64,000 nucleotides of DNA. Source: a virus. Under the pieces are notes generated by a model. The model had not been told where the DNA came from. It worked only from the letters and a program-made list of their open reading frames with translations, and searched no databases. The DNA lies in the IMG/VR virus record IMGVR_UViG_3300042691_046823. One strand, 5' to 3'. The translations under genes were made by a program, and so were the position numbers. Every line of letters starts with the position of its first letter. Position 1 is the stretch's first letter. Positions 1-64,000 of this stretch are shown one piece after another.

Positions 1-32
1 CCTCAAAGCCGGACAAACTTTGGCTAAACCCA

Positions 33-61
33 TTGACAAATCTAAATAATGATAGTAAACT
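33..61 (+). promoter_or_regulatory. sigma70-like promoter with nested TAAATA late motif
   Basis: TTGACA(33-38)-N17-TAAACT(56-61); TAAATA at 43-48. Confidence 0.65.
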
Positions 62-84
62 TTTAAAATCACTGGAGAACTTAC

Positions 85-816
85 ATGAGAGATTATCTTT
101 TAGACTTAGTTGAACACACCTATGATCTTGGTTGCATAGACCTGATCAAAATCACTGGCACAGACAAAGAGACTGTGATCGATGGCCTGGCTGAAGATCG
201 TTCGGTCGTGGTACAAGGCAAGTTTCTTAAACCTGTGCCTGAATTCATTGGCACATTTGGCATGCCAAATCTCAGCAAACTCAAGATCTTGCTAAACATC
301 GCTGAGTATCGCGAAAACGCTGATATCTCTGTCACGAGACAAGAACGCAATGGAGAACAAGCACCAGTGGGTCTGCATTTCAAAAACACCGTGGGGGATT
401 TCAAAAATGATTATAGATTCATGTCTTCTGAAATCGTCAGCGAGAAATTAAAGACAGCCAAATTCCGTGGCGCTACCTGGCACATCGAGTTTGAGCCCAC
501 TGTGGCTGGCATCCAGCGATTGAAGATGCAAGCCCAGGCCAATGCCGAGGAAAACAATTTTCAGGCCAAGACTGATAAAGATACGCTGAAGTTTTTCTTT
601 GGTGATCATTCTACCCATGCTGGAGAATTCGTGTTCCATACCGGTATCACTGGCGCATTGAAACGTGCCTGGTCCTGGCCAGTGAAACAAGTGATCTCTA
701 TCTTGGATCTTACCGGAGACAAGATCGTGCGCATTTCAGATGATGGTGCCGCACAGATCACCGTGAACTCGGGCATCGCTGAATACAACTATATCTTGCC
801 AGCACAAAGCAAGTGA
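85..816 (+). CDS. putative DNA polymerase sliding clamp (gp45/PCNA-like)
   Basis: 243 aa, clamp-like size and beta-rich pattern, C-terminal YNYILPA; GGAG SD. Confidence 0.55.
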   Translation: MRDYLLDLVEHTYDLGCIDLIKITGTDKETVIDGLAEDRSVVVQGKFLKPVPEFIGTFGMPNLSKLKILLNIAEYRENADISVTRQERNGEQAPVGLHFKNTVGDFKNDYRFMSSEIVSEKLKTAKFRGATWHIEFEPTVAGIQRLKMQAQANAEENNFQAKTDKDTLKFFFGDHSTHAGEFVFHTGITGALKRAWSWPVKQVISILDLTGDKIVRISDDGAAQITVNSGIAEYNYILPAQSK

Positions 817-2333
817 TTGAACAAGACAACCTCACAGCCAAACAGCAGGACTATGCTATATTCCTGCCGGCTATATCCAGCTTCTATGCTTCATATGTGG
901 GACGGCAAAGGACTACGCCATATGTAGAACAGAGCCGCATGCCTCCGGCCATGCCCGACATGGAATCAATGAACTGGTTGAATCCACAACAAGGCCTGTT
1001 TCCTTATCGCTGGAGTCTGTATTCAGCAGGGCATGCCAATCTCGATCTCAACAAACCCGATCCCAAAGAGGACATGGTTCGTAATAGAGATCCCAACACC
1101 ATTATGTTGGCTGACTCCGGCGGATTCCAGATCGCCAAGGGCGTGTGGCCGGGGCGTTGGGCCGATTTTACAGACAAGAAAGCCGAGGCCCAGAGGGAAA
1201 AGGTCCTCAAGTGGCAAATGGGCATAGCCACCTATGGAATGACCATGGACATACCTACATGGACCTTCCGAGATCCTGAAGCATCAAAACTCTGCGGTAT
1301 CTTCAGTTATGAAGACGCTGTCAACGCTACCCGGTACAACAACGAATACTGGATGGCCAATCGCTATGGCGAGACCAAGATCTTGAATGTGCTCCAGGGT
1401 GGTAACCATGCCGAGGCCGATCACTGGTATGATCTCATGAAAGATTATTGTGATCCAACCAAACACAAGAACCACTTCAATGGTTGGGGCATGGGCGGAC
1501 AGAACATGTGCGATGTGCATCTGGTACTTAAACGCTTGGTGCATCTCATACATGATGGATTGTTAGAAAAAGGCTGCCATGACTGGATGCACTTTCTTGG
1601 GACATCAAAACTGGAGTGGGCAGTGTTGCTCACCGACATACAGCGGGCTGTGCGCAAACATGCCAATCCTAACTTTACCATCAGTTTTGATTGCGCAAGC
1701 CCATTCTTAGCCACGGCCAATGGGCAATTGTATCACAGCATTTATACTGACAACAGAAGCAAATGGTCTTATCAGATGGCGCCCACAGCAGATGATAAAA
1801 AATATGCATTAGATAATCGTTCGTTCCGAGATGCAGTGTTAGCGGATGATATTCACAAATCCTTTGAAGATTCTCCAATTTCTCAAAGATTACGCATCAG
1901 AGATGTGTGCGTGTACAAACCAGGTGATGTAAACAAGATCGGCAAAGAAGGCCGCACGTCTTGGGATTCATTTTCTTATGCTTTGATGATGGGACACAAT
2001 GTGTGGATGCACATCGAAGCAGTGCAACGAGCCAATCGAATGTACGATCAAGGCATCTGTCCAGACATGATGGTACACCCAATCGATCCAGTTTATGATG
2101 CACGACGTGTGATCGATCGAGTTTTTGCCGCGCGAGATCGCTCAAAATCATTGGCCATAATCGATGAACATAGTAAAATATGGGAACGCATAGTTGGTAC
2201 TCGAGGATTTACTGGCAAAAGAGTTTGGAGCGCCACTCCTATGTTCAACTCTTTGTTTGATTTTGATCAACCCCAGATTGAAGAAGTAGATCTGGATCCT
2301 GCAAAACTTGAAGCGTTAGAGGACAGCGTGTGA
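813..2333 (+). CDS. dpdA: TGT-fold transglycosylase, DpdA-like (7-deazaguanine insertion into DNA)
   Basis: DSGGFQ, HFLG and SFDCAS motifs of the TGT family; clustered with folE/queD/queE. Confidence 0.75.
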   Translation: MIEQDNLTAKQQDYAIFLPAISSFYASYVGRQRTTPYVEQSRMPPAMPDMESMNWLNPQQGLFPYRWSLYSAGHANLDLNKPDPKEDMVRNRDPNTIMLADSGGFQIAKGVWPGRWADFTDKKAEAQREKVLKWQMGIATYGMTMDIPTWTFRDPEASKLCGIFSYEDAVNATRYNNEYWMANRYGETKILNVLQGGNHAEADHWYDLMKDYCDPTKHKNHFNGWGMGGQNMCDVHLVLKRLVHLIHDGLLEKGCHDWMHFLGTSKLEWAVLLTDIQRAVRKHANPNFTISFDCASPFLATANGQLYHSIYTDNRSKWSYQMAPTADDKKYALDNRSFRDAVLADDIHKSFEDSPISQRLRIRDVCVYKPGDVNKIGKEGRTSWDSFSYALMMGHNVWMHIEAVQRANRMYDQGICPDMMVHPIDPVYDARRVIDRVFAARDRSKSLAIIDEHSKIWERIVGTRGFTGKRVWSATPMFNSLFDFDQPQIEEVDLDPAKLEALEDSV

Positions 2334-2533
2334 TGTATGAAAATCGTATCACCCATTTAGAAAAGCAACACGAAGCACTGGACAAGCAGATCGATACCAT
2401 GGAACGTACCGGTCACTTTGGCGACATGGATCTGCAGTACCTCAAAAAGAAACGACTACAGATACGTGATGAACTGGCAGACCTGCGCCGCAGGCAACAT
2501 GAACATGATCAAGAAGTAGGTGATGATGAATAG
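2333..2533 (+). CDS. small coiled-coil protein (YdcH/DUF465-like)
   Basis: HEALDKQI...LKKKRLQIRDEL pattern. Confidence 0.6.
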   Translation: MYENRITHLEKQHEALDKQIDTMERTGHFGDMDLQYLKKKRLQIRDELADLRRRQHEHDQEVGDDE

Positions 2534-3035
2534 ATCCGGACACGAATCAGCAGAGTTTTTCTTTGGTAACGAAGTAGAACACACTCCTGCACATGGCATG
2601 CCTACACTGTTTGTCATAGGTTATCAACAGCAGGCAGACATAGAGCAAACATTGAATCGTTGCCTTGGTGTCAAACACATCTTTTTCGGTGCCAATGACA
2701 GCTATCAGCCACGTACTCCTGCCGAATACACTGCCTGGGAAAACGTGATCCTGACTTTTCTGGATCGTGGCTACTGGTGCAGCCTGGATATTCCGTTCCG
2801 GCATGTGGAGGAATTTCACGAAGGCGGACTGTGTGAACGTGATCGATTCATACCTATCATCAAGGTGCCTATCCCTTACATAAAACTATGGAATTACAAC
2901 ACCTGTGTGAAAATCGACGACAAAGATTTTGCTGCCACCAACCCCGGTGTATGGGTGCATGAATTGCGAGATCTACAATCACGCGATAGATTTACTGACT
3001 GGAGCCAATACGAAAAGGACGATGTGATACAATGA
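2523..3035 (+). CDS. hypothetical protein in deazaguanine operon
   Basis: ORF translationally coupled to neighbours. Confidence 0.6.
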   Translation: MMNRSGHESAEFFFGNEVEHTPAHGMPTLFVIGYQQQADIEQTLNRCLGVKHIFFGANDSYQPRTPAEYTAWENVILTFLDRGYWCSLDIPFRHVEEFHEGGLCERDRFIPIIKVPIPYIKLWNYNTCVKIDDKDFAATNPGVWVHELRDLQSRDRFTDWSQYEKDDVIQ

Positions 3036-3562
3036 GCGAACAACGACAACAAGCACAAAAAGAAACAGCCCAGCGCATCATGTCCGAAGCGCAACGCCAG
3101 ATCTGGGTCACGTTCCAGATGGAAGGCATCCATAAATATCCCGCTGCCTTGACAGATCCTGCTCTGGCCACTGGAGATCACTATGATGTTTCGTTCCTTG
3201 GTTATCCTCATCGTCATATCTTCCATTTCCGGGTGTGGATCGATGTGTTCCATAATGACCGGGACATCGAGTTCATCCAGTTCAAGCGGTGGCTCTTGTC
3301 ACTGTACACGCCATCCGGATCCTTGGGTACCGGCTTGTCAGATCGGTCCGTTTCCCATAATCAAGATCGAACTGGATTGGCACCGACCCATAGACTCGAA
3401 CTCGACTACAAATCCTGCGAGATGATCGCAGACGAACTATATACCTGTATCGCAGAACGCTACCCTGAACGTAGCGTCTGGATTGAAGTGGCCGAAGATG
3501 GTGAGAACGGCTGCCTCATAAAGTATGAAACTCACCGTCCCTATAACTCAGTCACTATCTAA
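3032..3562 (+). CDS. QueD-like T-fold protein (DpdL-like, candidate CDG decarboxylase)
   Basis: LGYPHRHIF (LxxxHRHxF), DIEFI, SCEMIA, EDGENG; lacks the CxxxHGH motif of true QueD. Confidence 0.65.
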   Translation: MSEQRQQAQKETAQRIMSEAQRQIWVTFQMEGIHKYPAALTDPALATGDHYDVSFLGYPHRHIFHFRVWIDVFHNDRDIEFIQFKRWLLSLYTPSGSLGTGLSDRSVSHNQDRTGLAPTHRLELDYKSCEMIADELYTCIAERYPERSVWIEVAEDGENGCLIKYETHRPYNSVTI

Positions 3563-3572
3563 GAGAAGGAAC

Positions 3573-3788
3573 ATGGCCAAACCCACGTTCAAACCCAACC
3601 CTCGAGTGCGAGCCATCTTCGAAGACCTCGAGCAATTCCAGCTTTTTTGCCAAGATTTTGGTTATCGATACAATGAGGCTGACCTATATAACTGGAAAAG
3701 TTACGCTTACCAACAGTTCAACAAGCATGTGCAAGGCAAGTTCGCCAAGGATATGTGGATACAAGACTCCAATCGCAGGAGTCGATGA
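3573..3788 (+). CDS. hypothetical protein
   Basis: AAGGA SD, 71 aa ORF. Confidence 0.6.
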   Translation: MAKPTFKPNPRVRAIFEDLEQFQLFCQDFGYRYNEADLYNWKSYAYQQFNKHVQGKFAKDMWIQDSNRRSR

Positions 3789-5005
3789 TGCGTAAGTTAT
3801 TTTATATGGGGTTAGAGTCTTACGAGGCTCGTTATACCCTACAACTCACAGAATGGAATCGGCGTGTGTTTGATCGTCGGGCCTTGGATGTGGTGTATGT
3901 GCCCGGATTAAATCTCGACAACAGCAAAAAGATCTCTGTGGGCCAGGTGTTGGATGCACACGGTCGCAGTTACTTTGCCATGAGCCAGATGATGAACTTG
4001 GTACGACTCATGCAACAAGGTGATGTCACAGCAGAAGATGTTGTGTACTTTGAAGACATGTTCCAGCCCGGTATCGAGAGCCTGCCATATATCCTGGATC
4101 AAGTGCCTGAAAATCTGCGCCCCCGGATATTCGTGCGCTGTTTAGCACAGGCCATCGATCCAGATGATTTCGTGCATGTATGGAACATGGCCGGCTGGAT
4201 GAGCACTTATGAGCGCATGGTCAACCAGATACCTAATGTGCATGTATTGGCCACCAATGAAGAAATGGTCGCCCACATGCGTGTCGCAGGCTGGACCGCG
4301 CCTATCTACAATATTTCAGGCCTGGCGTTTGGCAAATCAGAAGTGCTGGAACGAGTTGGCGGCAGTGAAAAGATCCAACCTTTTGATCAGCGTAAAATGC
4401 GTGTGGGCTTTGCCGCACGCTTTGATCAAGAGAAACAACCAGGCTTTTTCATGGACTTGATCGACATGTATCTCCGACAAGGCCGTCATCGCAACTACAT
4501 TGAGTTTGCTCTCTTCCAGGGAGGTCCTTTGAGGAGCAACAATCCCGAGTACGTGCGACGTGCCCGGGACATGTCCAATCAAGGACATCTCCATATCTAC
4601 GAGAACTTACAGAAAAATGACTACTACGCTCTTCTCAACGATACTCGTGTGCTTTTTAATTGTGCTCTACAAGACTGGGTATCTAACACAGTATCAGAAG
4701 CCGATACTCTTGGTTGTAATGTGTTATATCCTGCTTATCGCAGTTTCCCTGAAACCTTTGCCAACGATCCTGACCGACTCTATGTTCCTTGGTCGATAGA
4801 TGATGCCTTTGCCAAGTTAGAACAACTTCTGGACCGTCAACATCACAACATGGGCCTAATATCCGATTGGAACAACGGCACTGTAGATCGTGTGGTAGAC
4901 ATCATACAAGGTCAAGGTGAACAGTGGAACCGTTCGGGAAATCGTTACCGTGATCATGTACCCGGCAACAAATACCATGTGGTCAAACTTGGAGCACAAG
5001 CATGA
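3785..5005 (+). CDS. GT-B fold glycosyltransferase
   Basis: ARFDQEKQP and DWVSNTVSEADTLGC (GT-B C-terminal signature), FPE. Confidence 0.75.
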   Translation: MMRKLFYMGLESYEARYTLQLTEWNRRVFDRRALDVVYVPGLNLDNSKKISVGQVLDAHGRSYFAMSQMMNLVRLMQQGDVTAEDVVYFEDMFQPGIESLPYILDQVPENLRPRIFVRCLAQAIDPDDFVHVWNMAGWMSTYERMVNQIPNVHVLATNEEMVAHMRVAGWTAPIYNISGLAFGKSEVLERVGGSEKIQPFDQRKMRVGFAARFDQEKQPGFFMDLIDMYLRQGRHRNYIEFALFQGGPLRSNNPEYVRRARDMSNQGHLHIYENLQKNDYYALLNDTRVLFNCALQDWVSNTVSEADTLGCNVLYPAYRSFPETFANDPDRLYVPWSIDDAFAKLEQLLDRQHHNMGLISDWNNGTVDRVVDIIQGQGEQWNRSGNRYRDHVPGNKYHVVKLGAQA

Positions 5006-5955
5006 GAAAAACAGTGCTTGTCACTGGCGCCGGTGGATTCATTGGTGGAGAAACCATGTTGCGTCTCAAAGACCAAGGCCACACGGTCATTGGTGTAGAC
5101 ACTGTGGTCTGCCCAAAGAATCTTGGATCTGTGGCTGACAGATTCTATCAAGAAGATTTCAGCAACCCGTATGCCCTGGATCTCTTACACCAATTTACAC
5201 CAGAGGCCGTGGTACATTGTGCCGGTTCAAGTCTGGTTGGACCCAGTTTGGGACGACCAGCTGATTACTATAACAACAACTTCGTCAAAACAAAAAAATT
5301 ATTAGATTTCATAGTTGATAACAAAATCAACACTCGGGTGATATTCAGCAGTTCGGCAGCATGTTACGGCGAACCAGTGATCAATCCATGCAGTGAGGTG
5401 GATCCTTGTGAGCCAATCAGCCCCTATGGGCAAAGCAAACTTATGGTTGAATGGATGTTGCAAAGCTACAAGCACGCATACAACCTCGACTTTGTGGCCT
5501 TGAGATATTTCAATGCCTGCGGTGCTGACAGCCAAGCACGGCATGGTCAGAAATCTGGAGCCACTCACATCATCGCCAGGGTGTTAGAAGCCATACGTGA
5601 CAACAAAGAATTCATCCTCAACGGCGATGACTATGATACCCCAGATGGGACCTGCGTGAGAGATTATGTGCATGTGGAAGATATTGCTGATGCCCATGTA
5701 GCAGCCATGAACAAAGACATTCCAGCAGACACATATAATCTTGGTACCAAACAAGGTATAAGCAACCGAGAAGTCATAGCCATGGCACAGCAAGTGACCG
5801 GCAAAACAGTTACAGTATCAGTGGGCTCGCGTCGACTGGGAGATCCTGCCATGCTCACAGCATCATCTGATCGTTGGCAGACAGTATCTGGTACTCGACC
5901 GAGATTTACGCTCAATGACATGGTAGCACATGCATGGAATTGGTATAATCAATGA
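5002..5955 (+). CDS. galE: UDP-glucose 4-epimerase
   Basis: GAGGFIG, YGQSK, LRYFNACGA, DGTCVRDYVHV, RRLGDPA. Confidence 0.9.
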   Translation: MRKTVLVTGAGGFIGGETMLRLKDQGHTVIGVDTVVCPKNLGSVADRFYQEDFSNPYALDLLHQFTPEAVVHCAGSSLVGPSLGRPADYYNNNFVKTKKLLDFIVDNKINTRVIFSSSAACYGEPVINPCSEVDPCEPISPYGQSKLMVEWMLQSYKHAYNLDFVALRYFNACGADSQARHGQKSGATHIIARVLEAIRDNKEFILNGDDYDTPDGTCVRDYVHVEDIADAHVAAMNKDIPADTYNLGTKQGISNREVIAMAQQVTGKTVTVSVGSRRLGDPAMLTASSDRWQTVSGTRPRFTLNDMVAHAWNWYNQ

Positions 5956-6533
5956 GTTTTAGCAGTCTGTTTGATCTTGAAGACGAACTGGGTGCATACA
6001 CAGGTTCGCCCTATGTGGTATTGACAGATGGGTGTACTCATGCTATAGAGTTGGTCATGCGATGGTATCAGATTAAAAAAGTAGAATTTACGGCCTACAC
6101 TTATCTAAGCATTCCACAGACCATGCTCAACCTTGGTATTGACTACTCTCTTGTCGACGAAACATGGTCGGGAGAATATCAATTCCACGGCACCAACATC
6201 TGGGATTCAGCACGTAGGTTGGAACCCGGCATGTTCCGACCAGGACAGGTACAGTGCCTGAGTTTTGGTTATGAAAAACCTCTCAGCGTTGGCAAATGTG
6301 GTGCTATCTTGCTGGACGATCAAATCGCACATTATCATCTCAGTCGCATGCGATCTGATGGGAGAGATTTGGCAGTGAGTCCTTGGATCAATCAGGCTGT
6401 ATTCTCGCCTGGATGGCACTACTGCCCCACTCTGGAAACCGTGGCCCTGGCAAGACAACGCTTGGGCACAGTGATACCACAATGCCAAACTGTGACCTAT
6501 CCGGATTGTCGTCTAATTTCATTAAATGTTTGA
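5952..6533 (+). CDS. short DegT/DnrJ/StrS-like PLP aminotransferase
   Basis: GCTHAIEL, DSA, LSFGYEKPL..GKCGAIL; about half the normal length. Confidence 0.65.
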   Translation: MSFSSLFDLEDELGAYTGSPYVVLTDGCTHAIELVMRWYQIKKVEFTAYTYLSIPQTMLNLGIDYSLVDETWSGEYQFHGTNIWDSARRLEPGMFRPGQVQCLSFGYEKPLSVGKCGAILLDDQIAHYHLSRMRSDGRDLAVSPWINQAVFSPGWHYCPTLETVALARQRLGTVIPQCQTVTYPDCRLISLNV

Positions 6534-6558
6534 CAAGGTCTAAATAAGATCTTACAAT
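6530..6558 (+). promoter_or_regulatory. sigma70-like promoter with nested TAAATA
   Basis: TTGACA(6530-35)-N17-TACAAT(6553-58); TAAATA 6541-46. Confidence 0.7.
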
Positions 6559-6603
6559 AGCAGTAAGACTGATCATCCTCGACCATAACTCGGAGAACAT
6601 AAA

Positions 6604-7458
6604 TTGACAACATTTACATCAGAAGACCTGGAAAACTCTCTTACTGCTACCAGTAAAGATACATTTGACACACTTAAACAAAATCCGCTGGTAGCCGCGG
6701 CGCCTTACCAACCGGGTTATGAAGACGCCACAGCTTTAGATGCCATGAGTGGTGATGGCGGTTATCAAGAATCATACTTAGGTGATGCAATTCGCTTTAA
6801 AATGAAACGTGACAAAAAACGTTTTTGGGCTGGCGATAATATCAGCGACTATGTCAGCGAACAAGATAAAGAGAAACTAATCGACGAAGCCGCAGAAGCA
6901 TTTGAAACTGTGTTAGATCGATTGCTGATTGATCGTGAAAACGATCCTAACTCCAAGGGCACCGCACGACGCTTGGCCAAGATGTACTTCAACGAAATCA
7001 TGGGCGGTAGATACGATCCGGCACCAGATTGCACAGCCTTTCCAAACGACTCAGCAGACCGTTATGAAGGCATGCTCGTGGTGCGTAGTGAACTTCGTAG
7101 TATGTGCAGCCATCATCATCAACCCGTTGTTGGCGTTGCCTATATTGGCATCCTTGCGGCACAGAAATTGATCGGACTCAGCAAATACACACGCATCGCA
7201 CAATGGTGCGCCCGTCGTGGTACACTCCAAGAAGAACTCTGCAACGACATCGCCCGAGAGATCATGAAGGCCACTGATAGCAAGGATGTGGGCGTGTATA
7301 TCCAAGCCACGCATGGTTGCTGTGAGAATCGTGGCATCATGGCCCATTCCAGCCTTACCCAAACCACTGTGCTTCATGGTGCTTTCCGGTCAGATCCTGC
7401 GGTGAAAAAAGAGTTCACCGACAACATCAAATTACAGCAGGATTTTGCCCCCAGGTAA
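6604..7458 (+). CDS. folE: GTP cyclohydrolase I
   Basis: SMCSHHHQP, GLSKYTR, LQEEL, HGCCENRG. Confidence 0.93.
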   Translation: MTTFTSEDLENSLTATSKDTFDTLKQNPLVAAAPYQPGYEDATALDAMSGDGGYQESYLGDAIRFKMKRDKKRFWAGDNISDYVSEQDKEKLIDEAAEAFETVLDRLLIDRENDPNSKGTARRLAKMYFNEIMGGRYDPAPDCTAFPNDSADRYEGMLVVRSELRSMCSHHHQPVVGVAYIGILAAQKLIGLSKYTRIAQWCARRGTLQEELCNDIAREIMKATDSKDVGVYIQATHGCCENRGIMAHSSLTQTTVLHGAFRSDPAVKKEFTDNIKLQQDFAPR

Positions 7459-7505
7459 GTGCCCACTTACCGAGGTTGACCAAAAAATCGACTCCGCAGT
7501 AAAAT
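7454..7505 (+). promoter_or_regulatory. palindromic operator-like site plus sigma70-like promoter
   Basis: GGTAAGTG-CC-CACTTACC (7454-7471); TTGACC(7476)-N18-TAAAAT(7500). Confidence 0.65.
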
Positions 7506-7535
7506 AGTCAAATCACTGTAGATCCAGGAGCGATT

Positions 7536-9902
7536 ATGCAAGCAAACCCAGTTCTGCGTCCCACAATCATAGCCGTGGCCGTGGGTCTCGTATTGACGGG
7601 CTGTGGAGGTGGAGGTGGAGGAGGCTCACCATCATATCAGCGTGCCAGCACAAACTACAATGTGCCATACCATACACCCACTCGAGTTGGCACAGTACAG
7701 CCGCTAAACACTACAAGCGCCAGATACGATAACACTGCATTGTTCAGTAACAACCTATCCGGCGGCACCCAACAAGAAGTGGTCATGGTGGGACGCATGT
7801 CTCCAGTGAATGGGCAGGCCTATCACGAATACGACGTGCAGATCTTTGGTTGGGACAATGGGTCTCTGACCAACAAGACCACTTCCTGGTTCTCTGGCAC
7901 AGATAATCGCATCCAAGGCAGCGAGAGCCAGGTCAAATTTGCAGATTTCAACGGTGATGGTCGCAATGACATGTTCATTGGCACATATACAGATACCGCA
8001 GTGTATGGTCCTATGTCTGTGTTCATCAATCAAGGTGGAAGATTTTCACGCACTGACATTGCCAATGTCAACAATATCGCTGTGGCCGACAGCGCCATCT
8101 ATGATATCAACGGAGATGGCCGATCAGACATCTTGGCTTTGAGCCATAGATCAGACACCATGATCCATTTTGGGCGTGGTGACGGTACATTCCAATCCTA
8201 CACCAATCAAAGCTGGGTAGGTGGCGGATCGGGAGTATCTGTGGGCGACTTCATGGGCACCGGCGGCAGTTCTATGATAATCACTGATACGCCAGCCGGC
8301 GGCAACCGACTGTACAGTTGGACCATACAAGCAGGCCTGGATAGATTGCTGATCAACGAGATCACTACCTTGCCCACACCACGTTTCTTGTTACCTAAAT
8401 GGAGCAGCCAGGGTTTCACCAGCAGTCATGATATCCGTGCCTTGGCCTTTGACTTTGATGCATCGGGCCGGACCTCGGCAGTGATCATCAGCAGGCCAGA
8501 AAAGAATGGTACCTATCCTGCGTTCAGCGAAGTGCAGTTCCTTAAAAACCACGGTGGCGGCGTGTTCACTGACGTGACCGATACTGTCTTGGTCAACTAT
8601 GACACATCAACTCCGGCCAGTTACAATCCTGTGTTGGCCGACGTGAACTCCGACGGACTCACAGATATCGTGCTCAGCAGTCCCAACTGGGACAGCAACG
8701 CAGGCAGCCAGGTGCTGATTCATACCAGTGAGCACAAGTATGTGGCCAGTTATGCCGCGGTGCTCAAGGCCTTCCAAGATCAAGCACAGGATCTCGAACG
8801 GGCAGTCAATGCTTCGGTGATCAACGGTGCCAATGGCGTGGTGTTTGTACAAGGACCTGATGGCGCCATGTACCTGGCCACGGCAGTGACCTATACCACA
8901 AATGGCGCACAACAAAAGGCTGTATATCTCAGCAAGTTAGGAGCAGTCACGCCCAATGCCCAGGCCACGGCGGCTTTGGTCAAGCAGACCTGGCCCTGGA
9001 TGAGCGATGCCCAGGTCAATGCTGTGCTCAGCACCAGTTCTACGTCTTGGTTTGGTATGAAACTGCTGGATCCCAGCAAGGCCTTGAGTCCTGTGGGCGC
9101 ATTGAGTATACCCGTGGCCGGTGGCCTGCGCCCGATCAATGGCAGCATCACCGGAGTCAACATCGCTGGATCGGCCAATGCGATCAAGGCCGTTGACAGC
9201 CTGGGCAGAGATTTCACAGTGAATTACAGTCCAACCAGTTATAACAGCAACAACCTGTGGAATCGTTATACAGACAACATGGACGATGATGACACCAGAT
9301 CTGCGCAGGTACTAAACATGACCAGCGCCAGATATCAAAAGTTCAAAGTCAGTTCATCCAGTGACAATAGCACCATGTTCATGGGAATCACTGACATGGA
9401 TGTTTATAAAGATACCCGACTTAATCTCCAGTTTGCTCGCATGCCATTCAATCCTTATGTGCAAATATCAGGCAGTTGGGGACGTGTACAGAGTTCGACC
9501 ACTATTGAGTCTACGATCACTCATAGGCAACAAGGATGGGTAGGCAAGGTTGGGGTCATGTATACCGCAACAGAGATAGAAAAAGGTCTGGTTTCACGTA
9601 TCAATCCTATCACGGCTGTATGGACCGAAGCAGGGCATGAGTGGTCTAACTTCAGAGTTTATGGTGGCACCTTGCCTAAAGTTATAGATGGATCAGTAGA
9701 TCTTACCCTGCCAACTTCAGTTGACATCCAAGGACAGATAAGGTACAGCCAAGTCCGAGCCGATCTTATAAGCCCCACAGTTGGTTATGCTCGCATGTCT
9801 TATCATCATGACATCACGCGACGTTCACGCATGCAAATCAATGCAATGACCACATCTCAAAATCAATACAACTTATCTGTAAACTACAAAGTTAGATGGT
9901 AG
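7536..9902 (+). CDS. lipoprotein with FG-GAP/VCBS repeats and beta-barrel-like C-terminus
   Basis: lipobox LTG-C plus polyGly; ADFNGDGRND, YDINGDGRSD, ADVNSDGLTD repeats; ends YNLSVNYKVRW. Confidence 0.75.
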   Translation: MQANPVLRPTIIAVAVGLVLTGCGGGGGGGSPSYQRASTNYNVPYHTPTRVGTVQPLNTTSARYDNTALFSNNLSGGTQQEVVMVGRMSPVNGQAYHEYDVQIFGWDNGSLTNKTTSWFSGTDNRIQGSESQVKFADFNGDGRNDMFIGTYTDTAVYGPMSVFINQGGRFSRTDIANVNNIAVADSAIYDINGDGRSDILALSHRSDTMIHFGRGDGTFQSYTNQSWVGGGSGVSVGDFMGTGGSSMIITDTPAGGNRLYSWTIQAGLDRLLINEITTLPTPRFLLPKWSSQGFTSSHDIRALAFDFDASGRTSAVIISRPEKNGTYPAFSEVQFLKNHGGGVFTDVTDTVLVNYDTSTPASYNPVLADVNSDGLTDIVLSSPNWDSNAGSQVLIHTSEHKYVASYAAVLKAFQDQAQDLERAVNASVINGANGVVFVQGPDGAMYLATAVTYTTNGAQQKAVYLSKLGAVTPNAQATAALVKQTWPWMSDAQVNAVLSTSSTSWFGMKLLDPSKALSPVGALSIPVAGGLRPINGSITGVNIAGSANAIKAVDSLGRDFTVNYSPTSYNSNNLWNRYTDNMDDDDTRSAQVLNMTSARYQKFKVSSSSDNSTMFMGITDMDVYKDTRLNLQFARMPFNPYVQISGSWGRVQSSTTIESTITHRQQGWVGKVGVMYTATEIEKGLVSRINPITAVWTEAGHEWSNFRVYGGTLPKVIDGSVDLTLPTSVDIQGQIRYSQVRADLISPTVGYARMSYHHDITRRSRMQINAMTTSQNQYNLSVNYKVRW

Positions 9903-10294
9903 ATACCTTGATACAAGCCCAGGCCCAAGGCCGGGTGCCCTGGAAAGAACTGGTATTGGATCTGGGCATGGTCAAAGTCTATACTGATAAATTTCCAGTG
10001 ACCACAGGACACCGATTGTTTGTTCCTGCCCAGGACGACAATGACCATGTGGCGGAATGCTTCCGGCAGGCCTATAAATTAGGCAACTTTTTGGTCCAGC
10101 AGGGTGTATGCCAGGGATTCAACGTGGGCATGAATATGGGAAGCACAGCCGGACAGACAGTGATGTATCCGCACATACATCTCATACCCAGGAGAGATGG
10201 TGATGCACCAGATCCGGTGGGCGGGATACGGGCCGTGATACCCGGACAGGCCAACTATAAAAAACCAGATTATAAAAACCCAACAGATAAATAA
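9896..10294 (+). CDS. HIT family hydrolase
   Basis: AGQTVMYPHIHLIPRR. Confidence 0.9.
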   Translation: MVDTLIQAQAQGRVPWKELVLDLGMVKVYTDKFPVTTGHRLFVPAQDDNDHVAECFRQAYKLGNFLVQQGVCQGFNVGMNMGSTAGQTVMYPHIHLIPRRDGDAPDPVGGIRAVIPGQANYKKPDYKNPTDK

Positions 10295-10302
10295 CTTTTC
10301 AC

Positions 10303-10368
10303 AGCGGTCTTTTCGGCGTCATCCCGCTTTACAAACTCTGCCGCCTATGCTAAACTCTAACATAGGAG
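10303..10368 (+). ncRNA. candidate preQ1-I-like riboswitch variant with SD-sequestering hairpin
   Basis: P1 AGCGG/CCGCT, UC after P1, CAUC before 3' strand, A-rich tail, loop CGGCG pairs TGCCG; CCTATG/CATAGG hides AGGAG of queD. Confidence 0.6.
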
Positions 10369-10375
10369 ACATATC

Positions 10376-10879
10376 GTGGATCAAACACCAAAGACTTATC
10401 GCTGGACCAGTACCAAAGAATATCATGACGCTTTCCCCTGCGCTTATCGCCAATGGCGAGCCGACAGCCATTGCAATCTCATACATGGATACAGTTTCTC
10501 CATGAAGTTTTATTTTGGCACCGACGATCTGGACGTGCGCAACTGGGCTGCCGATTACGGTGGTCTCAAAGAACTCAAAAGCACGTTAGAAGATCAATTT
10601 GATCATACTTTATTGGTAGCTCAAGATGATCCCGAATTGGATACATTCAAACTTTTACAAGAAAAGAAAATGGCCAAACTGACCATCCTGCCACGATTAG
10701 GTTGCGAAGGCCTGGCGGACATGCTTTACAAATATGTCAATGGAGTTTACATTCCTGACATGTGGGGACCCAGCGAAGCCGATCGGCTGTGGTGCTATCG
10801 CGTGGAAGTAAGAGAAACACAATCAAACATGGCCTATCGCGAAGGTCACAGACATTGGAACGAGGATCTCTTTGCTTAA
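10376..10879 (+). CDS. queD: 6-carboxytetrahydropterin synthase
   Basis: HCNLIHGY, FDHTLL, GCEGLA, VEVRET. Confidence 0.88.
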   Translation: MDQTPKTYRWTSTKEYHDAFPCAYRQWRADSHCNLIHGYSFSMKFYFGTDDLDVRNWAADYGGLKELKSTLEDQFDHTLLVAQDDPELDTFKLLQEKKMAKLTILPRLGCEGLADMLYKYVNGVYIPDMWGPSEADRLWCYRVEVRETQSNMAYREGHRHWNEDLFA

Positions 10880-11699
10880 AACTGATATTTCTGTATTACT
10901 TCCCACTCGGGGACGTACCGACATCTTAGGCCGTAGCCTATTAAGCCTTGCAGATCGTGCCCATGATATCAGTAGGGTAGAAATGTTACTGGCTTTTGAT
11001 CATGATGATACGGAAAGCATAGATTATTTCAACAACAACATTGCGCCAAATCTCACTGATCGAGGTGCGAGATTTACCTGCCTGGGATTCGAACGCCTGG
11101 GTTACATAAGACTCAACGAATATCTCAATTCTTTGGCTTCTTATGCTCAGGGACACTGGTTATTTTTCTGGGGCGACGATGCTGTCATGGAGAGCGACGA
11201 TTGGGACCTACGCATCACGGAAGTAGATGGATTTCGGGTGCTACGCATGCCCACACACAATTGCCATCCCTACGCTATATTTCCTATAGTGCCTCGCAAA
11301 TGGTACGAAATGTTTGGATATCTAAGTCCTCACCAACTCACGGATTCTTGGATAAGCCAAGTGGGATATCTCATAGATCGCATACACAACATTGACGTAC
11401 AAGTCACCCATGATAGGTTTGACATCACTGGCAACAACAATGATGAGACATTCCAAAATCGGCCCATGCTGGAGGGCCGCCCAGATCATCCCAAGGATTT
11501 TAACTATGTCACTTTCCGTAAGCAAAGATTTGATGATGCTGGACGTATCGTGGATTACCTGCGCACACAGGGTGAAGATGTGAGTTGGTTTGAAAATGTT
11601 TTAGCAAGCAAACAGGATCCATGGGCAAAGATGTGCAGTCGAGAATACGATCCTAACCGACAGATAGCAAGGCAGGAGCCAAGATGGCACCAACCGTGA
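10872..11699 (+). CDS. glycosyltransferase family 2-like
   Basis: ISVLLPTRGR, GDD motif. Confidence 0.75.
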   Translation: MLKTDISVLLPTRGRTDILGRSLLSLADRAHDISRVEMLLAFDHDDTESIDYFNNNIAPNLTDRGARFTCLGFERLGYIRLNEYLNSLASYAQGHWLFFWGDDAVMESDDWDLRITEVDGFRVLRMPTHNCHPYAIFPIVPRKWYEMFGYLSPHQLTDSWISQVGYLIDRIHNIDVQVTHDRFDITGNNNDETFQNRPMLEGRPDHPKDFNYVTFRKQRFDDAGRIVDYLRTQGEDVSWFENVLASKQDPWAKMCSREYDPNRQIARQEPRWHQP

Positions 11700-12466
11700 C
11701 CATAGATGATGTCCAGAGGTATTGGGATGCCAGACCATGCAACGTAAGACACAGTGACAAACCCATTGGCACAAAAGAATATTTTGATGAGGTGGAGAAG
11801 AAAAAGTTCTTAGCCGAACCACACATTCCTGCCTTTTGTGAATTCGATCGCTGGCATAACAAGCGAGTGTTGGAGATTGGATCGGGCATCGGCACCATGG
11901 CCATCAACTTTGCCCGTGCTGGAGCTGACTATACAGGAATAGAACTCAGCCAAGAAAGCCTGGACCTTACACGGCAGAGATTCCAAGTCTATAATTATAC
12001 GGGTAGGTTCTTTCAAGGCAATGCCGAACAACTTACTGACTTCGTACCTATACAACCTTATGACCTGGTTTTTACCTGGGGCGTGATACATCACAGCCCT
12101 AACCCCATGGCTATTTTGCGTGAAGCCAAAAATTATATGAATCCTGGTACTACACTCAAGGTCATGGTCTATGCCGCAAACTCATGGAAAAACTTTATGA
12201 TCGACGCCGGACTGGATCAGCCAGAAGCGCAACATGGGTGCCCTATCGCTCATACCTATACGCAACAGCAACTGATCAACATGATTGGTCCTGAGTTTAA
12301 AATCATGTCGGTAGAACAGGATCACATATTTCCTTATCAGATAGAACCTTACAAACAAGGAAAATATGTACGCCAACCTTGGTTTGAAACTATGTCCGAT
12401 GACATGTTTCATGCTTTGGAACGCCGCTTGGGGTGGCATCTCATGATCACAGCGGAGAAAACATGA
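11684..12466 (+). CDS. class I SAM-dependent methyltransferase
   Basis: VLEIGSGIG, YDLVFTWGVIHH. Confidence 0.85.
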   Translation: MAPTVTIDDVQRYWDARPCNVRHSDKPIGTKEYFDEVEKKKFLAEPHIPAFCEFDRWHNKRVLEIGSGIGTMAINFARAGADYTGIELSQESLDLTRQRFQVYNYTGRFFQGNAEQLTDFVPIQPYDLVFTWGVIHHSPNPMAILREAKNYMNPGTTLKVMVYAANSWKNFMIDAGLDQPEAQHGCPIAHTYTQQQLINMIGPEFKIMSVEQDHIFPYQIEPYKQGKYVRQPWFETMSDDMFHALERRLGWHLMITAEKT

Positions 12467-13626
12467 AGATTGGTGTGATTGGCGTCGGACGCCTGGGTAT
12501 CTGTTTCGCCCTGTTGCTGGATCGTGCCGGGCATGATGTCATGGCATCAGACATCCGTACTAACTATGTGGCAGCATTGAATCGCGGTGAGATCCAGACC
12601 ACGGAACCTGGCGTGGCTGAATTACTGGCCCACAAGAAGTCAATACAATTTACCACGGATACGCGAGCCGTGATCCAACACAGCGAAGTGATCTATGTCA
12701 TGGTAGCCACACCGTCGGCCGCGGATGGCAGTTATGACATATCTGCAGTGGATCGCGTGGTACAAGACATCGCCGAGTGTGAATTTGATATCTCTGGCAA
12801 GATCCTTGTGATAGGTTGCACGACCAATCCTGGTGATTGCCAGCGTGTGCAGGATCGTCTTAGATTTCAAGGTATCAGTGTGCTGTATAATCCTGAATTT
12901 ATCGCCCAGGGATCCATTATCCGAGATCTACAAAATGCCGACATGGTTCTGATCGGTGGTGAGAATCCTTCAGTGATCTCTGCTTATCAGTTGCTGTACG
13001 ATGATATACAGACCGTCCGGCCCAACGTGCATGCCATGAGCATCACAGCCGCGGAACTGGTCAAGATTGCCACCAACTGTTTCCTCACCACCAAGATCTC
13101 CTATGCCAACATGCTGGGAGAAGTGCTAATCCGCTCCGGTCTCGATGAAGATGTGGACCTTGCTCTCGCAGCCGTAGGTAGCGATTCTCGCATTGGGTCT
13201 AAATATATGAGATTCGGATTTGGCTACGGAGGGCCGTGCCTGCCCAGAGACAATCGTGCCTTTGCTCACTATTCTCAACGTGTGGGATTAGACTTTCCAT
13301 TGGGTCACATCGTGGATGAATTTAATCTATTTCATTCCAATTTCCTTGTAGATTGGTTAGAAAAACAAAACACAAAGTCTCTACCATTCTACATGCCTTC
13401 TATCATGTACAAGCCTGAGACAGACATATTGGAAGAGAGCCAGCAGTTCCAGGTCTGTGTCAAACTTCTACAAAAGGGTCACACGGTGTTTGTACAACAA
13501 AACAATCTCATACCTACAGAATTAGTCGAAGATCTTGATCAAAAATTTGGTCAACGCATACAGTTTGAACGCAAATCAGATCTAATAGCCCAAGGCGTAG
13601 AATTTTTTGAGATAACGTTAAATTGA
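12463..13626 (+). CDS. ugd: UDP-glucose/GDP-mannose dehydrogenase family
   Basis: GVGRLG, YNPEFIAQG, GFGYGGPCLPRD, YKPETD. Confidence 0.88.
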   Translation: MKIGVIGVGRLGICFALLLDRAGHDVMASDIRTNYVAALNRGEIQTTEPGVAELLAHKKSIQFTTDTRAVIQHSEVIYVMVATPSAADGSYDISAVDRVVQDIAECEFDISGKILVIGCTTNPGDCQRVQDRLRFQGISVLYNPEFIAQGSIIRDLQNADMVLIGGENPSVISAYQLLYDDIQTVRPNVHAMSITAAELVKIATNCFLTTKISYANMLGEVLIRSGLDEDVDLALAAVGSDSRIGSKYMRFGFGYGGPCLPRDNRAFAHYSQRVGLDFPLGHIVDEFNLFHSNFLVDWLEKQNTKSLPFYMPSIMYKPETDILEESQQFQVCVKLLQKGHTVFVQQNNLIPTELVEDLDQKFGQRIQFERKSDLIAQGVEFFEITLN

Positions 13627-14534
13627 CATCTAATACTCCCTACATCTCCGTAGTCATCACAGGACGCAACGATGATTATGGACAAGACTTTTTAGGCAGA
13701 CTCAGGGTATTCCTGCGTCACTTGGATTGGCAAGTACGGGCATGTCCTGATCTTATGGAACTTGTCATAGTAGAATGGAATCCCTTGCCTGATCGTGAGC
13801 CACTGAGTCAAGCATTACCGGCCACACGCAACATATCAGTGCGATACATCACTGTAGACAGTGACACACACGAGACCATAGGCGCCACCATGCCTGTGCT
13901 AGAGTTTGCCGGCAAGAATGTGGGTATTAGACGAGCCCGTGGTGATTTTGTGTTGGCTACCAATCCCGACATCGTGTTCAGCCAGGCCATGATCGATTGG
14001 TTGTCTACCAGACCTTTGCGTACCGACACAGTGTATCGTACCGATAGATATGACTTCGTACCTGATGGTATCAGTGCAATCAACGATGCAGAGATAGAAA
14101 ATTACGCAGTAAAACATAGTTTCGTGGTACACAGCATGGAGCAAAACGCCAGCGTAAGCCTCCCTGTAAATCATGCAGGTGATGTATCGTCGTTGCCACG
14201 TGGACAGGTTGATCTCAACATCATGCACACCAACGGTGCTGGCGACTTTATTTTGGCCAGCCGAGAAACATTTTGGACCGTGCGTGGGTTATACGAAAGC
14301 CTGGATCGACGCTGGCATGTAGACAGCATCAGCCTGTACCGATTCCATTGGGCTGGTGTCAAACAACATGTGGTACAGGCACCATGCTGTATTTTTCATC
14401 AACATCACCAACGTAGCGCACAAGACATGGCCTATGATCATAGAGAGATTCTTGAGCTAAGTCGCCGCAGTGGCACCACGGCCTGGGGATTGCAAGGCCA
14501 AGACCTTGAAGAAATCATTAAGGACCCCCAATGA
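13623..14534 (+). CDS. GT-A fold glycosyltransferase-like
   Basis: ISVVITGRND, KNVGIRRARGDFVLATNPD. Confidence 0.7.
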   Translation: MTSNTPYISVVITGRNDDYGQDFLGRLRVFLRHLDWQVRACPDLMELVIVEWNPLPDREPLSQALPATRNISVRYITVDSDTHETIGATMPVLEFAGKNVGIRRARGDFVLATNPDIVFSQAMIDWLSTRPLRTDTVYRTDRYDFVPDGISAINDAEIENYAVKHSFVVHSMEQNASVSLPVNHAGDVSSLPRGQVDLNIMHTNGAGDFILASRETFWTVRGLYESLDRRWHVDSISLYRFHWAGVKQHVVQAPCCIFHQHHQRSAQDMAYDHREILELSRRSGTTAWGLQGQDLEEIIKDPQ

Positions 14535-15136
14535 GATTAGAATATTATCAATTTCTTTTGAACCGAGTGAAATATGGAGGAGCCGACAGCGATCGGCATT
14601 TGCTCACTTGCTTCGCCATGGCCATGCAGATACATGCAAAACGTATCTTAGAATTGGGCGTAAGGACTGGCAATACCACATTGCCATTCTTGTGCGCGGC
14701 TAAAGAGACCGGGGGCGTTGTACACAGTGTGGATCTCGATCCTACTACCTTTGAGTGTCCAGAGGATCTACGTGTGTATTGGAAATTCTATCAAAGCGAT
14801 GCTATCGCCTGGTTAGAACAGCGTCGCAGTGATGGTGGCCAATATGACCTGGTGTATGTAGATGATTGGCACGCCTACGAACATGTGTCTCGAGAACTGT
14901 CAATCATCCAGGACATGATCACACCTTCTTCTATCATCTTGTTGCATGATCTAATGTACTCCAATGCCCAACCTGACTATCGATCCGATCCCACAACCAC
15001 GGATGCCCAATGGGCCGGTGGTGGCCCATATCGGGCTGTGGCTGAGTTAGATCCAGAACTATGGGAGTGGTCCACAGTGCCAGTGAATCATGGCCTAACA
15101 TTGTTGCGCCGTAAATCGAACAAGGTCATCAAATGA
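14531..15136 (+). CDS. SAM-dependent methyltransferase (Methyltransf_24-like)
   Basis: ILELGVRTG, YVDDWHAYE, LHD. Confidence 0.8.
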   Translation: MRLEYYQFLLNRVKYGGADSDRHLLTCFAMAMQIHAKRILELGVRTGNTTLPFLCAAKETGGVVHSVDLDPTTFECPEDLRVYWKFYQSDAIAWLEQRRSDGGQYDLVYVDDWHAYEHVSRELSIIQDMITPSSIILLHDLMYSNAQPDYRSDPTTTDAQWAGGGPYRAVAELDPELWEWSTVPVNHGLTLLRRKSNKVIK

Positions 15137-15966
15137 AATATCTTGTACTGGGATCAGCCGGACAGATCGGACTCAGTCTTTGTGCCTACCTTCGCGATCA
15201 AGGTCATAGCATACAAGAATTTGACATCGCCGACGGTTTAAAATATGACCTACGTAGACTGTATAACTCTTCGTTCCGCCAGGCCTTGTACCATGCCGAC
15301 TTTGTGTATTTCTTGGCCTGGGATGTTGGTGGCAGCGCATATCTAGCACGCTATCAAGATACCTATGAATTCATCATGAACAATGTGGCTATCATGCACA
15401 ACGTGTTTGATTGTCTTTATGAAGCCAAAAAGCCTTTTGTGTTTGCATCCAGCCAGATGGCTAATATGAGCTATAGCTCCTATGGTCTGACCAAAAGTCT
15501 GGCTGAAAAACTCACCCAAAGCCTGGGAGGAGTTACTGTGAAATTCTGGAATGTCTATGGTATAGAACACGATCCGGCCAAGACACATGTGGTCACAGAT
15601 TTCATCAACAAAGCACGCCATACCAGATTGATCGATATGCGCACTGATGGTACGGAACTTCGCCAGATGCTGTACGCCGATGACTGCAGTGAAGCCCTAT
15701 ATACCTTGTCGCAGATTTACTCTGATCTGCCTCGTGAAAAAGAATATCATATCACCAGTTTTGAATGGCACAGCATGCAACAAGTGGCCGAGATAATCGC
15801 CGGGCACTATCCAGGTACCAAGATCCAACCGGCCTTGGCCAAAGACACAGTACAGCAGGATCGCCGCAACGAACCAGATCTCTGGATCCGGCAATATTGG
15901 CAACCAAAAACGTCGCTGGATCAGGGCATAGAGCGTATAATACAAGCAATGGAGAAATCACAATGA
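15133..15966 (+). CDS. NAD-dependent epimerase/dehydratase
   Basis: GSAGQIG, YGLTK, NVYG. Confidence 0.85.
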   Translation: MKYLVLGSAGQIGLSLCAYLRDQGHSIQEFDIADGLKYDLRRLYNSSFRQALYHADFVYFLAWDVGGSAYLARYQDTYEFIMNNVAIMHNVFDCLYEAKKPFVFASSQMANMSYSSYGLTKSLAEKLTQSLGGVTVKFWNVYGIEHDPAKTHVVTDFINKARHTRLIDMRTDGTELRQMLYADDCSEALYTLSQIYSDLPREKEYHITSFEWHSMQQVAEIIAGHYPGTKIQPALAKDTVQQDRRNEPDLWIRQYWQPKTSLDQGIERIIQAMEKSQ

Positions 15967-16928
15967 AATCAATGTTGGTCTGCGGAGCCGGTGGATTCAT
16001 CGGCGGACATCTGGTCTCAAGTCTAAAGAAACAAGGACATCATGTCATTGGAGTAGACATCAAAATGCACGAATACGGCAAATCTGATGCTGATGTGTTT
16101 TTACAGTTGGATCTGCGAGAGCAAGCCAATGTTCGCAGAATTTTTGATGAGCATGACATTGGCACTGTGTATCAGTTGGCTGCAGACATGGGCGGTGCCG
16201 GTTATATCTTTACCGGTGAAAACGATGCCGACATCATGCACAACTCCAGCCTAATCAATCTCAACATCGCAGAAGCCATGGTCAAGCATGGAGTAAAAAA
16301 TGTGTTTTACACATCATCGGCCTGCATGTATCCCAGCCACAATCAAGAGGATCCTGACAATCCTTTGCTGAGTGAAGAGTCAGCCTATCCAGCCAACCCT
16401 GACAGCGAATATGGTTGGGAAAAACTGTTCTCAGAACGCATGTGGATGGCCTTTGGCCGCAACCATGGTCTGCGTGTGCGCATCGCTCGTCTGCACAATG
16501 TGTTTGGCCCCTTGGGCGCATGGAACAATGGCAAAGAAAAAGCTCCGGCCGCATTGTGCCGCAAGGTAGCAGAAAGTGATGGACACGTCGAAGTCTGGGG
16601 GCCGGGTACACAGACGAGATCATTCTTGTTCATCGACGAATGCATAGAAGGCATACACCGAATACAGGCATCGGACTGTGAATCAGCACTGAATCTTGGA
16701 TCTGAGCGCATGATATCTATCAATGATTTGGCCCTGTTGATTGCTGAACTGGCTGGTAAGACTGTACGCATAACCAATATACCCGGCCCTATGGGAGTCA
16801 TGGGTCGTAACAGCCACAACCAACTCATACGTGAAACCATAGGTTGGGCCCCCGCAGATAACCTTGAACACGGACTCACTGAAACCTATCGTTGGATCTC
16901 CAGCATGGTGGACGTGAGCAAGAGATGA
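15963..16928 (+). CDS. NAD-dependent epimerase, GDP-mannose 3,5-epimerase-like
   Basis: LAADMGGAGYI, SSACMYP, YGWEK, GKEKAPAALCRK, GVMGRNS. Confidence 0.85.
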   Translation: MKSMLVCGAGGFIGGHLVSSLKKQGHHVIGVDIKMHEYGKSDADVFLQLDLREQANVRRIFDEHDIGTVYQLAADMGGAGYIFTGENDADIMHNSSLINLNIAEAMVKHGVKNVFYTSSACMYPSHNQEDPDNPLLSEESAYPANPDSEYGWEKLFSERMWMAFGRNHGLRVRIARLHNVFGPLGAWNNGKEKAPAALCRKVAESDGHVEVWGPGTQTRSFLFIDECIEGIHRIQASDCESALNLGSERMISINDLALLIAELAGKTVRITNIPGPMGVMGRNSHNQLIRETIGWAPADNLEHGLTETYRWISSMVDVSKR

Positions 16929-17446
16929 AAAAAGTCTATGTAAACTGGTCGGATGTCGAACGACAGACCCAAGAAATCATACGCCAGATGTACCTGGACG
17001 AGTTCCATCCCGATTATGTGGTTGGCATCACCCGTGGCGGATTGATTCCGGCAAATCTCATCAGCCAGTATCTCGAAGTGCCTATGCATGCGCTGAAAGT
17101 CAGCCTGAGAGACGATGAGCAATGCGAAACCAATGCTTGGATGGCCGAAGATGCATTTGTTGGCAAAAAAATATTGATCGTGGATGACATCAACGATTCC
17201 GGAGCCACCCTTAACTGGATACGCCAGGATTGGCAGGAATCTAATCTGCCTAATGACACTGCCTGGGCCCAGATCTGGGGAGGCAATGTGCGTGTAGCAG
17301 TGCTGTACGACAATCAAAGCAGCCACAATGAAATAGAAGTCACGTATTCTGCAGAGCAGGTAAACAAATTTGAGACACCGCAGTGGATAGTTTTCCCTTG
17401 GGAAGAGTGGTGGCGCAAATGGAATCCCGACGAACAACATATCTAA
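16925..17446 (+). CDS. purine phosphoribosyltransferase (Gpt-like)
   Basis: GITRGG, LIVDDINDSGAT, WIVFPWE. Confidence 0.85.
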   Translation: MKKVYVNWSDVERQTQEIIRQMYLDEFHPDYVVGITRGGLIPANLISQYLEVPMHALKVSLRDDEQCETNAWMAEDAFVGKKILIVDDINDSGATLNWIRQDWQESNLPNDTAWAQIWGGNVRVAVLYDNQSSHNEIEVTYSAEQVNKFETPQWIVFPWEEWWRKWNPDEQHI

Positions 17447-17460
17447 AAAAGGAGATAACA

Positions 17461-18066
17461 ATGTTGGATAGGATCTTAAAAAACGTAGACTCGGCCCTGG
17501 CCGCGAAACTCATGGTCGCGCACGTGATCATTATAGCCATATCAAACTATATCGTACAGTTCAAATTTTCTGTGTTTGGTGCCCCTTTGGCAGCGGCAGC
17601 TTTTACTTTTCCCTTGGTAGTAGTGCTCACTGACCTAACCGTAAGATTGCTGGGCAAAGAAACTGGACGGGCGGTGATCTCGCTGGCCTTTGTTCCAGCC
17701 ATCGTCGCATCTGTCTTGGTAGTAGGGTTGACTGGTGCTCCTTGGTCTACTGCATTCCGCATTGGCCTTGGCTCGGGCTGTGCATATCTCATCAGCAATC
17801 TCCTGGATGTGTATGTGTTTCAGTATTTCCGTGAACGCTATCAGACCTGGTGGATCGCTCCTACGCTGAGTGCAGTAGTCAGTACCTTTATCGACACCTA
17901 TGTGTTCTTCTTCACTGCGTTTTACCGAGGAGCCAACGAGTTCATGGCTGCCAATTGGCACGTTGTGGCTACCAACAATTCTATCAGCAAGATCATCGTC
18001 AGCCTCCTGGTGATTTTACCAGCCTATGGTGTGCTACTAAATTACCTACAACGCAGGATCAAGTAG
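17461..18066 (+). CDS. yhhQ: queuosine precursor transporter (YhhQ/VUT)
   Basis: multi-TM; SNYIVQF, FTFP..TDLTVRLLG, LDVYVF, DTYVFFFTAF. Confidence 0.85.
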   Translation: MLDRILKNVDSALAAKLMVAHVIIIAISNYIVQFKFSVFGAPLAAAAFTFPLVVVLTDLTVRLLGKETGRAVISLAFVPAIVASVLVVGLTGAPWSTAFRIGLGSGCAYLISNLLDVYVFQYFRERYQTWWIAPTLSAVVSTFIDTYVFFFTAFYRGANEFMAANWHVVATNNSISKIIVSLLVILPAYGVLLNYLQRRIK

Positions 18067-18072
18067 GCTATT

Positions 18073-18435
18073 ATGAGCGACATCTTCAATGATCAGCGCA
18101 GATTCATGCAGGCCTGTGGGCAGACCACTGATGCTTTCAATCGAGATCAATATCAACTGTACTGCAATCTCATCAAGGAAGAGTTTGATGAACTCTGCGA
18201 CAGTGACAACGTGATAGATGATCTCGATGCTTTGATCGATATCATGGTTGTCACTGCTGGCGCACTCCACAGCCTGGGCGTGGATCCCGAAGGTGCATGG
18301 AAAGAAGTCATGCGCTCAAACTTTGACAAGATAGATCCGGACACGGGCCTGGTCAAAAAGAGAGAAGATGGCAAGGTTCTCAAACCCGAGGGATGGCAAC
18401 CACCGCGTTTGGCTCCTTTCGCGAGGCCGCAATGA
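18073..18435 (+). CDS. all-alpha NTP pyrophosphohydrolase (MazG/PRA-PH-like)
   Basis: EEFDEL..DALID..EVMRSN..REDGKVLKP. Confidence 0.85.
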   Translation: MSDIFNDQRRFMQACGQTTDAFNRDQYQLYCNLIKEEFDELCDSDNVIDDLDALIDIMVVTAGALHSLGVDPEGAWKEVMRSNFDKIDPDTGLVKKREDGKVLKPEGWQPPRLAPFARPQ

Positions 18436-18860
18436 CACAGCCCTTGCGCGATGACCTTATGGTCCAGCAACAGTTGCCAGCCAGGCAAGAGAGGATCCGT
18501 GCCTGGCAACACATGGTGGCCGTGATCATGCTAAACCAAACCGGGCGAAAGCCGGTGAAAACAGTGTTGCCCGAATTCTTATCACGCTGGTCTCGGCCTT
18601 CAAAATTCATGCAGGCCAATCCCGAAGAGGTGCAAACAGTGATCCGCTCTTTGGGCATGGTCAATGTGCGTACCAAACGCCTCCTAAAGATGACAGTGGA
18701 TTTCTTGACTTGGGATGGTGAAGATGCTACAATGTTGTACGGTATCGGCAAGTATGGATCAGACAGCTATGAAATCTTTTTCAAACAGAACTATTCAGTT
18801 GAACCAACAGACAAAGAATTGAAACGTTATTTACAAGAAGAAATATTCTCAACGACCTAA
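18432..18860 (+). CDS. HhH-GPD DNA glycosylase, MBD4-like
   Basis: IMLNQT, LYGIGKYGSDSYEIF, PTDKEL. Confidence 0.8.
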   Translation: MTQPLRDDLMVQQQLPARQERIRAWQHMVAVIMLNQTGRKPVKTVLPEFLSRWSRPSKFMQANPEEVQTVIRSLGMVNVRTKRLLKMTVDFLTWDGEDATMLYGIGKYGSDSYEIFFKQNYSVEPTDKELKRYLQEEIFSTT

Positions 18861-18868
18861 ATATCCAC

Positions 18869-19759
18869 ATGGAAAAAATCACATACACAGAAATATTCTA
18901 CAGTTTACAGGGTGAAGGACGCTGGGCCGGTGTACCATCGGTGTTCTTCCGCACTTACGGTTGCAACTTCCGTTGTAAAAAGTTTGGCAGGACCGATGAC
19001 TTCGAAGGACACAATCCCGAAGTAGTGGAGATAATACAACAGATCGATGCTGATCCTGGAAAATTTACCAAGTTCGAAGATCTGCCTCTGGTGACATCAG
19101 GTTGTGACACTTATGCGTCGATCTACCCAGAGTTCAAGAAGTTCAATCATCAGCATGATGTGCCTGATATCGTGGATCAGATGCATGCCATGATACCTCA
19201 TGGTCGCTGGGATCAAGACTGCGGTGCCGACACTGTGCATCTGGTTATCACTGGCGGCGAGCCACTGTTAGGTTATCAAAAGCGATATCCCGAACTGATA
19301 GAATCCTGCAGAGCCAAGGGCCTGCGCGATCTCACTTTTGAAACAAATGGCAGCCAGTGGTTATACGATGACGTCAGAGAGTATCTGTTTGAAGAATTTA
19401 CCCGACACGGTCGTGACTATGATCGATTGACCTTTAGTGTCAGTCCCAAACTGCCATGCTCAGGAGAGTCGTGGGAATCTGCTATCAATCCTACCATAGT
19501 CAAGAGTTATGAGATGATCGGACATACCTATCTCAAGTTTGTAGTGGCCACGCGAAAAGATGTGGAAGATGCCGAGCGTGCTGTTGAAGAATTCCGGCAT
19601 GCCGGCTTTGGTGGACCAGTGTATCTCATGCCCATGGGCGGAGTTCCTCAGGTGTACAATCTCAACACTCAGGAAGTGGCTCGCTTGGCCATGGAACGCG
19701 GCTGGCGTTACAGCCCCAGACTGCAGGTAGATATCTGGCGCAATGCCTGGGGCACCTGA
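18869..19759 (+). CDS. queE: 7-carboxy-7-deazaguanine synthase (radical SAM)
   Basis: EIFYSLQGEG, GCNFRC...CDT, ITGGEPL, ETNG, SPK, PRLQ. Confidence 0.9.
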   Translation: MEKITYTEIFYSLQGEGRWAGVPSVFFRTYGCNFRCKKFGRTDDFEGHNPEVVEIIQQIDADPGKFTKFEDLPLVTSGCDTYASIYPEFKKFNHQHDVPDIVDQMHAMIPHGRWDQDCGADTVHLVITGGEPLLGYQKRYPELIESCRAKGLRDLTFETNGSQWLYDDVREYLFEEFTRHGRDYDRLTFSVSPKLPCSGESWESAINPTIVKSYEMIGHTYLKFVVATRKDVEDAERAVEEFRHAGFGGPVYLMPMGGVPQVYNLNTQEVARLAMERGWRYSPRLQVDIWRNAWGT

Positions 19760-20013
19760 TGCTGGGCTCAAGTTATGGAGTCCAATCTGAAAATCAATCC
19801 TATGATCCGTTCATGGATCGAGCTGAATTCTCCTATGCCTTTTCAATCTGGCCGCGGCGTTGCTATAATACCCGGCGATGGGTTTGGGGTACAGGCTTGC
19901 GCGGGCGCAGAATCATAACTGGACCCGGTGAATCAGTGATCGAGGATCGTTGGTATCACATACACGAAGGACTGATTATGTTGATAAAAAGGAGTGCAGA
20001 TGGGACTGTTTGA
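19759..20013 (+). CDS. hypothetical protein
   Basis: ORF coupled to queE stop. Confidence 0.5.
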   Translation: MLGSSYGVQSENQSYDPFMDRAEFSYAFSIWPRRCYNTRRWVWGTGLRGRRIITGPGESVIEDRWYHIHEGLIMLIKRSADGTV

Positions 20014-20386
20014 TAGATTTAAGAAAAAGCCTGCTGTAGCCAAGGAGCCAGCCAAGGAACCTAAGCCTAAAAAGTCTGCCAAGGACATGGCCACCGAGCG
20101 TGGCGATCCTTATGTGGCTATCCTCAGCATGGATGTTGATCCAGAAAATCTGCATCAGGGAGCATTTGAACTTGATTGGAATAGCATCTTTGTCACCCGC
20201 TTGGTCAAAGCCGGATATATGATGAAGCCAGACGATACTGATGCAGAAGTAGTTGATCGCTGGTTCCAGAACGTGTGCCGGCATGTGGTCATGGAGACTT
20301 GGGAGCAAGAACAAGCTATGAATCCCACACCGCAACGGCATATACACAAGCGTGATCTTGGCGACGGCCGGAGTGAAATATCTTGA
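20000..20386 (+). CDS. hypothetical protein
   Basis: AAGGAG SD, coherent ORF. Confidence 0.65.
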   Translation: MGLFDRFKKKPAVAKEPAKEPKPKKSAKDMATERGDPYVAILSMDVDPENLHQGAFELDWNSIFVTRLVKAGYMMKPDDTDAEVVDRWFQNVCRHVVMETWEQEQAMNPTPQRHIHKRDLGDGRSEIS

Positions 20387-20655
20387 TCGACGATCGCCAA
20401 CGAGAAATCATGGTCATCGCGCAGGAAGAAGCCGCAGAGGTCATACAAGAAATTTCCAAGATCTTTCGGTTCGGCATTGATGAATCACATCGTGATGGCA
20501 TGAGTCATCGCGAACGCTTGGCTACGGAAGTAGGCGATCTCTTGGCCATGGTCGATCTCATGATCGACTACAAACTGGTAGATCCGGCCAGATTAGAAAT
20601 AGCCAAGCAACACAAAGTAACCAAGCTTAAAAAATATTCAAGTATCTATCGATGA
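20383..20655 (+). CDS. MazG-like protein
   Basis: QEEAAEVIQEISK..EVGDL. Confidence 0.7.
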   Translation: MIDDRQREIMVIAQEEAAEVIQEISKIFRFGIDESHRDGMSHRERLATEVGDLLAMVDLMIDYKLVDPARLEIAKQHKVTKLKKYSSIYR

Positions 20656-21182
20656 TATTCAATCACATCAAAGAACTCAAACAACAAGGTAAAAAAGTAG
20701 GAATCACATTCTCGACCTTTGACATGTTGCATGCTGGCCATATTGCCATGCTCAGTGAAGCCAAGAATCACTGCGATTATCTAATCTGTGGTCTGCAGAC
20801 TGACCCTACCATAGATCGGCCGGACAGCAAGAATACACCTATCCAGAGCATAGTTGAACGCCAGATACAATTGGCAGCATGCCGTTATGTTGATGAAGTG
20901 GTAGTATACAGCACCGAAGAAGATCTCTGTGACCTGCTGTTGATCTTGCCTGTGGATGTGCGCATCCTGGGTGTGGAATACCAAGGCCAGCACTTTAGTG
21001 GCAAAGATGAATGCCATCGTCGTGACATAGAGTTGGTGTTCAATGCCCGAGATCATTCATTTTCCAGTTCCAGCCTGCGCAAACGGGTGGCCTGGGCTGA
21101 AAGCCAGCGTCTGTTAAAAAATGGGCCTGATCTTGAACCAGGCATGCAGATTCATTCTGAAAATCTTGGTCTCATAAGATGA
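20652..21182 (+). CDS. cytidylyltransferase (TagD-like)
   Basis: TFDMLHAGH (HxGH), RYVDEV, RDHSFSSS. Confidence 0.88.
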   Translation: MIFNHIKELKQQGKKVGITFSTFDMLHAGHIAMLSEAKNHCDYLICGLQTDPTIDRPDSKNTPIQSIVERQIQLAACRYVDEVVVYSTEEDLCDLLLILPVDVRILGVEYQGQHFSGKDECHRRDIELVFNARDHSFSSSSLRKRVAWAESQRLLKNGPDLEPGMQIHSENLGLIR

Positions 21183-21889
21183 TACTGTACGTCAACGGTG
21201 ACAGCCACACAGCCGCGGCCGAAGCTGTCAACGCTCATGCCTTTGCTGAAGACGATCCTCTGCTTCCACATCTTGGACGATTGCCACATCCAGACAATCT
21301 GCGTGTGAGTTGGGGTAGGCTGCTGGCAGATACTTTAAAATCTCATTTCAAGTGCGATGCCGAGAGCGCGGCCAGCAATAGCCGCATATTAAGGACCACC
21401 CGGGCTTGGATGGACTCAGTCACTCACGATGCCAGGGAAATACTCATGGTCATACAGTGGAGCACCTGGGAACGCCGCGAATGGTACATCGACGGGAGAT
21501 ATTACCAAATCAATGCCAGCGGGCAGGATCATGTGCCGGACAATCATCGACAGGCATACAAAGAATATATCGCGGGCGTAGATTGGAATCTTTGCCGCAG
21601 AGACAGCCACAAGGAGATCTGGAGACTGCACGAAGAACTGCAGGATCTCGGTATCAGGCATGTGTTTTTCAATGGCAACAGTGATTTTTCGGCCATAGAC
21701 CAAAAAGACAAAGTGACCTGGGGATCCAGTTACATAGGCCCTTATGATGCCGGCGCCACGTTCAATCAGTGGCTTTTGGACCACGGATATCAGACAGTTG
21801 CACCCAATTCTTGGCATTTTGGACGCGATGCTCATGCGGCCTGGGCTCGTTTTGTGTTACAATACATTGTCCAATCAAAAATGCTATGA
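21179..21889 (+). CDS. SGNH hydrolase-like protein
   Basis: NGDSH, SN, terminal WHF..AH. Confidence 0.55.
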   Translation: MILYVNGDSHTAAAEAVNAHAFAEDDPLLPHLGRLPHPDNLRVSWGRLLADTLKSHFKCDAESAASNSRILRTTRAWMDSVTHDAREILMVIQWSTWERREWYIDGRYYQINASGQDHVPDNHRQAYKEYIAGVDWNLCRRDSHKEIWRLHEELQDLGIRHVFFNGNSDFSAIDQKDKVTWGSSYIGPYDAGATFNQWLLDHGYQTVAPNSWHFGRDAHAAWARFVLQYIVQSKML

Positions 21890-21890
21890 T

Positions 21891-22904
21891 ATGAACTATA
21901 TTCTAATCGATACTGCTAATATGTTTTTCCGGGCCAGGCACGTGGCTTTCCGCGCCGCTGACACCTGGGAAAAAGTAGGCTATGCCCTGCACATCACGCT
22001 GAGTGCCGTAAACAAGGTAGCCCGGCGATTCCAAGCAGATCACGTGGTCTTTGCCTTGGAAGGACGCAGTTGGCGCAAAGATCATTATGCACCCTACAAA
22101 CGCAACAGAGCCGAAGCCAGGGCGGCCTTGACTGAACAAGAACAAGAAGAGGATCGTATGTTTTGGGAAACATATGACTCTTTGACTAAATACCTTGCTG
22201 AACAGACCAACTGTTCGGTGATCAGACATCCCAACGCTGAAGCCGACGATGTCATCGCTCGCTGGATTGCTTTACATCCCCAGGATCAACACACCATAAT
22301 CTCCAGCGATACAGATTTCGTGCAACTCGTCGCCGACAATGTTAGCCAATACAACGGTATCACAGATGAACTGATCAGTATCAAAGGCATATTTGACGCC
22401 AAAGGTCAAGCCATCGTAGACAAAAAAACCAAGATGCCCAAGGCCATTCCAGATCCGGAATGGTTGCTGTTTGAGAAGTGCATGCGAGGTGATGCGTCAG
22501 ACAATGTTTTCTCGGCTTACCCGGGCGTGCGCACCAAAGGTACAAAGAACAAAGTGGGTCTCACAGAAGCCTTCCAGGATCGGCAGAGTCGAGGCTATGC
22601 CTGGAACAATCTTATGTTGCAACGCTGGACTGACCATGATGGGATCGAGCACAGGGTGTTGGATGACTACAATCGCAACCGCAGCCTGATCGATCTCACA
22701 GCACAACCCAATGATATCAAGACCATGGTTGATCAAGCCATACGAGAACAGATCAGTCACAAAGACATAGGGCAGGTAGGCGTGCGATTCATGAAATTTT
22801 GTGCCAAATTTGAACTCAACCGTGCCAGCGATCAAGCTGATCAATTTGGCCGTTGGTTGAATCAAACTTATCAAGGAGGATTAGAACAACATGCTATTAG
22901 CTAA
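21891..22904 (+). CDS. rnh: T4 RNase H-like 5'-3' exonuclease/flap endonuclease
   Basis: LID, YKRNR, EADDVI, SSDTDFVQL, GDASDNV. Confidence 0.88.
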   Translation: MNYILIDTANMFFRARHVAFRAADTWEKVGYALHITLSAVNKVARRFQADHVVFALEGRSWRKDHYAPYKRNRAEARAALTEQEQEEDRMFWETYDSLTKYLAEQTNCSVIRHPNAEADDVIARWIALHPQDQHTIISSDTDFVQLVADNVSQYNGITDELISIKGIFDAKGQAIVDKKTKMPKAIPDPEWLLFEKCMRGDASDNVFSAYPGVRTKGTKNKVGLTEAFQDRQSRGYAWNNLMLQRWTDHDGIEHRVLDDYNRNRSLIDLTAQPNDIKTMVDQAIREQISHKDIGQVGVRFMKFCAKFELNRASDQADQFGRWLNQTYQGGLEQHAIS

Positions 22905-23349
22905 ACCAGTGATACCAAATCAATATTGGATATTGCGTGACGACGATCGCAAGGTCGGCAACATCGAAGCCGGGCCCAACGGAGTGCAGATCCGCATAGA
23001 CAATCACGTAGAAACTTTCAAAGATATCCGACTACTAAAGAAAAAGGTCAAAATATCTTGGCAAGAGTCTGGTCGCGTTTCGGCACCACAAGTGTCCGCG
23101 ATCAATGAAGTCAATGGTTTTCATACAACTTCAAAACCATATAATTCAATCTTTGACGTGCGACATCAAGTACCATTATGGACCAAAGAACCCAGATCCA
23201 AATCTTGGTACGCCGCGGGCTGGTACTGTATCAAGCACGGCCGGTCATGGCGTATAGTAGAATGTCCAAAATTGATCACTCTCGAGCGTTACACATACCA
23301 AGGTCCATTTCAAACCCAGGATCAGGCCAGTGGGCATATACATCAATAA
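22891..23349 (+). CDS. hypothetical protein
   Basis: GGAGG upstream, ORF. Confidence 0.65.
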   Translation: MLLAKPVIPNQYWILRDDDRKVGNIEAGPNGVQIRIDNHVETFKDIRLLKKKVKISWQESGRVSAPQVSAINEVNGFHTTSKPYNSIFDVRHQVPLWTKEPRSKSWYAAGWYCIKHGRSWRIVECPKLITLERYTYQGPFQTQDQASGHIHQ

Positions 23350-23539
23350 ATTCATAGATCGCATCCGTGCCATGGAAAGCAGACCACAGCGCGAACTGAC
23401 AATGAGCCTGTCTGAAGCCAGAGACCTACACAGCGATATCACCAAACTGCTCCTGGCTCTTCACGAACTACATGAAAAGTCTGCTACAATCAACAAACCA
23501 AGCGCCAGCAATTTAGAAGTCGATGGTGGATCCTTCTAA
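23330..23539 (+). CDS. hypothetical protein
   Basis: overlapping ORF in operon. Confidence 0.55.
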   Translation: MGIYINKFIDRIRAMESRPQRELTMSLSEARDLHSDITKLLLALHELHEKSATINKPSASNLEVDGGSF

Positions 23540-23581
23540 AAACTACCTACTTTATGTCATAAATAGAAGTAGGAGTTTATT

Positions 23582-23887
23582 GTGTCAAGACCCAAACCTC
23601 GAGTGTTGGTTGAAATAACCAACAAAACTACTTACAAGACAGAACAGGTACTGGCTGCCGAAGGTATCTGGGCGGTGTTTTTTGATGGCTCACCTATCAA
23701 TCTCAAAACATCCAACATGTTGGTCCAATATCCTGGGCCCAAATACAAAAAAGTTTCATTTTCCAATCAAGGTCATGCCATCAATCTGGCCAAGAAACTC
23801 AACACTCAATTTAAAACTGACAAATTCTCAGTGGTGTTGTTGAAACAAGGGGAGCAGATATTCCCCGATGGCAAATCGAAAACTTGA
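23582..23887 (+). CDS. hypothetical protein
   Basis: ATAAATA motif and AGGAG SD upstream. Confidence 0.7.
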   Translation: MSRPKPRVLVEITNKTTYKTEQVLAAEGIWAVFFDGSPINLKTSNMLVQYPGPKYKKVSFSNQGHAINLAKKLNTQFKTDKFSVVLLKQGEQIFPDGKSKT

Positions 23888-24257
23888 AATAGTCCAGCGT
23901 CTGCTGGTTGACATCCCCGATACACACAAGGAACCAGAATCACAGGCCATGATCACATGGTGGGCCAACATACGCCCCGAAGGTGGCCTTAGGCTGACCC
24001 AACATGGCTATCACATCATGCATGACCTCTTAGAATTGGAATCATGGGAACTGGTGCTGTCGGATCACAATCAAACATCGAGGAATCGTGTAACCAAAAA
24101 AATCGTGTTGGAGTTGGATCGCAAGTTAGAGTGGCCTTACTATCTTGATTACAACTCCAGGAAGAAACGTCGCCGCATAGTGTTCTTTGGCAGTCGCGAA
24201 GCCATGATGGCCACCATGTATGGCGATCTGGAACGGTGGCTGGCCAGCCTGGATTAA
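23868..24257 (+). CDS. hypothetical protein
   Basis: ORF in operon. Confidence 0.6.
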   Translation: MANRKLEIVQRLLVDIPDTHKEPESQAMITWWANIRPEGGLRLTQHGYHIMHDLLELESWELVLSDHNQTSRNRVTKKIVLELDRKLEWPYYLDYNSRKKRRRIVFFGSREAMMATMYGDLERWLASLD

Positions 24258-24273
24258 ACCAAACTCTTTTTTT

Positions 24274-24360
24274 TGTTGTTTTTTTACAACACCCTAAAAA
24301 CAAGCAGGTTAGTGCCCACTAACCACCCGGTTGACCAGAAACGGTGATTTCGGTTATAAT
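24274..24360 (+). promoter_or_regulatory. two inverted repeats plus sigma70-like promoter
   Basis: TGTTGT-N6-ACAACA (24274-91); GGTTAGTG-CC-CACTAACC (24307-24); TTGACC(24331)-N18-TATAAT(24355). Confidence 0.75.
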
Positions 24361-24366
24361 ATGCTT

Positions 24367-24711
24367 ATGGAAATGAAAAAAGCACCCCGTAAAAAACGAG
24401 CAGATCGCACCCACATCGTTTACAAGATCATGTCGGGCACAGACTTCTACATCGGCGTCACTGCCAAGACCGAGTCAACCGTGCTCAAGAGTGTGCGTGT
24501 TCGTATGAACAAGCATCTATATCGTAGCCGAAGCGAAGACAAATCCTGGGCCTTGTACGAAGCCTTGCGTGATCGTGGTCCCGGTGCTTTCGCTTACAGC
24601 ATCGTGTCAGTGGTGCGTGGCAAAAGTGAAGCACACTCGGTTGAGCGTGCCTTGATCCGTGAGATGCGTCCAAACTTGAACACCGATGTCCGTGAAAGGA
24701 AAACAGTATGA
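24367..24711 (+). CDS. GIY-YIG nuclease-domain protein
   Basis: HIVY..FYIGVT, R..KH, ERALI, PNLN. Confidence 0.75.
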   Translation: MEMKKAPRKKRADRTHIVYKIMSGTDFYIGVTAKTESTVLKSVRVRMNKHLYRSRSEDKSWALYEALRDRGPGAFAYSIVSVVRGKSEAHSVERALIREMRPNLNTDVRERKTV

Positions 24712-25094
24712 GCGACCTGAAATCTTGGGAAGAAATGTCCGATCTCGAACGTGCGGCTTGTACTTACTGGGACATGTATAAAGACGCCCACGGTGTTCGT
24801 CCACGCGGTATTGACACCAGCAATTGGACCTTGGAGCAGTTTGAGCAGGAATTCGAACACTTGGGTGCCGTCATTGAGCAAGAAGAAGCGAACCGCAAAG
24901 ACGCTGAATCCACTGCCATAGAAAATTTTGAACAGCATGTGACCAACACAATCTGTATGGGTGCCCAAGATCGCGAAACTGCGCTCAAATGGATCATGCA
25001 GTCCAGCCACGCCGATGGCGACTGGGAATACTTCTGTTTTCTCAACGGCCTACCTTATGGATATTTTCTTGACGTTTTAACTTTGGAGCAATAG
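24708..25094 (+). CDS. hypothetical protein
   Basis: DMYKDAHGVRPR phage-type ORF. Confidence 0.7.
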   Translation: MSDLKSWEEMSDLERAACTYWDMYKDAHGVRPRGIDTSNWTLEQFEQEFEHLGAVIEQEEANRKDAESTAIENFEQHVTNTICMGAQDRETALKWIMQSSHADGDWEYFCFLNGLPYGYFLDVLTLEQ

Positions 25095-25095
25095 C

Positions 25096-25257
25096 ATGGG
25101 ATATTTTTCAAATTTAGCAATTGAAATCGAAGAGGCATTGTTTGAAGGTGCCACGGTGGAGCAGATCGCTGAACGGTTCAACTTGTCAGTGCCGGCTGTG
25201 AAAGCCTATATCGAGCAATTGGAGCAAGCCGATCGCGAACCTTGTGCTTGGGATTGA
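25096..25257 (+). CDS. small helix-turn-helix protein (53 aa)
   Basis: GGAG SD; GATVEQIAERFNLSVPAVKAYI; below ORF-track cutoff. Confidence 0.6.
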   Translation: MGYFSNLAIEIEEALFEGATVEQIAERFNLSVPAVKAYIEQLEQADREPCAWD

Positions 25258-25283
25258 CCAGAAACGGTGAGATCGGTTATAAT
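25254..25283 (+). promoter_or_regulatory. sigma70-like promoter, near copy of 24331
   Basis: TTGACCAGAAACGGTGAGATCGGTTATAAT. Confidence 0.8.
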
Positions 25284-25307
25284 AAACGAAACTATCAAGG
25301 AGCAACA

Positions 25308-25574
25308 ATGTATCTACAACTATTACCTATCTCAGAACAACAAGCCGTGGTGCGAGCCTTGCGTGGCTGGCAGTTTGACCGCAAGTCTCATGGCAGTCTC
25401 TATGATCGAGGCCGTGCCGATTCATACTATGGCCGCGCACCTACCCCGCACTATGGTGGTGTGGGCGGTGATTCGGGTCATCGTGTCCGGGTCACAGACT
25501 CTGCATCGGTAGCAGAATACCAGGCCGGCTATGACGACAACGAACGGTCCGGTGACCACAAAGACTGGCGATGA
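25308..25574 (+). CDS. hypothetical protein
   Basis: AAGGAG SD; YDRGRADSYY. Confidence 0.7.
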   Translation: MYLQLLPISEQQAVVRALRGWQFDRKSHGSLYDRGRADSYYGRAPTPHYGGVGGDSGHRVRVTDSASVAEYQAGYDDNERSGDHKDWR

Positions 25575-25711
25575 CCAACATAAAAAAACAGATCAAGACA
25601 CGCAACTGGGTGGCCAAGCACAACTTTAACCGCCCGGTGCGTCATCGCGATCGTATCGATTATCAACGACAGCCCAAGCACAGGGCCAAGGAGCAATACA
25701 ATGAGCATTGA
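25571..25711 (+). CDS. small basic protein, possibly ArfA-like
   Basis: 46 aa, RNWVAKHNFNR...YQRQPKH; coupled ATGA start. Confidence 0.4.
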   Translation: MTNIKKQIKTRNWVAKHNFNRPVRHRDRIDYQRQPKHRAKEQYNEH

Positions 25712-25931
25712 AATCTCGGGCCTGAGCCCAAGACAGATAGACTTGGCCAACCGCATCTGGAGCATGGACTCCATGGAAGAAGTAGTAGCGTTTTTTGACA
25801 CCCTGCCACAACGGGCCAAGATCGATGCTTACATAGTGTACCAAATGATCTTGTTGGCATGGCAGGATGAAGAACCTGTAGGCGAGTGCGCTGAGGCTTG
25901 CGAAGTTATTGATTACATCAGGAGCCTATGA
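25701..25931 (+). CDS. hypothetical protein
   Basis: AAGGAG SD. Confidence 0.65.
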   Translation: MSIEISGLSPRQIDLANRIWSMDSMEEVVAFFDTLPQRAKIDAYIVYQMILLAWQDEEPVGECAEACEVIDYIRSL

Positions 25932-26626
25932 TGCTAAAATACAAGACCATATCAGAAGTCAACACGATCCAGGACCGACTGCGGCGCAACAGTTATGGCG
26001 GCACTTACTGGCGACAAGAAACCCATAATCGCGAGACCGATACCCTGAGCCTGTTTACATTGAGTACTGAAGCCCGGAGAGACAGTGAACACAATTTTGA
26101 CCTTGTGATGGACACAGCCCGGCACTTCGGCCAAGACCTTGTAGTGATCAAACCACAGCAGGTACAGATAGCCGGTGCAGGCGATGGCAGTGTAAATCAA
26201 GAGATAGTCAAGGTACTGTTTCCACGGCCGTGGTTGCGCGAATATGAGAAGTGGATAGACACCACCCATCCTATGAGTCCAAAGTTAGACCATAGTGAGC
26301 AGGGTGCAGTAGCAGAATTCTACACATATCGCCCGGCCATGTGCTTGCGTGAGCAACAGGGTGTGTATGATGTCACCACTGGTCAGCGGTTGACCAATCG
26401 CAGGCACATAATCGAGCGGATGTGGCAGTTGGGATTCGCCGCACAGCGTGGCCGGCCCTTGAGCATGGCCAGGACCAGGTGGACCGGTAACAGAGAAGAA
26501 CTCACAGAGATAGCAGACTTGGCCGATCGGCATTGGAATCGACGCAACACATCAGAGGCCTCTAAGAAACTGGTGTCGGTATGGCGTAGCATCAATCGTT
26601 ACTCGGCCTGGCCGGGATCATGGTAA
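25928..26626 (+). CDS. hypothetical protein
   Basis: 232 aa ORF, GGAG SD. Confidence 0.65.
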   Translation: MMLKYKTISEVNTIQDRLRRNSYGGTYWRQETHNRETDTLSLFTLSTEARRDSEHNFDLVMDTARHFGQDLVVIKPQQVQIAGAGDGSVNQEIVKVLFPRPWLREYEKWIDTTHPMSPKLDHSEQGAVAEFYTYRPAMCLREQQGVYDVTTGQRLTNRRHIIERMWQLGFAAQRGRPLSMARTRWTGNREELTEIADLADRHWNRRNTSEASKKLVSVWRSINRYSAWPGSW

Positions 26627-26630
26627 AGCC

Positions 26631-26849
26631 TTGAGTGATCTCCATGACATTTTCCCCTATGAATGTACCACGCGACATCCCTATGATCAAGTGGTACCAT
26701 GGTTGGAAGCCAACATCGGCGAGTTTGATCGTGAGTGGTATCGCTACGGATCTGACATAGCCGAAGGGGTTACAGGATGGGATCCGTACGACTTCTACAG
26801 ATTCCGAGATGAGCAAGCCGCGGTGTTGTTTCGATTGAGGTGGTCATGA
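26631..26849 (+). CDS. small protein of the F-x-L-R/K-W C-terminal family
   Basis: ends FRDEQAAVLFRLRWS. Confidence 0.6.
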   Translation: MSDLHDIFPYECTTRHPYDQVVPWLEANIGEFDREWYRYGSDIAEGVTGWDPYDFYRFRDEQAAVLFRLRWS

Positions 26850-27700
26850 TCGTTATATTGTTCACTGCCGGAAATTTTGGAAGTACCATAGAATATTGTT
26901 TACGAGAATTTAGCAATGAACTGAAGAAAGTACAGTTCGGCTTGCTCGAAGATGGATCCATGCACGGATATGGAAAATCTTTCCATCCAGTGACATTTGA
27001 CCAATGGAACAATCACCCATCAGGCATAGACATAGCCACCCCTGTGTTTCCGAATAAAAACTATCAATCGCCAATGGATTCTTTGATGTTTTACCAAACT
27101 CAAATTAAAAAAGAAGATTCTGTCATTTTCATTGATAGCAATTCTCTTGATCAAGCTCAGCGCACCCAATTATTCAATTATCACAAAAATAAAAACAATG
27201 GCTTATTAGACGTCCTAATGCGGGATAAAGCCCAAAGTTGGAATGCAGAGTACACACATTGGCAAGACATGCAGATTTTTGAGCTCCGAGAAGCATTGAG
27301 TTTTTATGCAGATCAACAGCATCAATATGTAAACTTAAAAAATCATGCGCCTTCAGATTGGCTCATAGTTGATCCAGATAAAATTATTTGGAATTTACCA
27401 AGAGAAATCACCCGCATGATGCCACACTGCGGCCTCACAATCAACGATGAAGATTTAGAAGAATTCTACCAAAAATGGCTGGATAAACAAAAATACGTTT
27501 TGGACGAATTCGATTTGATTATAAAAATACTCAATTATCTTGATACTGATCAATTCTTATCCTGGCCGGGATTATCATTGTTTGGTGAAGCTATACTGCA
27601 ATCAAGACTGCGACAAAATGGACATGAGTTGGATATGGTGGACCTCAATCAATTTCCTAATAACACTGTTGATCTACGTGGAAAATTAATCAGGGCATAA
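26846..27700 (+). CDS. hypothetical protein (AT-rich)
   Basis: 284 aa ORF. Confidence 0.65.
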   Translation: MIVILFTAGNFGSTIEYCLREFSNELKKVQFGLLEDGSMHGYGKSFHPVTFDQWNNHPSGIDIATPVFPNKNYQSPMDSLMFYQTQIKKEDSVIFIDSNSLDQAQRTQLFNYHKNKNNGLLDVLMRDKAQSWNAEYTHWQDMQIFELREALSFYADQQHQYVNLKNHAPSDWLIVDPDKIIWNLPREITRMMPHCGLTINDEDLEEFYQKWLDKQKYVLDEFDLIIKILNYLDTDQFLSWPGLSLFGEAILQSRLRQNGHELDMVDLNQFPNNTVDLRGKLIRA

Positions 27701-27709
27701 ATTACAGTC

Positions 27710-27979
27710 ATGATCGATTTTTACTATGAATTTCCCGATAACACCCTGCTGTTTGATCGACCCACAAGATTCGCTTTCATGCGGGGATATCATCCCGAGG
27801 AAGCATCTACCACCCAGCACTTGTTCCACAGCCAATGTTTGATCTTGGCCTCTCGCGTTTGGTTGGAGAACGCCAATGGTGCTGTACTGGTCAAGATAGG
27901 GCGGCATGATGTACATGAATCTATCAACCCCCGCGAACTGATCTGGATCAAACTACAAGCTCGTGAAATTGAATTATAA
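27710..27979 (+). CDS. hypothetical protein
   Basis: ORF before terminator. Confidence 0.55.
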   Translation: MIDFYYEFPDNTLLFDRPTRFAFMRGYHPEEASTTQHLFHSQCLILASRVWLENANGAVLVKIGRHDVHESINPRELIWIKLQAREIEL

Positions 27980-28004
27980 AAAACCGCCTCAGTGGCGGTT
28001 TTTT
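27978..28004. terminator. bidirectional intrinsic terminator
   Basis: A-run, CCGCC/GGCGG stem, T-run between convergent genes. Confidence 0.85.
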
Positions 28005-28009
28005 GTTGT

Positions 28010-29020
28010 TCAGTGATTGATCTGGCTCCACACACGCTGGCGTATCTGTTGCGTGAGGCTCTCGGGCAACGCCACGTAGTCCAAGTCGGCAGCGTCTTTT
28101 TTACCATTCTTAAAAGCCCAGTCAAAGAATTTCAAGACTTCTTGACTGGCTCGCTTGTCGGCAGGATCTCGGTACATGATTATAAATGAAGCAGATGAAA
28201 TAGGCCATGCGTTGGGATTCCGTTGATCCACGATTGAAAGTCCCATGCCCGGCACGGAGAACCAATCAGCACCATCGGCAGCGGCTGCGAATGTGAGATC
28301 ATCAGGTGCCACATATTTTCCGCTCCGGTTCTGGAGCAACATGTAGTTCATGTTGTTTTTCTTCACATAGGCATATTCCACATATCCTATGGATCCTTTC
28401 ACACGGTTCACGTTGGCTGCCACACCTTCGTTGCCTTTGCCACCCACAGCCATGGCGGGTATCCATTTCACAGCGGGGCCACGTCCTACTCGATCAGCCC
28501 AAGATTTGCTCACTGTGGCAAGATAGTCTGTGAAGTTAAAGGTGGTGCCCGAACCATCCGCACGGTGTACCGGAGTGATGGGCAGATCTGGTAACCGTTT
28601 ACCAGGATTCAAAGCGGCGATTTTGGGATCATTCCATTTGACAATGTCTCCCATGTATATCTCGGCCAACACAGGTCCAGTGATACGCAGTTCACCAGGT
28701 CGGAATCCTTCCAAGTTGATGACAGGTACGGTGCCTCCAATGATGGCTGGAAACTGTACCATGCCACCTTGGTCAAGTTCTTCACCTTTCATGGGTGCGT
28801 CAGTGGCACCAAAGGTCACAGTTTTTGCACGGATCTGGCGTATACCGCCCGATGATCCAATGCTTTGATAGTTGAGTCCCACACCAGTGGCCTTTTTATA
28901 ACCTTCAGCCCACTTGGCGTAGATTGGATAAGGGAATGTAGCACCTGCGCCTGTGATGTCGGCTGCTTGAACGGGTATGGCGATGGCTGCGAACACAGCC
29001 AATATGAATTTCTTGATCAT
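28010..29020 (-). CDS. pstS: phosphate ABC transporter substrate-binding protein
   Basis: GAGATFPYP, YQSIGSSGG, RADGSGTT, GKGNEGVA; signal peptide. Confidence 0.95.
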   Translation of the reverse strand: MIKKFILAVFAAIAIPVQAADITGAGATFPYPIYAKWAEGYKKATGVGLNYQSIGSSGGIRQIRAKTVTFGATDAPMKGEELDQGGMVQFPAIIGGTVPVINLEGFRPGELRITGPVLAEIYMGDIVKWNDPKIAALNPGKRLPDLPITPVHRADGSGTTFNFTDYLATVSKSWADRVGRGPAVKWIPAMAVGGKGNEGVAANVNRVKGSIGYVEYAYVKKNNMNYMLLQNRSGKYVAPDDLTFAAAADGADWFSVPGMGLSIVDQRNPNAWPISSASFIIMYRDPADKRASQEVLKFFDWAFKNGKKDAADLDYVALPESLTQQIRQRVWSQINH

Positions 29021-29064
29021 TGACATCTCCTTTTGGTTGTTGTGTCGCAATATATTTAGATCAG

Positions 29065-29086
29065 ATTGTGTTACCATTTTGTTACA
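29065..29086 (-). promoter_or_regulatory. Pho box-like tandem repeat
   Basis: minus strand TGTAACAAAAT-GGTAACACAAT, 11-bp period, upstream of pstS. Confidence 0.65.
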
Positions 29087-29105
29087 CTTGTGAAATTACT
29101 TGAAG

Positions 29106-29134
29106 TTGACCTATAACCCAGATCCTGCTACAAT
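29106..29134 (+). promoter_or_regulatory. sigma70-like promoter for tRNA
   Basis: TTGACC-N17-TACAAT with TG extension. Confidence 0.75.
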
Positions 29135-29142
29135 ACTCAAAT

Positions 29143-29218
29143 GGGCCTGTAGCTTAAACAGTGAAGCAAGCGACTCATAATCGCTAGAGTGCGGGTGCAA
29201 GTCCTGCCGGGCCCACCA
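29143..29218 (+). tRNA. tRNA-Ile2 (CAU), possibly Met
   Basis: cloverleaf, AGCGA-CTCATAA-TCGCT arm like ileX, encoded CCA; T-loop reads TGCAAGT. Confidence 0.85.
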
Positions 29219-29237
29219 TATAACACAAAGGTACCAC

Positions 29238-29477
29238 ATGTCCGAACCCAAAAAGAAAATCCATATTGAATTTGCGCCTGGTGCTTTTGACCAATTTGAC
29301 GGTACCCAGGAAGAACTGGATGCGTTTATCGCTGAACTGCAAAGGATGGCTGACTCAGGGGAATTGGAAGAACAAAGCTTAAGCCTGGATGACGACGAGG
29401 CCTGGAATCAACTGTCAGAAGAAGAGCAGATCATTATCTCAAACGCGATCAACCGGCCCGATGAGACACGACACTAA
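29238..29477 (+). CDS. acidic hypothetical protein
   Basis: ORF with AAGG SD. Confidence 0.65.
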   Translation: MSEPKKKIHIEFAPGAFDQFDGTQEELDAFIAELQRMADSGELEEQSLSLDDDEAWNQLSEEEQIIISNAINRPDETRH

Positions 29478-30004
29478 CGATACCACTCGGCGTACAGCCG
29501 TACAACCTTGCCATTGGTCTCGCTTTGCTCATTGACCTGGCGATAATCATGCAAGGCAGCGAAATCCTGTAGCCGGCGATGACTCCAGGGATAGAATGGA
29601 ATGCCCTGACATTTCTCTGAAGCATGATCTCTACGTCCAGGGTTCAGGCGCCAGTAAATGCGTGATGTGGGTTTTAGGCACTCCACCACTTTCTTTATCT
29701 GTCTACCAACTATGGCATCGTCCCCGAAGTTGATCGATCCCAAGCACACAGCCACATCAAATTTCTTGGTTGCATGGAAGTCTTCTATGGTCACGGTAAA
29801 ATCGGCTTCGTCTCGGGCTGGATCGATGCCTACAACATTGGGCACCAAGGTCTTGAAAGGATTGGCGCCACAGCCCACATCCAGCAACCATTCGTGTGGC
29901 ATGATCTTTTTTGAGATCACATCGTAGGCGCTATAATTATATGCGTCCACGCTGGGCTTCCAGTGGTGTCGGAAATAATCATTTAGGTAATCTTGATCGT
30001 GCAT
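29474..30004 (-). CDS. class I SAM-dependent methyltransferase
   Basis: LLDVGCG, FDVAVCLGSINF. Confidence 0.75.
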   Translation of the reverse strand: MHDQDYLNDYFRHHWKPSVDAYNYSAYDVISKKIMPHEWLLDVGCGANPFKTLVPNVVGIDPARDEADFTVTIEDFHATKKFDVAVCLGSINFGDDAIVGRQIKKVVECLKPTSRIYWRLNPGRRDHASEKCQGIPFYPWSHRRLQDFAALHDYRQVNEQSETNGKVVRLYAEWYR

Positions 30005-30238
30005 AATAATCCAAAAGTAAATGCTGTAAAGTGGGCCAGTGCCTGTGTGATACTTATCGCCATGCTGTTCCACACCTTGGGAATCACCCCCTGGAACAGT
30101 TTCCTCCAGATGTTGGGAGCTGCCGGCTGGGTCTATGTGGGCTGGACGTGCCGCGAGCGAGCACTCATGCTTAACTTCCTTCCACAGTTTTTCATCATCA
30201 TACCAACTTTAATCTATGCTTACTACTTTGCCCAATAA
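29993..30238 (+). CDS. small membrane protein
   Basis: three hydrophobic segments. Confidence 0.55.
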   Translation: MIVHNNPKVNAVKWASACVILIAMLFHTLGITPWNSFLQMLGAAGWVYVGWTCRERALMLNFLPQFFIIIPTLIYAYYFAQ

Positions 30239-30809
30239 GATATTCATGATAGGTGTGCCTGGAAGTCGATGGTCTGGTATTGCCCAGAATGTCGAAGACA
30301 ATATCCCAGGATTCAATACCACAGATCGCACACCTGACCGAGTCTATCAGCATCATACATTTTCTGGGCACCTGGGTGCGTACTTTGGAACCGGCTGGGA
30401 TCATGACACCAGCCTGGATCAAGAAAATCTGGATAGACCATTTGCACACTCTGATGGAACCCGCATACTCAAAAGCCATGAATGGGCTTATAAATTAGAT
30501 GAGATACATGACAGCTATCCCGACGCTTGGATTTGGTTGGTCTATCGTCCGGACATGGCAGCCTATGCTTGGTGGCACGAAGCCGGAGGGTTTGAAATCA
30601 AGTATCCAAAATATCGTCCCTATTACCGAGATTCTATAAATATGTTCGCTGAGATACAACGCATGAACCAATGTATCTTGGAATTCAGCCAGAAGCATGA
30701 TCTTGCCTGGCATCATATATCGTCAACCTGGATCAAAGCCACATTTGGCCGGGCAGTGGAGCCCACGGTCCGTCTCGCAGACACCCTTGTGTGTTGTTTT
30801 AAACCCTAA
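30216..30809 (+). CDS. hypothetical protein, possible sulfotransferase-like P-loop
   Basis: GVPGSRWS, LKSH, VYRP. Confidence 0.5.
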   Translation: MLTTLPNKIFMIGVPGSRWSGIAQNVEDNIPGFNTTDRTPDRVYQHHTFSGHLGAYFGTGWDHDTSLDQENLDRPFAHSDGTRILKSHEWAYKLDEIHDSYPDAWIWLVYRPDMAAYAWWHEAGGFEIKYPKYRPYYRDSINMFAEIQRMNQCILEFSQKHDLAWHHISSTWIKATFGRAVEPTVRLADTLVCCFKP

Positions 30810-30825
30810 ACATAAGGAAAAATCT

Positions 30826-31791
30826 ATGAAGAAGTTATTAGCAACAACATTGTTGGCTATGTCCGCCACCGCATGGGCCTGGCAACCAACCAAACCCGTC
30901 ACGGTGCTGATTGGCTTCGCACCAGGATCTGGTAACGAAATGAGTTTTAGAGCCGTGGCCAAAGAAGTAGAACGAACCACGGGTGTCAGTTTTGTAGTCA
31001 CAAATCAACCCGGAGCAGATGCTGCCATCAGTTTAAACAATCTCGTGGCAGCTGCACCCGACGGTCATACCATCAACATCGCCAGCCAACAAGGCACCTG
31101 GGTCATGGCCGATGTGATCAGCCGAGATATCATAAAATTCACGCCCGACAGTTTTGAGTACACAGTGAACATCGCCAAGAGCCCCTTGGCCTTGATCGCC
31201 CCTGTGGATTCACCAGTGAACACGCCGCAGGAATTCATGCGCTTGATCGAATCTGGAAAGCGACCAGTCACAGTCGCCGTGGGCGCATCGAGCCACAAAC
31301 TGGCCTATGAATACATCATGAACAACAGCCGAGCAAGGCGTGACATGGTCACCGCGGCCAACTACAAAGGACCTGCGCCTGCTGGTCAGGATGTCGCTGG
31401 AAAACACGTGGACTTTGGTATCATTCCAGCCGCAGTAGCCTACAATCTCGTGCAAGCCGGCAAGGTCAAGTACATTGGTATCTTTGGTGAACAGCGCCTG
31501 TCTAAGATACCCACAGTGGCCTTGATGAACACCGTGGTGCCCGGCGCCAATGTGTATGCAGGATGGGGCATCGTGCTACCTCGTGGTACACCGCCTGAAG
31601 TCACTCGCTGGTACACTGAAAACTTTGTGCGTGCCATACGCAGTGCCGAAGCACAGAGATTCTTTGCGGACAATCTCATGTTCGTGGAAGATCGCGAGCT
31701 CACCCCTCAGGGCTACAAGAAGAGCATGCTGGAACTGCGTCGGGTTTGGTTGCCCATCGCTCAAAAGATGGATTTCGGGCAAACCAAATAA
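30826..31791 (+). CDS. Bug/TctC tripartite tricarboxylate transporter substrate-binding protein
   Basis: signal peptide, PTKPVTVLIGFAPG, NQPGA, APDGHT, YKG, PRGTP. Confidence 0.9.
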   Translation: MKKLLATTLLAMSATAWAWQPTKPVTVLIGFAPGSGNEMSFRAVAKEVERTTGVSFVVTNQPGADAAISLNNLVAAAPDGHTINIASQQGTWVMADVISRDIIKFTPDSFEYTVNIAKSPLALIAPVDSPVNTPQEFMRLIESGKRPVTVAVGASSHKLAYEYIMNNSRARRDMVTAANYKGPAPAGQDVAGKHVDFGIIPAAVAYNLVQAGKVKYIGIFGEQRLSKIPTVALMNTVVPGANVYAGWGIVLPRGTPPEVTRWYTENFVRAIRSAEAQRFFADNLMFVEDRELTPQGYKKSMLELRRVWLPIAQKMDFGQTK

Positions 31792-31826
31792 CTTGATCGT
31801 TGATCCTGGACATGCTATAATGTAGC

Positions 31827-32060
31827 ATGTCCAAATATGAATGTTGGCCTCCTCCTGACTGGACCGAAGTCATAGTGTCCTGGACGACCATGCTGGATGC
31901 CTCAGACCATGCCCCAAATGAGATCACTGATTGGACTGAAAACACCATACAAGGTCGCTGGCACTTGCACGGATTCCGAGCCACCGAAGGTTTTGCTTTC
32001 CGATTCGAGGATCCTCGAGATGCAGTGCTGTTCCGATTAAGGTGGACTCATGACACCTAA
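31827..32060 (+). CDS. small protein of the F-x-L-R/K-W family, leaderless
   Basis: FRFEDPRDAVLFRLRW; TTGATC-N17-TATAAT ends 5 nt before ATG. Confidence 0.65.
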   Translation: MSKYECWPPPDWTEVIVSWTTMLDASDHAPNEITDWTENTIQGRWHLHGFRATEGFAFRFEDPRDAVLFRLRWTHDT

Positions 32061-32250
32061 AGACATCATGGAATTTTTCTCTTTTGAACCCGTGGACGAG
32101 GTCACCAGGGCCTTGATGCAACGGCGTTTGCAGATGGATTTCCCCGGTGACTATGAAGTCAGGATCTCGGAGGATCGATCCGGTTTCGAAATCATTTTTG
32201 ACTCACCAGAATCGCAGACACTTTGGATGCTAACACATGGACCCCTGTGA
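32050..32250 (+). CDS. hypothetical protein
   Basis: coupled ORF. Confidence 0.55.
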   Translation: MTPKDIMEFFSFEPVDEVTRALMQRRLQMDFPGDYEVRISEDRSGFEIIFDSPESQTLWMLTHGPL

Positions 32251-32572
32251 CGAACCTGAAATTTGGCGTGTCTTGCGTGGCCAACAAAAGGTAGTGATCA
32301 ACACCTGTCACGGCGGGTTCGGTCTCAGCCGAGATGCCTGGGTGGTATATTGCATGAGGCATGGATGGGATCCCGATGATCAAAATCTACATGATCGAAT
32401 GTTACAACGCGATGATCCCGATCTCGTGGCAGTGATCGAAGACCTGGGCACGGCTGCCGATGGCGAGTTTGCCCAACTCAAGATAGTAAAAGTACCCAGA
32501 GAAGTGTCTTGGGTGATCGAAGAGTATGATGGCATGGAATGGGTAGCCGAACGGCATAGGACTTGGCGCTGA
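32237..32572 (+). CDS. hypothetical phage protein
   Basis: VINTCHGGFGLS, RDDPDLV, EYDGMEW. Confidence 0.7.
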   Translation: MDPCDEPEIWRVLRGQQKVVINTCHGGFGLSRDAWVVYCMRHGWDPDDQNLHDRMLQRDDPDLVAVIEDLGTAADGEFAQLKIVKVPREVSWVIEEYDGMEWVAERHRTWR

Positions 32573-32590
32573 ATCATGCTAAAATACTGT

Positions 32591-33001
32591 ATGAAATCTT
32601 TTGTGTTTGCGTTTTTCTTGATCCTGGCCATGCCTGCCAGTGCCCAGACTTGGTTGCATGTGTATGGACTCAGCAAACATGAGTCCTCGGGATACCAAGA
32701 AATCAACACTGGCATTGGTATCGAACGCCAATTTACCGATGATTGGACCTGGGCCATAGGAACTTATCGCAACAGCATATATCGGCAGAGCGTGATCGGT
32801 ATGGCGAAATATCAGTGGTATCAGCAGGGTGATTTCAGTATCAACATCCAGATGGGTGTGGTCACTGGTTATCGCAGATATGCCGTGGCGCCTGTGATCT
32901 TGCCCGAAACCTGCTGGTCATGGATCTGTGGCATGTTCGTGCCCAGGATAGAAAATGAAACTCGGGCCGCTGTGGCCGTTTATTTGAGGATACCGCTATG
33001 A
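32591..33001 (+). CDS. small outer-membrane beta-barrel, PagP-like
   Basis: signal peptide; SKH, EINTGIG, YRNS, GVVTGY. Confidence 0.55.
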   Translation: MKSFVFAFFLILAMPASAQTWLHVYGLSKHESSGYQEINTGIGIERQFTDDWTWAIGTYRNSIYRQSVIGMAKYQWYQQGDFSINIQMGVVTGYRRYAVAPVILPETCWSWICGMFVPRIENETRAAVAVYLRIPL

Positions 33002-33209
33002 AATGGTTTGATCAGTGGTTCGCCCGCAAGTAGACTTAGCTGAAAAATCCATAAGTCCACGGATGCGGTTCCTTGCGTTTATACTCGCTTTCGTCGCTGG
33101 CACATCTTCGGCCAACGCCGGTGATGTCATGGTCTATAATAGCAGCCGATAATAAATATAAAATGTACAGAGACAGCCATGACCACACAACTATGCATGA
33201 GAAACTACA

Positions 33210-34829
33210 TTGACATCGCTGAGTACAATAACGAAACTTAGCATGCATTCAACACTAAATCATTATGACTTTAAAGAAATAATATACCTTAAAAAGTTTT
33301 TATTTCTTCCAAGCTCGAGCTTGTATAAAACTCTCAAACAACATTATAAAAGCGAGTATGCGCCAAATGAAAGAATAGTGTTGGCATTCCAAGGCCAAAT
33401 TCCATACGACTTATTGGCTCATCTTCAACGAGTAGTTCAGCAATTAGACATTACAAATTTTTTTATAGTGTTGTGTAATACTGATAGCAAAACTCAGGAA
33501 ACACTAAATCTTGTTCACGGAAAATACAGCTCCGATCCAACAAAAATTGAATTATGTGCCATAGAAATCGACGACAACCATCAGCTTGAGGGAATTATAA
33601 ATCATCGCCCTTTGTTAAATCCACCGGAAACGATGTGTATGTACCCGTGGAATAATTTAGAATTCAAACCAAACGGGACGGTCAGACCTTGTTGTCTATA
33701 CGCTGAGCCAATTGTCGACTCAAGTGGAAAACAATTTAATATGACAAATAAAAAATCATTTTCAGTTGATGACATTTATCTTTCTCCGGCAATGAAAACC
33801 CTAAGGCAGAATTTTCGAGATGGGATTAAACCAAATGGATGTAAAAAATGCTGGAAGGAGGAGGACGCAGGTAAAAAAAGCGACAGGATGTTGTATAATT
33901 GGGTCCTAAGAGATCAACTATACAATATTGATTATGAATCAGAACAAATAGAAAATATCACTTCAATAGATCTTAAATTAGGAAACTTATGTAATTTAAG
34001 TTGTAGAATTTGTGATGACCAGAGTAGTTCAACATGGGCAACAGAAACATTGTCTAATTTACCCGTCCTAACCGAAAAGAAAAAACACCCAGCATATATT
34101 TCTTTACGCCAGGGAGAATGGCCAAAAACTCAACTGTCTTTTTGGGACGAGTTTGTTAAACTTCTTCCAAATTTAATTTATTGCCAATTTGCTGGAGGAG
34201 AGCCGTTGATGCTTCCTTATCAATTTGATGTGCTACGAAAAGCTATAGAATTAGATTGCGCAAAAAATATAACTCTACGTTATAATACCAACGGAACCCA
34301 GTGCCCGGATGCAATTTTTGATTTATGGCGGGAATTCAAATTAGTGCATCTTGATGTTAGCATAGACGATGTCGGAGATCGATTTGAATATCAACGCAAC
34401 GGTGCTTCCTGGAACCAAGTTATAAAAAACATTCGGCGATTTAATCAAGAAAGAAGACCAAATTTTAAAACACAAGTCAGCACAGCGGTAAACATTATGA
34501 ATGTGTTATATTTGCCAGAAATCTGTGAATGGTATAATTCAGAAAATTTTGATAGTTGGTGGATCAATGTTGTCTGGACTCCAACTCAGTTTTGCATTAC
34601 GAACATGACACAATCGGCCAGAGACTTGGTATTAGACCGACTTACAAAATATAATTTTGGAGAACATCAAAGTCAACTCGATGTGATTATATCGATAATA
34701 CAAAATAGTGATTCTAAAAACAATACTGGGTTTATCAACACTATAAAGGAGATTGACTCGATTAGAGATCAAGATCTTCGATTGGCACACCAAGAGATTG
34801 CTTATGCCATGGGGCATGTGTTTACCTAA
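33210..34829 (+). CDS. radical SAM protein with twitch/SPASM domain (AT-rich)
   Basis: CMYPW..PCC..CKKCW; CNLSCRIC; GGEP; YNTNG; SIDD. Confidence 0.85.
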   Translation: MTSLSTITKLSMHSTLNHYDFKEIIYLKKFLFLPSSSLYKTLKQHYKSEYAPNERIVLAFQGQIPYDLLAHLQRVVQQLDITNFFIVLCNTDSKTQETLNLVHGKYSSDPTKIELCAIEIDDNHQLEGIINHRPLLNPPETMCMYPWNNLEFKPNGTVRPCCLYAEPIVDSSGKQFNMTNKKSFSVDDIYLSPAMKTLRQNFRDGIKPNGCKKCWKEEDAGKKSDRMLYNWVLRDQLYNIDYESEQIENITSIDLKLGNLCNLSCRICDDQSSSTWATETLSNLPVLTEKKKHPAYISLRQGEWPKTQLSFWDEFVKLLPNLIYCQFAGGEPLMLPYQFDVLRKAIELDCAKNITLRYNTNGTQCPDAIFDLWREFKLVHLDVSIDDVGDRFEYQRNGASWNQVIKNIRRFNQERRPNFKTQVSTAVNIMNVLYLPEICEWYNSENFDSWWINVVWTPTQFCITNMTQSARDLVLDRLTKYNFGEHQSQLDVIISIIQNSDSKNNTGFINTIKEIDSIRDQDLRLAHQEIAYAMGHVFT

Positions 34830-34862
34830 CACTTATGAGTCTATTCTGGATTGGAGGATGTG

Positions 34863-35024
34863 ATGTCCTGGATCTTTGTTATGTTCATGAATGGTTGGAT
34901 CATAGATGTTGACGCTTTTGTCTCGCAGGTACAATGTGAAGACAGGGTGCGTATCTATAACGCCGCGGCCCGGCAGAGTGGTAGCCAATATCTGGTCTGG
35001 TGCGAAGCGAGGCCACGAGCATGA
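34863..35024 (+). CDS. small hypothetical protein (53 aa)
   Basis: GGAGG SD, stop overlaps next ATG. Confidence 0.5.
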   Translation: MSWIFVMFMNGWIIDVDAFVSQVQCEDRVRIYNAAARQSGSQYLVWCEARPRA

Positions 35025-35365
35025 TCCGTATGTGGCAAGAGTTGACTGGGCAGGATCGCACTCAGGTGCTGTGGACCTTGGTCATGGTCTTGGTGGCCAC
35101 CATCGTGGTATTGTATGCCATAGCTGCCAGCCGCGGACAGGATGTGGATTATTTCAAGACCCGATTGGGACTCATGGAACAGCGGCTCAACAACATGGAT
35201 CAAAAGATCGACCGTGTGGCCCAGGGCCAGCACGATCAGAAAGAACATCACGCAGAACTTCGCAGACTGCATGAAGCACAGCAACGACTGGTAGAAGATC
35301 AGCAGCGTTGGATCGAGCACTGGAAAAACTTACCACAACTCCCTAAACCAGCAACCAAGAGGTAA
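35021..35365 (+). CDS. membrane-anchored coiled-coil protein
   Basis: one TM followed by heptad-rich segment. Confidence 0.6.
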   Translation: MIRMWQELTGQDRTQVLWTLVMVLVATIVVLYAIAASRGQDVDYFKTRLGLMEQRLNNMDQKIDRVAQGQHDQKEHHAELRRLHEAQQRLVEDQQRWIEHWKNLPQLPKPATKR

Positions 35366-35367
35366 TC

Positions 35368-35883
35368 ATGGAAAAGTTATATCGCATCACACCACTGGAG
35401 AAAAAATCCGTGGAGTATTTCGTAGATGTATTTGAACGGCTGCCCGATGGCCGTATCCGCGGGTTTGATGTCACAGAAACCTGGCGATGGGGTTTCGGAT
35501 TCCGCGAGGAAGACGATCCTGTATGGAAGTTTGAAGCCGAAGGCCGTGTTAACTGCCGTCCTGAAACAGGCTGGGGTTGCGAACTGGATGATTTGATATC
35601 TGTGTATGTGAATTTTGGATGTTGGGACATGGATGGCAACATTTACGAGGATGGGTTTACAGACGAAGAAAAGGCCCAGATCGAAGCCATCTTGCGTGGG
35701 GAAGAAGAAGATGAAGATGGCCGCTGGGGCACTGCCTGGTTGTATGATGGTGATCATGCCTGGGAGATAGAAGACGATCATGTGTGTATTCTCGGTCCTG
35801 TGAAGATAGATTTGGTAGATGCTGATGGCTATGGGGATTCGGCCATCCTGGAAGAAAATGTCCAGCCTTACAACCAAGATTGA
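35368..35883 (+). CDS. acidic hypothetical protein
   Basis: GAGG SD. Confidence 0.7.
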   Translation: MEKLYRITPLEKKSVEYFVDVFERLPDGRIRGFDVTETWRWGFGFREEDDPVWKFEAEGRVNCRPETGWGCELDDLISVYVNFGCWDMDGNIYEDGFTDEEKAQIEAILRGEEEDEDGRWGTAWLYDGDHAWEIEDDHVCILGPVKIDLVDADGYGDSAILEENVQPYNQD

Positions 35884-36253
35884 TCGCACTCACAACCTTG
35901 ACATGGATGTGTGCCAATGCAACTGGTTGGTAGAGAAAATACGCCAGGATGATGCTTATGCCCAGAACTTTTATGCGGCCCTGTGTAATCAGGCATGGTA
36001 TGAAAAGGATGCCTGGGAAATCTTACAAAATCGAACTTGGTCCTGTTCCTGGCGTGGAGCCGGAGGCATCGTGGCCGACATCCGCGGATCGGGCGACTAC
36101 ATGGATTGGTATTGCTCGGGCATGATGACCAGTCATCCCAGTGATTATGTTGAAACTTTGACCGAACGCCGGTACGTCAGTGAAGGCACAGTGGCCACAC
36201 AAATCCGGGAAGATCTTGCCTGTCTGGGCTGGTATCCAGTGGTTGACCAATAA
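35858..36253 (+). CDS. hypothetical phage protein
   Basis: YAALCN, WSCSWR, DYMDWYCSG. Confidence 0.7.
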   Translation: MSSLTTKIDRTHNLDMDVCQCNWLVEKIRQDDAYAQNFYAALCNQAWYEKDAWEILQNRTWSCSWRGAGGIVADIRGSGDYMDWYCSGMMTSHPSDYVETLTERRYVSEGTVATQIREDLACLGWYPVVDQ

Positions 36254-36272
36254 TTCCAGAATCTGCTATAAT
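36243..36272 (+). promoter_or_regulatory. sigma70-like promoter
   Basis: TTGACC-N18-TATAAT with TG extension. Confidence 0.8.
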
Positions 36273-36304
36273 TAGGTATCGTTGCAATTATAGGAGCATC
36301 ACTG

Positions 36305-36562
36305 ATGAATATACGTGGTTATCTACGCTGGCAGTTTGAAGGCACGCTGTCCAGTCCTTGTTTTTATGGTTTCTGTCTTACTATGTTAGGAGCCATTGCC
36401 CTTTTTTTTGGTTGTCCAGCACCATGGCCCATGATCACGAGCCTCACAGGTCTGGCTATCGTGGTGATCGATTCAGCCAGGTCCTGGATTAGATTCAGTT
36501 ACAGTATCTACGACTTGGAACAGAAACAGATCGAACGCGAACTCAAAAGGAAATCTCAATGA
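36305..36562 (+). CDS. small two-TM membrane protein
   Basis: AGGAG SD, hydrophobic segments. Confidence 0.65.
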   Translation: MNIRGYLRWQFEGTLSSPCFYGFCLTMLGAIALFFGCPAPWPMITSLTGLAIVVIDSARSWIRFSYSIYDLEQKQIERELKRKSQ

Positions 36563-36697
36563 AAATTCTCTCTATCTTGATCGCTGGCGCGGCTGGCGCC
36601 ATGATGGCTCTTACCTGGAATACTACAGAAGCCATGGCCTGGGCTGTGGCTTTCGCTGGCTGGGTACCGCATTGTTTTGCAGACAGCGAGGTAGCAC

Positions 36698-37633
36698 ATG
36701 GCAACTCGTAAACAAAAAGAAGATCTCGTCAAGGCGTTAAAATTTACACCCCGAGACATCACTATCAGCCTTTCGGGGTACGGTGGTGAGATCGTGCTGG
36801 GCCGGATCACAGAAGAGCAACACGACTTCTGGAAAGATAGAGATGACCTTTCAGATTTTATCTATGACTGGGATAACGAGATGGATGTGCCCGCTGATAT
36901 GAAGTTCTGTACCGACGGTGCATGGCACGATGTGGATGATCTCTGTCATGAGTCCGGCTGTGAAGCATCAGACTGCTGTACCATCACTGTGTATGATGAG
37001 TTGGAAGGTCAAGATCTCTGGGAATCAAATCTCGACATTGACAATCTCGAAGACCAAGGAGTCAATATCAGTAGCCATTGGCATTGCCGCCCTGAAGACG
37101 ATCAACCCAACGGAACCTGTGTTTTCTTAGGTCAGAACTTTGAAAAGGGTACGTTTTTTTCAGGTAGCATCCGCATCACCCAACCTTTTGATCACAAGAA
37201 ATTGAGCGTGAGTTGGAACGACTGCGATGGCTGGCGACTGATTGGTGGTGTTGAGTACGACGGCGAAGACGTAGAAGGATTTGATGGTTATTCAACCACA
37301 GGCAAGAGCATGGATTTCAAAGTATATCGTGTAGAAAACGACAACGCAGAATTGGATACTGCTTCGGAAATGGACAAGATCGAAGTGCCTGTGCTGGAAG
37401 GTGAAGAAGAGTGGGCGCAGAGAGTCATCGATGAAAGCCAACTGAGTCCGTGGTATGCCGCTGACCTAAATCCGGTACGCAAAGGCGTTTACGAAGTAGA
37501 ATACAAGACTGGATCATGGCCTTGGCCCATGACAGCACACATTGAATGGACTGGCCGAAAATGGAAGTATGATCGATCAGAGAACACAGAAATAAAAAGA
37601 TGGCGTGGATTGAATTACGATCCTGCCGAATAA
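36698..37633 (+). CDS. acidic hypothetical protein
   Basis: 311 aa, GAGG SD. Confidence 0.7.
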   Translation: MATRKQKEDLVKALKFTPRDITISLSGYGGEIVLGRITEEQHDFWKDRDDLSDFIYDWDNEMDVPADMKFCTDGAWHDVDDLCHESGCEASDCCTITVYDELEGQDLWESNLDIDNLEDQGVNISSHWHCRPEDDQPNGTCVFLGQNFEKGTFFSGSIRITQPFDHKKLSVSWNDCDGWRLIGGVEYDGEDVEGFDGYSTTGKSMDFKVYRVENDNAELDTASEMDKIEVPVLEGEEEWAQRVIDESQLSPWYAADLNPVRKGVYEVEYKTGSWPWPMTAHIEWTGRKWKYDRSENTEIKRWRGLNYDPAE

Positions 37634-37640
37634 AGCACAT

Positions 37641-37882
37641 GCCGCGTAGCAACGGCTACTCTGACCCAGAGGATGAAGTGGTGTAGCAGCCACGGGTGGT
37701 TCCAGTCCGACCTAACTGGCGTTGGCAATACGACAACGGACCCTGCCGAGGAGCGGAGGCTTATCACTGTCTTAGATGTGCCTGCTGAGGGACTGCGATG
37801 TCGATGGACAGAGCAGGTAGCAAACCAACCAGGACGCAGTGGAGTGTAAAACACCGCCGGGGGTCGTCAGAGCAGTTTTTTT
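37641..37882 (+). ncRNA. unclassified structured RNA (about 240 nt)
   Basis: intergenic; closing helix CTCTGAC/GTCAGAG, many nested hairpins, T-run end. Confidence 0.55.
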
Positions 37883-37897
37883 ATACAGGAGATCACA

Positions 37898-38230
37898 ATG
37901 AAAAATTTATTCTTAATCTGTGTAATGATTCCCTGTTTGGTCTGGGCCCAATCACCACGCTATGCCAGCAGATCCTCGGCCGATGAAGCCTTTGAGGCAC
38001 GCCCCAAAGAAACGCCCAGTGTGATCCGATGGATCGTGGTCGACGATCCTGATGCAGAATGCCGGGCAGGTCTCAAAGCCGGCAACCAATTTGCAGAACG
38101 GCGCGGTGCGATCAAGGCATGCGCCCGATACACATCCAAGACCTGTACCATAATCACCGGAGCCGAAACCAGCCATGCCATATTAGGACACGAGCTACGC
38201 CATTGTTTCGAGGGACGATTCCACGATTGA
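37898..38230 (+). CDS. secreted protein with HExxH motif
   Basis: signal peptide; GHELRHCF. Confidence 0.65.
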   Translation: MKNLFLICVMIPCLVWAQSPRYASRSSADEAFEARPKETPSVIRWIVVDDPDAECRAGLKAGNQFAERRGAIKACARYTSKTCTIITGAETSHAILGHELRHCFEGRFHD

Positions 38231-38233
38231 CTC

Positions 38234-38282
38234 ATAGATTTTTCCAATTATCTTCATAAAAAAATATTCAGACAAAATCTAT
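38234..38282 (+). promoter_or_regulatory. OxyR-like binding box
   Basis: ATAG-N7-CAAT-N7-ATAA-N8-TCAG-N7-CTAT just upstream of the ahpC promoter. Confidence 0.5.
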
Positions 38283-38367
38283 TAAAATCGCTTGATCAAT
38301 AGGTTTTTTCTGCTATATAATATCGTTATGTTGCTCAGCAACATCTTTCAAACTTCAAGGAGAAAAA

Positions 38368-38928
38368 ATGAAAACAGTAGGAGATAAACTCACCCCGTTC
38401 GCCGTCACTGGTGTAAACCCAGGCAAGGACGATTTCTTTACCATCGATGAAAAGTCATTTCCAGGCAAATGGAAAGTCATCGTTTACTATCCCAAAGACT
38501 TTACTTTTGTATGCCCCACAGAGATCGTAGCCTACGATAAGTTATTCCAAGACTTTGCTGATCGCGATGCAGTATTGCTCACAGGTAGCACAGACAATGA
38601 GTTCTGTAAACTGGCATGGCAAGCCGCGCATGAGGATCTCAAGAAGATCAAGCATATCCAATTCGCTGACACACAGCGCCCATCCTACAGCGTCAAAGAG
38701 GGCGAGCAGAATCTGAGCCTGGTAGAACAACTGGGTGTGTTTTTCCATCCAGCAGGTGCCGCACTTCGCGCAACATTCATCGTCGACCCGGACAATGTTA
38801 TCCAGCATGTCACTGTAAACAACTTGAACGTGGGTCGTAGTCCAGAAGAAACACTTCGTGTCTTGGATGCGCTACAAACCGGCGAGAAGTGCGCATGTAA
38901 CCGCGCTGTTGGTGGGGAGACTTTGTGA
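38368..38928 (+). CDS. ahpC: 2-Cys peroxiredoxin
   Basis: YPKDFTFVCPTE, RATFIVDP, VGRS, LQTGEKC. Confidence 0.95.
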   Translation: MKTVGDKLTPFAVTGVNPGKDDFFTIDEKSFPGKWKVIVYYPKDFTFVCPTEIVAYDKLFQDFADRDAVLLTGSTDNEFCKLAWQAAHEDLKKIKHIQFADTQRPSYSVKEGEQNLSLVEQLGVFFHPAGAALRATFIVDPDNVIQHVTVNNLNVGRSPEETLRVLDALQTGEKCACNRAVGGETL

Positions 38929-39040
38929 TGCCTTCAGACAAATGTGTTGAGCAGGCTCGCGCACGCGGTGCCTTGATCTGGATTTGTGGTGTGGCTGTTA
39001 TTGCCGCGTTCATCATAGTGAACCTTTAAGGAGGCCACCA

Positions 39041-39556
39041 ATGACTGCCTGGGTTGACACTCTCAAAGAAGGCATGCCCGACTATGCCAAGGACACGCGG
39101 CTAAACATTGACGCTGTGATCAAGCGAAGCACCCTGCCCACGGAAGAAGCAGAAGCCATTGCCTTGGCCGCGGCTTTTGCCACGGGTAACACAAAACTGT
39201 GGACTTGGATGCAGAGCCAACTCACAGATCAACGGGAAGCCGAAGCAGCCATCACAGCGGCCAGCCTCATGGCCATGAACAATGTATGGTATCCTTATGT
39301 TGAAATGGCCGAAGATCCCAATCTCAGCGGGTTGCCACCGCAATTGCGCATGAATGCCATAACCTCCCATGGAGGTACAACCAAAGCCAGATTTGAAGCC
39401 TATGCACTGGCAGCTTCTATCGTGGGCAAATGCCATTTCTGCGTGAAAGCGCACTATGAAACGCTGAAAAAAGAAGGTTACTCGGTAGAACAACTACGTG
39501 ATGTAGGGCGCATAGCCTCAGTGATCACAGCAGTTGGTCGAGTGATGGCCAGCTGA
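39041..39556 (+). CDS. ahpD: alkyl hydroperoxide reductase D
   Basis: PDYAKD.RLN, MAMNNVWY, CHFCVKAH. Confidence 0.9.
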   Translation: MTAWVDTLKEGMPDYAKDTRLNIDAVIKRSTLPTEEAEAIALAAAFATGNTKLWTWMQSQLTDQREAEAAITAASLMAMNNVWYPYVEMAEDPNLSGLPPQLRMNAITSHGGTTKARFEAYALAASIVGKCHFCVKAHYETLKKEGYSVEQLRDVGRIASVITAVGRVMAS

Positions 39557-39680
39557 TATCACCAAAATGCACTGCTAACACTTGGTATTAGAATTTAGGT
39601 ATAAATATCTATACCAAGTTCTTGGCAGTCCACACTACCGCAACGGTATAAATAACTTTAGAAGCATTTTGGAGAAATCA

Positions 39681-40700
39681 ATGACCGCACCAAAAAAAAT
39701 CCGCTGGCTGATCGCACATCAACCACAACATCTTTTCGTCCGTACTGCACGAGCCTTCAATGAAGAATTAGAACGCTTGATGCCTGGGCAGTTTGAAGTA
39801 GAAATCCTGACCTACCAAGATTACAAAGATCGCTACGGCGATATTGAGGGTCTTGCAGGGTTAGACGCAGTAGATGAAGCCGGTGATCACAATTGGGAAA
39901 AATACGGCACACTGATGACCCAGGGCATGAACGCATTTTGGCGTGCTATCCAAGATGGGGCATTTGAAATGAGCCAGATCCAGGTAAATCGTGTAGGCGA
40001 GATCAGCAATGATTTCGCGGCCTTGGACCTGCCCTTTTTGTTTGATGATCACGACCATGTCAGTCGAGTAGTGGATGGTGAAATTGGCCGAGAGATGCTG
40101 GCCAAACTGAGCCAAGAATCTGGAGTGCGTGGATTAGCATTCACTTACAGCGGCGGGTATCGAGTGATCGGCAGCAACGAACCTATCACGAGTCTGGATG
40201 ATCTTCAAGCATTCAAGGTGGTGGTAGAAAATGATATTTCAATCCAGCAAACGTTGAATTCGTTAAATGTACCGTCGGTCGTCATGCCGTCGAGCTTGTG
40301 GAAAAAATTTGATCCTATCAACAGCGGCAAGGCAGACGCCATGGAAACCACTTATCTGCGCTTCTATGGCAAGCATGTGCTCAAAACAAATCATAGTGTG
40401 TTCATGACCACAGTTTTGGCCAACAACCATTTCTGGCACAGCCTTGATGAAGACCAACAACAGGCGTTTTTATCAGCGGCCCAATCTACCGCGGCTATAG
40501 AGCGCCGCTGGAGTTTGGAGGATGCCGAAAAGTTCGAACGCGATGCAAAAGCCAATGGCGTGACGATACACGATATGACCGAATCTGACAAACAAAAATT
40601 GCGCAAGCATGCTCGGATCAGTTATGTTGCTGCCACGACCAAGACCAAGAATGGTGTTTCACCTGAATTGGTATCTCGCATCCGCCGTACTGTACACTGA
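39681..40700 (+). CDS. TRAP transporter substrate-binding protein (DctP-like)
   Basis: LDLPFLFDDHDH, GYRVI, TNH; no signal peptide apparent; TATAAATA upstream. Confidence 0.85.
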   Translation: MTAPKKIRWLIAHQPQHLFVRTARAFNEELERLMPGQFEVEILTYQDYKDRYGDIEGLAGLDAVDEAGDHNWEKYGTLMTQGMNAFWRAIQDGAFEMSQIQVNRVGEISNDFAALDLPFLFDDHDHVSRVVDGEIGREMLAKLSQESGVRGLAFTYSGGYRVIGSNEPITSLDDLQAFKVVVENDISIQQTLNSLNVPSVVMPSSLWKKFDPINSGKADAMETTYLRFYGKHVLKTNHSVFMTTVLANNHFWHSLDEDQQQAFLSAAQSTAAIERRWSLEDAEKFERDAKANGVTIHDMTESDKQKLRKHARISYVAATTKTKNGVSPELVSRIRRTVH

Positions 40701-41858
40701 TCATTCCAAAGCATAGATATTGATACAGCCCTTGACCCCTTTGGTGGGGTCAAGTGGATCGTTCAACCAATAATTTCCCAATCGTCGGACCCACTCTCTA
40801 ATGCCTGACTTGGCAAGGTCCACGGTGGCATTGTTTTGCTGGCGCCAGAACCATTCGTCCCTATGTCCAACCAACATATCACGAGGTTTGGGCTGAACCA
40901 ATGTGGATGAATCCCATCCAGGATAGATCAATTCGTTGAAAGCGTTGATGCTAAGATACCTACCGTGTCGACGACTCCGAGGACAAAATCCCGATTCGGG
41001 ATGATCGGTATACCAGGCAGGATCAGCATGATCATGTTCTAACACACGCCGTAACACATGGCACTGTTTGGCCACCAAGGCAGCGGTGTATGGGCTCCAG
41101 TAGAACCATTCATCGAAATAACCCTGGTCAGCCAAACTCTGGATTCGTATGTTGGTTTCACTGAATGAATCCTGGAACATCACATGATAGCGGTTGTCTT
41201 TCAATGTCATGCGAGGTTTTTCTGTGCCCCAGACAAAGACCATCCTGCGACCCGAATCCATGATTCGACGATAGTCAGCAATGTCATCGCGTAGATAGCT
41301 GCGGGCCAGGCTGTTGGCCGAAGCCATGCTCTTGGTATTGTAGATAAAATCAAATCTGATATCATGCCGAGAGTACAGCCCATCAATGCAGTCGCTGAGA
41401 TCTATCACGCGATGTCGTATGTTGGGGTACCGTTGCACTATTTCTTGCGTGCGCGGTATAGCAGTAAAAAAGGTTTCCTCGTTGAAATCGCTGTGCTTGT
41501 TGCCGCCATCAGCTTTGAGGCTGTGGCAGTGTGCGATTTCGTCGATGGGTATGTTATTTGATAGAAAGGAGTTAAGAATGTTCCATGAATCAGCACCACC
41601 GCTGTACCATATAACCACGTAGTCATAGCTGTCTCTTATCTGTTGCGCACGCTGGCGATATAACTCATTCAGGGGTTGGGGTGGTTCTTGCAACCAATTA
41701 TGGCTGCTCATCTGGATCTCGTTGAAATGCCATTCCAGATGTTGGCCCGTGCGGCGCATTTCTTCGATGGCCAAAAGTTTGCTGTGGGTCCGGAACCTAT
41801 CACCTACTGTGTAGTAACCAAACTGATCGCCGGAATATTGTATGGTCTGGAGTGTCAT
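40701..41858 (-). CDS. PP-loop (adenine nucleotide alpha-hydrolase) protein
   Basis: YDYVVIWYSGGADS; paralog of 49433..50665. Confidence 0.7.
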   Translation of the reverse strand: MTLQTIQYSGDQFGYYTVGDRFRTHSKLLAIEEMRRTGQHLEWHFNEIQMSSHNWLQEPPQPLNELYRQRAQQIRDSYDYVVIWYSGGADSWNILNSFLSNNIPIDEIAHCHSLKADGGNKHSDFNEETFFTAIPRTQEIVQRYPNIRHRVIDLSDCIDGLYSRHDIRFDFIYNTKSMASANSLARSYLRDDIADYRRIMDSGRRMVFVWGTEKPRMTLKDNRYHVMFQDSFSETNIRIQSLADQGYFDEWFYWSPYTAALVAKQCHVLRRVLEHDHADPAWYTDHPESGFCPRSRRHGRYLSINAFNELIYPGWDSSTLVQPKPRDMLVGHRDEWFWRQQNNATVDLAKSGIREWVRRLGNYWLNDPLDPTKGVKGCINIYALE

Positions 41859-41901
41859 GCAATATATATTTTACACTTTTTCAACCAAGGAATAAACTCA
41901 A

Positions 41902-42792
41902 ATGAAAAAACTCGTATTAGCAGTAGTCATGTTAGTATCATCCCACGTGGCCATGGCCAAAGACACCTTGTCGATCATCTGGCCTTTTGGCCCGGTGGCT
42001 GCCACCTTGCCTGTAAGGAGCATGATAGATAATCACAACCGTACAGGGCAATCTCCCACACTGATCTTGGAGTTCAAACAAGGTGCCGGCGGAGTGGTAG
42101 CCACGCAACATGTGCTGTCCAGTTCCGAACCCATTATCTACTATGCGTCGGCCGGATTTTTTTTGTACAATGCCTTTGCAGAAAAACAGGCCTATGATGT
42201 GAACAAGTTCATGACCCTTAAACATCTTTGCGACTTGCCAGTGACCGTGGCCAGCAAGAAGTTTCCTTCCATGCGAGCTATCCCATCTGATCGCCCTGTG
42301 ACCGTGGCTACCACCGGCACAGGCAACGGTTTCCATTTGGTATTCAAGGCCTTGCAACGACAGTATCCTAACATGATCGAGATTGCCTACAAGGGCAGTG
42401 CAGATGGCATCAAAGATCTGCTGGGCGATCATGTGGACATGATCATTGCCACACCGGGAGATACCTTTCCGTTGGAGGACAACAAACTGGCCAAGAACAT
42501 TGGCGTGACCGGTTCCAGCCGCGTGCGCAGTATCCCTACGCTGACCGAATCTTTGATTCCAAACACTCAGCGCCTGACCATAGGTTACTATTTCTTCCTG
42601 GACCAGAGATTCGCTGATCGTGCCGAATCCTATCGCAAGATTTTGGACACCAGTGTGGACAACAACACCAAGGAGATCATGGCTAAGAATCACTGTGTAC
42701 CGGCCACTACCTCTGCGGCACAACTGCCAGGCTTCATCCAGAACGCCCAGACTTTTTGGAACCAACAAGCGGCTGCTGTGCGCACCAAATAA
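41902..42792 (+). CDS. Bug/TctC substrate-binding protein
   Basis: signal peptide, KQGAGG, YKGS..DLLGDHVD, IPTL.E. Confidence 0.85.
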   Translation: MKKLVLAVVMLVSSHVAMAKDTLSIIWPFGPVAATLPVRSMIDNHNRTGQSPTLILEFKQGAGGVVATQHVLSSSEPIIYYASAGFFLYNAFAEKQAYDVNKFMTLKHLCDLPVTVASKKFPSMRAIPSDRPVTVATTGTGNGFHLVFKALQRQYPNMIEIAYKGSADGIKDLLGDHVDMIIATPGDTFPLEDNKLAKNIGVTGSSRVRSIPTLTESLIPNTQRLTIGYYFFLDQRFADRAESYRKILDTSVDNNTKEIMAKNHCVPATTSAAQLPGFIQNAQTFWNQQAAAVRTK

Positions 42793-42857
42793 GCACTATG
42801 CGTTCCAGATGTTTTTTATCAAGATCAGATCTTGATAGGTTTCGGAAAAACTCAAGG

Positions 42858-42886
42858 TTGACAAGATATAAATAAACCCATACAAT
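42858..42886 (+). promoter_or_regulatory. consensus sigma70 promoter with nested TATAAATA late promoter
   Basis: TTGACA-N17-TACAAT; TATAAATA at 42867-74. Confidence 0.85.
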
Positions 42887-42896
42887 AGATACTATT

Positions 42897-43025
42897 ATGG
42901 AACTTAGCACTTCATTATCAATATCGCACAAGCATCTGATGTTTGGTTGTCAGCCAACATGGGTTGGATGCCTATCAGTGTATACTCGTGCGATCGAGGA
43001 CAATGATAGTGGAGGGTCTGTGTAG
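42897..43025 (+). CDS. candidate attenuator leader peptide (42 aa, all 20 amino acids)
   Basis: MELSTSLSISHKHLMFGCQPTWVGCLSVYTRAIEDNDSGGSV*; stop lies in antiterminator 5' arm. Confidence 0.65.
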   Translation: MELSTSLSISHKHLMFGCQPTWVGCLSVYTRAIEDNDSGGSV

Positions 43026-43088
43026 ATAACTTAGTATCAAGTTTTTTACAAAGACCCTGGATCGAAAGATACCAGGGTTTTTTATTTT
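43013..43088 (+). terminator. overlapping antiterminator/terminator (attenuator)
   Basis: 43013-32 pairs 43039-58; alternatively 43052-63 pairs 43068-80 (GAAA loop) followed by T-run. Confidence 0.8.
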
Positions 43089-43100
43089 ACAAGGATGAAG

Positions 43101-43271
43101 ATGAACAATGTTTGTGAATTTGGATGTGAATGCGATAGCTCGGTGTTCAAAAATTTTGAGACAGTATTAGATCCCATGGATCTCGACCGATTGATACAGG
43201 ATAAGATAGCCAGAGCTCGCAGATACATCGAACTACAGGAGAACATCGGCAAAAAAGTTCAAGCCGATTGA
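43101..43271 (+). CDS. small hypothetical protein (56 aa)
   Basis: AAGGA SD; first ORF after attenuator. Confidence 0.5.
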   Translation: MNNVCEFGCECDSSVFKNFETVLDPMDLDRLIQDKIARARRYIELQENIGKKVQAD

Positions 43272-43419
43272 TTTCTAAGACGCCTAAACGCAACGAGGGT
43301 GAGTGCCGGCGTCAAATAAATTGGCCTAACGGGCGGACCGGTGGATGGAGTTCTTCTTGTAGAACAAAAAATACCGGCGATAGCCAAGCACATTCCAACA
43401 AGTGTGCTTCGCTATCTAT

Positions 43420-43493
43420 CGCGGGTTAGAGAAATGGTATCTCGGGAGTCTCATAAGCTCCAGTTGGCGGTTCAACTCCGTCACCCGCAACCA
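43420..43493 (+). tRNA. tRNA-Met (CAU), initiator-like acceptor stem
   Basis: CGCGGG start, C1xA72 mismatch, CTCATAA loop, CCA. Confidence 0.88.
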
Positions 43494-43497
43494 ACAT

Positions 43498-43581
43498 GGA
43501 GAAGAAGCATCAATGGTGATGCACTGGACTGTAAATCCGGCGCCTCGGGCACGACTGGTTCGATCCCAGTATTCTCCACCA
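43498..43581 (+). tRNA. tRNA-Tyr (GUA)
   Basis: CTGTAAA loop, long variable arm, CCA. Confidence 0.92.
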
Positions 43582-43585
43582 ATAA

Positions 43586-43660
43586 GGTCCTATAGTTTAT
43601 CGGTTAGAATTCCGCCCTGTCACGGCGGGGGGACGAGTTCGATTCTCGTTGGGACCGCCA
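43586..43660 (+). tRNA. tRNA-Asp (GUC)
   Basis: CTGTCAC loop, GCCA end. Confidence 0.92.
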
Positions 43661-43667
43661 TTTGTAT

Positions 43668-43741
43668 TCCGGTGTGGTATAATGGCATTATGGCGGTCTC
43701 CAAAACCGTTGATGGGGGTTCGATTCCCTCCACCGGAGCCA
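43668..43741 (+). tRNA. tRNA-Trp (CCA)
   Basis: CTCCAAA loop, GCCA end. Confidence 0.92.
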
Positions 43742-43749
43742 AGTTTTAT

Positions 43750-43824
43750 GCACCGTTCGTCTATCGGTTAGGACACCGCCCTTTCACGGCGGGAAGAGGA
43801 GTTCGATTCTCCTACGGTGTACCA
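43750..43824 (+). tRNA. tRNA-Glu (UUC)
   Basis: CTTTCAC loop, CCA. Confidence 0.92.
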
Positions 43825-43831
43825 CAACAAT

Positions 43832-43909
43832 GCATCGGTACCAGAGAGGCCCAATGGCGAGGTCTGCAAAACCTTCGATTCGCTGGTTCGAATCCAGCCC
43901 GATGCTCCA
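43832..43909 (+). tRNA. tRNA-Cys (GCA)
   Basis: CTGCAAA loop, U73 TCCA end. Confidence 0.92.
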
Positions 43910-43998
43910 ACAGATCTATGTCAACGAAACATCTGAGCAAGGCGTTAAATGTATACACAGTCGACAATCTTCTGTGCTCAACCCGAAAGGAAAATACC

Positions 43999-44220
43999 AT
44001 GAAACTCTTGACCGCAATCGTTGCATCCGCATTTGCTGTAACCGCTTTCGCACAAGCACCAGCACCTGCCAAGAAAGACGAAAAGAAAGCCGCGCCTGCT
44101 GCCGCAACCGCATCTGCAAAGGATGCCAAGCCGGCCGCTCCTAAAAGTGACGCTAAAGCAGCCCCTGCCAAAAGCGACGCTAAAAAGGACGATAAAAAAG
44201 CCGAAGCCGCTAAGAAGTAA
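43999..44220 (+). CDS. secreted Ala/Lys/Pro-rich low-complexity protein
   Basis: signal peptide ending AFA; KSDAK repeats; AAGGA SD. Confidence 0.8.
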   Translation: MKLLTAIVASAFAVTAFAQAPAPAKKDEKKAAPAAATASAKDAKPAAPKSDAKAAPAKSDAKKDDKKAEAAKK

Positions 44221-44423
44221 TCCTTCGAGGTATCTTCTACTACATGTACAGAACGATGACTTTGGTTTTTGGATCGATGACGAATCCATACATGTAGGAT
44301 ATAGAAAACCTTCGTTGACAAAGAAAGACATTCCCGTTGATGATCTTTCTGAACAAGTGAAGTTCCGTTTGTGGTTGGCCAGGCAACTGGCCCTTATGAA
44401 AGCAAGCGGGTATGACCTGAGAA

Positions 44424-44452
44424 CCCAGATCTAATCTGGGTTTTCTTTTTTT
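44424..44452 (+). terminator. intrinsic terminator
   Basis: CCCAGAT/ATCTGGG stem plus T-run. Confidence 0.7.
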
Positions 44453-44537
44453 AAAAACCGGGGTGTATTGAATCCCGGTTATATCGATTTACTTTGGGAG
44501 CAGGACACCGCAGGGACGAATTGTTCCTGGGACACCA

Positions 44538-44566
44538 TTGACACACATATCAAGATATAGTATAAT
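44538..44566 (+). promoter_or_regulatory. consensus sigma70 promoter
   Basis: TTGACA-N17-TATAAT. Confidence 0.88.
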
Positions 44567-44595
44567 TACTTGTCGTCACTATCAAGGAAAAAAAC

Positions 44596-44832
44596 ATGGC
44601 AAGGATCACCAGCGAAGAAGCCAGTGCGGCTGTAGGCAGTCATTATGATCTCGTGCTCATAGCCAGTCGGCGTGTGCGCGAATTGAGAAATGGATATGCT
44701 CCTGAGATCACCGATGTACACAGAAGTGAAATCGTGACTGCATTGAGAGAGATTGAGCAGGAAAAAATCGGCAGAGATTATCTACTAAAAAATCCCGAAA
44801 TCCAACGCGACACCAAAAGGAAAGCCAAATGA
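44596..44832 (+). CDS. rpoZ: RNA polymerase omega subunit homolog
   Basis: MARIT.E, YDLVLIASRRVREL, VTALREIE. Confidence 0.85.
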   Translation: MARITSEEASAAVGSHYDLVLIASRRVRELRNGYAPEITDVHRSEIVTALREIEQEKIGRDYLLKNPEIQRDTKRKAK

Positions 44833-44990
44833 AAAAACCTGGATCAAATTACAAGATGAGCAAGGCCGGCAAGATCAGTCTTGCGGTGAACTGGAATCGT
44901 CCGCACAAGTCCGCACGTCGTCGAGGAATAGTGCAGGCCGAGTTGTACGGTTCAGAAGTGATCAAAAGCAAACGAGAAAACCAAAAGTAG
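44829..44990 (+). CDS. small basic protein (53 aa)
   Basis: ATGA coupling to rpoZ. Confidence 0.55.
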   Translation: MKKPGSNYKMSKAGKISLAVNWNRPHKSARRRGIVQAELYGSEVIKSKRENQK

Positions 44991-44999
44991 ATACGGTTC

Positions 45000-45073
45000 G
45001 CCCCTTTAGTTAAATGGTATAACAGTTGATTTGTAATCATCAATTGGCAGTTCGATTCTGTCAAGGGGCACCA
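45000..45073 (+). tRNA. tRNA-Thr (UGU)
   Basis: GCCCCTT/AAGGGGC acceptor, TTTGTAA loop, CCA. Confidence 0.9.
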
Positions 45074-45421
45074 TGCATGAGCCGGTGAGAGAAAGCAGGC
45101 TCGCCACCATCTCAACTGTGAGAGAATGTACCACCCTGGACTTCTGTAGCCGTGATAGGCCATGCTCCGTGGCTGGAGATAAACATGTCTCAGGGGATCT
45201 GCACGCCGTCTGGAAAACGGCTTGAGCTGAGCGATCAGTGTGAAGATCTTAAACACAGCACAGTCGGTTCATGCATGGATCAAGGGCAATGCTTTAGCAG
45301 TCGTCGGGCAGGACCAATTTGGCAAAATGCCCGGGCCACTTGCCCCCATGGTTTCAACGACATGGACCATCAGCGATACAAGGAAGACAAACTAACCGCG
45401 TCACTCGCTGCCATGTTTTTT
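45074..45421 (+). ncRNA. unclassified large structured RNA directly after tRNA-Thr
   Basis: long closing helix 45074-84/45265-75, multibranch interior with GCGA tetraloop, second domain to T-run. Confidence 0.6.
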
Positions 45422-45446
45422 ATCATTTGTCATATATACGCAGATA

Positions 45447-45884
45447 ATGTTAAGAATAATCACAGACATCGCCGATCCATTGTTGGACTTCCTCAAGGAT
45501 GATCCGGTGCGGCCAGAAATCCCACGTGAGTTCCGTGTGACTGAACATCGATTTGTGGCAGCCTTGGTCGACGGAAAACCTCGAGCCATGGTCTGTGTCA
45601 GCCTCCGAGATAATGTACCCGCGGGAGTAAGCGATCTCCATGGTGATTGCAATAATCCTACTACTGCGGTATTTTATACCATATGGAGTTATGTTTCTGG
45701 TGCCGCATCTGAATTGCTTTTTGACACAGTGCAGGCTATACAAGAACAGTTTCCCACCGTGACGAGATTCGTTACCCTAAGTCCAAAAACTGACATGGCT
45801 TACAAGTTCCATATACGCAATGGTGCCCATGTGTTGAGAGAAAACACAGACACTGTCAATTATGAATACGTGATAGGAGGATGA
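45447..45884 (+). CDS. hypothetical protein, possible GNAT fold
   Basis: DDPVRP, FYTIWSY, TLSP, FHIRNGA. Confidence 0.65.
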   Translation: MLRIITDIADPLLDFLKDDPVRPEIPREFRVTEHRFVAALVDGKPRAMVCVSLRDNVPAGVSDLHGDCNNPTTAVFYTIWSYVSGAASELLFDTVQAIQEQFPTVTRFVTLSPKTDMAYKFHIRNGAHVLRENTDTVNYEYVIGG

Positions 45885-45885
45885 A

Positions 45886-46056
45886 ATGTCCGAGAAAAAG
45901 ATAAACAATCATGTACTGGCACTGAAGCAAGCTCTGGCACGCAAACATGGTGCGTCTCATCCCGATGCCGAGGGCAAAGAACAAACTACCAAACCCGGAA
46001 AACCTCCGGTGTTTACCAACAAACCCCAGAAACGAGTCACTGGTCGTGGTCGATAA
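45886..46056 (+). CDS. small basic protein (56 aa)
   Basis: GGAGG SD; ends RVTGRGR. Confidence 0.55.
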   Translation: MSEKKINNHVLALKQALARKHGASHPDAEGKEQTTKPGKPPVFTNKPQKRVTGRGR

Positions 46057-46149
46057 TCTAAGTTGGTGGCAAATAGTATTGTGTTTGGCTGTGCCTGCCA
46101 ATTACTTTTATTGGATAGTCTTACATCAAATGCTTTTTCCAGAAAACAG

Positions 46150-46178
46150 TTGACCAGAAACGGCCTGGCCAGTATAAT
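46150..46178 (+). promoter_or_regulatory. sigma70-like promoter
   Basis: TTGACCAGAAA-type, N17, TATAAT; ATG 6 nt later. Confidence 0.8.
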
Positions 46179-46184
46179 CCTTGC

Positions 46185-46550
46185 ATGGACTTTTACATAG
46201 ACGAAGCGTATCTCACTGACATTGTAGTGCGGTCCGAATATCCACGCTACAATGATCGCACGGAGCTCACTGCAGAAGAATTGATTTCAATCATAAAGAA
46301 TCCTATGCCCACAGTCTGCGTTGGCACCAAAGATCATCCTGAGTTTACGTGTCTTCGTGAGCAGTTGGAACAACAAGGATATATTCAAGTTCAACGTAGA
46401 TGGTGGAACGGTGATCGTGTGCTAAAGCCGTTTAAGTTAAACGGTGTGAAATTTAAAAAAGATGAGCAGTTTCCCTGTGCCGCGGCCATGAAAGGTCATC
46501 TAAAGTTTCAAAGAAAATATTTAGGAGTACAGATTGAAAATTCAATTTAG
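46185..46550 (+). CDS. hypothetical protein, leaderless
   Basis: ORF begins at predicted +1. Confidence 0.65.
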   Translation: MDFYIDEAYLTDIVVRSEYPRYNDRTELTAEELISIIKNPMPTVCVGTKDHPEFTCLREQLEQQGYIQVQRRWWNGDRVLKPFKLNGVKFKKDEQFPCAAAMKGHLKFQRKYLGVQIENSI

Positions 46551-46716
46551 CAAGGATACCATGCCTGATGAATTGTACAATGCGTTGCTAAAACATTTTG
46601 TACATGAAGCAGTGGGGTTGGGCGTAGATGTATCGGGTGCTACTCAGTTTGAAAACTGGGTGGTAGAATGCGAAGTAAAAAACGCAGTTCATTAACTAAC
46701 ATGAAAGGAGCACATT

Positions 46717-47322
46717 ATGCCTAGCGTATTTTTAGTTAGCGACACGCACTTTGGTCACGCTGGCGTGTGCCGCTTTACCCGCGACGATGGAACCAAACTA
46801 CGTCCTTGGAACGATCCTGTAGAGATGGACGAAGACATGGTCAAGGCCTGGAACGAACGAGTTCGACCCAACGATAAAGTATATCACTTGGGCGATGCGG
46901 TAATCAACCGTAAAGCCTTGAAGACTTTAGGCAGGCTCAATGGTGACAAGGTCCTGATCCGTGGTAACCACGACATCTTCCGTGACACCGAATACAATCA
47001 ATACTTCCGTGAACTAAGGGCCTATCATGTGATGAATGGCATGATCCTGAGCCACATTCCAGTTCACGAAGCGTCATTGGGCCGCTTTGGTGTGAACATA
47101 CACGGGCACTTGCACTATCAGCGTGTGAGGCGGCCTCGTGGTGTAGATGCTCGCACAGGCGAAGTATTGTATGGTGCGGAAATTGACACACGGTATCATT
47201 GCGTGTGTGTGGAACAGACTCCGGACTTTGCACCTATCTTATTCGAAGACGTTGTCAAACGCATCAAAGAGGAGGGCGGCGTGGTTGGATTTAATAACGG
47301 TAATGGACCCATAGTGGATTAA
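46717..47322 (+). CDS. calcineurin-like metallophosphoesterase
   Basis: DTHFGH, HLGD, GNHD, HGHLH. Confidence 0.9.
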   Translation: MPSVFLVSDTHFGHAGVCRFTRDDGTKLRPWNDPVEMDEDMVKAWNERVRPNDKVYHLGDAVINRKALKTLGRLNGDKVLIRGNHDIFRDTEYNQYFRELRAYHVMNGMILSHIPVHEASLGRFGVNIHGHLHYQRVRRPRGVDARTGEVLYGAEIDTRYHCVCVEQTPDFAPILFEDVVKRIKEEGGVVGFNNGNGPIVD

Positions 47323-47330
47323 ATATGGCT

Positions 47331-47489
47331 ATGAAATTATGGGAAGCCACTGTGAGAGATCCCGGACCCGGAACACAAGAACGTACCGTGCGCATAGGGG
47401 CCGAAACTGCCGAAGAAGCCCGGCACCGATTGCAGGAGTTGTATGGACCAAGATCGATTCCCTATCTGCCTCGACTGGTTCCGCAATAA
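47331..47489 (+). CDS. small hypothetical protein (52 aa)
   Basis: MKLWEATVR...LYGPRSIPYLPR; TAAATA upstream. Confidence 0.5.
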   Translation: MKLWEATVRDPGPGTQERTVRIGAETAEEARHRLQELYGPRSIPYLPRLVPQ

Positions 47490-47506
47490 GTAGTACAGTA
47501 GTGATA

Positions 47507-47830
47507 TTGTTGTATGAAGCAAGCCGAAAAATGTGCAAGACGCGGGGGCAGCACCCGCCGGCTCCACCAAGAGAGGATTTGACATGGAACTATATACCGA
47601 ACGCGATTGGCAACGTATCGTAGGCTGGGGTATGTGTCCAGAACATCTCAAGATCAAGTCTTCTGTTGATGGGGCCGAACCAGGATCGATTGTGCAAAGA
47701 GTAAGTGAGCAGACAACACGAGAGTCGACTGACGTAATCAGCGAAAAACCATAAACGCCAACGACGACGTTTACGCATTGGCCGCTTGACGGCTTGCTGA
47801 GGTAGGACATACCAAGAAACAGAAAACACC
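47507..47830 (+). ncRNA. ssrA: two-piece circularly permuted tmRNA
   Basis: acceptor piece ends CGGCTCCACCA (47569) upstream of coding piece GGGGCCG (47671); G3-U70; tag ANDDVYALAA* at 47757-47789; outer boundaries approximate. Confidence 0.9.
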
Positions 47831-47852
47831 AGCCCGCCTTGGCGGGCTTTTT
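47831..47852 (+). terminator. intrinsic terminator after tmRNA
   Basis: AGCCCGCC/GGCGGGCT plus T-run. Confidence 0.85.
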
Positions 47853-47869
47853 CAGCAAATTATCACAAC

Positions 47870-48832
47870 ATGAAAAAAATCTTTGTTTCTATTTTGATCA
47901 TCGTGGTCACTTGGCCAGCCTGGGCTTGGACACCACAACGATCCATCACTGTGTATATTGGTTACAGCGCCGGCAGCACAAACGAGCAAGTGTTTCGTAA
48001 AGTCACTGAGATAGTCACAGAAAACAATCCAGATGTCAAGTTCTTGATACAAACACGCCCTGGAGCCGATGGTGTCATAGCACAGAATCACTTGTCTACC
48101 CAGCCCGCTGATGGATACCATATCTCGGTGCCCAGCGTGGTCAGCTTGTTCGTGGCCAATGATATCTGGCAAAAGTCCACTAAAACCTATGACTGGGATA
48201 GTTTCATTAATCTGGCTATCATGGGAGAAACTCCTTCGGCTGTGATAGCCCACATAGACAGCAAGATCAACTCACCCCGTGACTTGGTGACCTATTTCAA
48301 AAATCCACAACGTCCAGTCAACGTGGCTATATCCGGAGGTACAGGACGAATCGCTTACGAATATTTCATGCATGTGATCAGCGGAGATCGTGACAAGATC
48401 CAGCATGTGAACTATCAAAACGCTGGACAGACTGTGTTAGCAGTGGCCAGCAAAGAAGTCGATTACAGTTTCGTACCAGTGACCGCGGCCAGGGCTGCCG
48501 TGGATTCTGGCAAGGTAAAGATAATTGCTGTCACATCCTCGGCTCGCTTGACAGCCCTATCTGAAGTCAGCATCTTGGCAGACGTGTTACCAGGATTTGA
48601 AATCTATTCTGGTTGGTTCGTGACCTTGCCAAAACAAACTGATCCGGCTGCCGTTGCCTGGTATCAGAGAGAATTCAGTCGGGCCATACGTAGCGATAAG
48701 TACAGGCGCTGGGCCGATGCTAATCTTATCATAGTAAACGAGCGGAGATTGGATCCAGTATCTGTGAAATCATATGCCGAAAAAATCAGGCGAGATCTTT
48801 TGCCTGCCACACAAAAAATCCGTCCCGAATAA
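47870..48832 (+). CDS. Bug/TctC substrate-binding protein
   Basis: signal peptide, RPGADG, PADGY, GKVKIIAV; paralog of 30826. Confidence 0.88.
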   Translation: MKKIFVSILIIVVTWPAWAWTPQRSITVYIGYSAGSTNEQVFRKVTEIVTENNPDVKFLIQTRPGADGVIAQNHLSTQPADGYHISVPSVVSLFVANDIWQKSTKTYDWDSFINLAIMGETPSAVIAHIDSKINSPRDLVTYFKNPQRPVNVAISGGTGRIAYEYFMHVISGDRDKIQHVNYQNAGQTVLAVASKEVDYSFVPVTAARAAVDSGKVKIIAVTSSARLTALSEVSILADVLPGFEIYSGWFVTLPKQTDPAAVAWYQREFSRAIRSDKYRRWADANLIIVNERRLDPVSVKSYAEKIRRDLLPATQKIRPE

Positions 48833-48834
48833 TC

Positions 48835-49431
48835 ATGCATACTATAGCCAAACCTTTTTATTATAGCACGCTGCCGAATCTTCCACATCCGCCTGAACGT
48901 TTCGTGGAAGCCATAAGCCTGGATCCCAATGACTTTCCCACTACCAGTCCATTCCATGAAGTACGAGTCCGATTCTGCCGTAGGCAAGGCAAGCAATTCT
49001 TGGCCAGCCCAAGCGTGCGAGCAGAATTGCCCGCAGATCTCCAATCTGAATTTGAACAATGGGTTCGAGACAATATCATCTCAGAATTTGTTCATGCCGG
49101 AGTTAATTACCGCCACTTTAATGCAGATACCGGTGGCATACATACCGATACCAGCCGGCAGTTCAGCCTGACATACAACATCGACAACGGCGGACCCAAC
49201 GCAGGAATAACCTGGTGGCGAGAAAAAAATAAACCTTTGCTAAGAGAATCTGGCGTGCAGATATTGGATTTTGATCTTGTTGATCCTGTCATGGACTTCC
49301 GCGGGTATGAGCAAGGGTGGTTTTTCCATGACGCACGCATCTTACATAGCACCGAAGGCATAGAACGGCCTCGTGTGCAGTTCCAAGTCAGCCTCAATCT
49401 TGATCAGGTGCCTCCACACTGGTTTGATTGA
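48835..49431 (+). CDS. possible 2OG-Fe(II)/cupin-fold oxygenase
   Basis: HTD...H...R spacing (IHTDTSR, LHSTEGIERPR). Confidence 0.5.
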   Translation: MHTIAKPFYYSTLPNLPHPPERFVEAISLDPNDFPTTSPFHEVRVRFCRRQGKQFLASPSVRAELPADLQSEFEQWVRDNIISEFVHAGVNYRHFNADTGGIHTDTSRQFSLTYNIDNGGPNAGITWWREKNKPLLRESGVQILDFDLVDPVMDFRGYEQGWFFHDARILHSTEGIERPRVQFQVSLNLDQVPPHWFD

Positions 49432-49432
49432 C

Positions 49433-50665
49433 ATGTGGCGTGCTGACAATCCTAAGAACAGATTCGGATACTATTCTTCAGGTACGTTTCGTACCTACTC
49501 AAAATTTGAAGCCATGGATCATGCCATGGCACACGGTGGCAGTATCAAATGGCACTTCAACGAAGATTCATTTTCTCAAGTTCCGTGGACCCAAGAGCCG
49601 TCACAGTCTTTAGAAACCCTGTACAGGATAAGAGCACAGCAGATCCGAGACCGGTATGATTATGTAGTCTTGATGTACAGCGGAGGCATTGACAGTACAA
49701 ACATGGTCCGGGTGTTTTTTGAAAACAACATCCTGCCGGATGAAATTTGTAGCGTACATGAGCATCAAGGTACCGACGACAAACATGCCTTCCTGACAGG
49801 GGAAATATTCCATTCAGCCTTGCCTTATGTAAATGCCAATGTGGGATCGCGCCATCATACCAAACTGCGCATAGTAGACAGTGCCCGGGCACAGTACCAA
49901 GCAGTAGAGTCTCTCACGCCAGACTCGATCACTGCTACCATGTATCACTGGAACGTAGCACACAATTTAGGCAATCTGGCCAGATTTGATGTAAGGCGCC
50001 TGGTTCCTGAGTACAAATATATCATAGATTCAGGTCGCAGCCTATGCCTGGTCTGGGCTGAATGCAAACCACGCATAGATTACAACAGCACCACAGGCCG
50101 TCATCAAGTGCATTTTAATGAATCGGGGTTTGACATGATCTGTAACGCATATCATCAAGACACCGCGGATCCCACACGGCATGATGAATTGTTTTATACC
50201 ACACCGGACATGCCCGAGATAGTGGCCAAACAGTGCCATGTCTTGCTGGATCTCATGCGTAATCCTGTGACGTTCTCTGATATCATGACCAACAAAAGCA
50301 TAGCAGACCAGCCCATTGACAGTCCACATGCCCCGGGATTCAAGATAGACAATCCTCTTTCAAGCATGATAGTAACCTATAGAAATCGACAATGGTGGTG
50401 CATGAAACCTGCGGTAGTTAACCAGACTATCTACGCTGGTACAGATCCTGTGATTTACAATCAAGGCAAAAACGTAGATCGCCTCATACATCCCAGAGAT
50501 CAATGGATAAGAGACAAACTGCCCGCACACAGTCGACAATTCTACACTGAGTTTGCCAGATTCGCCAAACGATATAAACCCGTCTTGGGTAACGTGGACA
50601 GAAATCAAAGATTCGGTTTGGTAAAGACCAGCAATGGATACGACTTAGAATCAGTGATCCCTTGA
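49433..50665 (+). CDS. PP-loop (adenine nucleotide alpha-hydrolase) protein
   Basis: RAQQIRDRYDYVVLMYSGGIDS, VAKQCH; paralog of 40701. Confidence 0.7.
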   Translation: MWRADNPKNRFGYYSSGTFRTYSKFEAMDHAMAHGGSIKWHFNEDSFSQVPWTQEPSQSLETLYRIRAQQIRDRYDYVVLMYSGGIDSTNMVRVFFENNILPDEICSVHEHQGTDDKHAFLTGEIFHSALPYVNANVGSRHHTKLRIVDSARAQYQAVESLTPDSITATMYHWNVAHNLGNLARFDVRRLVPEYKYIIDSGRSLCLVWAECKPRIDYNSTTGRHQVHFNESGFDMICNAYHQDTADPTRHDELFYTTPDMPEIVAKQCHVLLDLMRNPVTFSDIMTNKSIADQPIDSPHAPGFKIDNPLSSMIVTYRNRQWWCMKPAVVNQTIYAGTDPVIYNQGKNVDRLIHPRDQWIRDKLPAHSRQFYTEFARFAKRYKPVLGNVDRNQRFGLVKTSNGYDLESVIP

Positions 50666-50804
50666 AAATCTAAGCACTGTATACAGGTTGACCAAAAATT
50701 CTCGTTGTCGTAACATAAGCACAATGAAGAACATACTCCACTCCCGGCAGTCAACCAGGGTTGTTAATCACGTAAATCCTAAGCCCGGGATCATGGTTGA
50801 CGTA

Positions 50805-50868
50805 GGTAAGTGCTTGCTAACCACTTGTTTTTAGGGTGGTTGACCAGAAATTGCCATTTTGCTATACT
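50805..50868 (+). promoter_or_regulatory. degenerate palindrome plus sigma70-like promoter
   Basis: GGTAAGTGCTTGCTAACC; TTGACC(50840)-N17-TATACT. Confidence 0.7.
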
Positions 50869-50900
50869 ATTGATATCATAACACACATAGGAGCCCTACT

Positions 50901-51152
50901 ATGAAAAATCTTAAATCTTACGTGGAACAGAAAAACCGTTGGAACGCTATCTTTGGTGGCCGACCATTGGTCATTGGCCCGGACAATCAAAAGATCGCCA
51001 ACATGATCGACTCCGAGTTGTCTCCCGAAAATCTCACCTGTGATGGTGAACTCAGTCGCACCGAAGTCAACCGTCGCTATCGCCAACTCACTACCGCGGC
51101 CAGCGAACTGCAGAAGTTAGATCCCAGCGTCAAGTTCTACGAATTCGCCTAA
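50901..51152 (+). CDS. hypothetical phage protein
   Basis: AGGAG SD; LSPENLTCDGE. Confidence 0.75.
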   Translation: MKNLKSYVEQKNRWNAIFGGRPLVIGPDNQKIANMIDSELSPENLTCDGELSRTEVNRRYRQLTTAASELQKLDPSVKFYEFA

Positions 51153-51161
51153 GGACCAGCC

Positions 51162-51485
51162 ATGCAGAGCCGAGACTTAGACACCCAGCAGGCCCCGAAT
51201 CGGTGGTGGGCATCAAGAGACGCCCGGATGCGGAACATTGTAATGGCATCCACCTGGGATCAATCTAAACTGATCCAGGCCGAATCCATGAAGCAGGTGT
51301 TGCCCTTGGTTTATGCCTGCCGCGAAGTATATGTGAACCCGCGCCAGAAGTTTATCACCATCAAGGTAGAAAATGGTCGTGTACGTGATCAACGCAATCT
51401 TGATCTGCTGGAGGCCGAGTGGGAAGCCAAAGGAATCAAAAAGTGCGAGTCTGCGCAGGGAGTCATCTATCGCATACCACGATAG
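51162..51485 (+). CDS. hypothetical protein
   Basis: AAGGA SD. Confidence 0.65.
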   Translation: MQSRDLDTQQAPNRWWASRDARMRNIVMASTWDQSKLIQAESMKQVLPLVYACREVYVNPRQKFITIKVENGRVRDQRNLDLLEAEWEAKGIKKCESAQGVIYRIPR

Positions 51486-51551
51486 GTTGACCAATAATAC
51501 CAATATCTTTTACAATAGTATTTCAATAATTAAACAAGAAAGGCATAGCCC

Positions 51552-52643
51552 ATGTCAGTAGAAAACCGCACCGTTACCGCGATTGGTGCTCGCAAAGCAG
51601 TCAAGAAGTGCTTTAACAAAAAACGCCCCATGTTCCTGTGGGGTCCTCCCGGAATCGGTAAATCCGAGGTAGTGGCCGATATCACCCGTGAACTGGGAGG
51701 CTTCATGATCGACCTGCGCCTGGGCCAGATGGATCCCACAGACATCCGTGGCATTCCGTTCTATAACAAAGAATTGGGCAAGATGGACTGGGCACCGCCC
51801 ATCGACTTGCCCGATGCGGAACTGGCCAGCCAGTATCCCGTGATCGTGCTATTCATGGACGAGATGAATTCTGCGGCGCCCGCAGTACAGGCCGCGGCCT
51901 ATCAGTTGGTGTTGAACCGACGCATCGGCAAATATGTCATGCCCGACAATGTGGTCATGATTGCCGCAGGTAACCGTGAGAGCGACAAAGGTGTTACCTA
52001 TCGCATGCCCACGCCCTTGGCCAACCGCTTCGTTCACATCGAGATGCGCCCTGACTTTGCAGTATGGCAAGAGTGGGCCGTGCTCAACGGCATCCACAAG
52101 GATGTAGTGGGTTATCTCAGTTTCGCCAAGCAGGATTTATATGACTTTGATGCCAAGAGTTCCAGCCGTGCATTCGCTACACCACGCTCTTGGACCTTTG
52201 TCAGCGAACTGCTCGAAGATGAAGATCTCGACGACGCTTCGGCCACTGATCTTATCGCAGGCACTGTGGGCGAAGGCCTGGCAGTGAAGTTCCAAGCACA
52301 TCGCAAGATCGCAGGCAAATTACCCAAGCCCGAAGACATCTTGTCAGGCAAGGAAAAAGACCTGGCAGTGAAAGAAGTGTCGGCCATGTACAGCCTGGTG
52401 ATTAGCCTGTGCTATGAACTCAAAGATGCCTTGGAAGTCCGCAAGGTCAAAGATTCGGAGTTCCATGGCATGGCCGATAACTTCTTCGCTTACATGATGA
52501 AGAACTTCGAGACTGAACTGGTGGTCATGGGTGCCCGTATTGCACTTACCACCTACAACTTACCGTTCCAGCCTACCAAGTTGAAGAACTTCGACGAGTT
52601 CCATCAGCGTTATGGCAAGTACATCTTGCAAGCCAACTCCTAA
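51552..52643 (+). CDS. MoxR-like AAA+ ATPase
   Basis: GPPGIGKS, LFMDEMN, AAGNR, LANRF; own promoter at 51487-51516. Confidence 0.9.
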   Translation: MSVENRTVTAIGARKAVKKCFNKKRPMFLWGPPGIGKSEVVADITRELGGFMIDLRLGQMDPTDIRGIPFYNKELGKMDWAPPIDLPDAELASQYPVIVLFMDEMNSAAPAVQAAAYQLVLNRRIGKYVMPDNVVMIAAGNRESDKGVTYRMPTPLANRFVHIEMRPDFAVWQEWAVLNGIHKDVVGYLSFAKQDLYDFDAKSSSRAFATPRSWTFVSELLEDEDLDDASATDLIAGTVGEGLAVKFQAHRKIAGKLPKPEDILSGKEKDLAVKEVSAMYSLVISLCYELKDALEVRKVKDSEFHGMADNFFAYMMKNFETELVVMGARIALTTYNLPFQPTKLKNFDEFHQRYGKYILQANS

Positions 52644-52669
52644 GAGCCAACAGGGCGAGGTCTATCGCG

Positions 52670-52936
52670 ATGAGCGAACATAGGGCTATGTCTGACCTCG
52701 CCCTTCCCATCTTCCAGCAACCACCCATACGGGTGGTTTTTCGTCCTTACGATCATGACGCTGTGCAGACCATGCTCCGACAGGTGGCAAGTGATTTTGG
52801 GCGTCCCAGCGATCGTTGGAAATATCGTAGTCCCGACCCATTAGAAGCGGCTGATGAACCCAACGCATGGCAGTTGGATTTCTACTTTGCTGATGCACAT
52901 GATGCCATGATATTCAGCCTTAAATATCAGCGATGA
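52670..52936 (+). CDS. small protein of the F-x-L-R/K-W/Y family
   Basis: ends FADAHDAMIFSLKY. Confidence 0.6.
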   Translation: MSEHRAMSDLALPIFQQPPIRVVFRPYDHDAVQTMLRQVASDFGRPSDRWKYRSPDPLEAADEPNAWQLDFYFADAHDAMIFSLKYQR

Positions 52937-53310
52937 AATACGAAATAGTGAAATTGGATGGTCGTTTTACCTACCGCGACTTGTTTGGGTACTGCATCAA
53001 GTTCTCAAATCGCATGGCTGTAGATAATGGTCCACTCAAGTTCAATGATGCCATGCGATGGTTCACAGACACCTATGGCTGGAGTGCCGAGATCCGTGAC
53101 TACTCTAAAATGCACAAATGGACCCGCCAGGCCACACAATGGATGGGTTCTCCGCGGCTCCAAGCGGCATCAGGTTTGTTAGAAGAAGTGCCTGATCATT
53201 GCAACCCACATTGGTCCTGGACTAATGGCTACGACGATCTCCGAATCTATGTGGCCACAGATCGAGAACTGAATTTTTTCCAGCTGAGATGGCCTAATCA
53301 AAACTCATGA
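52933..53310 (+). CDS. small protein of the F-x-L-R/K-W family
   Basis: ends ELNFFQLRWP. Confidence 0.65.
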   Translation: MKYEIVKLDGRFTYRDLFGYCIKFSNRMAVDNGPLKFNDAMRWFTDTYGWSAEIRDYSKMHKWTRQATQWMGSPRLQAASGLLEEVPDHCNPHWSWTNGYDDLRIYVATDRELNFFQLRWPNQNS

Positions 53311-53984
53311 TAATAATCATAGGCGATTCTTGGGGAGTAGGTGAGTGGGATCGATGCTGTAATCTCGGTGGACCGAGATTTGGCCAATACTTGATGTTGC
53401 ACGATCAGGTATGTAATCTCAGCCTGGGTGCAGGTAGTAATACCGATTCCCTGGATCGTCTATCCCAATTTTTAAAAAAATTCAAGGCAGACCAGTACGA
53501 TACCATATATTGGATCGTGACCTGTCCCAGTAGAGATATAGATATTGACCAGTGCCTGCCAGATTCTGAATCATTGAAACAAAAACTGATTGATTATTTG
53601 TTTCAATCTCTGGATACCGCACAAAAACTTGCCGACCATCATGGTGTGAGGATCAACTTGATAGGTGGATTGTGCGATTTAAATGTGATAGATATTTCTA
53701 AATATGAACATCTCGATGTAAGTGTAGCGAGTTGGGGACAGTTGTTGGACCAACAATACAGCATCGGTTTATTTTATCCTGGATCCTGGACAGACATCGG
53801 GCTGACAATAAAAACACAATACCCGCATCATTTGGATGACTGGAATGACATCGCAGACATGGTAATCGCAAAAAATCAAAGTTGGAATAAAATTTTCCAT
53901 ACCGACGGATCACATCCAGATCGCACTGGTCATAAGATTTTACATAACTATCTTTATCCCGAATGGGCATGGAAACTGGGATGA
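53307..53984 (+). CDS. SGNH hydrolase-like protein
   Basis: GDSW, GSN, DGSHP. Confidence 0.65.
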   Translation: MIIIIGDSWGVGEWDRCCNLGGPRFGQYLMLHDQVCNLSLGAGSNTDSLDRLSQFLKKFKADQYDTIYWIVTCPSRDIDIDQCLPDSESLKQKLIDYLFQSLDTAQKLADHHGVRINLIGGLCDLNVIDISKYEHLDVSVASWGQLLDQQYSIGLFYPGSWTDIGLTIKTQYPHHLDDWNDIADMVIAKNQSWNKIFHTDGSHPDRTGHKILHNYLYPEWAWKLG

Positions 53985-54229
53985 GCAACGATCTCTACCG
54001 AGACCGCGACTCAAGACTGGACACCATAGTAGGTGATAATAAATCTTACTTCGCCATGTTGGGTCGTATCATGTTTACCAGTGAAAGTACTGATATGGTG
54101 TTCCAAGACTGGTGCGAAACCCAGCACGGGTTCCGCCCTATATACGACGAGAATGGAGCAATAACTGGAAAACCGGAGATCACAGACCCCCAGAAATACA
54201 CCTTGTGCGTGCTGAAATATGGCGGTTGA
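53981..54229 (+). CDS. hypothetical protein
   Basis: ATGA coupling; ends YTLCVLKYGG. Confidence 0.6.
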   Translation: MSNDLYRDRDSRLDTIVGDNKSYFAMLGRIMFTSESTDMVFQDWCETQHGFRPIYDENGAITGKPEITDPQKYTLCVLKYGG

Positions 54230-54277
54230 CCAGAAATGCCCATTTTGCTATAATATAGATATAATCAAGGAGCGACT

Positions 54278-55567
54278 ATGACAGCACAAGCCACAGCCAC
54301 AGTAGATTCAGCCAACAAAGACGACGCCAAAAGATTCGCTGAACTTATCGGTCCCATGGATCCCAAAGTAGATCGCGAAGTGCGCGAGATGCTGGTCACT
54401 GCCCGTGTGGGAATGTTACTCCGGGCCAGTTTCTTTGGCAATCTGGCCACCCGTCTTAAACTGGTCAACGCCGATGAATGGTGTGCCACCGCCGCCACAG
54501 ACGGCAGGAACTTCTATTACAACAGCCGATTCATCAAGATGCTCAAGCCCAAAGAGATCGAGTTCTTGTTTGGTCACGAGGTACTCCACTGTGTGTATGA
54601 TCACTTTGGACGCCGTGGCAATCGTGATCCTCAGTTATTCAACATCGCCAATGACTACTGTGTCAATGCCGACTTGAAAAAACATCGTGTGGGCGAATTC
54701 ATCACTTCAGTGCCTTGCTTATATGACAGCAAGTTCGAAGGCAAATCGTCAGAAGAGATCTATGACTACCTATACGAGAATGCTGAAAAGATCAATATCA
54801 ATGATTTGATCGATCGCATCTTAGACGAGCACATGGATGGCGATGACGGTGATGGCTCTGGCTCCGGGCAAGATGAAGGCAAGGGCAAAGGTCGTCCCAA
54901 GTTGAGCCAAGAAGAGCGTGACAAGATTCGCGACGAGATCAAAGAAGCCATGCTGTCAGCCGCACAGACCTGCGATGCTGGTAACTTGCCTTTGGGTGTC
55001 AAGCGACTGATCCAGCAACTCACCGAACCCAAAATGAACTGGCGCGAACTGCTCCGCATGCAGTTAGAGAGCACTATCAAGTCAGACTACACTTGGCTCA
55101 GATCCAGCCGCAAGGGTTGGCATGTAGATGCTGTGATGCCTGGCATGAAGACCACAGACGCCATTGACATCGCAGTGGCCATAGACACATCGGGTTCGAT
55201 CTCAGACAAACAGGCCCGAGACTTCCTCAGCGAGATCCGTGGCATCATGGAGTCGTTCGATTCCTACAAGATCCATGTGTTCACCTTCGATACCAAATGC
55301 TACAATCCGCAGATTTATACTTCGGACAATTTAGAAGACATCGAAGACTACGATATCCAAGGCGGTGGCGGTACTGACTTCGAAGCAATCTTTGAGTTCA
55401 TGAAAGCCGAAGACATTGAGCCACGAAAACTGGTGGTGTTCACTGATGGGTATCCGTTTGGATCCTGGGGTGATCCCAACTACTGTGACACAGTATGGAT
55501 CATTCATGGCAATAAACAGCCTGACCCGCCGTTTGGTGTCTGGGCCGAGTACGGCGAGCAAGACTAA
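54278..55567 (+). CDS. metallopeptidase-like plus VWA domain protein (DUF2201-type MoxR partner)
   Basis: TAATDG, HEVLH, MIDAS DTSGS, GGGGTDF, TDG; promoter at 54226-54254. Confidence 0.88.
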   Translation: MTAQATATVDSANKDDAKRFAELIGPMDPKVDREVREMLVTARVGMLLRASFFGNLATRLKLVNADEWCATAATDGRNFYYNSRFIKMLKPKEIEFLFGHEVLHCVYDHFGRRGNRDPQLFNIANDYCVNADLKKHRVGEFITSVPCLYDSKFEGKSSEEIYDYLYENAEKININDLIDRILDEHMDGDDGDGSGSGQDEGKGKGRPKLSQEERDKIRDEIKEAMLSAAQTCDAGNLPLGVKRLIQQLTEPKMNWRELLRMQLESTIKSDYTWLRSSRKGWHVDAVMPGMKTTDAIDIAVAIDTSGSISDKQARDFLSEIRGIMESFDSYKIHVFTFDTKCYNPQIYTSDNLEDIEDYDIQGGGGTDFEAIFEFMKAEDIEPRKLVVFTDGYPFGSWGDPNYCDTVWIIHGNKQPDPPFGVWAEYGEQD

Positions 55568-55583
55568 TTTAGCCAAAACCCGC

Positions 55584-55618
55584 AAAAACCCCGGTCATTT
55601 ACGTGGCCGGGGTTTTTT
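55584..55618 (+). terminator. intrinsic terminator
   Basis: CCCCGGTCA/TGGCCGGGG flanked by A and T runs. Confidence 0.85.
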
Positions 55619-55636
55619 GTTGACGTAAATATCTAC

Positions 55637-55843
55637 ATGAGTGAGTCTGCCCAGCCTTTGTCTTTAAACGATCTTATCGTGGTCAAAAACATGATAGAAT
55701 TGGCCTGTCAACGTGGTACTTGGCAAGCCGGTGAAATGCGCACGGTTGGTGAGATATATGACAAACTATCCGCCTTCCTCGACTACATTGTTCAACAAGC
55801 CGAGCAGGCTCCACAAACAACCCAAGGAGAAACAAATGCTTAA
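55637..55843 (+). CDS. hypothetical protein
   Basis: TAAATA upstream; LSLNDL..RG..E..VG.YDKL. Confidence 0.7.
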   Translation: MSESAQPLSLNDLIVVKNMIELACQRGTWQAGEMRTVGEIYDKLSAFLDYIVQQAEQAPQTTQGETNA

Positions 55844-56516
55844 ACACATCGGCAAACAACAAGATCGCAAGGTAGCGATCGTGTTCCGTGAAGTGCCGGG
55901 CGAGGAGCACATGGCTCTGGTCATCTATCCAGATATCTTGCCTGTACACATGCATGACACCATCATGAAAGTGCTGGAATCAGAGGTAGGACAACAAGCA
56001 GAAAATTTCGGCGATGCTTTGTTCCGCAGTCTATTGCCAGATGGACGTCCTATTTTGACAACCTTGCATCAAGAAGGCATGATCAAAAAAGTACAGACCA
56101 AGAACATCACTGTGACACCCACTGCTACCAGCCATGTCAAACTGGATGAGATGAATGCTATCCTGCGTGAAATGAAGATGGGAGAAGATGCGGTCAAGCG
56201 CCTGGCAGAATTAGATAGTCAGCGTGGTATGACTGGCGCTGTGCGACGCAAAGATGATTTTGGTCGCGAAGTAGGCGCACCCAATGATCGGTTGCGCGGC
56301 GCACAAGTGGCAGGCAGTGATGCGGCCAAAGCACTGGATGACCGAAGCATTGCTGGTGACCTCATGGCTCAAGCTCAAAAGATGGAGCGTGAAGCCAAAG
56401 GCCTGATCGCAGAAGCCGCGAGATTGGCCAAAGAGGCAGCAGCTTTGGCGGGTGGCGACGGTGCCAGACCCAAGGCAGGTAGACCCAAAAAGGTCAAGTC
56501 TGCCGATGCAGCTTGA
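55836..56516 (+). CDS. hypothetical protein
   Basis: AAGGAG SD; basic C-terminal GRPKK. Confidence 0.7.
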   Translation: MLKHIGKQQDRKVAIVFREVPGEEHMALVIYPDILPVHMHDTIMKVLESEVGQQAENFGDALFRSLLPDGRPILTTLHQEGMIKKVQTKNITVTPTATSHVKLDEMNAILREMKMGEDAVKRLAELDSQRGMTGAVRRKDDFGREVGAPNDRLRGAQVAGSDAAKALDDRSIAGDLMAQAQKMEREAKGLIAEAARLAKEAAALAGGDGARPKAGRPKKVKSADAA

Positions 56517-56808
56517 TCACGACTTCCAAAAAAGATGGGAACAGATAGTCAACGATGTTGACAAAGATCATATTCCCATCCATTGTGTAAAAAAGGTGGT
56601 GTTCAAAACCACCGACCGGCGGCAGCGCAGTATCAACATCCGCAATTTGCGCAAGCAAGGCATAGATGAGGACAGCATAGAAAAATGTGTGAGCAGTTTC
56701 ATTGCCCAGCATGAAGAGACCATACTCAGCATGGAACTGGTCTTAGATGTAGAAGCCATTGCCGGTATCGTCCAACCCGAAACTGACAAATTGTTGAAAG
56801 GCATGTGA
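56506..56808 (+). CDS. hypothetical protein
   Basis: ORF in operon. Confidence 0.65.
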   Translation: MQLDHDFQKRWEQIVNDVDKDHIPIHCVKKVVFKTTDRRQRSINIRNLRKQGIDEDSIEKCVSSFIAQHEETILSMELVLDVEAIAGIVQPETDKLLKGM

Positions 56809-57494
56809 TGCATGTTCGTTTGGTATCCTACAGCCAACCCACAGACCAATATAGAGATCTGGGCATCTCGGATGCGCAGGAACTCATTGCGTATTGCGCC
56901 CGTGTGTCCAATCCCTCAAATCAGCTTAACACTGAATCATCAGAGAAACTCATCCGATACTTGGTCAAGCATCAACACTGGAGCCCACTCGAAATGGTCT
57001 CAGCCTGCTGTGAAATCACCACAACCAGAGACATCGCCCGACAAATCTTGCGACATAGGAGTTTTAGTTTCCAAGAGTTCAGCCAGCGATATGCTGACCC
57101 TACTCGAGACCTCGATTTTGTTCGTAAAGAAGCACGATTGCAAGACACAAAAAATCGACAGAACTCCACAACTCTTGACATGTCCAACGCAAACGATCGA
57201 GAACTTGCCCGGTTATGGCAAGAAAAACAAGATCAAGTCATACGAGTCAGTAGAGATGTCTATACCTGGGCTATCGCTAATGGCATAGCCAAAGAACAAG
57301 CCCGTGCTGTGTTGCCCGAAGGTCTCACTGAAAGCAGACTTTATATGAACGGCACGCTAAGATCATGGATACACTTTATTGAACTGCGTTCAGGCCACGG
57401 TACTCAACTGGAACACATGCAAGTAGCCCATGCCTGTGCTGACGTTATAGCACAGATCTTCCCCATGAGTGCCGAATTCGTCGAAAAATCCTAA
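56808..57494 (+). CDS. thyX: flavin-dependent thymidylate synthase
   Basis: HWSPLE, RQILRHRSFSFQEFSQRY, EQARAVLP. Confidence 0.95.
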   Translation: MHVRLVSYSQPTDQYRDLGISDAQELIAYCARVSNPSNQLNTESSEKLIRYLVKHQHWSPLEMVSACCEITTTRDIARQILRHRSFSFQEFSQRYADPTRDLDFVRKEARLQDTKNRQNSTTLDMSNANDRELARLWQEKQDQVIRVSRDVYTWAIANGIAKEQARAVLPEGLTESRLYMNGTLRSWIHFIELRSGHGTQLEHMQVAHACADVIAQIFPMSAEFVEKS

Positions 57495-57514
57495 GTTTAT
57501 TGTTATAATAAAGT

Positions 57515-57748
57515 ATGAGGATAGTATTCCATTCCTTTACCATGGGTGATGTAGATGATGTTGACATTTACGTGGCTCCGCCTTTGTTTGATTGGCAAAA
57601 AACCGAGCAAGGCAAATGGGTCATGGAAAATGCCCATGATCTTTCCTACGATGTCAGGCCAGACTTTAGATCATTTGGCTCTTTGGTCACAGTTACGGGT
57701 ATATTGCCAGACATCAAAGCTACAGAATACTTTTTGAAATGGGGATAA
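57515..57748 (+). CDS. small protein ending YFLKWG
   Basis: ORF; family-like C-terminus. Confidence 0.6.
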   Translation: MRIVFHSFTMGDVDDVDIYVAPPLFDWQKTEQGKWVMENAHDLSYDVRPDFRSFGSLVTVTGILPDIKATEYFLKWG

Positions 57749-58725
57749 TGACACGATTTTTAGTTACCGGTGGACTGGGTCTGATCGGTCACAATGTGGT
57801 GCGCCGACTGCTGGACCTTGGGCATGAAGTGTGCATTACAGACACCCAGACCAATTACGGAATCATTCCACAAGCGGAATTAGATTATCTTATCCGTGAG
57901 CGTCGGGCCAAGATACCCGAAATGGATCTACGCACGCATAGAATTGACATAGCCGATCAACCAGGTATAGATTGGTTGCTCAGTCACTATAAACCCGAAG
58001 TAATCATACACATGGCCAGTTTTCCCAGACAAAAAGTTGTGAATGTCAACCCCATGACAGGCAGCAGAGCCATGAGCGAGGGATTGCTGAACCTGTGCGA
58101 ATCTGCGGCAAAGCACAAGGTAAGTAAATTTGTGTATATTTCGTCCAGCATGGTCTATGGTGATTTTACTGATGATGTACGAGAAGATGCTATATGCCGT
58201 CCACAAGGGCAGTATGGCATAATGAAACTGGCAGGAGAGTGGCTTGTCAAAGATTATAGTCGGCGTGGTTGTTTTGATCATGTTATTATCCGTCCTTCCG
58301 CTGTATACGGAGAACTCGATGTTGAAGATCGTGTTATCTCAAAGTTTCTGCTGACAGCCATGCGTGGTGGCACACTCAAAGTCAACGGTGCATCTGAAAC
58401 CCTGGACTTTACCTATGTGGCAGATGCCGCTGATGGTATCGTTGCGGCAGCATTGAGTCCTACTGCCAATAATAAACCTTACAATATAACCAAGAGCCAT
58501 AGTTGGAGCCTGTTGGATGCGGCCAATCTGGCAGTAAAAATCGTGGGGCAAGGTTCGGTAGAAGTGCGTGACAAAGATGCCGACTTCCCCAGCAGAGGTG
58601 CGCTCAACATCGAAGCCGCTCGTAGAGATTTCGGGTATGATCCTAAGGTAGACATTGAAGAAGGTTTCCAGCGATACTATGAATGGCTTAACAATTCCGT
58701 TTACTGGTCTAAAAAAACAGTATAG
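57748..58725 (+). CDS. NAD-dependent epimerase/dehydratase
   Basis: TGGLGLIG, SSSMVYG, YGIMK, DFTYV. Confidence 0.9.
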   Translation: MTRFLVTGGLGLIGHNVVRRLLDLGHEVCITDTQTNYGIIPQAELDYLIRERRAKIPEMDLRTHRIDIADQPGIDWLLSHYKPEVIIHMASFPRQKVVNVNPMTGSRAMSEGLLNLCESAAKHKVSKFVYISSSMVYGDFTDDVREDAICRPQGQYGIMKLAGEWLVKDYSRRGCFDHVIIRPSAVYGELDVEDRVISKFLLTAMRGGTLKVNGASETLDFTYVADAADGIVAAALSPTANNKPYNITKSHSWSLLDAANLAVKIVGQGSVEVRDKDADFPSRGALNIEAARRDFGYDPKVDIEEGFQRYYEWLNNSVYWSKKTV

Positions 58726-59779
58726 CAATCTCCGGCAAGAAATACTCGATGCTACCGATGAAGTCTTGCGTAGCGGACAGTTAATGAACGGTAACAACAC
58801 AGCAGAATTTGAAAATTGGCTGTCCAAGAAAAACAGCGTCAAGTATGCAGTCTGCGTGCATTCTGGAACATCGGCATTGGAAGCCATCGCAGAATATTAT
58901 GCCACAGACCAACTGTCACCAGATCCACCCACTGTATTGATTCCCAGTCTGACTTATGCGGCCACTGCCAATGCTTTTATGCGTGCAGGATGGAACATAC
59001 AGTTTATCGACACAGATCATAATGGAGTTTTTGATGTCAGAAAAATTCCGGATGTCAGTTATCAAGCGGCGGTATTGGTGGGTCTCTATGGAGCCAGCAT
59101 AACCCACTTAGGAGATATCAACACCTGGAGGCAATGGACTCTATCAGACAAGATAATCATAGAAGATGCGGCACAGCATTGGTTATCTGCCGATGCCCAA
59201 CGCATTGGCAAGGCTGCCGCGATAAGTTTTGATCCAATGAAAAATCTTCCTTGTTATGGCAACGGTGGGGCTGTGGTCACCAATGACAGCGATGTATTCC
59301 ATTTTGTTCGTGCTTGGAGAGACAATGGAAAATCGTCGCACGCCACTACCGGAACCAACAGTCGCATGAGTGAAATAGACTGTGCTCATCTAATGGTCAA
59401 ATCAAGATACATAGACCAATGGCAAAAGCGGCGCCAGGACATATCAGGATACTGGCGTTCAAAATTAAAAAATACCGAAATCAGATGCCTCATCGACAAT
59501 GATAACTATCATGATCATTCGTGTCACAAATTTGTGATTGATGTTAATAATCGAGACATACTACAACGAAACCTTTCAATCCGCAAGATTGAAACCAAGA
59601 TTCATTATTCACAACCGTTGCACGAAATGGGTGTATTTAGACAATACCAAGGACCTGACATCCTTAGTTGTGCCAGTGCTTTAAGCCGTCGGGTGTTGAG
59701 TTTGCCAATCTATCCAGAACTCACTGATTTAGAAGTCGAGTATGTCATTGATCAGGTCTTGGACTGTGTAAACAGTTGA
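58679..59779 (+). CDS. DegT/DnrJ/StrS sugar aminotransferase
   Basis: SGTSAL, IEDAAQ, SFDPMKNL..GNGG, LSLPIYP. Confidence 0.9.
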   Translation: MNGLTIPFTGLKKQYSNLRQEILDATDEVLRSGQLMNGNNTAEFENWLSKKNSVKYAVCVHSGTSALEAIAEYYATDQLSPDPPTVLIPSLTYAATANAFMRAGWNIQFIDTDHNGVFDVRKIPDVSYQAAVLVGLYGASITHLGDINTWRQWTLSDKIIIEDAAQHWLSADAQRIGKAAAISFDPMKNLPCYGNGGAVVTNDSDVFHFVRAWRDNGKSSHATTGTNSRMSEIDCAHLMVKSRYIDQWQKRRQDISGYWRSKLKNTEIRCLIDNDNYHDHSCHKFVIDVNNRDILQRNLSIRKIETKIHYSQPLHEMGVFRQYQGPDILSCASALSRRVLSLPIYPELTDLEVEYVIDQVLDCVNS

Positions 59780-61356
59780 GGATGTAGCATCATGGCATAC
59801 GATGCCAACCAATCCCATTCGTAACTTTTCTTGATGTCGTCAAATCGACCCTGCACTCGATCGTAATAATCAACTGCATCATTGGCCCCTTTTGTTGACC
59901 AGTATCCATTGACACCGTCACCTTTGTCTAACCATTCAGTCAAGCGATATTCATTCTCAACATCAGGAAGGCTGTGGCGCAGCTTCAACGCCTCACGGAA
60001 AGCAGTTCGCCAGCAGGTCCAGGGATCATTGTCATAGTAAGCCGTGCCTGATATTATCGGTACTACTTCATGAGGTTGATCAAGAGTAAAGTCCAGGCCC
60101 TGGCCGGTGTTTTCCAAGACCAATCTCCGGTTGTATGCGATCATGGCCTGATGTCCATACACAAGATGATTCACTGGATTGTACGCATGGAAGATGTAGT
60201 GTTTGGCTTCTTGTAATCTATCAGGCTGCCAAGACCAATCAAAATCTTCATTTACCTGCAACTTGGCAAACACAGCAAAGAACCAATCGGTGCCACTACA
60301 TTTGGCTGCCGCTTGGTATGACGCCACCCTACCTTTTATACCGTCCACGCGATGCAAACGATTTGGAGTGCCAGCCACTGCCTGTTCCAAAATTTTCCAA
60401 TTATGGTCTGCCCCGTATTCTCCGTTGCTGATAAACACTATGTCCATAGCATGGCTGGTCTGAGGCTGGCTCTGTCTATCTATCACTGGATAATCATATA
60501 GTTGGGTGTCAAGGAAATTTTTAGCATCGCGAGGAACCAACACAGATTCTCCTCCCCGACGCAGAGGATGCACAGATCGTGTTGCAGGTCTCCAAAGATT
60601 GACAGTAGGCACAGATTCTGCGGACTCATAGCGATAAAATTCAACCACGGGTTCAGTGAACTCATGTTGCCACACAGCCGGTACCACGGAATCAGTTTCA
60701 TAGGCGATGGCCGGTGGTCTTGATCTGCTGACACTGTGGGATACGAAGTTTATAGTATCATACCATTCCAATAGAGCAAGGTCACTACTGCCGTCCAAAA
60801 AACTGGGTACATGCACATAGAAAGTGTCACCAAACTTTTGTTCGTTGCTGGCCCAGACATGTAACATGCGATCCTGCCATTCGCTGGGGTGCCAGGTCCA
60901 ATCAAAATCTGTATAATCACACACGTCCGTGGTCACCCAACAGTAATGCCAATCCACGCGATTCAAGGCTCTGCGTAGTGTTCCAAGGTAGTCTGAAATA
61001 AAACGTGTGTTGATATCACCCTGATCGGGACTGCGAGGATTGTGTTTGATATGTAATCGAGGCACAGTGCCACGCCTTGGAACCATGCTGTGTTCACGAT
61101 TGATATCGGTCACAGCATGCTTGGGCACTAACATGGTCCCACCACTGTCCTGGTGTTGGCTGGGCCATACATGTATTTGATTGGCCTGCCAGGGCACGGG
61201 TTCCCACAACCAATCGAACTGAGAATAGTCATTATGCCTATCCACGATCCATAAGTACCTTGTGCGGCTGAGTCCTCGGGCGTGTTCAATACTATCTACC
61301 CGCTGTTCATGCGGAAAGAGTCCAGTAGGTCGATCTAAATAAAAAACGTCAAACAT
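59752..61356 (-). CDS. glycosyltransferase-like protein with internally repeated domains
   Basis: three F.F.W.P segments (FDWLWEP, FDWTWHP, FDWSWQP); DIVFISNGE; WRTAFRE. Confidence 0.6.
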   Translation of the reverse strand: MFDVFYLDRPTGLFPHEQRVDSIEHARGLSRTRYLWIVDRHNDYSQFDWLWEPVPWQANQIHVWPSQHQDSGGTMLVPKHAVTDINREHSMVPRRGTVPRLHIKHNPRSPDQGDINTRFISDYLGTLRRALNRVDWHYCWVTTDVCDYTDFDWTWHPSEWQDRMLHVWASNEQKFGDTFYVHVPSFLDGSSDLALLEWYDTINFVSHSVSRSRPPAIAYETDSVVPAVWQHEFTEPVVEFYRYESAESVPTVNLWRPATRSVHPLRRGGESVLVPRDAKNFLDTQLYDYPVIDRQSQPQTSHAMDIVFISNGEYGADHNWKILEQAVAGTPNRLHRVDGIKGRVASYQAAAKCSGTDWFFAVFAKLQVNEDFDWSWQPDRLQEAKHYIFHAYNPVNHLVYGHQAMIAYNRRLVLENTGQGLDFTLDQPHEVVPIISGTAYYDNDPWTCWRTAFREALKLRHSLPDVENEYRLTEWLDKGDGVNGYWSTKGANDAVDYYDRVQGRFDDIKKSYEWDWLASYAMMLHPQLFTQSKT

Positions 61357-62425
61357 GATTAGAATAGATGAAATTTATTATAACGTATTTGCTTCGGCAA
61401 TGCGACAGAAATCCGCTGTGGCGCTGCATTGGTTTGACCCTTTTGGTTCAAAAGATTTCCATGACTTGGTAGCCTATCCTGCTATAGTGCAGGGGCATAG
61501 GATTTTGTTTTGGGATCAAGAACCCGTGTATAAAGATTCGGCCAAGGTATTTTTCGATCAGTTTTGCAAGATATATCGAACACGGAGACGTCCCAATTAC
61601 CATACCACACTAACTCTGGTTACCAGCGAATGTGATAGCAAAGATGTACAATGGTTGCAAGATACTTATAAAATTGAAAATATCGCACACTATTTCTTCC
61701 ATGGTTGGGCAGCGTTAGATTGGTACCGAGGATACAATCACAGCTACCTTGGTCAGCCGTGGATGCAACGCAGTTTTGACAAACTTTATATCTGTCCCAA
61801 TAACATAGTCAGCGGTAACCGGCAACATCGTCTGAGTTTACTACACGAATTTTCCCAGCGAGGTCTACTTTCCGATGGCATGATGAGTTTTCCAGCAACT
61901 TGTCCTTATTCCGGGCAATCAGTGCAGGAGTTGATGAGAGATCATGGATGGAACCTCCCAACTTCAATCTCTTTACCGTTGATCATCGACACACAAAAAA
62001 ATCACGCACATGACAGCCACAAGATTGATTTTTGGGATGAAGCCATGCGATGCTTCAGTCACGTGGTCACAGAAACTGTGTACGTCAGCGATCGAATCCA
62101 TCTCACTGAAAAAACATTCAAACCGATAGTTTTACAACAGCCGTTTTTGTTAATATCTGCCAAACACAGTCTGGCTTATCTACGTAGATACGGATTTAAA
62201 ACCTTTGATTGCATCTGGGACGAAAGTTATGACAATCTCGATGACGATAAGAGAATATCTGCAATAGCAGATATATGCCAACAGATTCAACAGTGGTCAC
62301 CGACACAGATGCGGCAAGCGCAGGAGCGAGCATGGCCGATAATCAAACACAACTTTGAATGGTTTTATGGAGATTTCCAACAGGTGCTTTGGAAGGAAAC
62401 ACAACAAATGATCGAGCAATGGTAA
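61355..62425 (+). CDS. hypothetical protein, GT-B-like (TEKT.K..QPF family)
   Basis: VTET, LTEKTFKPI..QPF, GFKTF..WDESYD. Confidence 0.65.
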   Translation: MIRIDEIYYNVFASAMRQKSAVALHWFDPFGSKDFHDLVAYPAIVQGHRILFWDQEPVYKDSAKVFFDQFCKIYRTRRRPNYHTTLTLVTSECDSKDVQWLQDTYKIENIAHYFFHGWAALDWYRGYNHSYLGQPWMQRSFDKLYICPNNIVSGNRQHRLSLLHEFSQRGLLSDGMMSFPATCPYSGQSVQELMRDHGWNLPTSISLPLIIDTQKNHAHDSHKIDFWDEAMRCFSHVVTETVYVSDRIHLTEKTFKPIVLQQPFLLISAKHSLAYLRRYGFKTFDCIWDESYDNLDDDKRISAIADICQQIQQWSPTQMRQAQERAWPIIKHNFEWFYGDFQQVLWKETQQMIEQW

Positions 62426-63576
62426 ATTTTTGCTATGACAATCTTGGGCAGTATCGCATAGGCTACCCAAATTTGGCCCGGCCGGATCTGCATCCCAATG
62501 AATTTGATCATGTGTGGCCGCGGACCACTCCGTTGCGTTTGCTGATGTACTTGCAAACACAAGGCATACCAGTGGCACACCACACGGTTGATGTCTGCCC
62601 CGGAGGATCGTGGTATCCAGTGTCGCTGGCGTGGCATGATTTTGAATGTGACTATTTTGCATTAATGAGCTCCCATGTGCGCGACTCAATAAAAAAATTT
62701 CGTGTGCGTGTGCTGTTTTATTACCATGAAGCAGATGCACCAAGCAAGATAAAACTCCGCATGGATCATCTTTGCGATTTACATGATCTACCAAAGACCT
62801 ATCTATTTGTCAGCGCCAACACAGCGGCTACCATCATAGAAAATTTCTATCACTTCCCCGATCATGAATATTTTTTCCGCTATGTCAATCGGAATCAATC
62901 ACCTCGAGACAAAACAATGCCGCAACGAGATTTCAGCCTGCTGAATCGCACTCATAAGACATGGCGTGCCAATGTCGTGGCCGATCTACGAGCCCAGCAT
63001 GTGCTGGACAACAGCCTGTGGAGTTACAACACAGATTTTACCATGCCAGACGCCGACGTAGTAAATCCCCTGCGTACCAGTGAGTTGCCCTATTGGGATC
63101 AAATCACCCAAGAGTTTTTGTCTCAGGGTCCTTATCATGTAGACGGTGCAGATAGTGATGTTCACAACGATCATGCCTTGGTCAATACCGATCTCTACAC
63201 CCAATCTTGGTGCCATATCATAGTCGAGACCATGATGGACGCTGATGGCAGCGGCGGAAGTTTCTTGACCGAAAAAACCTATAAATGTATCAAGTATGGA
63301 CAGCCTTTTGTGATCATTGGCACCGCGGGCAGCCTGGCACAGTTGCGCGATAACGGATATCGCACTTTTGATACAGTGATAGATTCCAGTTATGATACCA
63401 TCCAGGACACCACAGAACGATATTTACGCATCCGAAACTTGCTTAAAGACCTGCGTGGACAGTTGGGGCCGGCATGGCATCATCGATGTCAAGAAGATAT
63501 TGCACACAATCAAGAATTATTTCTTTCCATGCGCAATCCGGCCTTAAGTAAACTTGCCATGAGATTACAAACATGA
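62419..63576 (+). CDS. paralog of preceding gene
   Basis: IVET, LTEKTYKCI..QPF, GYRTF..IDSSYD. Confidence 0.65.
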   Translation: MVNFCYDNLGQYRIGYPNLARPDLHPNEFDHVWPRTTPLRLLMYLQTQGIPVAHHTVDVCPGGSWYPVSLAWHDFECDYFALMSSHVRDSIKKFRVRVLFYYHEADAPSKIKLRMDHLCDLHDLPKTYLFVSANTAATIIENFYHFPDHEYFFRYVNRNQSPRDKTMPQRDFSLLNRTHKTWRANVVADLRAQHVLDNSLWSYNTDFTMPDADVVNPLRTSELPYWDQITQEFLSQGPYHVDGADSDVHNDHALVNTDLYTQSWCHIIVETMMDADGSGGSFLTEKTYKCIKYGQPFVIIGTAGSLAQLRDNGYRTFDTVIDSSYDTIQDTTERYLRIRNLLKDLRGQLGPAWHHRCQEDIAHNQELFLSMRNPALSKLAMRLQT

Positions 63577-64000
63577 ATTTACCAGTACAAGCCTATACTT
63601 CTTGGCAACCTCTGGAAGCAGTCATAGTCGGACGTGTGTATACCGCAGATTACTTTGATTTTGTCGAAGATCCGCAGGTGCGCGGACAACTTCAGCAAAT
63701 TTTACAAGAAAGTGCAGAAGACCTTGACAATCTCACTCAGACAATCATACAGTATGGTGCCGAAGTCTACAGACCCGACCTACCAGACAAAGATTACTGG
63801 ATCAACGTCCAAACCAGCGAATCTCCTACCAGCGCACCTTTGCCGCCATTGACACCAAGAGATTGGCAAATCACCCTGGGCGAACATCTGTTGCGTGTGC
63901 TGAGTCTGCGCGAATTAGATCCGATTTGCCATGTCATCGATGCCACCAAACCCGGCACAGTGATCGATCCGCATTGCGGGGGATGGAATGCAGATCATGT
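63573..64000 (+). CDS. amidinotransferase family protein (glycine/inosamine-phosphate type), truncated by window end
   Basis: WQPLEAVIVG, EDLDNL, GAEVYRP, PRD; not in ORF track. Confidence 0.65.
   Translation, partial: MNLPVQAYTSWQPLEAVIVGRVYTADYFDFVEDPQVRGQLQQILQESAEDLDNLTQTIIQYGAEVYRPDLPDKDYWINVQTSESPTSAPLPPLTPRDWQITLGEHLLRVLSLRELDPICHVIDATKPGTVIDPHCGGWNADH

Follow-up and report, generated by a model that had tools for sequence, protein, structure and literature searches.

Why phages carry tRNA genes is a long-standing question, for which the two main answers are codon compensation and rescue when tRNAs are lost. A regulatory switch heading a tRNA array would reveal under which condition the phage calls on its tRNAs. 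Such a switch was predicted in the DNA studied here, a stretch of 64,000 nucleotides from the virus record IMGVR_UViG_3300042691_046823 (hereafter the window). The original prediction describes a promoter, a short leader ORF with all 20 amino acids and two competing hairpins ahead of six tRNA genes. Here, we ask whether this unit is real, what it senses and what it controls.

Comparison of related sequences indicates that the leader-switch unit is real, conserved and under selection across a large family of giant-phage contigs. Based on sequence and folding models, we consider it likely (probability of about 0.8) that the unit is a ribosome-dependent, whiB7-like transcription attenuator sensing broad decoding failure.

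Organisation of the leader region

The predicted sigma70-type promoter (42858-42886, plus strand; TTGACA-17-TACAAT) is indeed present and matches the consensus at 11 of 12 positions. Transcription is expected to start at around 42893-42894, which would leave a 5' leader of 3-4 nt before the AUG. A Shine-Dalgarno site is missing from the leader of the window. A comparable promoter was found in 51 of 67 relatives and is near-leaderless in 30. The promoter spacer contains TATAAATA, an octamer resembling T4 late promoters (42867-42874, plus strand). It occurs four times in the window, always on the plus strand (30635, 39600, 39647 and 42867), compared to 1.08 expected occurrences, and ATAAATA is present in the promoter spacer of 29 of the 67 relatives. 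The nested octamer possibly provides a second, late start.

The leader ORF (42897-43025, plus strand) comprises 42 sense codons and a TAG stop codon. The predicted counts of 20 amino acids and 36 distinct codons are exact, and the estimate of about 30.5 distinct codons for uniform draws was recomputed as 30.52. Residues occurring only once include Phe16, Trp22, Tyr29 and Asn36, the latter being the last new amino acid. The leader was also said to contain codons for every tRNA of the window. This is true but trivial, since all 20 amino acids are present; moreover, the tRNA-Thr lies outside the controlled unit, and another of these tRNAs (29143) is found at a distance of 14 kb.

The end of the ORF merges into the switch. 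In the antiterminator hairpin (43013-43058, plus strand; -20.0 kcal/mol, z -5.29), the 5' arm is formed by the final codons of the leader together with its stop codon. The intrinsic terminator (43050-43085, plus strand) consists of a stem at 43054-43078 with a GAAA loop and a U-tract, and its hairpin at 43050-43083 has a folding energy of -18.4 kcal/mol (z -6.03). Both hairpins overlap at 43054-43058, where the 5' arm of the terminator is shared, in agreement with the predicted geometry. A further long hairpin is predicted within the leader coding region (42908-43012, plus strand; z -2.42 against codon shuffles) and may act as a pause or protector structure. Family-wide, the leader coding part is moderately structured (median z -1.97) and no pause site was identified. 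An Rfam search over 42700-43419 (E ≤ 10) yielded only a weak chance match on the opposite strand and no T-box, riboswitch or amino-acid leader.

Affiliation of the window and sampling of relatives

The window belongs to a giant phage, since its gene order is collinear with that of IMG/VR contigs bearing the same leader (L104, L041, L100, L152, L036 and L071) and its exonuclease best matches those of cultured phages of 285-366 kb (Paride, the PA5oct group and XaC1; about 50% identity). Leader-carrying contigs reach 374 kb. A betaproteobacterial-type tmRNA (47457-47854), also found in the relative L023, hints at a betaproteobacterial host group; this part of ribosome rescue is located outside the attenuated unit.

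Neither the leader region nor the leader of a relative had a blastn match among 50,697 phage records, and the leader is not recorded as a gene in database records. The pattern of the non-coding RNA described below was absent from four cultured-phage records. The leader switch was also absent from the inspected heads of the tRNA blocks of Paride and XaC1; hence, no cultured carrier is at hand. Scanning GTDB returned one chance match and one 6-kb contig of a Polynucleobacter MAG (L188:5660-6223) featuring a leader with 20 amino acids, the switch and a variant of the non-coding RNA. This contig is probably misbinned phage DNA and at most a hint at the host. A read search found single near-identical pieces of 151-190 nt at 42990-43141, 43301-43451, 43416-43605 and 43524-43663; these may derive from DNA and were given no weight. 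Shorter leaders with the same switch logic but a different sequence were observed before other tRNA arrays (L001, approximately 1300-1400 on the minus strand, and L007).

Relatives were collected in three samples with different anchors, so that every property could be tested on loci selected by other features. Sample (a), obtained with a pattern for the RNA only, comprises at least 120 loci. Among the matches listed, 110 of 120 have an ORF of 32-57 codons which ends 5-33 nt past the start of the 5' arm, with tRNAs downstream in most, as anticipated for a short ORF with its stop codon within the antiterminator. From these listed matches, 67 leaders with less than 70% identity form the RNA-anchored test set. 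Sample (b), based on a pattern for the coding part that fixes a few residues, contains 38 distinct leaders. The switch fold was found in all of them, tRNAs in 34 and all 20 amino acids in 32. Sample (c) is anchored on the downstream non-coding RNA and added 37 new leaders. Here, 31 loci have tRNAs and 36 show an overlap of at least 5 bp, so that the predicted overlap of antiterminator and terminator is kept at homologous loci. No terminator was detectable by scan at 12 further loci with this anchor.

These numbers bear on the simplest rival explanation, namely an ORF that by chance precedes a constitutive terminator, or a convenient frame within a structured RNA. Translation of the leader is predicted from sequence alone, which leaves some room for this explanation. 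On the other hand, it does not account for the 110 loci with an ORF ending in the antiterminator. The non-leader frames contain 3-4 stops among the listed matches of sample (a), and most leader indels (53 of 85) have lengths divisible by three. We therefore regard a chance ORF as hardly credible.

Alternative folding of the switch

When the footprint of a ribosome was masked during folding of the window leader, the model gave the antiterminator a probability of about 1 with any of codons 2-36 in the A site, and of 0 once the A site had reached codon 37 or a later position up to the stop. According to the original prediction, a stall at any codon allows read-through. This holds for codons 2-36, but from codon 37 onwards the ribosome already covers the 5' arm, so that codons 2-36 constitute the sensed part. 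A ribosome placed at the stop codon led to the terminator in all 67 leaders; the two hairpins are mutually exclusive in these models, as had been proposed. In 66 of the 67 leaders, the antiterminator is the first structure to form if no ribosome is present.

Comparison of the folding energies favours the antiterminator over the terminator by a median of -2.3 kcal/mol (-0.9 kcal/mol in the window). At full-length equilibrium, the terminator of the window copy wins for stalls at codons 12-34 and in the absence of a ribosome. Read-through would thus require kinetic trapping of the first-formed antiterminator. Family-wide, upstream stalls leave the antiterminator at 0.70-0.84.

Covariation in sample (b) supports both structures, as the shared strand covaries with both of its partners. 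At one position, the three-way combination is A-U-A in 14 loci versus G-C-G in 12, and a second position alternates between C-G and U-A. The inner stem of the antiterminator, which lies beyond the searched core, has z values below -2 in 64 of 67 leaders.

Because the antiterminator forms first without a ribosome, general inhibition of translation should also turn the switch on. The unit could then be a plain translation-coupling gauge responding to ribosome number, antibiotics, dormancy or infection stage, in which the breadth of the leader is incidental and any translated spacer serves. Short leaders with 16-18 amino acids in certain relatives are in line with this explanation. Left unexplained are the excess of leaders with all 20 amino acids, the positional turnover of single residues and the over-dispersion of codons presented below, which makes a plain gauge improbable.

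Selection for amino-acid and codon breadth

Comparison with phage gene fragments was named in the original prediction as a check of codon diversity. Fragments of 42 codons contain all 20 amino acids with a probability of about 0.015 and at least 36 distinct codons with a probability of at most 1e-4; none of 20,000 fragments combined both features. In the RNA-anchored set, 33 of 67 leaders contain all 20 amino acids, compared to 1.7-2.4 under four null models (maximum 9). The ncRNA-anchored sample yielded 20 of 37 (1.2 expected, null maximum 4). The off-frames of the 67 leaders are mostly closed and gave 0-1 such cases, and the downstream small protein, used as a control of similar length, gave 0 of 35. 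Permutation of residues within alignment columns resulted in 5.7 instead of the observed 33 leaders, indicating that shared ancestry alone is insufficient to explain the excess.

Single residues are retained while their position shifts. Cys is found at 25 different offsets from the central Trp. Among 48 leaders with less than 55% identity, it precedes the Trp exclusively in 28, follows it exclusively in 13, flanks it on both sides in 3 and is lacking on both sides in 4. The last value compares to 11.3 expected (P = 5e-6; for Tyr, P = 2e-4), although the P-values given here are too strong, because the leaders share descent and are not fully independent. Like Cys, the residues Tyr, internal Met, Phe and His are mutually exclusive across the central Trp, suggesting that one copy is kept at changing positions. 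A singleton-retention test (odds ratio 2.7) was set aside, as site-rate differences and alignment slippage mimic its signal.

Repetition is avoided as well. Pro-Pro is absent from 122 leaders (7 expected, P = 0.0015) and adjacent repeats are depleted (185 versus 260 expected). The composition is even, with the top residue accounting for 13.5% and 2.6 Ala per leader, which is under the phage background. Synonymous codons are over-dispersed, with 33.7 versus 32.7 under a permutation preserving columns and residues (0 of 1000). With peptide identities dropping below 50%, this supports the predicted high codon diversity despite peptide divergence.

NNU codons of the Ala, Val, Thr and Pro boxes are usually read by two tRNAs. 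In the leaders, these codons are avoided (0.12 versus 0.32 in phage genes), whereas NNU codons are favoured in two-codon boxes (0.75 versus 0.62). Base composition is not the explanation for these opposite trends. The window leader does not show the avoidance (3 of 8). Using a generic proteobacterial set of tRNA readers, the leaders probe 24.9 of 32 single-reader tRNA classes, compared to 22.4-23.5 in the nulls. The sensing of all tRNAs claimed in the original prediction is therefore to be restated as broad sensing, since the window leader probes 25 of the 32 classes of this generic set.

New amino acids accumulate at 0.22-0.66 per codon until 9 nt before the 5' arm and at only 0.01-0.03 in the next two codons. 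The loss near the arm may in part be due to base-pairing constraint. The boundary about 9 nt before the antiterminator would correspond to the reach of the ribosome.

A functional peptide, i.e. an arrest peptide, a ligand sensor or a trans-acting product whose composition simply follows from its function, was considered as another explanation. The central Trp is found in 96% of the leaders, and the motifs YWS and DRTPE recur. The synonymous positions of these motifs are also fixed (TAT 20/20, GAT 15/15, ACA 15/15), which points to a codon or RNA constraint. With identities dropping below 50% and the mobile Cys, a functional peptide appears quite improbable. Instead, the sequence data support selection of the leader for amino-acid and codon breadth.

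Genes and RNAs behind the switch

The switch is followed by no plus-strand promoter up to position 44315, and the read-through transcript probably ends at a terminator further downstream (44419-44445, plus strand). This transcript is therefore predicted to contain a 58-aa ORF, a non-coding RNA, six tRNAs and two small ORFs. The six tRNAs announced in the original prediction are present, but do not follow the switch directly, as 337 nt with the 58-aa ORF and the non-coding RNA intervene.

The 58-aa ORF (43095-43271, plus strand) is the first gene past the switch; its start codon is probably the one at 43101, which is preceded by an AAGGA site. We found 44 distinct homologues, all in the same position, for example at L029:6315-6473 directly 3' of the terminator. 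The family members are helical, 50-58 aa long and share an invariant Lys and Arg and the motif LTxEQ...LI..K.ERA. The structure model shows a single long helix (pTM 0.43). Pfam and PDB gave no match, and the matches obtained elsewhere were limited to a PHROG lacking annotation (5 of 35 members) and to Atlas clusters without a name.

The structured non-coding RNA (approximately 43279-43385, plus strand) is about 105 nt long and features an invariant AACGAGG loop and AACGGGCGG. In the alignment of relatives, two helices are 91% paired, with double changes. A proposed pseudoknot helix is paired in only 23% and is thus unsupported. Using a strict motif, the RNA was detected in 32 of 67 relatives; it has no match in Rfam. 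It was also observed at L028:9816-9937, L083:10406-10527 and many more heads of tRNA arrays, as well as in a second phage group with shorter leaders (L001-L008).

The array consists of tRNA-Met(CAT) (43420-43493), tRNA-Tyr(GTA) (43498-43582), tRNA-Asp(GTC) (43586-43660), tRNA-Trp(CCA) (43668-43741), tRNA-Glu(TTC) (43750-43824) and tRNA-Cys(GCA) (43832-43909), all on the plus strand. The latter four were identified by ARAGORN and Rfam, while tRNA-Tyr was missed by ARAGORN and identified by Rfam and its fold. The tRNA-Met has an initiator-type acceptor (C1-A72), but an anticodon stem without the three G-C pairs, which possibly reflects nuclease evasion or an altered role. Further downstream, the unit encodes a repetitive small protein rich in Lys, Ala and Asp with a signal-peptide-like start (43999-44220, plus strand), followed by the second short ORF.

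Beyond the terminator, the segment 44538-44832 comprises a perfect sigma70 promoter (44538) and the RNA polymerase omega-like gene (PF01192) that it drives. It is followed by tRNA-Thr (45000), which is thereby served by a promoter of its own. A lone tRNA with a CAT anticodon and its own promoter-like site was observed at 29143-29218. Based on its identity elements, we presume that it may be a lysidine-type Ile tRNA.

The match between the leader and its own array is weak (P = 0.019), and the presence of an ATA codon is unrelated to that of tRNA-Ile(TAT). A model in which the leader is codon-matched to the array was therefore rejected. As only six tRNAs are supplied, most sensed codons lack a replacement, and the original idea of replacement tRNAs made on demand does not fit a unit with six tRNAs and two further products. 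With 20 amino acids sensed and so weak an array match, the output rather resembles a general rescue package.

Proposed mechanism

The mechanism builds on structures, mutual exclusion, covariation, an open frame and amino-acid selection within ribosome reach, all of them computational observations. From these, we infer translation of the leader, termination, their timing and the trigger. RNA polymerase would initiate just upstream of the leader AUG. An unhindered ribosome would proceed to the last codons and the stop, cover the 5' arm of the antiterminator and allow the terminator to form, which keeps the unit off. If the ribosome were held up anywhere within codons 2-36, this arm would stay free. 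The antiterminator would then capture the 5' arm of the terminator and, having formed first, persist until the polymerase clears the U-tract, so that transcription continues into the small gene, the non-coding RNA and the tRNAs. Masked-footprint folding, covariation and leader composition agree with a leader-ORF attenuator of the polarity originally proposed. A single codon can be sufficient for sensing, as found for a Trp-less whiB7 variant (10.1101/2023.06.02.543512).

Candidate triggers are tRNA cleavage by host defences, host tRNA decay, starvation and general ribosome inhibition. The switch may mainly detect attack by host anticodon nucleases and supply nuclease-resistant replacement tRNAs, which would agree with the codon spread at the level of isoacceptors and with the atypical anticodon stem of the initiator-like tRNA. 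An extra tRNA would remedy tRNA loss, not amino-acid starvation, and rescue from defences that cut tRNA is an established function of phage tRNAs (PMC11555353, PMC10264068). However, six tRNAs are insufficient for most sensed classes, the leader hardly matches the array, and the decay of host tRNA in the course of infection would serve equally well as a trigger (PMC13191261). Overall, we consider this counter-defence role plausible, with the balance somewhat against it. The most far-reaching form of the attenuator reading is a purpose-built, isoacceptor-tuned audit of the whole aminoacyl-tRNA pool in giant phages, which switches on tRNAs together with a small helical protein and a structured RNA acting on ribosomes or tRNA; we put this forward tentatively and think it rather unlikely.

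If the attenuator reading is true, the leader is a natural sensor for all amino acids that could be used to detect tRNA-targeting defences, and a 230-nt reporter in a laboratory strain could read out its inducing condition. The switch also points to two uncharacterised co-regulated products, the small protein and the non-coding RNA.

Comparison with known systems

A search of full-text literature, with most subscription papers outside its coverage, found no paper on leader-peptide control of tRNA genes. If true, the unit is the first leader-peptide attenuator controlling tRNA genes known from the literature searched.

Phage tRNA clusters known from the tRNA-rich region of T5 and SP15 (PMC11555353) and from work on anticodon-loop variants (PMC10264068) can also offset tRNA loss, but they rely on a strong promoter and conditional termination is not reported for them. 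The trn operon of Anabaena with its regulator TrcR is similar in that a normally silent tRNA array is induced by translational stress. It differs in that it is plasmid-borne and that a ribbon-helix-helix repressor controls its initiation; a leader ORF switch is not described for it (PMC10272220).

The trpL, hisL, pheL, thrL and ilvGMEDA leaders share with the phage unit a leader ORF, overlapping hairpins and a biased synonymous choice (PMC1183508). Classical leaders contain repeated codons for the 1-3 amino acids that the operon makes or uses, while the phage leaders avoid repeats and have tRNAs as output (PMC1183508). The trp/his-type geometry of the original prediction thus applies to the ORF and the hairpins, but not to the control codons, as a run of these is missing and repeats are depleted.

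The closest resemblance in polarity is to the whiB7/wblC uORF attenuator, in which full translation leads to termination and stalling to the antiterminator (10.1101/2023.06.02.543512). Broad amino-acid coverage of the uORF is common to both; in Mycobacterium smegmatis, the whiB7 uORF contains all amino acids but Cys, and starvation is sensed via single codons (10.1101/2023.06.02.543512). The whiB7/wblC uORFs are actinobacterial and alanine-rich, vary in coverage between species and control a bacterial transcription factor. The phage leaders, in contrast, are viral, shorter and even in composition, with all 20 amino acids represented across the family, and the output comprises tRNAs, a small gene and a non-coding RNA. 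Judged by these features, the phage switch is not a member of the whiB7/wblC family.

Follow-up and report, generated by a model that had tools for sequence, protein, structure and literature searches.

The non-coding DNA directly behind a tRNA-Thr gene of a large phage genome almost certainly encodes a real, conserved RNA with a double-pseudoknot fold, judging from the changes seen among its homologs. The gene for this core RNA lies at 45071-45278 of the 64,000-nt stretch of DNA that was analyzed (the window) and, in a 34-member alignment, is closed by a 14-bp helix, P1 (45071-84 with 45265-78). It belongs to a family that is uncatalogued, in that it is absent from Rfam, and that is carried by many uncultured phages. 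At this locus, where the features given from 44538 to 45421 are all on the plus strand, a perfect sigma70-type promoter (44538-44566; 12/12 consensus match) is followed by an rpoZ-like gene for RNA polymerase omega (44596-44832; PF01192, E 4.5e-11), a 53-codon ORF and tRNA-Thr(UGU) (45000-45073; ARAGORN and Rfam), whose CCA (45071-73) provides the first three bases of P1. The promoter would drive rpoZ, the small ORF, the tRNA-Thr and the RNAs as a single transcript, with a possible end at a T6 run (45416-45421) that was seen in the sequence and was not called as a terminator in a promoter/terminator scan. The window carries a tRNA cluster, and a tRNA-like gene at 43498-43578 (Rfam, 37 bits; missed by ARAGORN) was noted between tRNA-Met and tRNA-Asp. 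A permuted two-piece tmRNA of the betaproteobacterial type, at 47457-47854 in the window and also found near several core RNA members, points to a betaproteobacterial host.

The first two homologs came from loci fetched with the tRNA-Thr sequence, and neither sits behind tRNA-Thr. Motif scans and two covariance models then yielded 34 distinct full members in phage and metagenome contigs, which are 44-76% identical to the window and have a mean pairwise identity of 52%; an additional member of 147 nt was found later. Since the members were retrieved partly by their motifs, the conservation of those motifs is partly inflated; no search pattern included the strands of P1 or the partner strands of the pseudoknots. 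A pattern confined to the 5′ half served as an independent check: it gave 30 viral matches, and all 23 new ones carried the 3′ half and scored as members (53-122 bits). Loose sequence patterns taken from the window had found chance matches only, and the loci of the downstream MCD-like gene contained just one truncated copy. Counted from GUG to where pseudoknot B ends, the core measures 118-195 nt, the shortest members being ~140 nt, and each genome has one copy. Carrier contigs include some of 316-345 kb rated 91-99% complete, and the RNA is accessory, because a complete 357-kb relative lacks it. Most members sit in or near tRNA arrays, but many are nonetheless far from any tRNA. One GC-rich member (L371:2165-2347), from a small phage, is antisense and flanked by lysis-region genes, and no tRNA is close to it.

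As the preliminary description had supposed, the element matches no known family: Rfam 15 gave no match over it at E<=10 in the window and seven homolog loci, or at E<=3 in 12 further homolog loci. Four members compared by BLAST with 50,697 records of cultured phages likewise gave no match. An exact 5′-half pattern, which diverged bacterial members could escape, had five matches in GTDB genomes, none of them a full member. A match in a Mesorhizobium genome (L381:2571-2661) has only the 5′ motif and a P3-like hairpin, scores 10 bits and appears to be either chance or a decayed relic. The literature searched with the family motifs held nothing relevant, and published candidate lists in supplements could still include the family.

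Single-sequence folding is weak evidence here (z of -2.2 for 45074-45275, -0.2 for 45280-45421 and -1.5 over the full length, a modest gain over shuffles), so that homologs were needed to decide the fold. Covariation among homologs, which had been named earlier as a check, bears the RNA out and, on our reading of the alignment, proves the fold of the core: double changes occur in 43 of the 51 proposed pairs, and 89.7% of alignment cells are paired, as compared with 71% in shuffled and 38-47% in slid controls. G.U wobbles outnumber A.C mismatches 30 to 3, which argues that this strand is under selection as RNA. In nearly all members P1 runs as an unbroken helix, with 94-98% of its cells paired and double changes at all 14 pairs. 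The overlapping ORF at 45152-45502 was rightly called spurious, since it shows in-frame stops and frameshifts in the nearest homologs and has no Pfam match; homolog length differences across it are not multiples of three. That the locus is a small mobile DNA element, with terminal inverted repeats that merely resemble a helix, is scarcely credible: the near-perfect 12-18-bp terminal repeats, the changing neighbors and the patchy presence (as in the 357-kb relative) would fit, but the repeat sequences differ among members, there is one copy per genome, the internal pseudoknots covary, and the excess of G.U over A.C is that of an RNA.

The alignment describes a five-way junction made up of AG(A/C)GAAAG, P2, P3, the P4 domain (with P5 and P6), a variable P7, and UUAAA. 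The 5′ strand of P1b, GUG (paired with CAC at 45254-56), and the AG(A/C)GAAAG segment occupy 45085-45095, and their conservation is partly inflated by the motif searches; the single-stranded UUAAA (45249-45253) is near-invariant even in members found by the 5′-half pattern or a covariance model. P2 is a hairpin (45098-45108) whose GCCA loop (45103-06) kisses UGGC at 45170-73 to form pseudoknot A, with the compensated variants AGCA/UGCU, GUCA/UGAC, GGA/UCC, GGC/GCC and GGCC/GGCC beside GCCA/UGGC; these partners were picked by eye, which makes the shuffle test for pseudoknot A circular, and its p-value was not used. P3 is a hairpin (45110-45125) with an 8-nt loop in which ACUGUG (45115-20) pairs with CACAGU (45259-64), a segment that directly adjoins the 3′ strand of P1. 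This second interaction, pseudoknot B, is supported by covariation: 198 of 198 pairs are kept in 33 members, and 15 distinct combinations score 90/90, where the shuffle maximum is 83. The P4 domain (45134-45195) consists of P4 (45134-38 with 45191-95), P4b (45145-47 with 45183-85), P5 (45149-60) and P6 (45165-78); P4 is 90% paired in the MAFFT alignment and the inner helices of the domain 67-79%. The P7 domain (45196-45248; P7 itself pairs 45196-200 with 45244-48) bears the variable hairpins P8 (45205-21) and P9 (45227-38) and is a single hairpin in short members.

Much of this architecture had been anticipated. The pairing of 45074-84 with 45265-75 and its extension over the CCA (45071-73 with 45276-78) are seen in the sequence as first described, and the interior helices listed at that time also hold, although the kissing-loop pseudoknot between 45103-06 and 45170-73 had been missed. 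The pairing of ACTGTG with CACAGT likewise stands, but not as a nested helix: ACTGTG is the loop of a TCTC/GAGA hairpin (45110-13 with 45122-25), and the pairing forms a pseudoknot beside P1.

The P2-P6 kiss could in principle form between molecules, giving an RNA-only multimer that resembles the cages of ROOL and GOLLD. Some covarying ROOL contacts that were first read as tertiary proved to be intermolecular (PMC12286853), and here the loop-loop pairing of 3-6 bp covaries and is the self-complementary GGCC in one member. Covariation, however, is blind to whether a pairing is intra- or intermolecular, most of the loop pairs are not palindromic, and the RNA is far smaller than GOLLD; we consider a multimer decidedly improbable.

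Several known classes were considered and rejected. In bacterial RNase P RNA, helix P4 forms between the GGAAAGUC and GGCUUA regions; in our alignment GAAAG and CUUAAA form no covarying helix, and there is no Rfam match. For domains 1 and 5 of group II introns, RNase P and 6S RNA, and equally for twister, pistol and the glycine and cobalamin riboswitches, the covarying pairs specify another topology, and no match came from Rfam. The theta and HDV ribozymes have a nested double pseudoknot with a catalytic C in J4/2 (PMC10879173), whereas covariation gives a five-way junction closed by P1.

The 3′ part of the locus is not a second domain of a single ~350-nt RNA, as had been proposed; the region divides into three units (45071-45278, 45274-45350 and 45361-45415), of which the last two are copies of a separate module of 55-81 nt, with the CATGG/CCATG stems pairing within each copy. 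In the alignment of copies, module A (45274-45350) has a 5-bp stem, a 5-nt bulge, a 6-bp stem, a 1x3 loop and a variable cap, and its first five bases (45274-78) are shared with the 3′ strand of P1; module B (45361-45415) is the second copy of the same small family. The 17 distinct copies are 100% paired, with double changes at 7 of 13 pairs. Solitary copies occur in L343 and L345, and distant core RNA members are found without small modules. A CATATATA box at 45431-45438 has a single occurrence in the window, and a box resembling it sits 5-8 nt upstream of the second module copy in relatives; it may be a phage promoter element. We also observed a conserved stem-loop sequence between a small module and tRNA-Met (L334:1710-1880, and in L332, L278 and L119). 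A second GC-rich structured non-coding stretch in the window, at 37641-37882, is not a member of the core RNA family; it has a homolog, since its 5′ part is closely similar to sequence behind tRNA-Tyr in L315.

Fusion to tRNA-Thr, a feature emphasized in the preliminary description, is not a family trait. Just 5 of 33 members abut a tRNA CCA, the tRNA 3′ end lying 11-12 nt before GUG, and four different tRNAs are involved (Thr, Asn twice, Tyr and Gly). Of ~119 other fetched loci whose tRNA-Thr is near-identical, none carries the element immediately after that gene; the seven nearest homologs of the window lack a tRNA at the corresponding place, and the well-supported branches require that the tRNA-abutting arrangement arose at least twice. 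In the five abutting members P1 pairs the CCA, which forms its conserved start. Two other recurring non-coding sequences lie directly behind tRNA-Thr in related phages (L212, L301 and L306; L210 and L309).

The exact abutment in these five members, the compact double pseudoknot and the near-invariant, purine-rich junction bases are what a new class of ribozyme might show, either cutting itself off the tRNA in the manner of theta or acting on another RNA. Yet most members do not abut a tRNA, and where they do, a perfect helix encloses the CCA junction, which is 11-12 bp away from the conserved core. The topology is not HDV-like (PMC10879173) and no Rfam ribozyme matches. In addition, unrelated cargos share the signature of the stem described below, and an RNase III signature offers a simpler route of release. 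A ribozyme thus seems unlikely.

P1 probably is handled by host RNase III, as the base composition of the stem suggests. The E. coli enzyme reads two 4-bp proximal boxes that are twofold symmetric around the cuts, and a G-C pair at box position 2 blocks its binding (PMC1540722, PMC3867540). The boxes are placed two pairs apart (PMC6212723), so that their position-2 pairs lie seven apart, as observed in P1: A-U is found at -12 from GUG in 30 of 32 members and, seven pairs further, at -5 in 30 of 33. G/C never occurs at -12 and seldom at -5, compared with 49% elsewhere in P1, and U-A is kept at -11 although the sequence of P1 is variable. Of 25 distinct P1 strands, 17 have AU-NNNN-RAR in a single common register, where shuffles give 0.24. 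P1 thereby presents symmetric proximal boxes with A-U/U-A at position 2, and in the window the symmetric box (CAU-NNN-N-RAR, 45072-45081) predicts cuts at 45077^45078 and 45273^45274. No phage-encoded RNase III was found in four near-complete carriers, so that the enzyme would be that of the host.

P1 would thus be a processing stem for host RNase III. The cut at 45077^45078 would free tRNA-Thr with a 4-nt trailer for exonuclease trimming, and that at 45273^45274 would free a core of ~196 nt and give module A its exact 5′ end. The earlier idea of a novel ncRNA released by tRNA processing is borne out as to a novel, non-coding, covarying RNA, and its release is plausible. P1 resembles established RNase III processing stems (PMC1540722, PMC3867540, PMC6212723) in its two proximal boxes, which are separated by two pairs and have A-U at position 2, and differs from them in that it is short, begins within the tRNA CCA and may need pseudoknot stacking, the cuts themselves being predicted. 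Its 14 bp fall below the ideal substrate of 22 bp. Beyond the cut, a substrate should offer 11 bp of helix or more, together with a distal box. From the predicted cut to the junction there are 7 bp of P1, plus a possible coaxial pseudoknot B helix of 6 bp, and because only 7 bp lie past the cut, the 11-bp minimum helix would need coaxial stacking on pseudoknot B. The P1 of the window also has G-C at position 4 of the outer box, which is a catalytic antideterminant, and G-C in place of A-U at position 3 of the inner box.

In another reading, P1 is bound but cut slowly or not at all and masks the CCA, gating tRNA maturation until the RNA refolds, with module A competing for the 3′ strand of P1. 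G-C at box position 4, which permits binding by E. coli RNase III without cleavage, is present in 14 of 33 members, all five abutting members pair the CCA, and 45274-78 is common to P1 and module A. However, that overlap is equally expected from a cut at 45273^45274, the P1 signature is kept also in members with no adjacent tRNA, and we saw no sign of a ligand-dependent switch. We regard such a gate as distinctly improbable, on a par with the multimer.

The signature extends beyond the family. The fetched loci contain 1131 distinct CCA-ending tRNAs; long stems that hold other cargo come after 36 of them, and 30 of these 36 CCA-anchored stems carry the signature, in contrast to 36 of 1089 stemless tRNA ends (a background of 3%); the stems are possibly related by descent, and the 30 do not count as independent events. 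CCA-anchored stems are, on this pattern, possibly a general RNase III cassette in phage tRNA arrays. We note that CCA-pairing stems of 11-19 bp with AU-NNNN-RAR enclose cargo of 31-223 nt, for example in L330, L298, L303, L311 and L261. At L332:1314-1446 the cargo ends in a tRNA-like T-arm and the 3′ strand of its stem overlaps the P1 5′ strand of the next family member; similar chaining is seen in L333, L334, L278, L315 and L391.

Once released, the core, a compact five-way junction held by two pseudoknots, would offer a rigid scaffold or a decoy to some host factor that works in translation or RNA surveillance. Its independence from neighbors, its single copy and its invariant junction bases would suit an RNA that acts in trans and presents a fixed three-dimensional surface, and a role in trans is supported by the members far from tRNA, the one in a lysis cassette and the single copy per genome. 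Whether the released core has a non-catalytic binding role, which we infer, could go either way, and this is the weakest step; for the reading as a whole, that of an RNase III-released, stable, trans-acting phage RNA with a binding role, we lean somewhat in favor. We rank binding or a decoy role first, followed by a new ribozyme, a CCA-masking gate and an RNA-only multimer, whereas the 6S-like and mobile-DNA readings are poorly supported.

The 6S-like reading, a regulator of RNA polymerase that works with the phage rpoZ, draws on the position of rpoZ, which in 14 of 33 member loci lies within 3.5 kb of the core RNA and in several of them immediately precedes it. The gene is a neighbor in one subgroup only, though, with no rpoZ seen beside the other 19 members; a multibranch double pseudoknot is not a rod with a central bubble, Rfam gave no 6S match, and we judge this reading very improbable. 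A Y-RNA role is without support, as no Ro60/TROVE gene was found in the four near-complete carriers. A weak match to YrlA, a Y-RNA-like family (L242:263-373; 40.7 bits, below the family cut-off), lies in the same tRNA array as one member.

Among known RNAs, the raiA motif (RF03072; PMC12968392) comes nearest in size and build: it too has ~200 nt, a closing P1 beside a multi-stem core, a linker of GAA(A) type that follows the inner segment of P1, two pseudoknots and optional peripheral stems, with function unknown in both. In raiA, however, the partner of the P3 (P3b) loop is the loop that joins P5 to P6, conserved GU and GGU bulges interrupt P1, and the distribution is mainly in genomes of Bacillota and Actinomycetota (PMC12968392). 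In the phage core the P3 loop has its partner in the strand adjoining P1, the other knot is the P2-P6 kiss, P1 is a near-perfect helix, and the RNA was found only in phage-type contigs. RF03072 had no Rfam match at the window or the homolog loci, and a separate raiA check, run without a positive control, was negative as well. GOLLD and ROOL are likewise phage-borne RNAs near tRNA islands, with pseudoknots, kissing loops and unknown function, but GOLLD often exceeds 800 nt (PMC12286853) and the core RNA is much smaller; neither family had an Rfam match in the window or 19 homolog loci. Theta ribozymes are minimal HDV folds whose cleavage site is the tRNA end; they too are double-pseudoknotted RNAs directly behind a phage tRNA 3′ end (PMC10879173), whereas the core RNA is larger, has a terminal helix that closes it and in most members has no tRNA next to it.

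The species 1 and 2 RNAs of T4 (rnaC and rnaD) and the stable RNAs of T5 are comparable in being stable products of phage tRNA clusters with unknown function and a size near that of the shortest core members; they contain no core RNA family motifs. Together with a 144-nt element of Felix O1, they gave stem-only matches of at most 20 bits over both strands, compared with 29-136 bits for members scored with the same covariance model. In the Felix O1 element (L392:707-854), GGG-UGAAAG facing UUUAAA-CCC recalls GUG-AGMGAAAG and UUAAA-CAC of the core RNA, and the two possibly share a small motif, although the covariance model does not score Felix O1 as a member.

Structured RNAs of ~200 nt with two pseudoknots and invariant junctions are, to our knowledge, rare, and those known are ribozymes, riboswitches or puzzles such as raiA. 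The present family was found in uncultured phages only, is accessory and has a proposed function that we infer; it offers a fold proven by covariation together with natural minimal versions (~140 nt). There is some chance, though not a large one, that the core represents a new class of RNA, catalytic or ligand-binding, and that, in addition, large aquatic phages use a general cassette of CCA-started RNase III stems. If the cassette is real, one cut would both mature the tRNA and release the cargo RNA. The P1 signature suggests how phages may slot cargo RNAs into their tRNA arrays using host enzymes only, a question that has long been open for the stable RNAs of T4 and T5.
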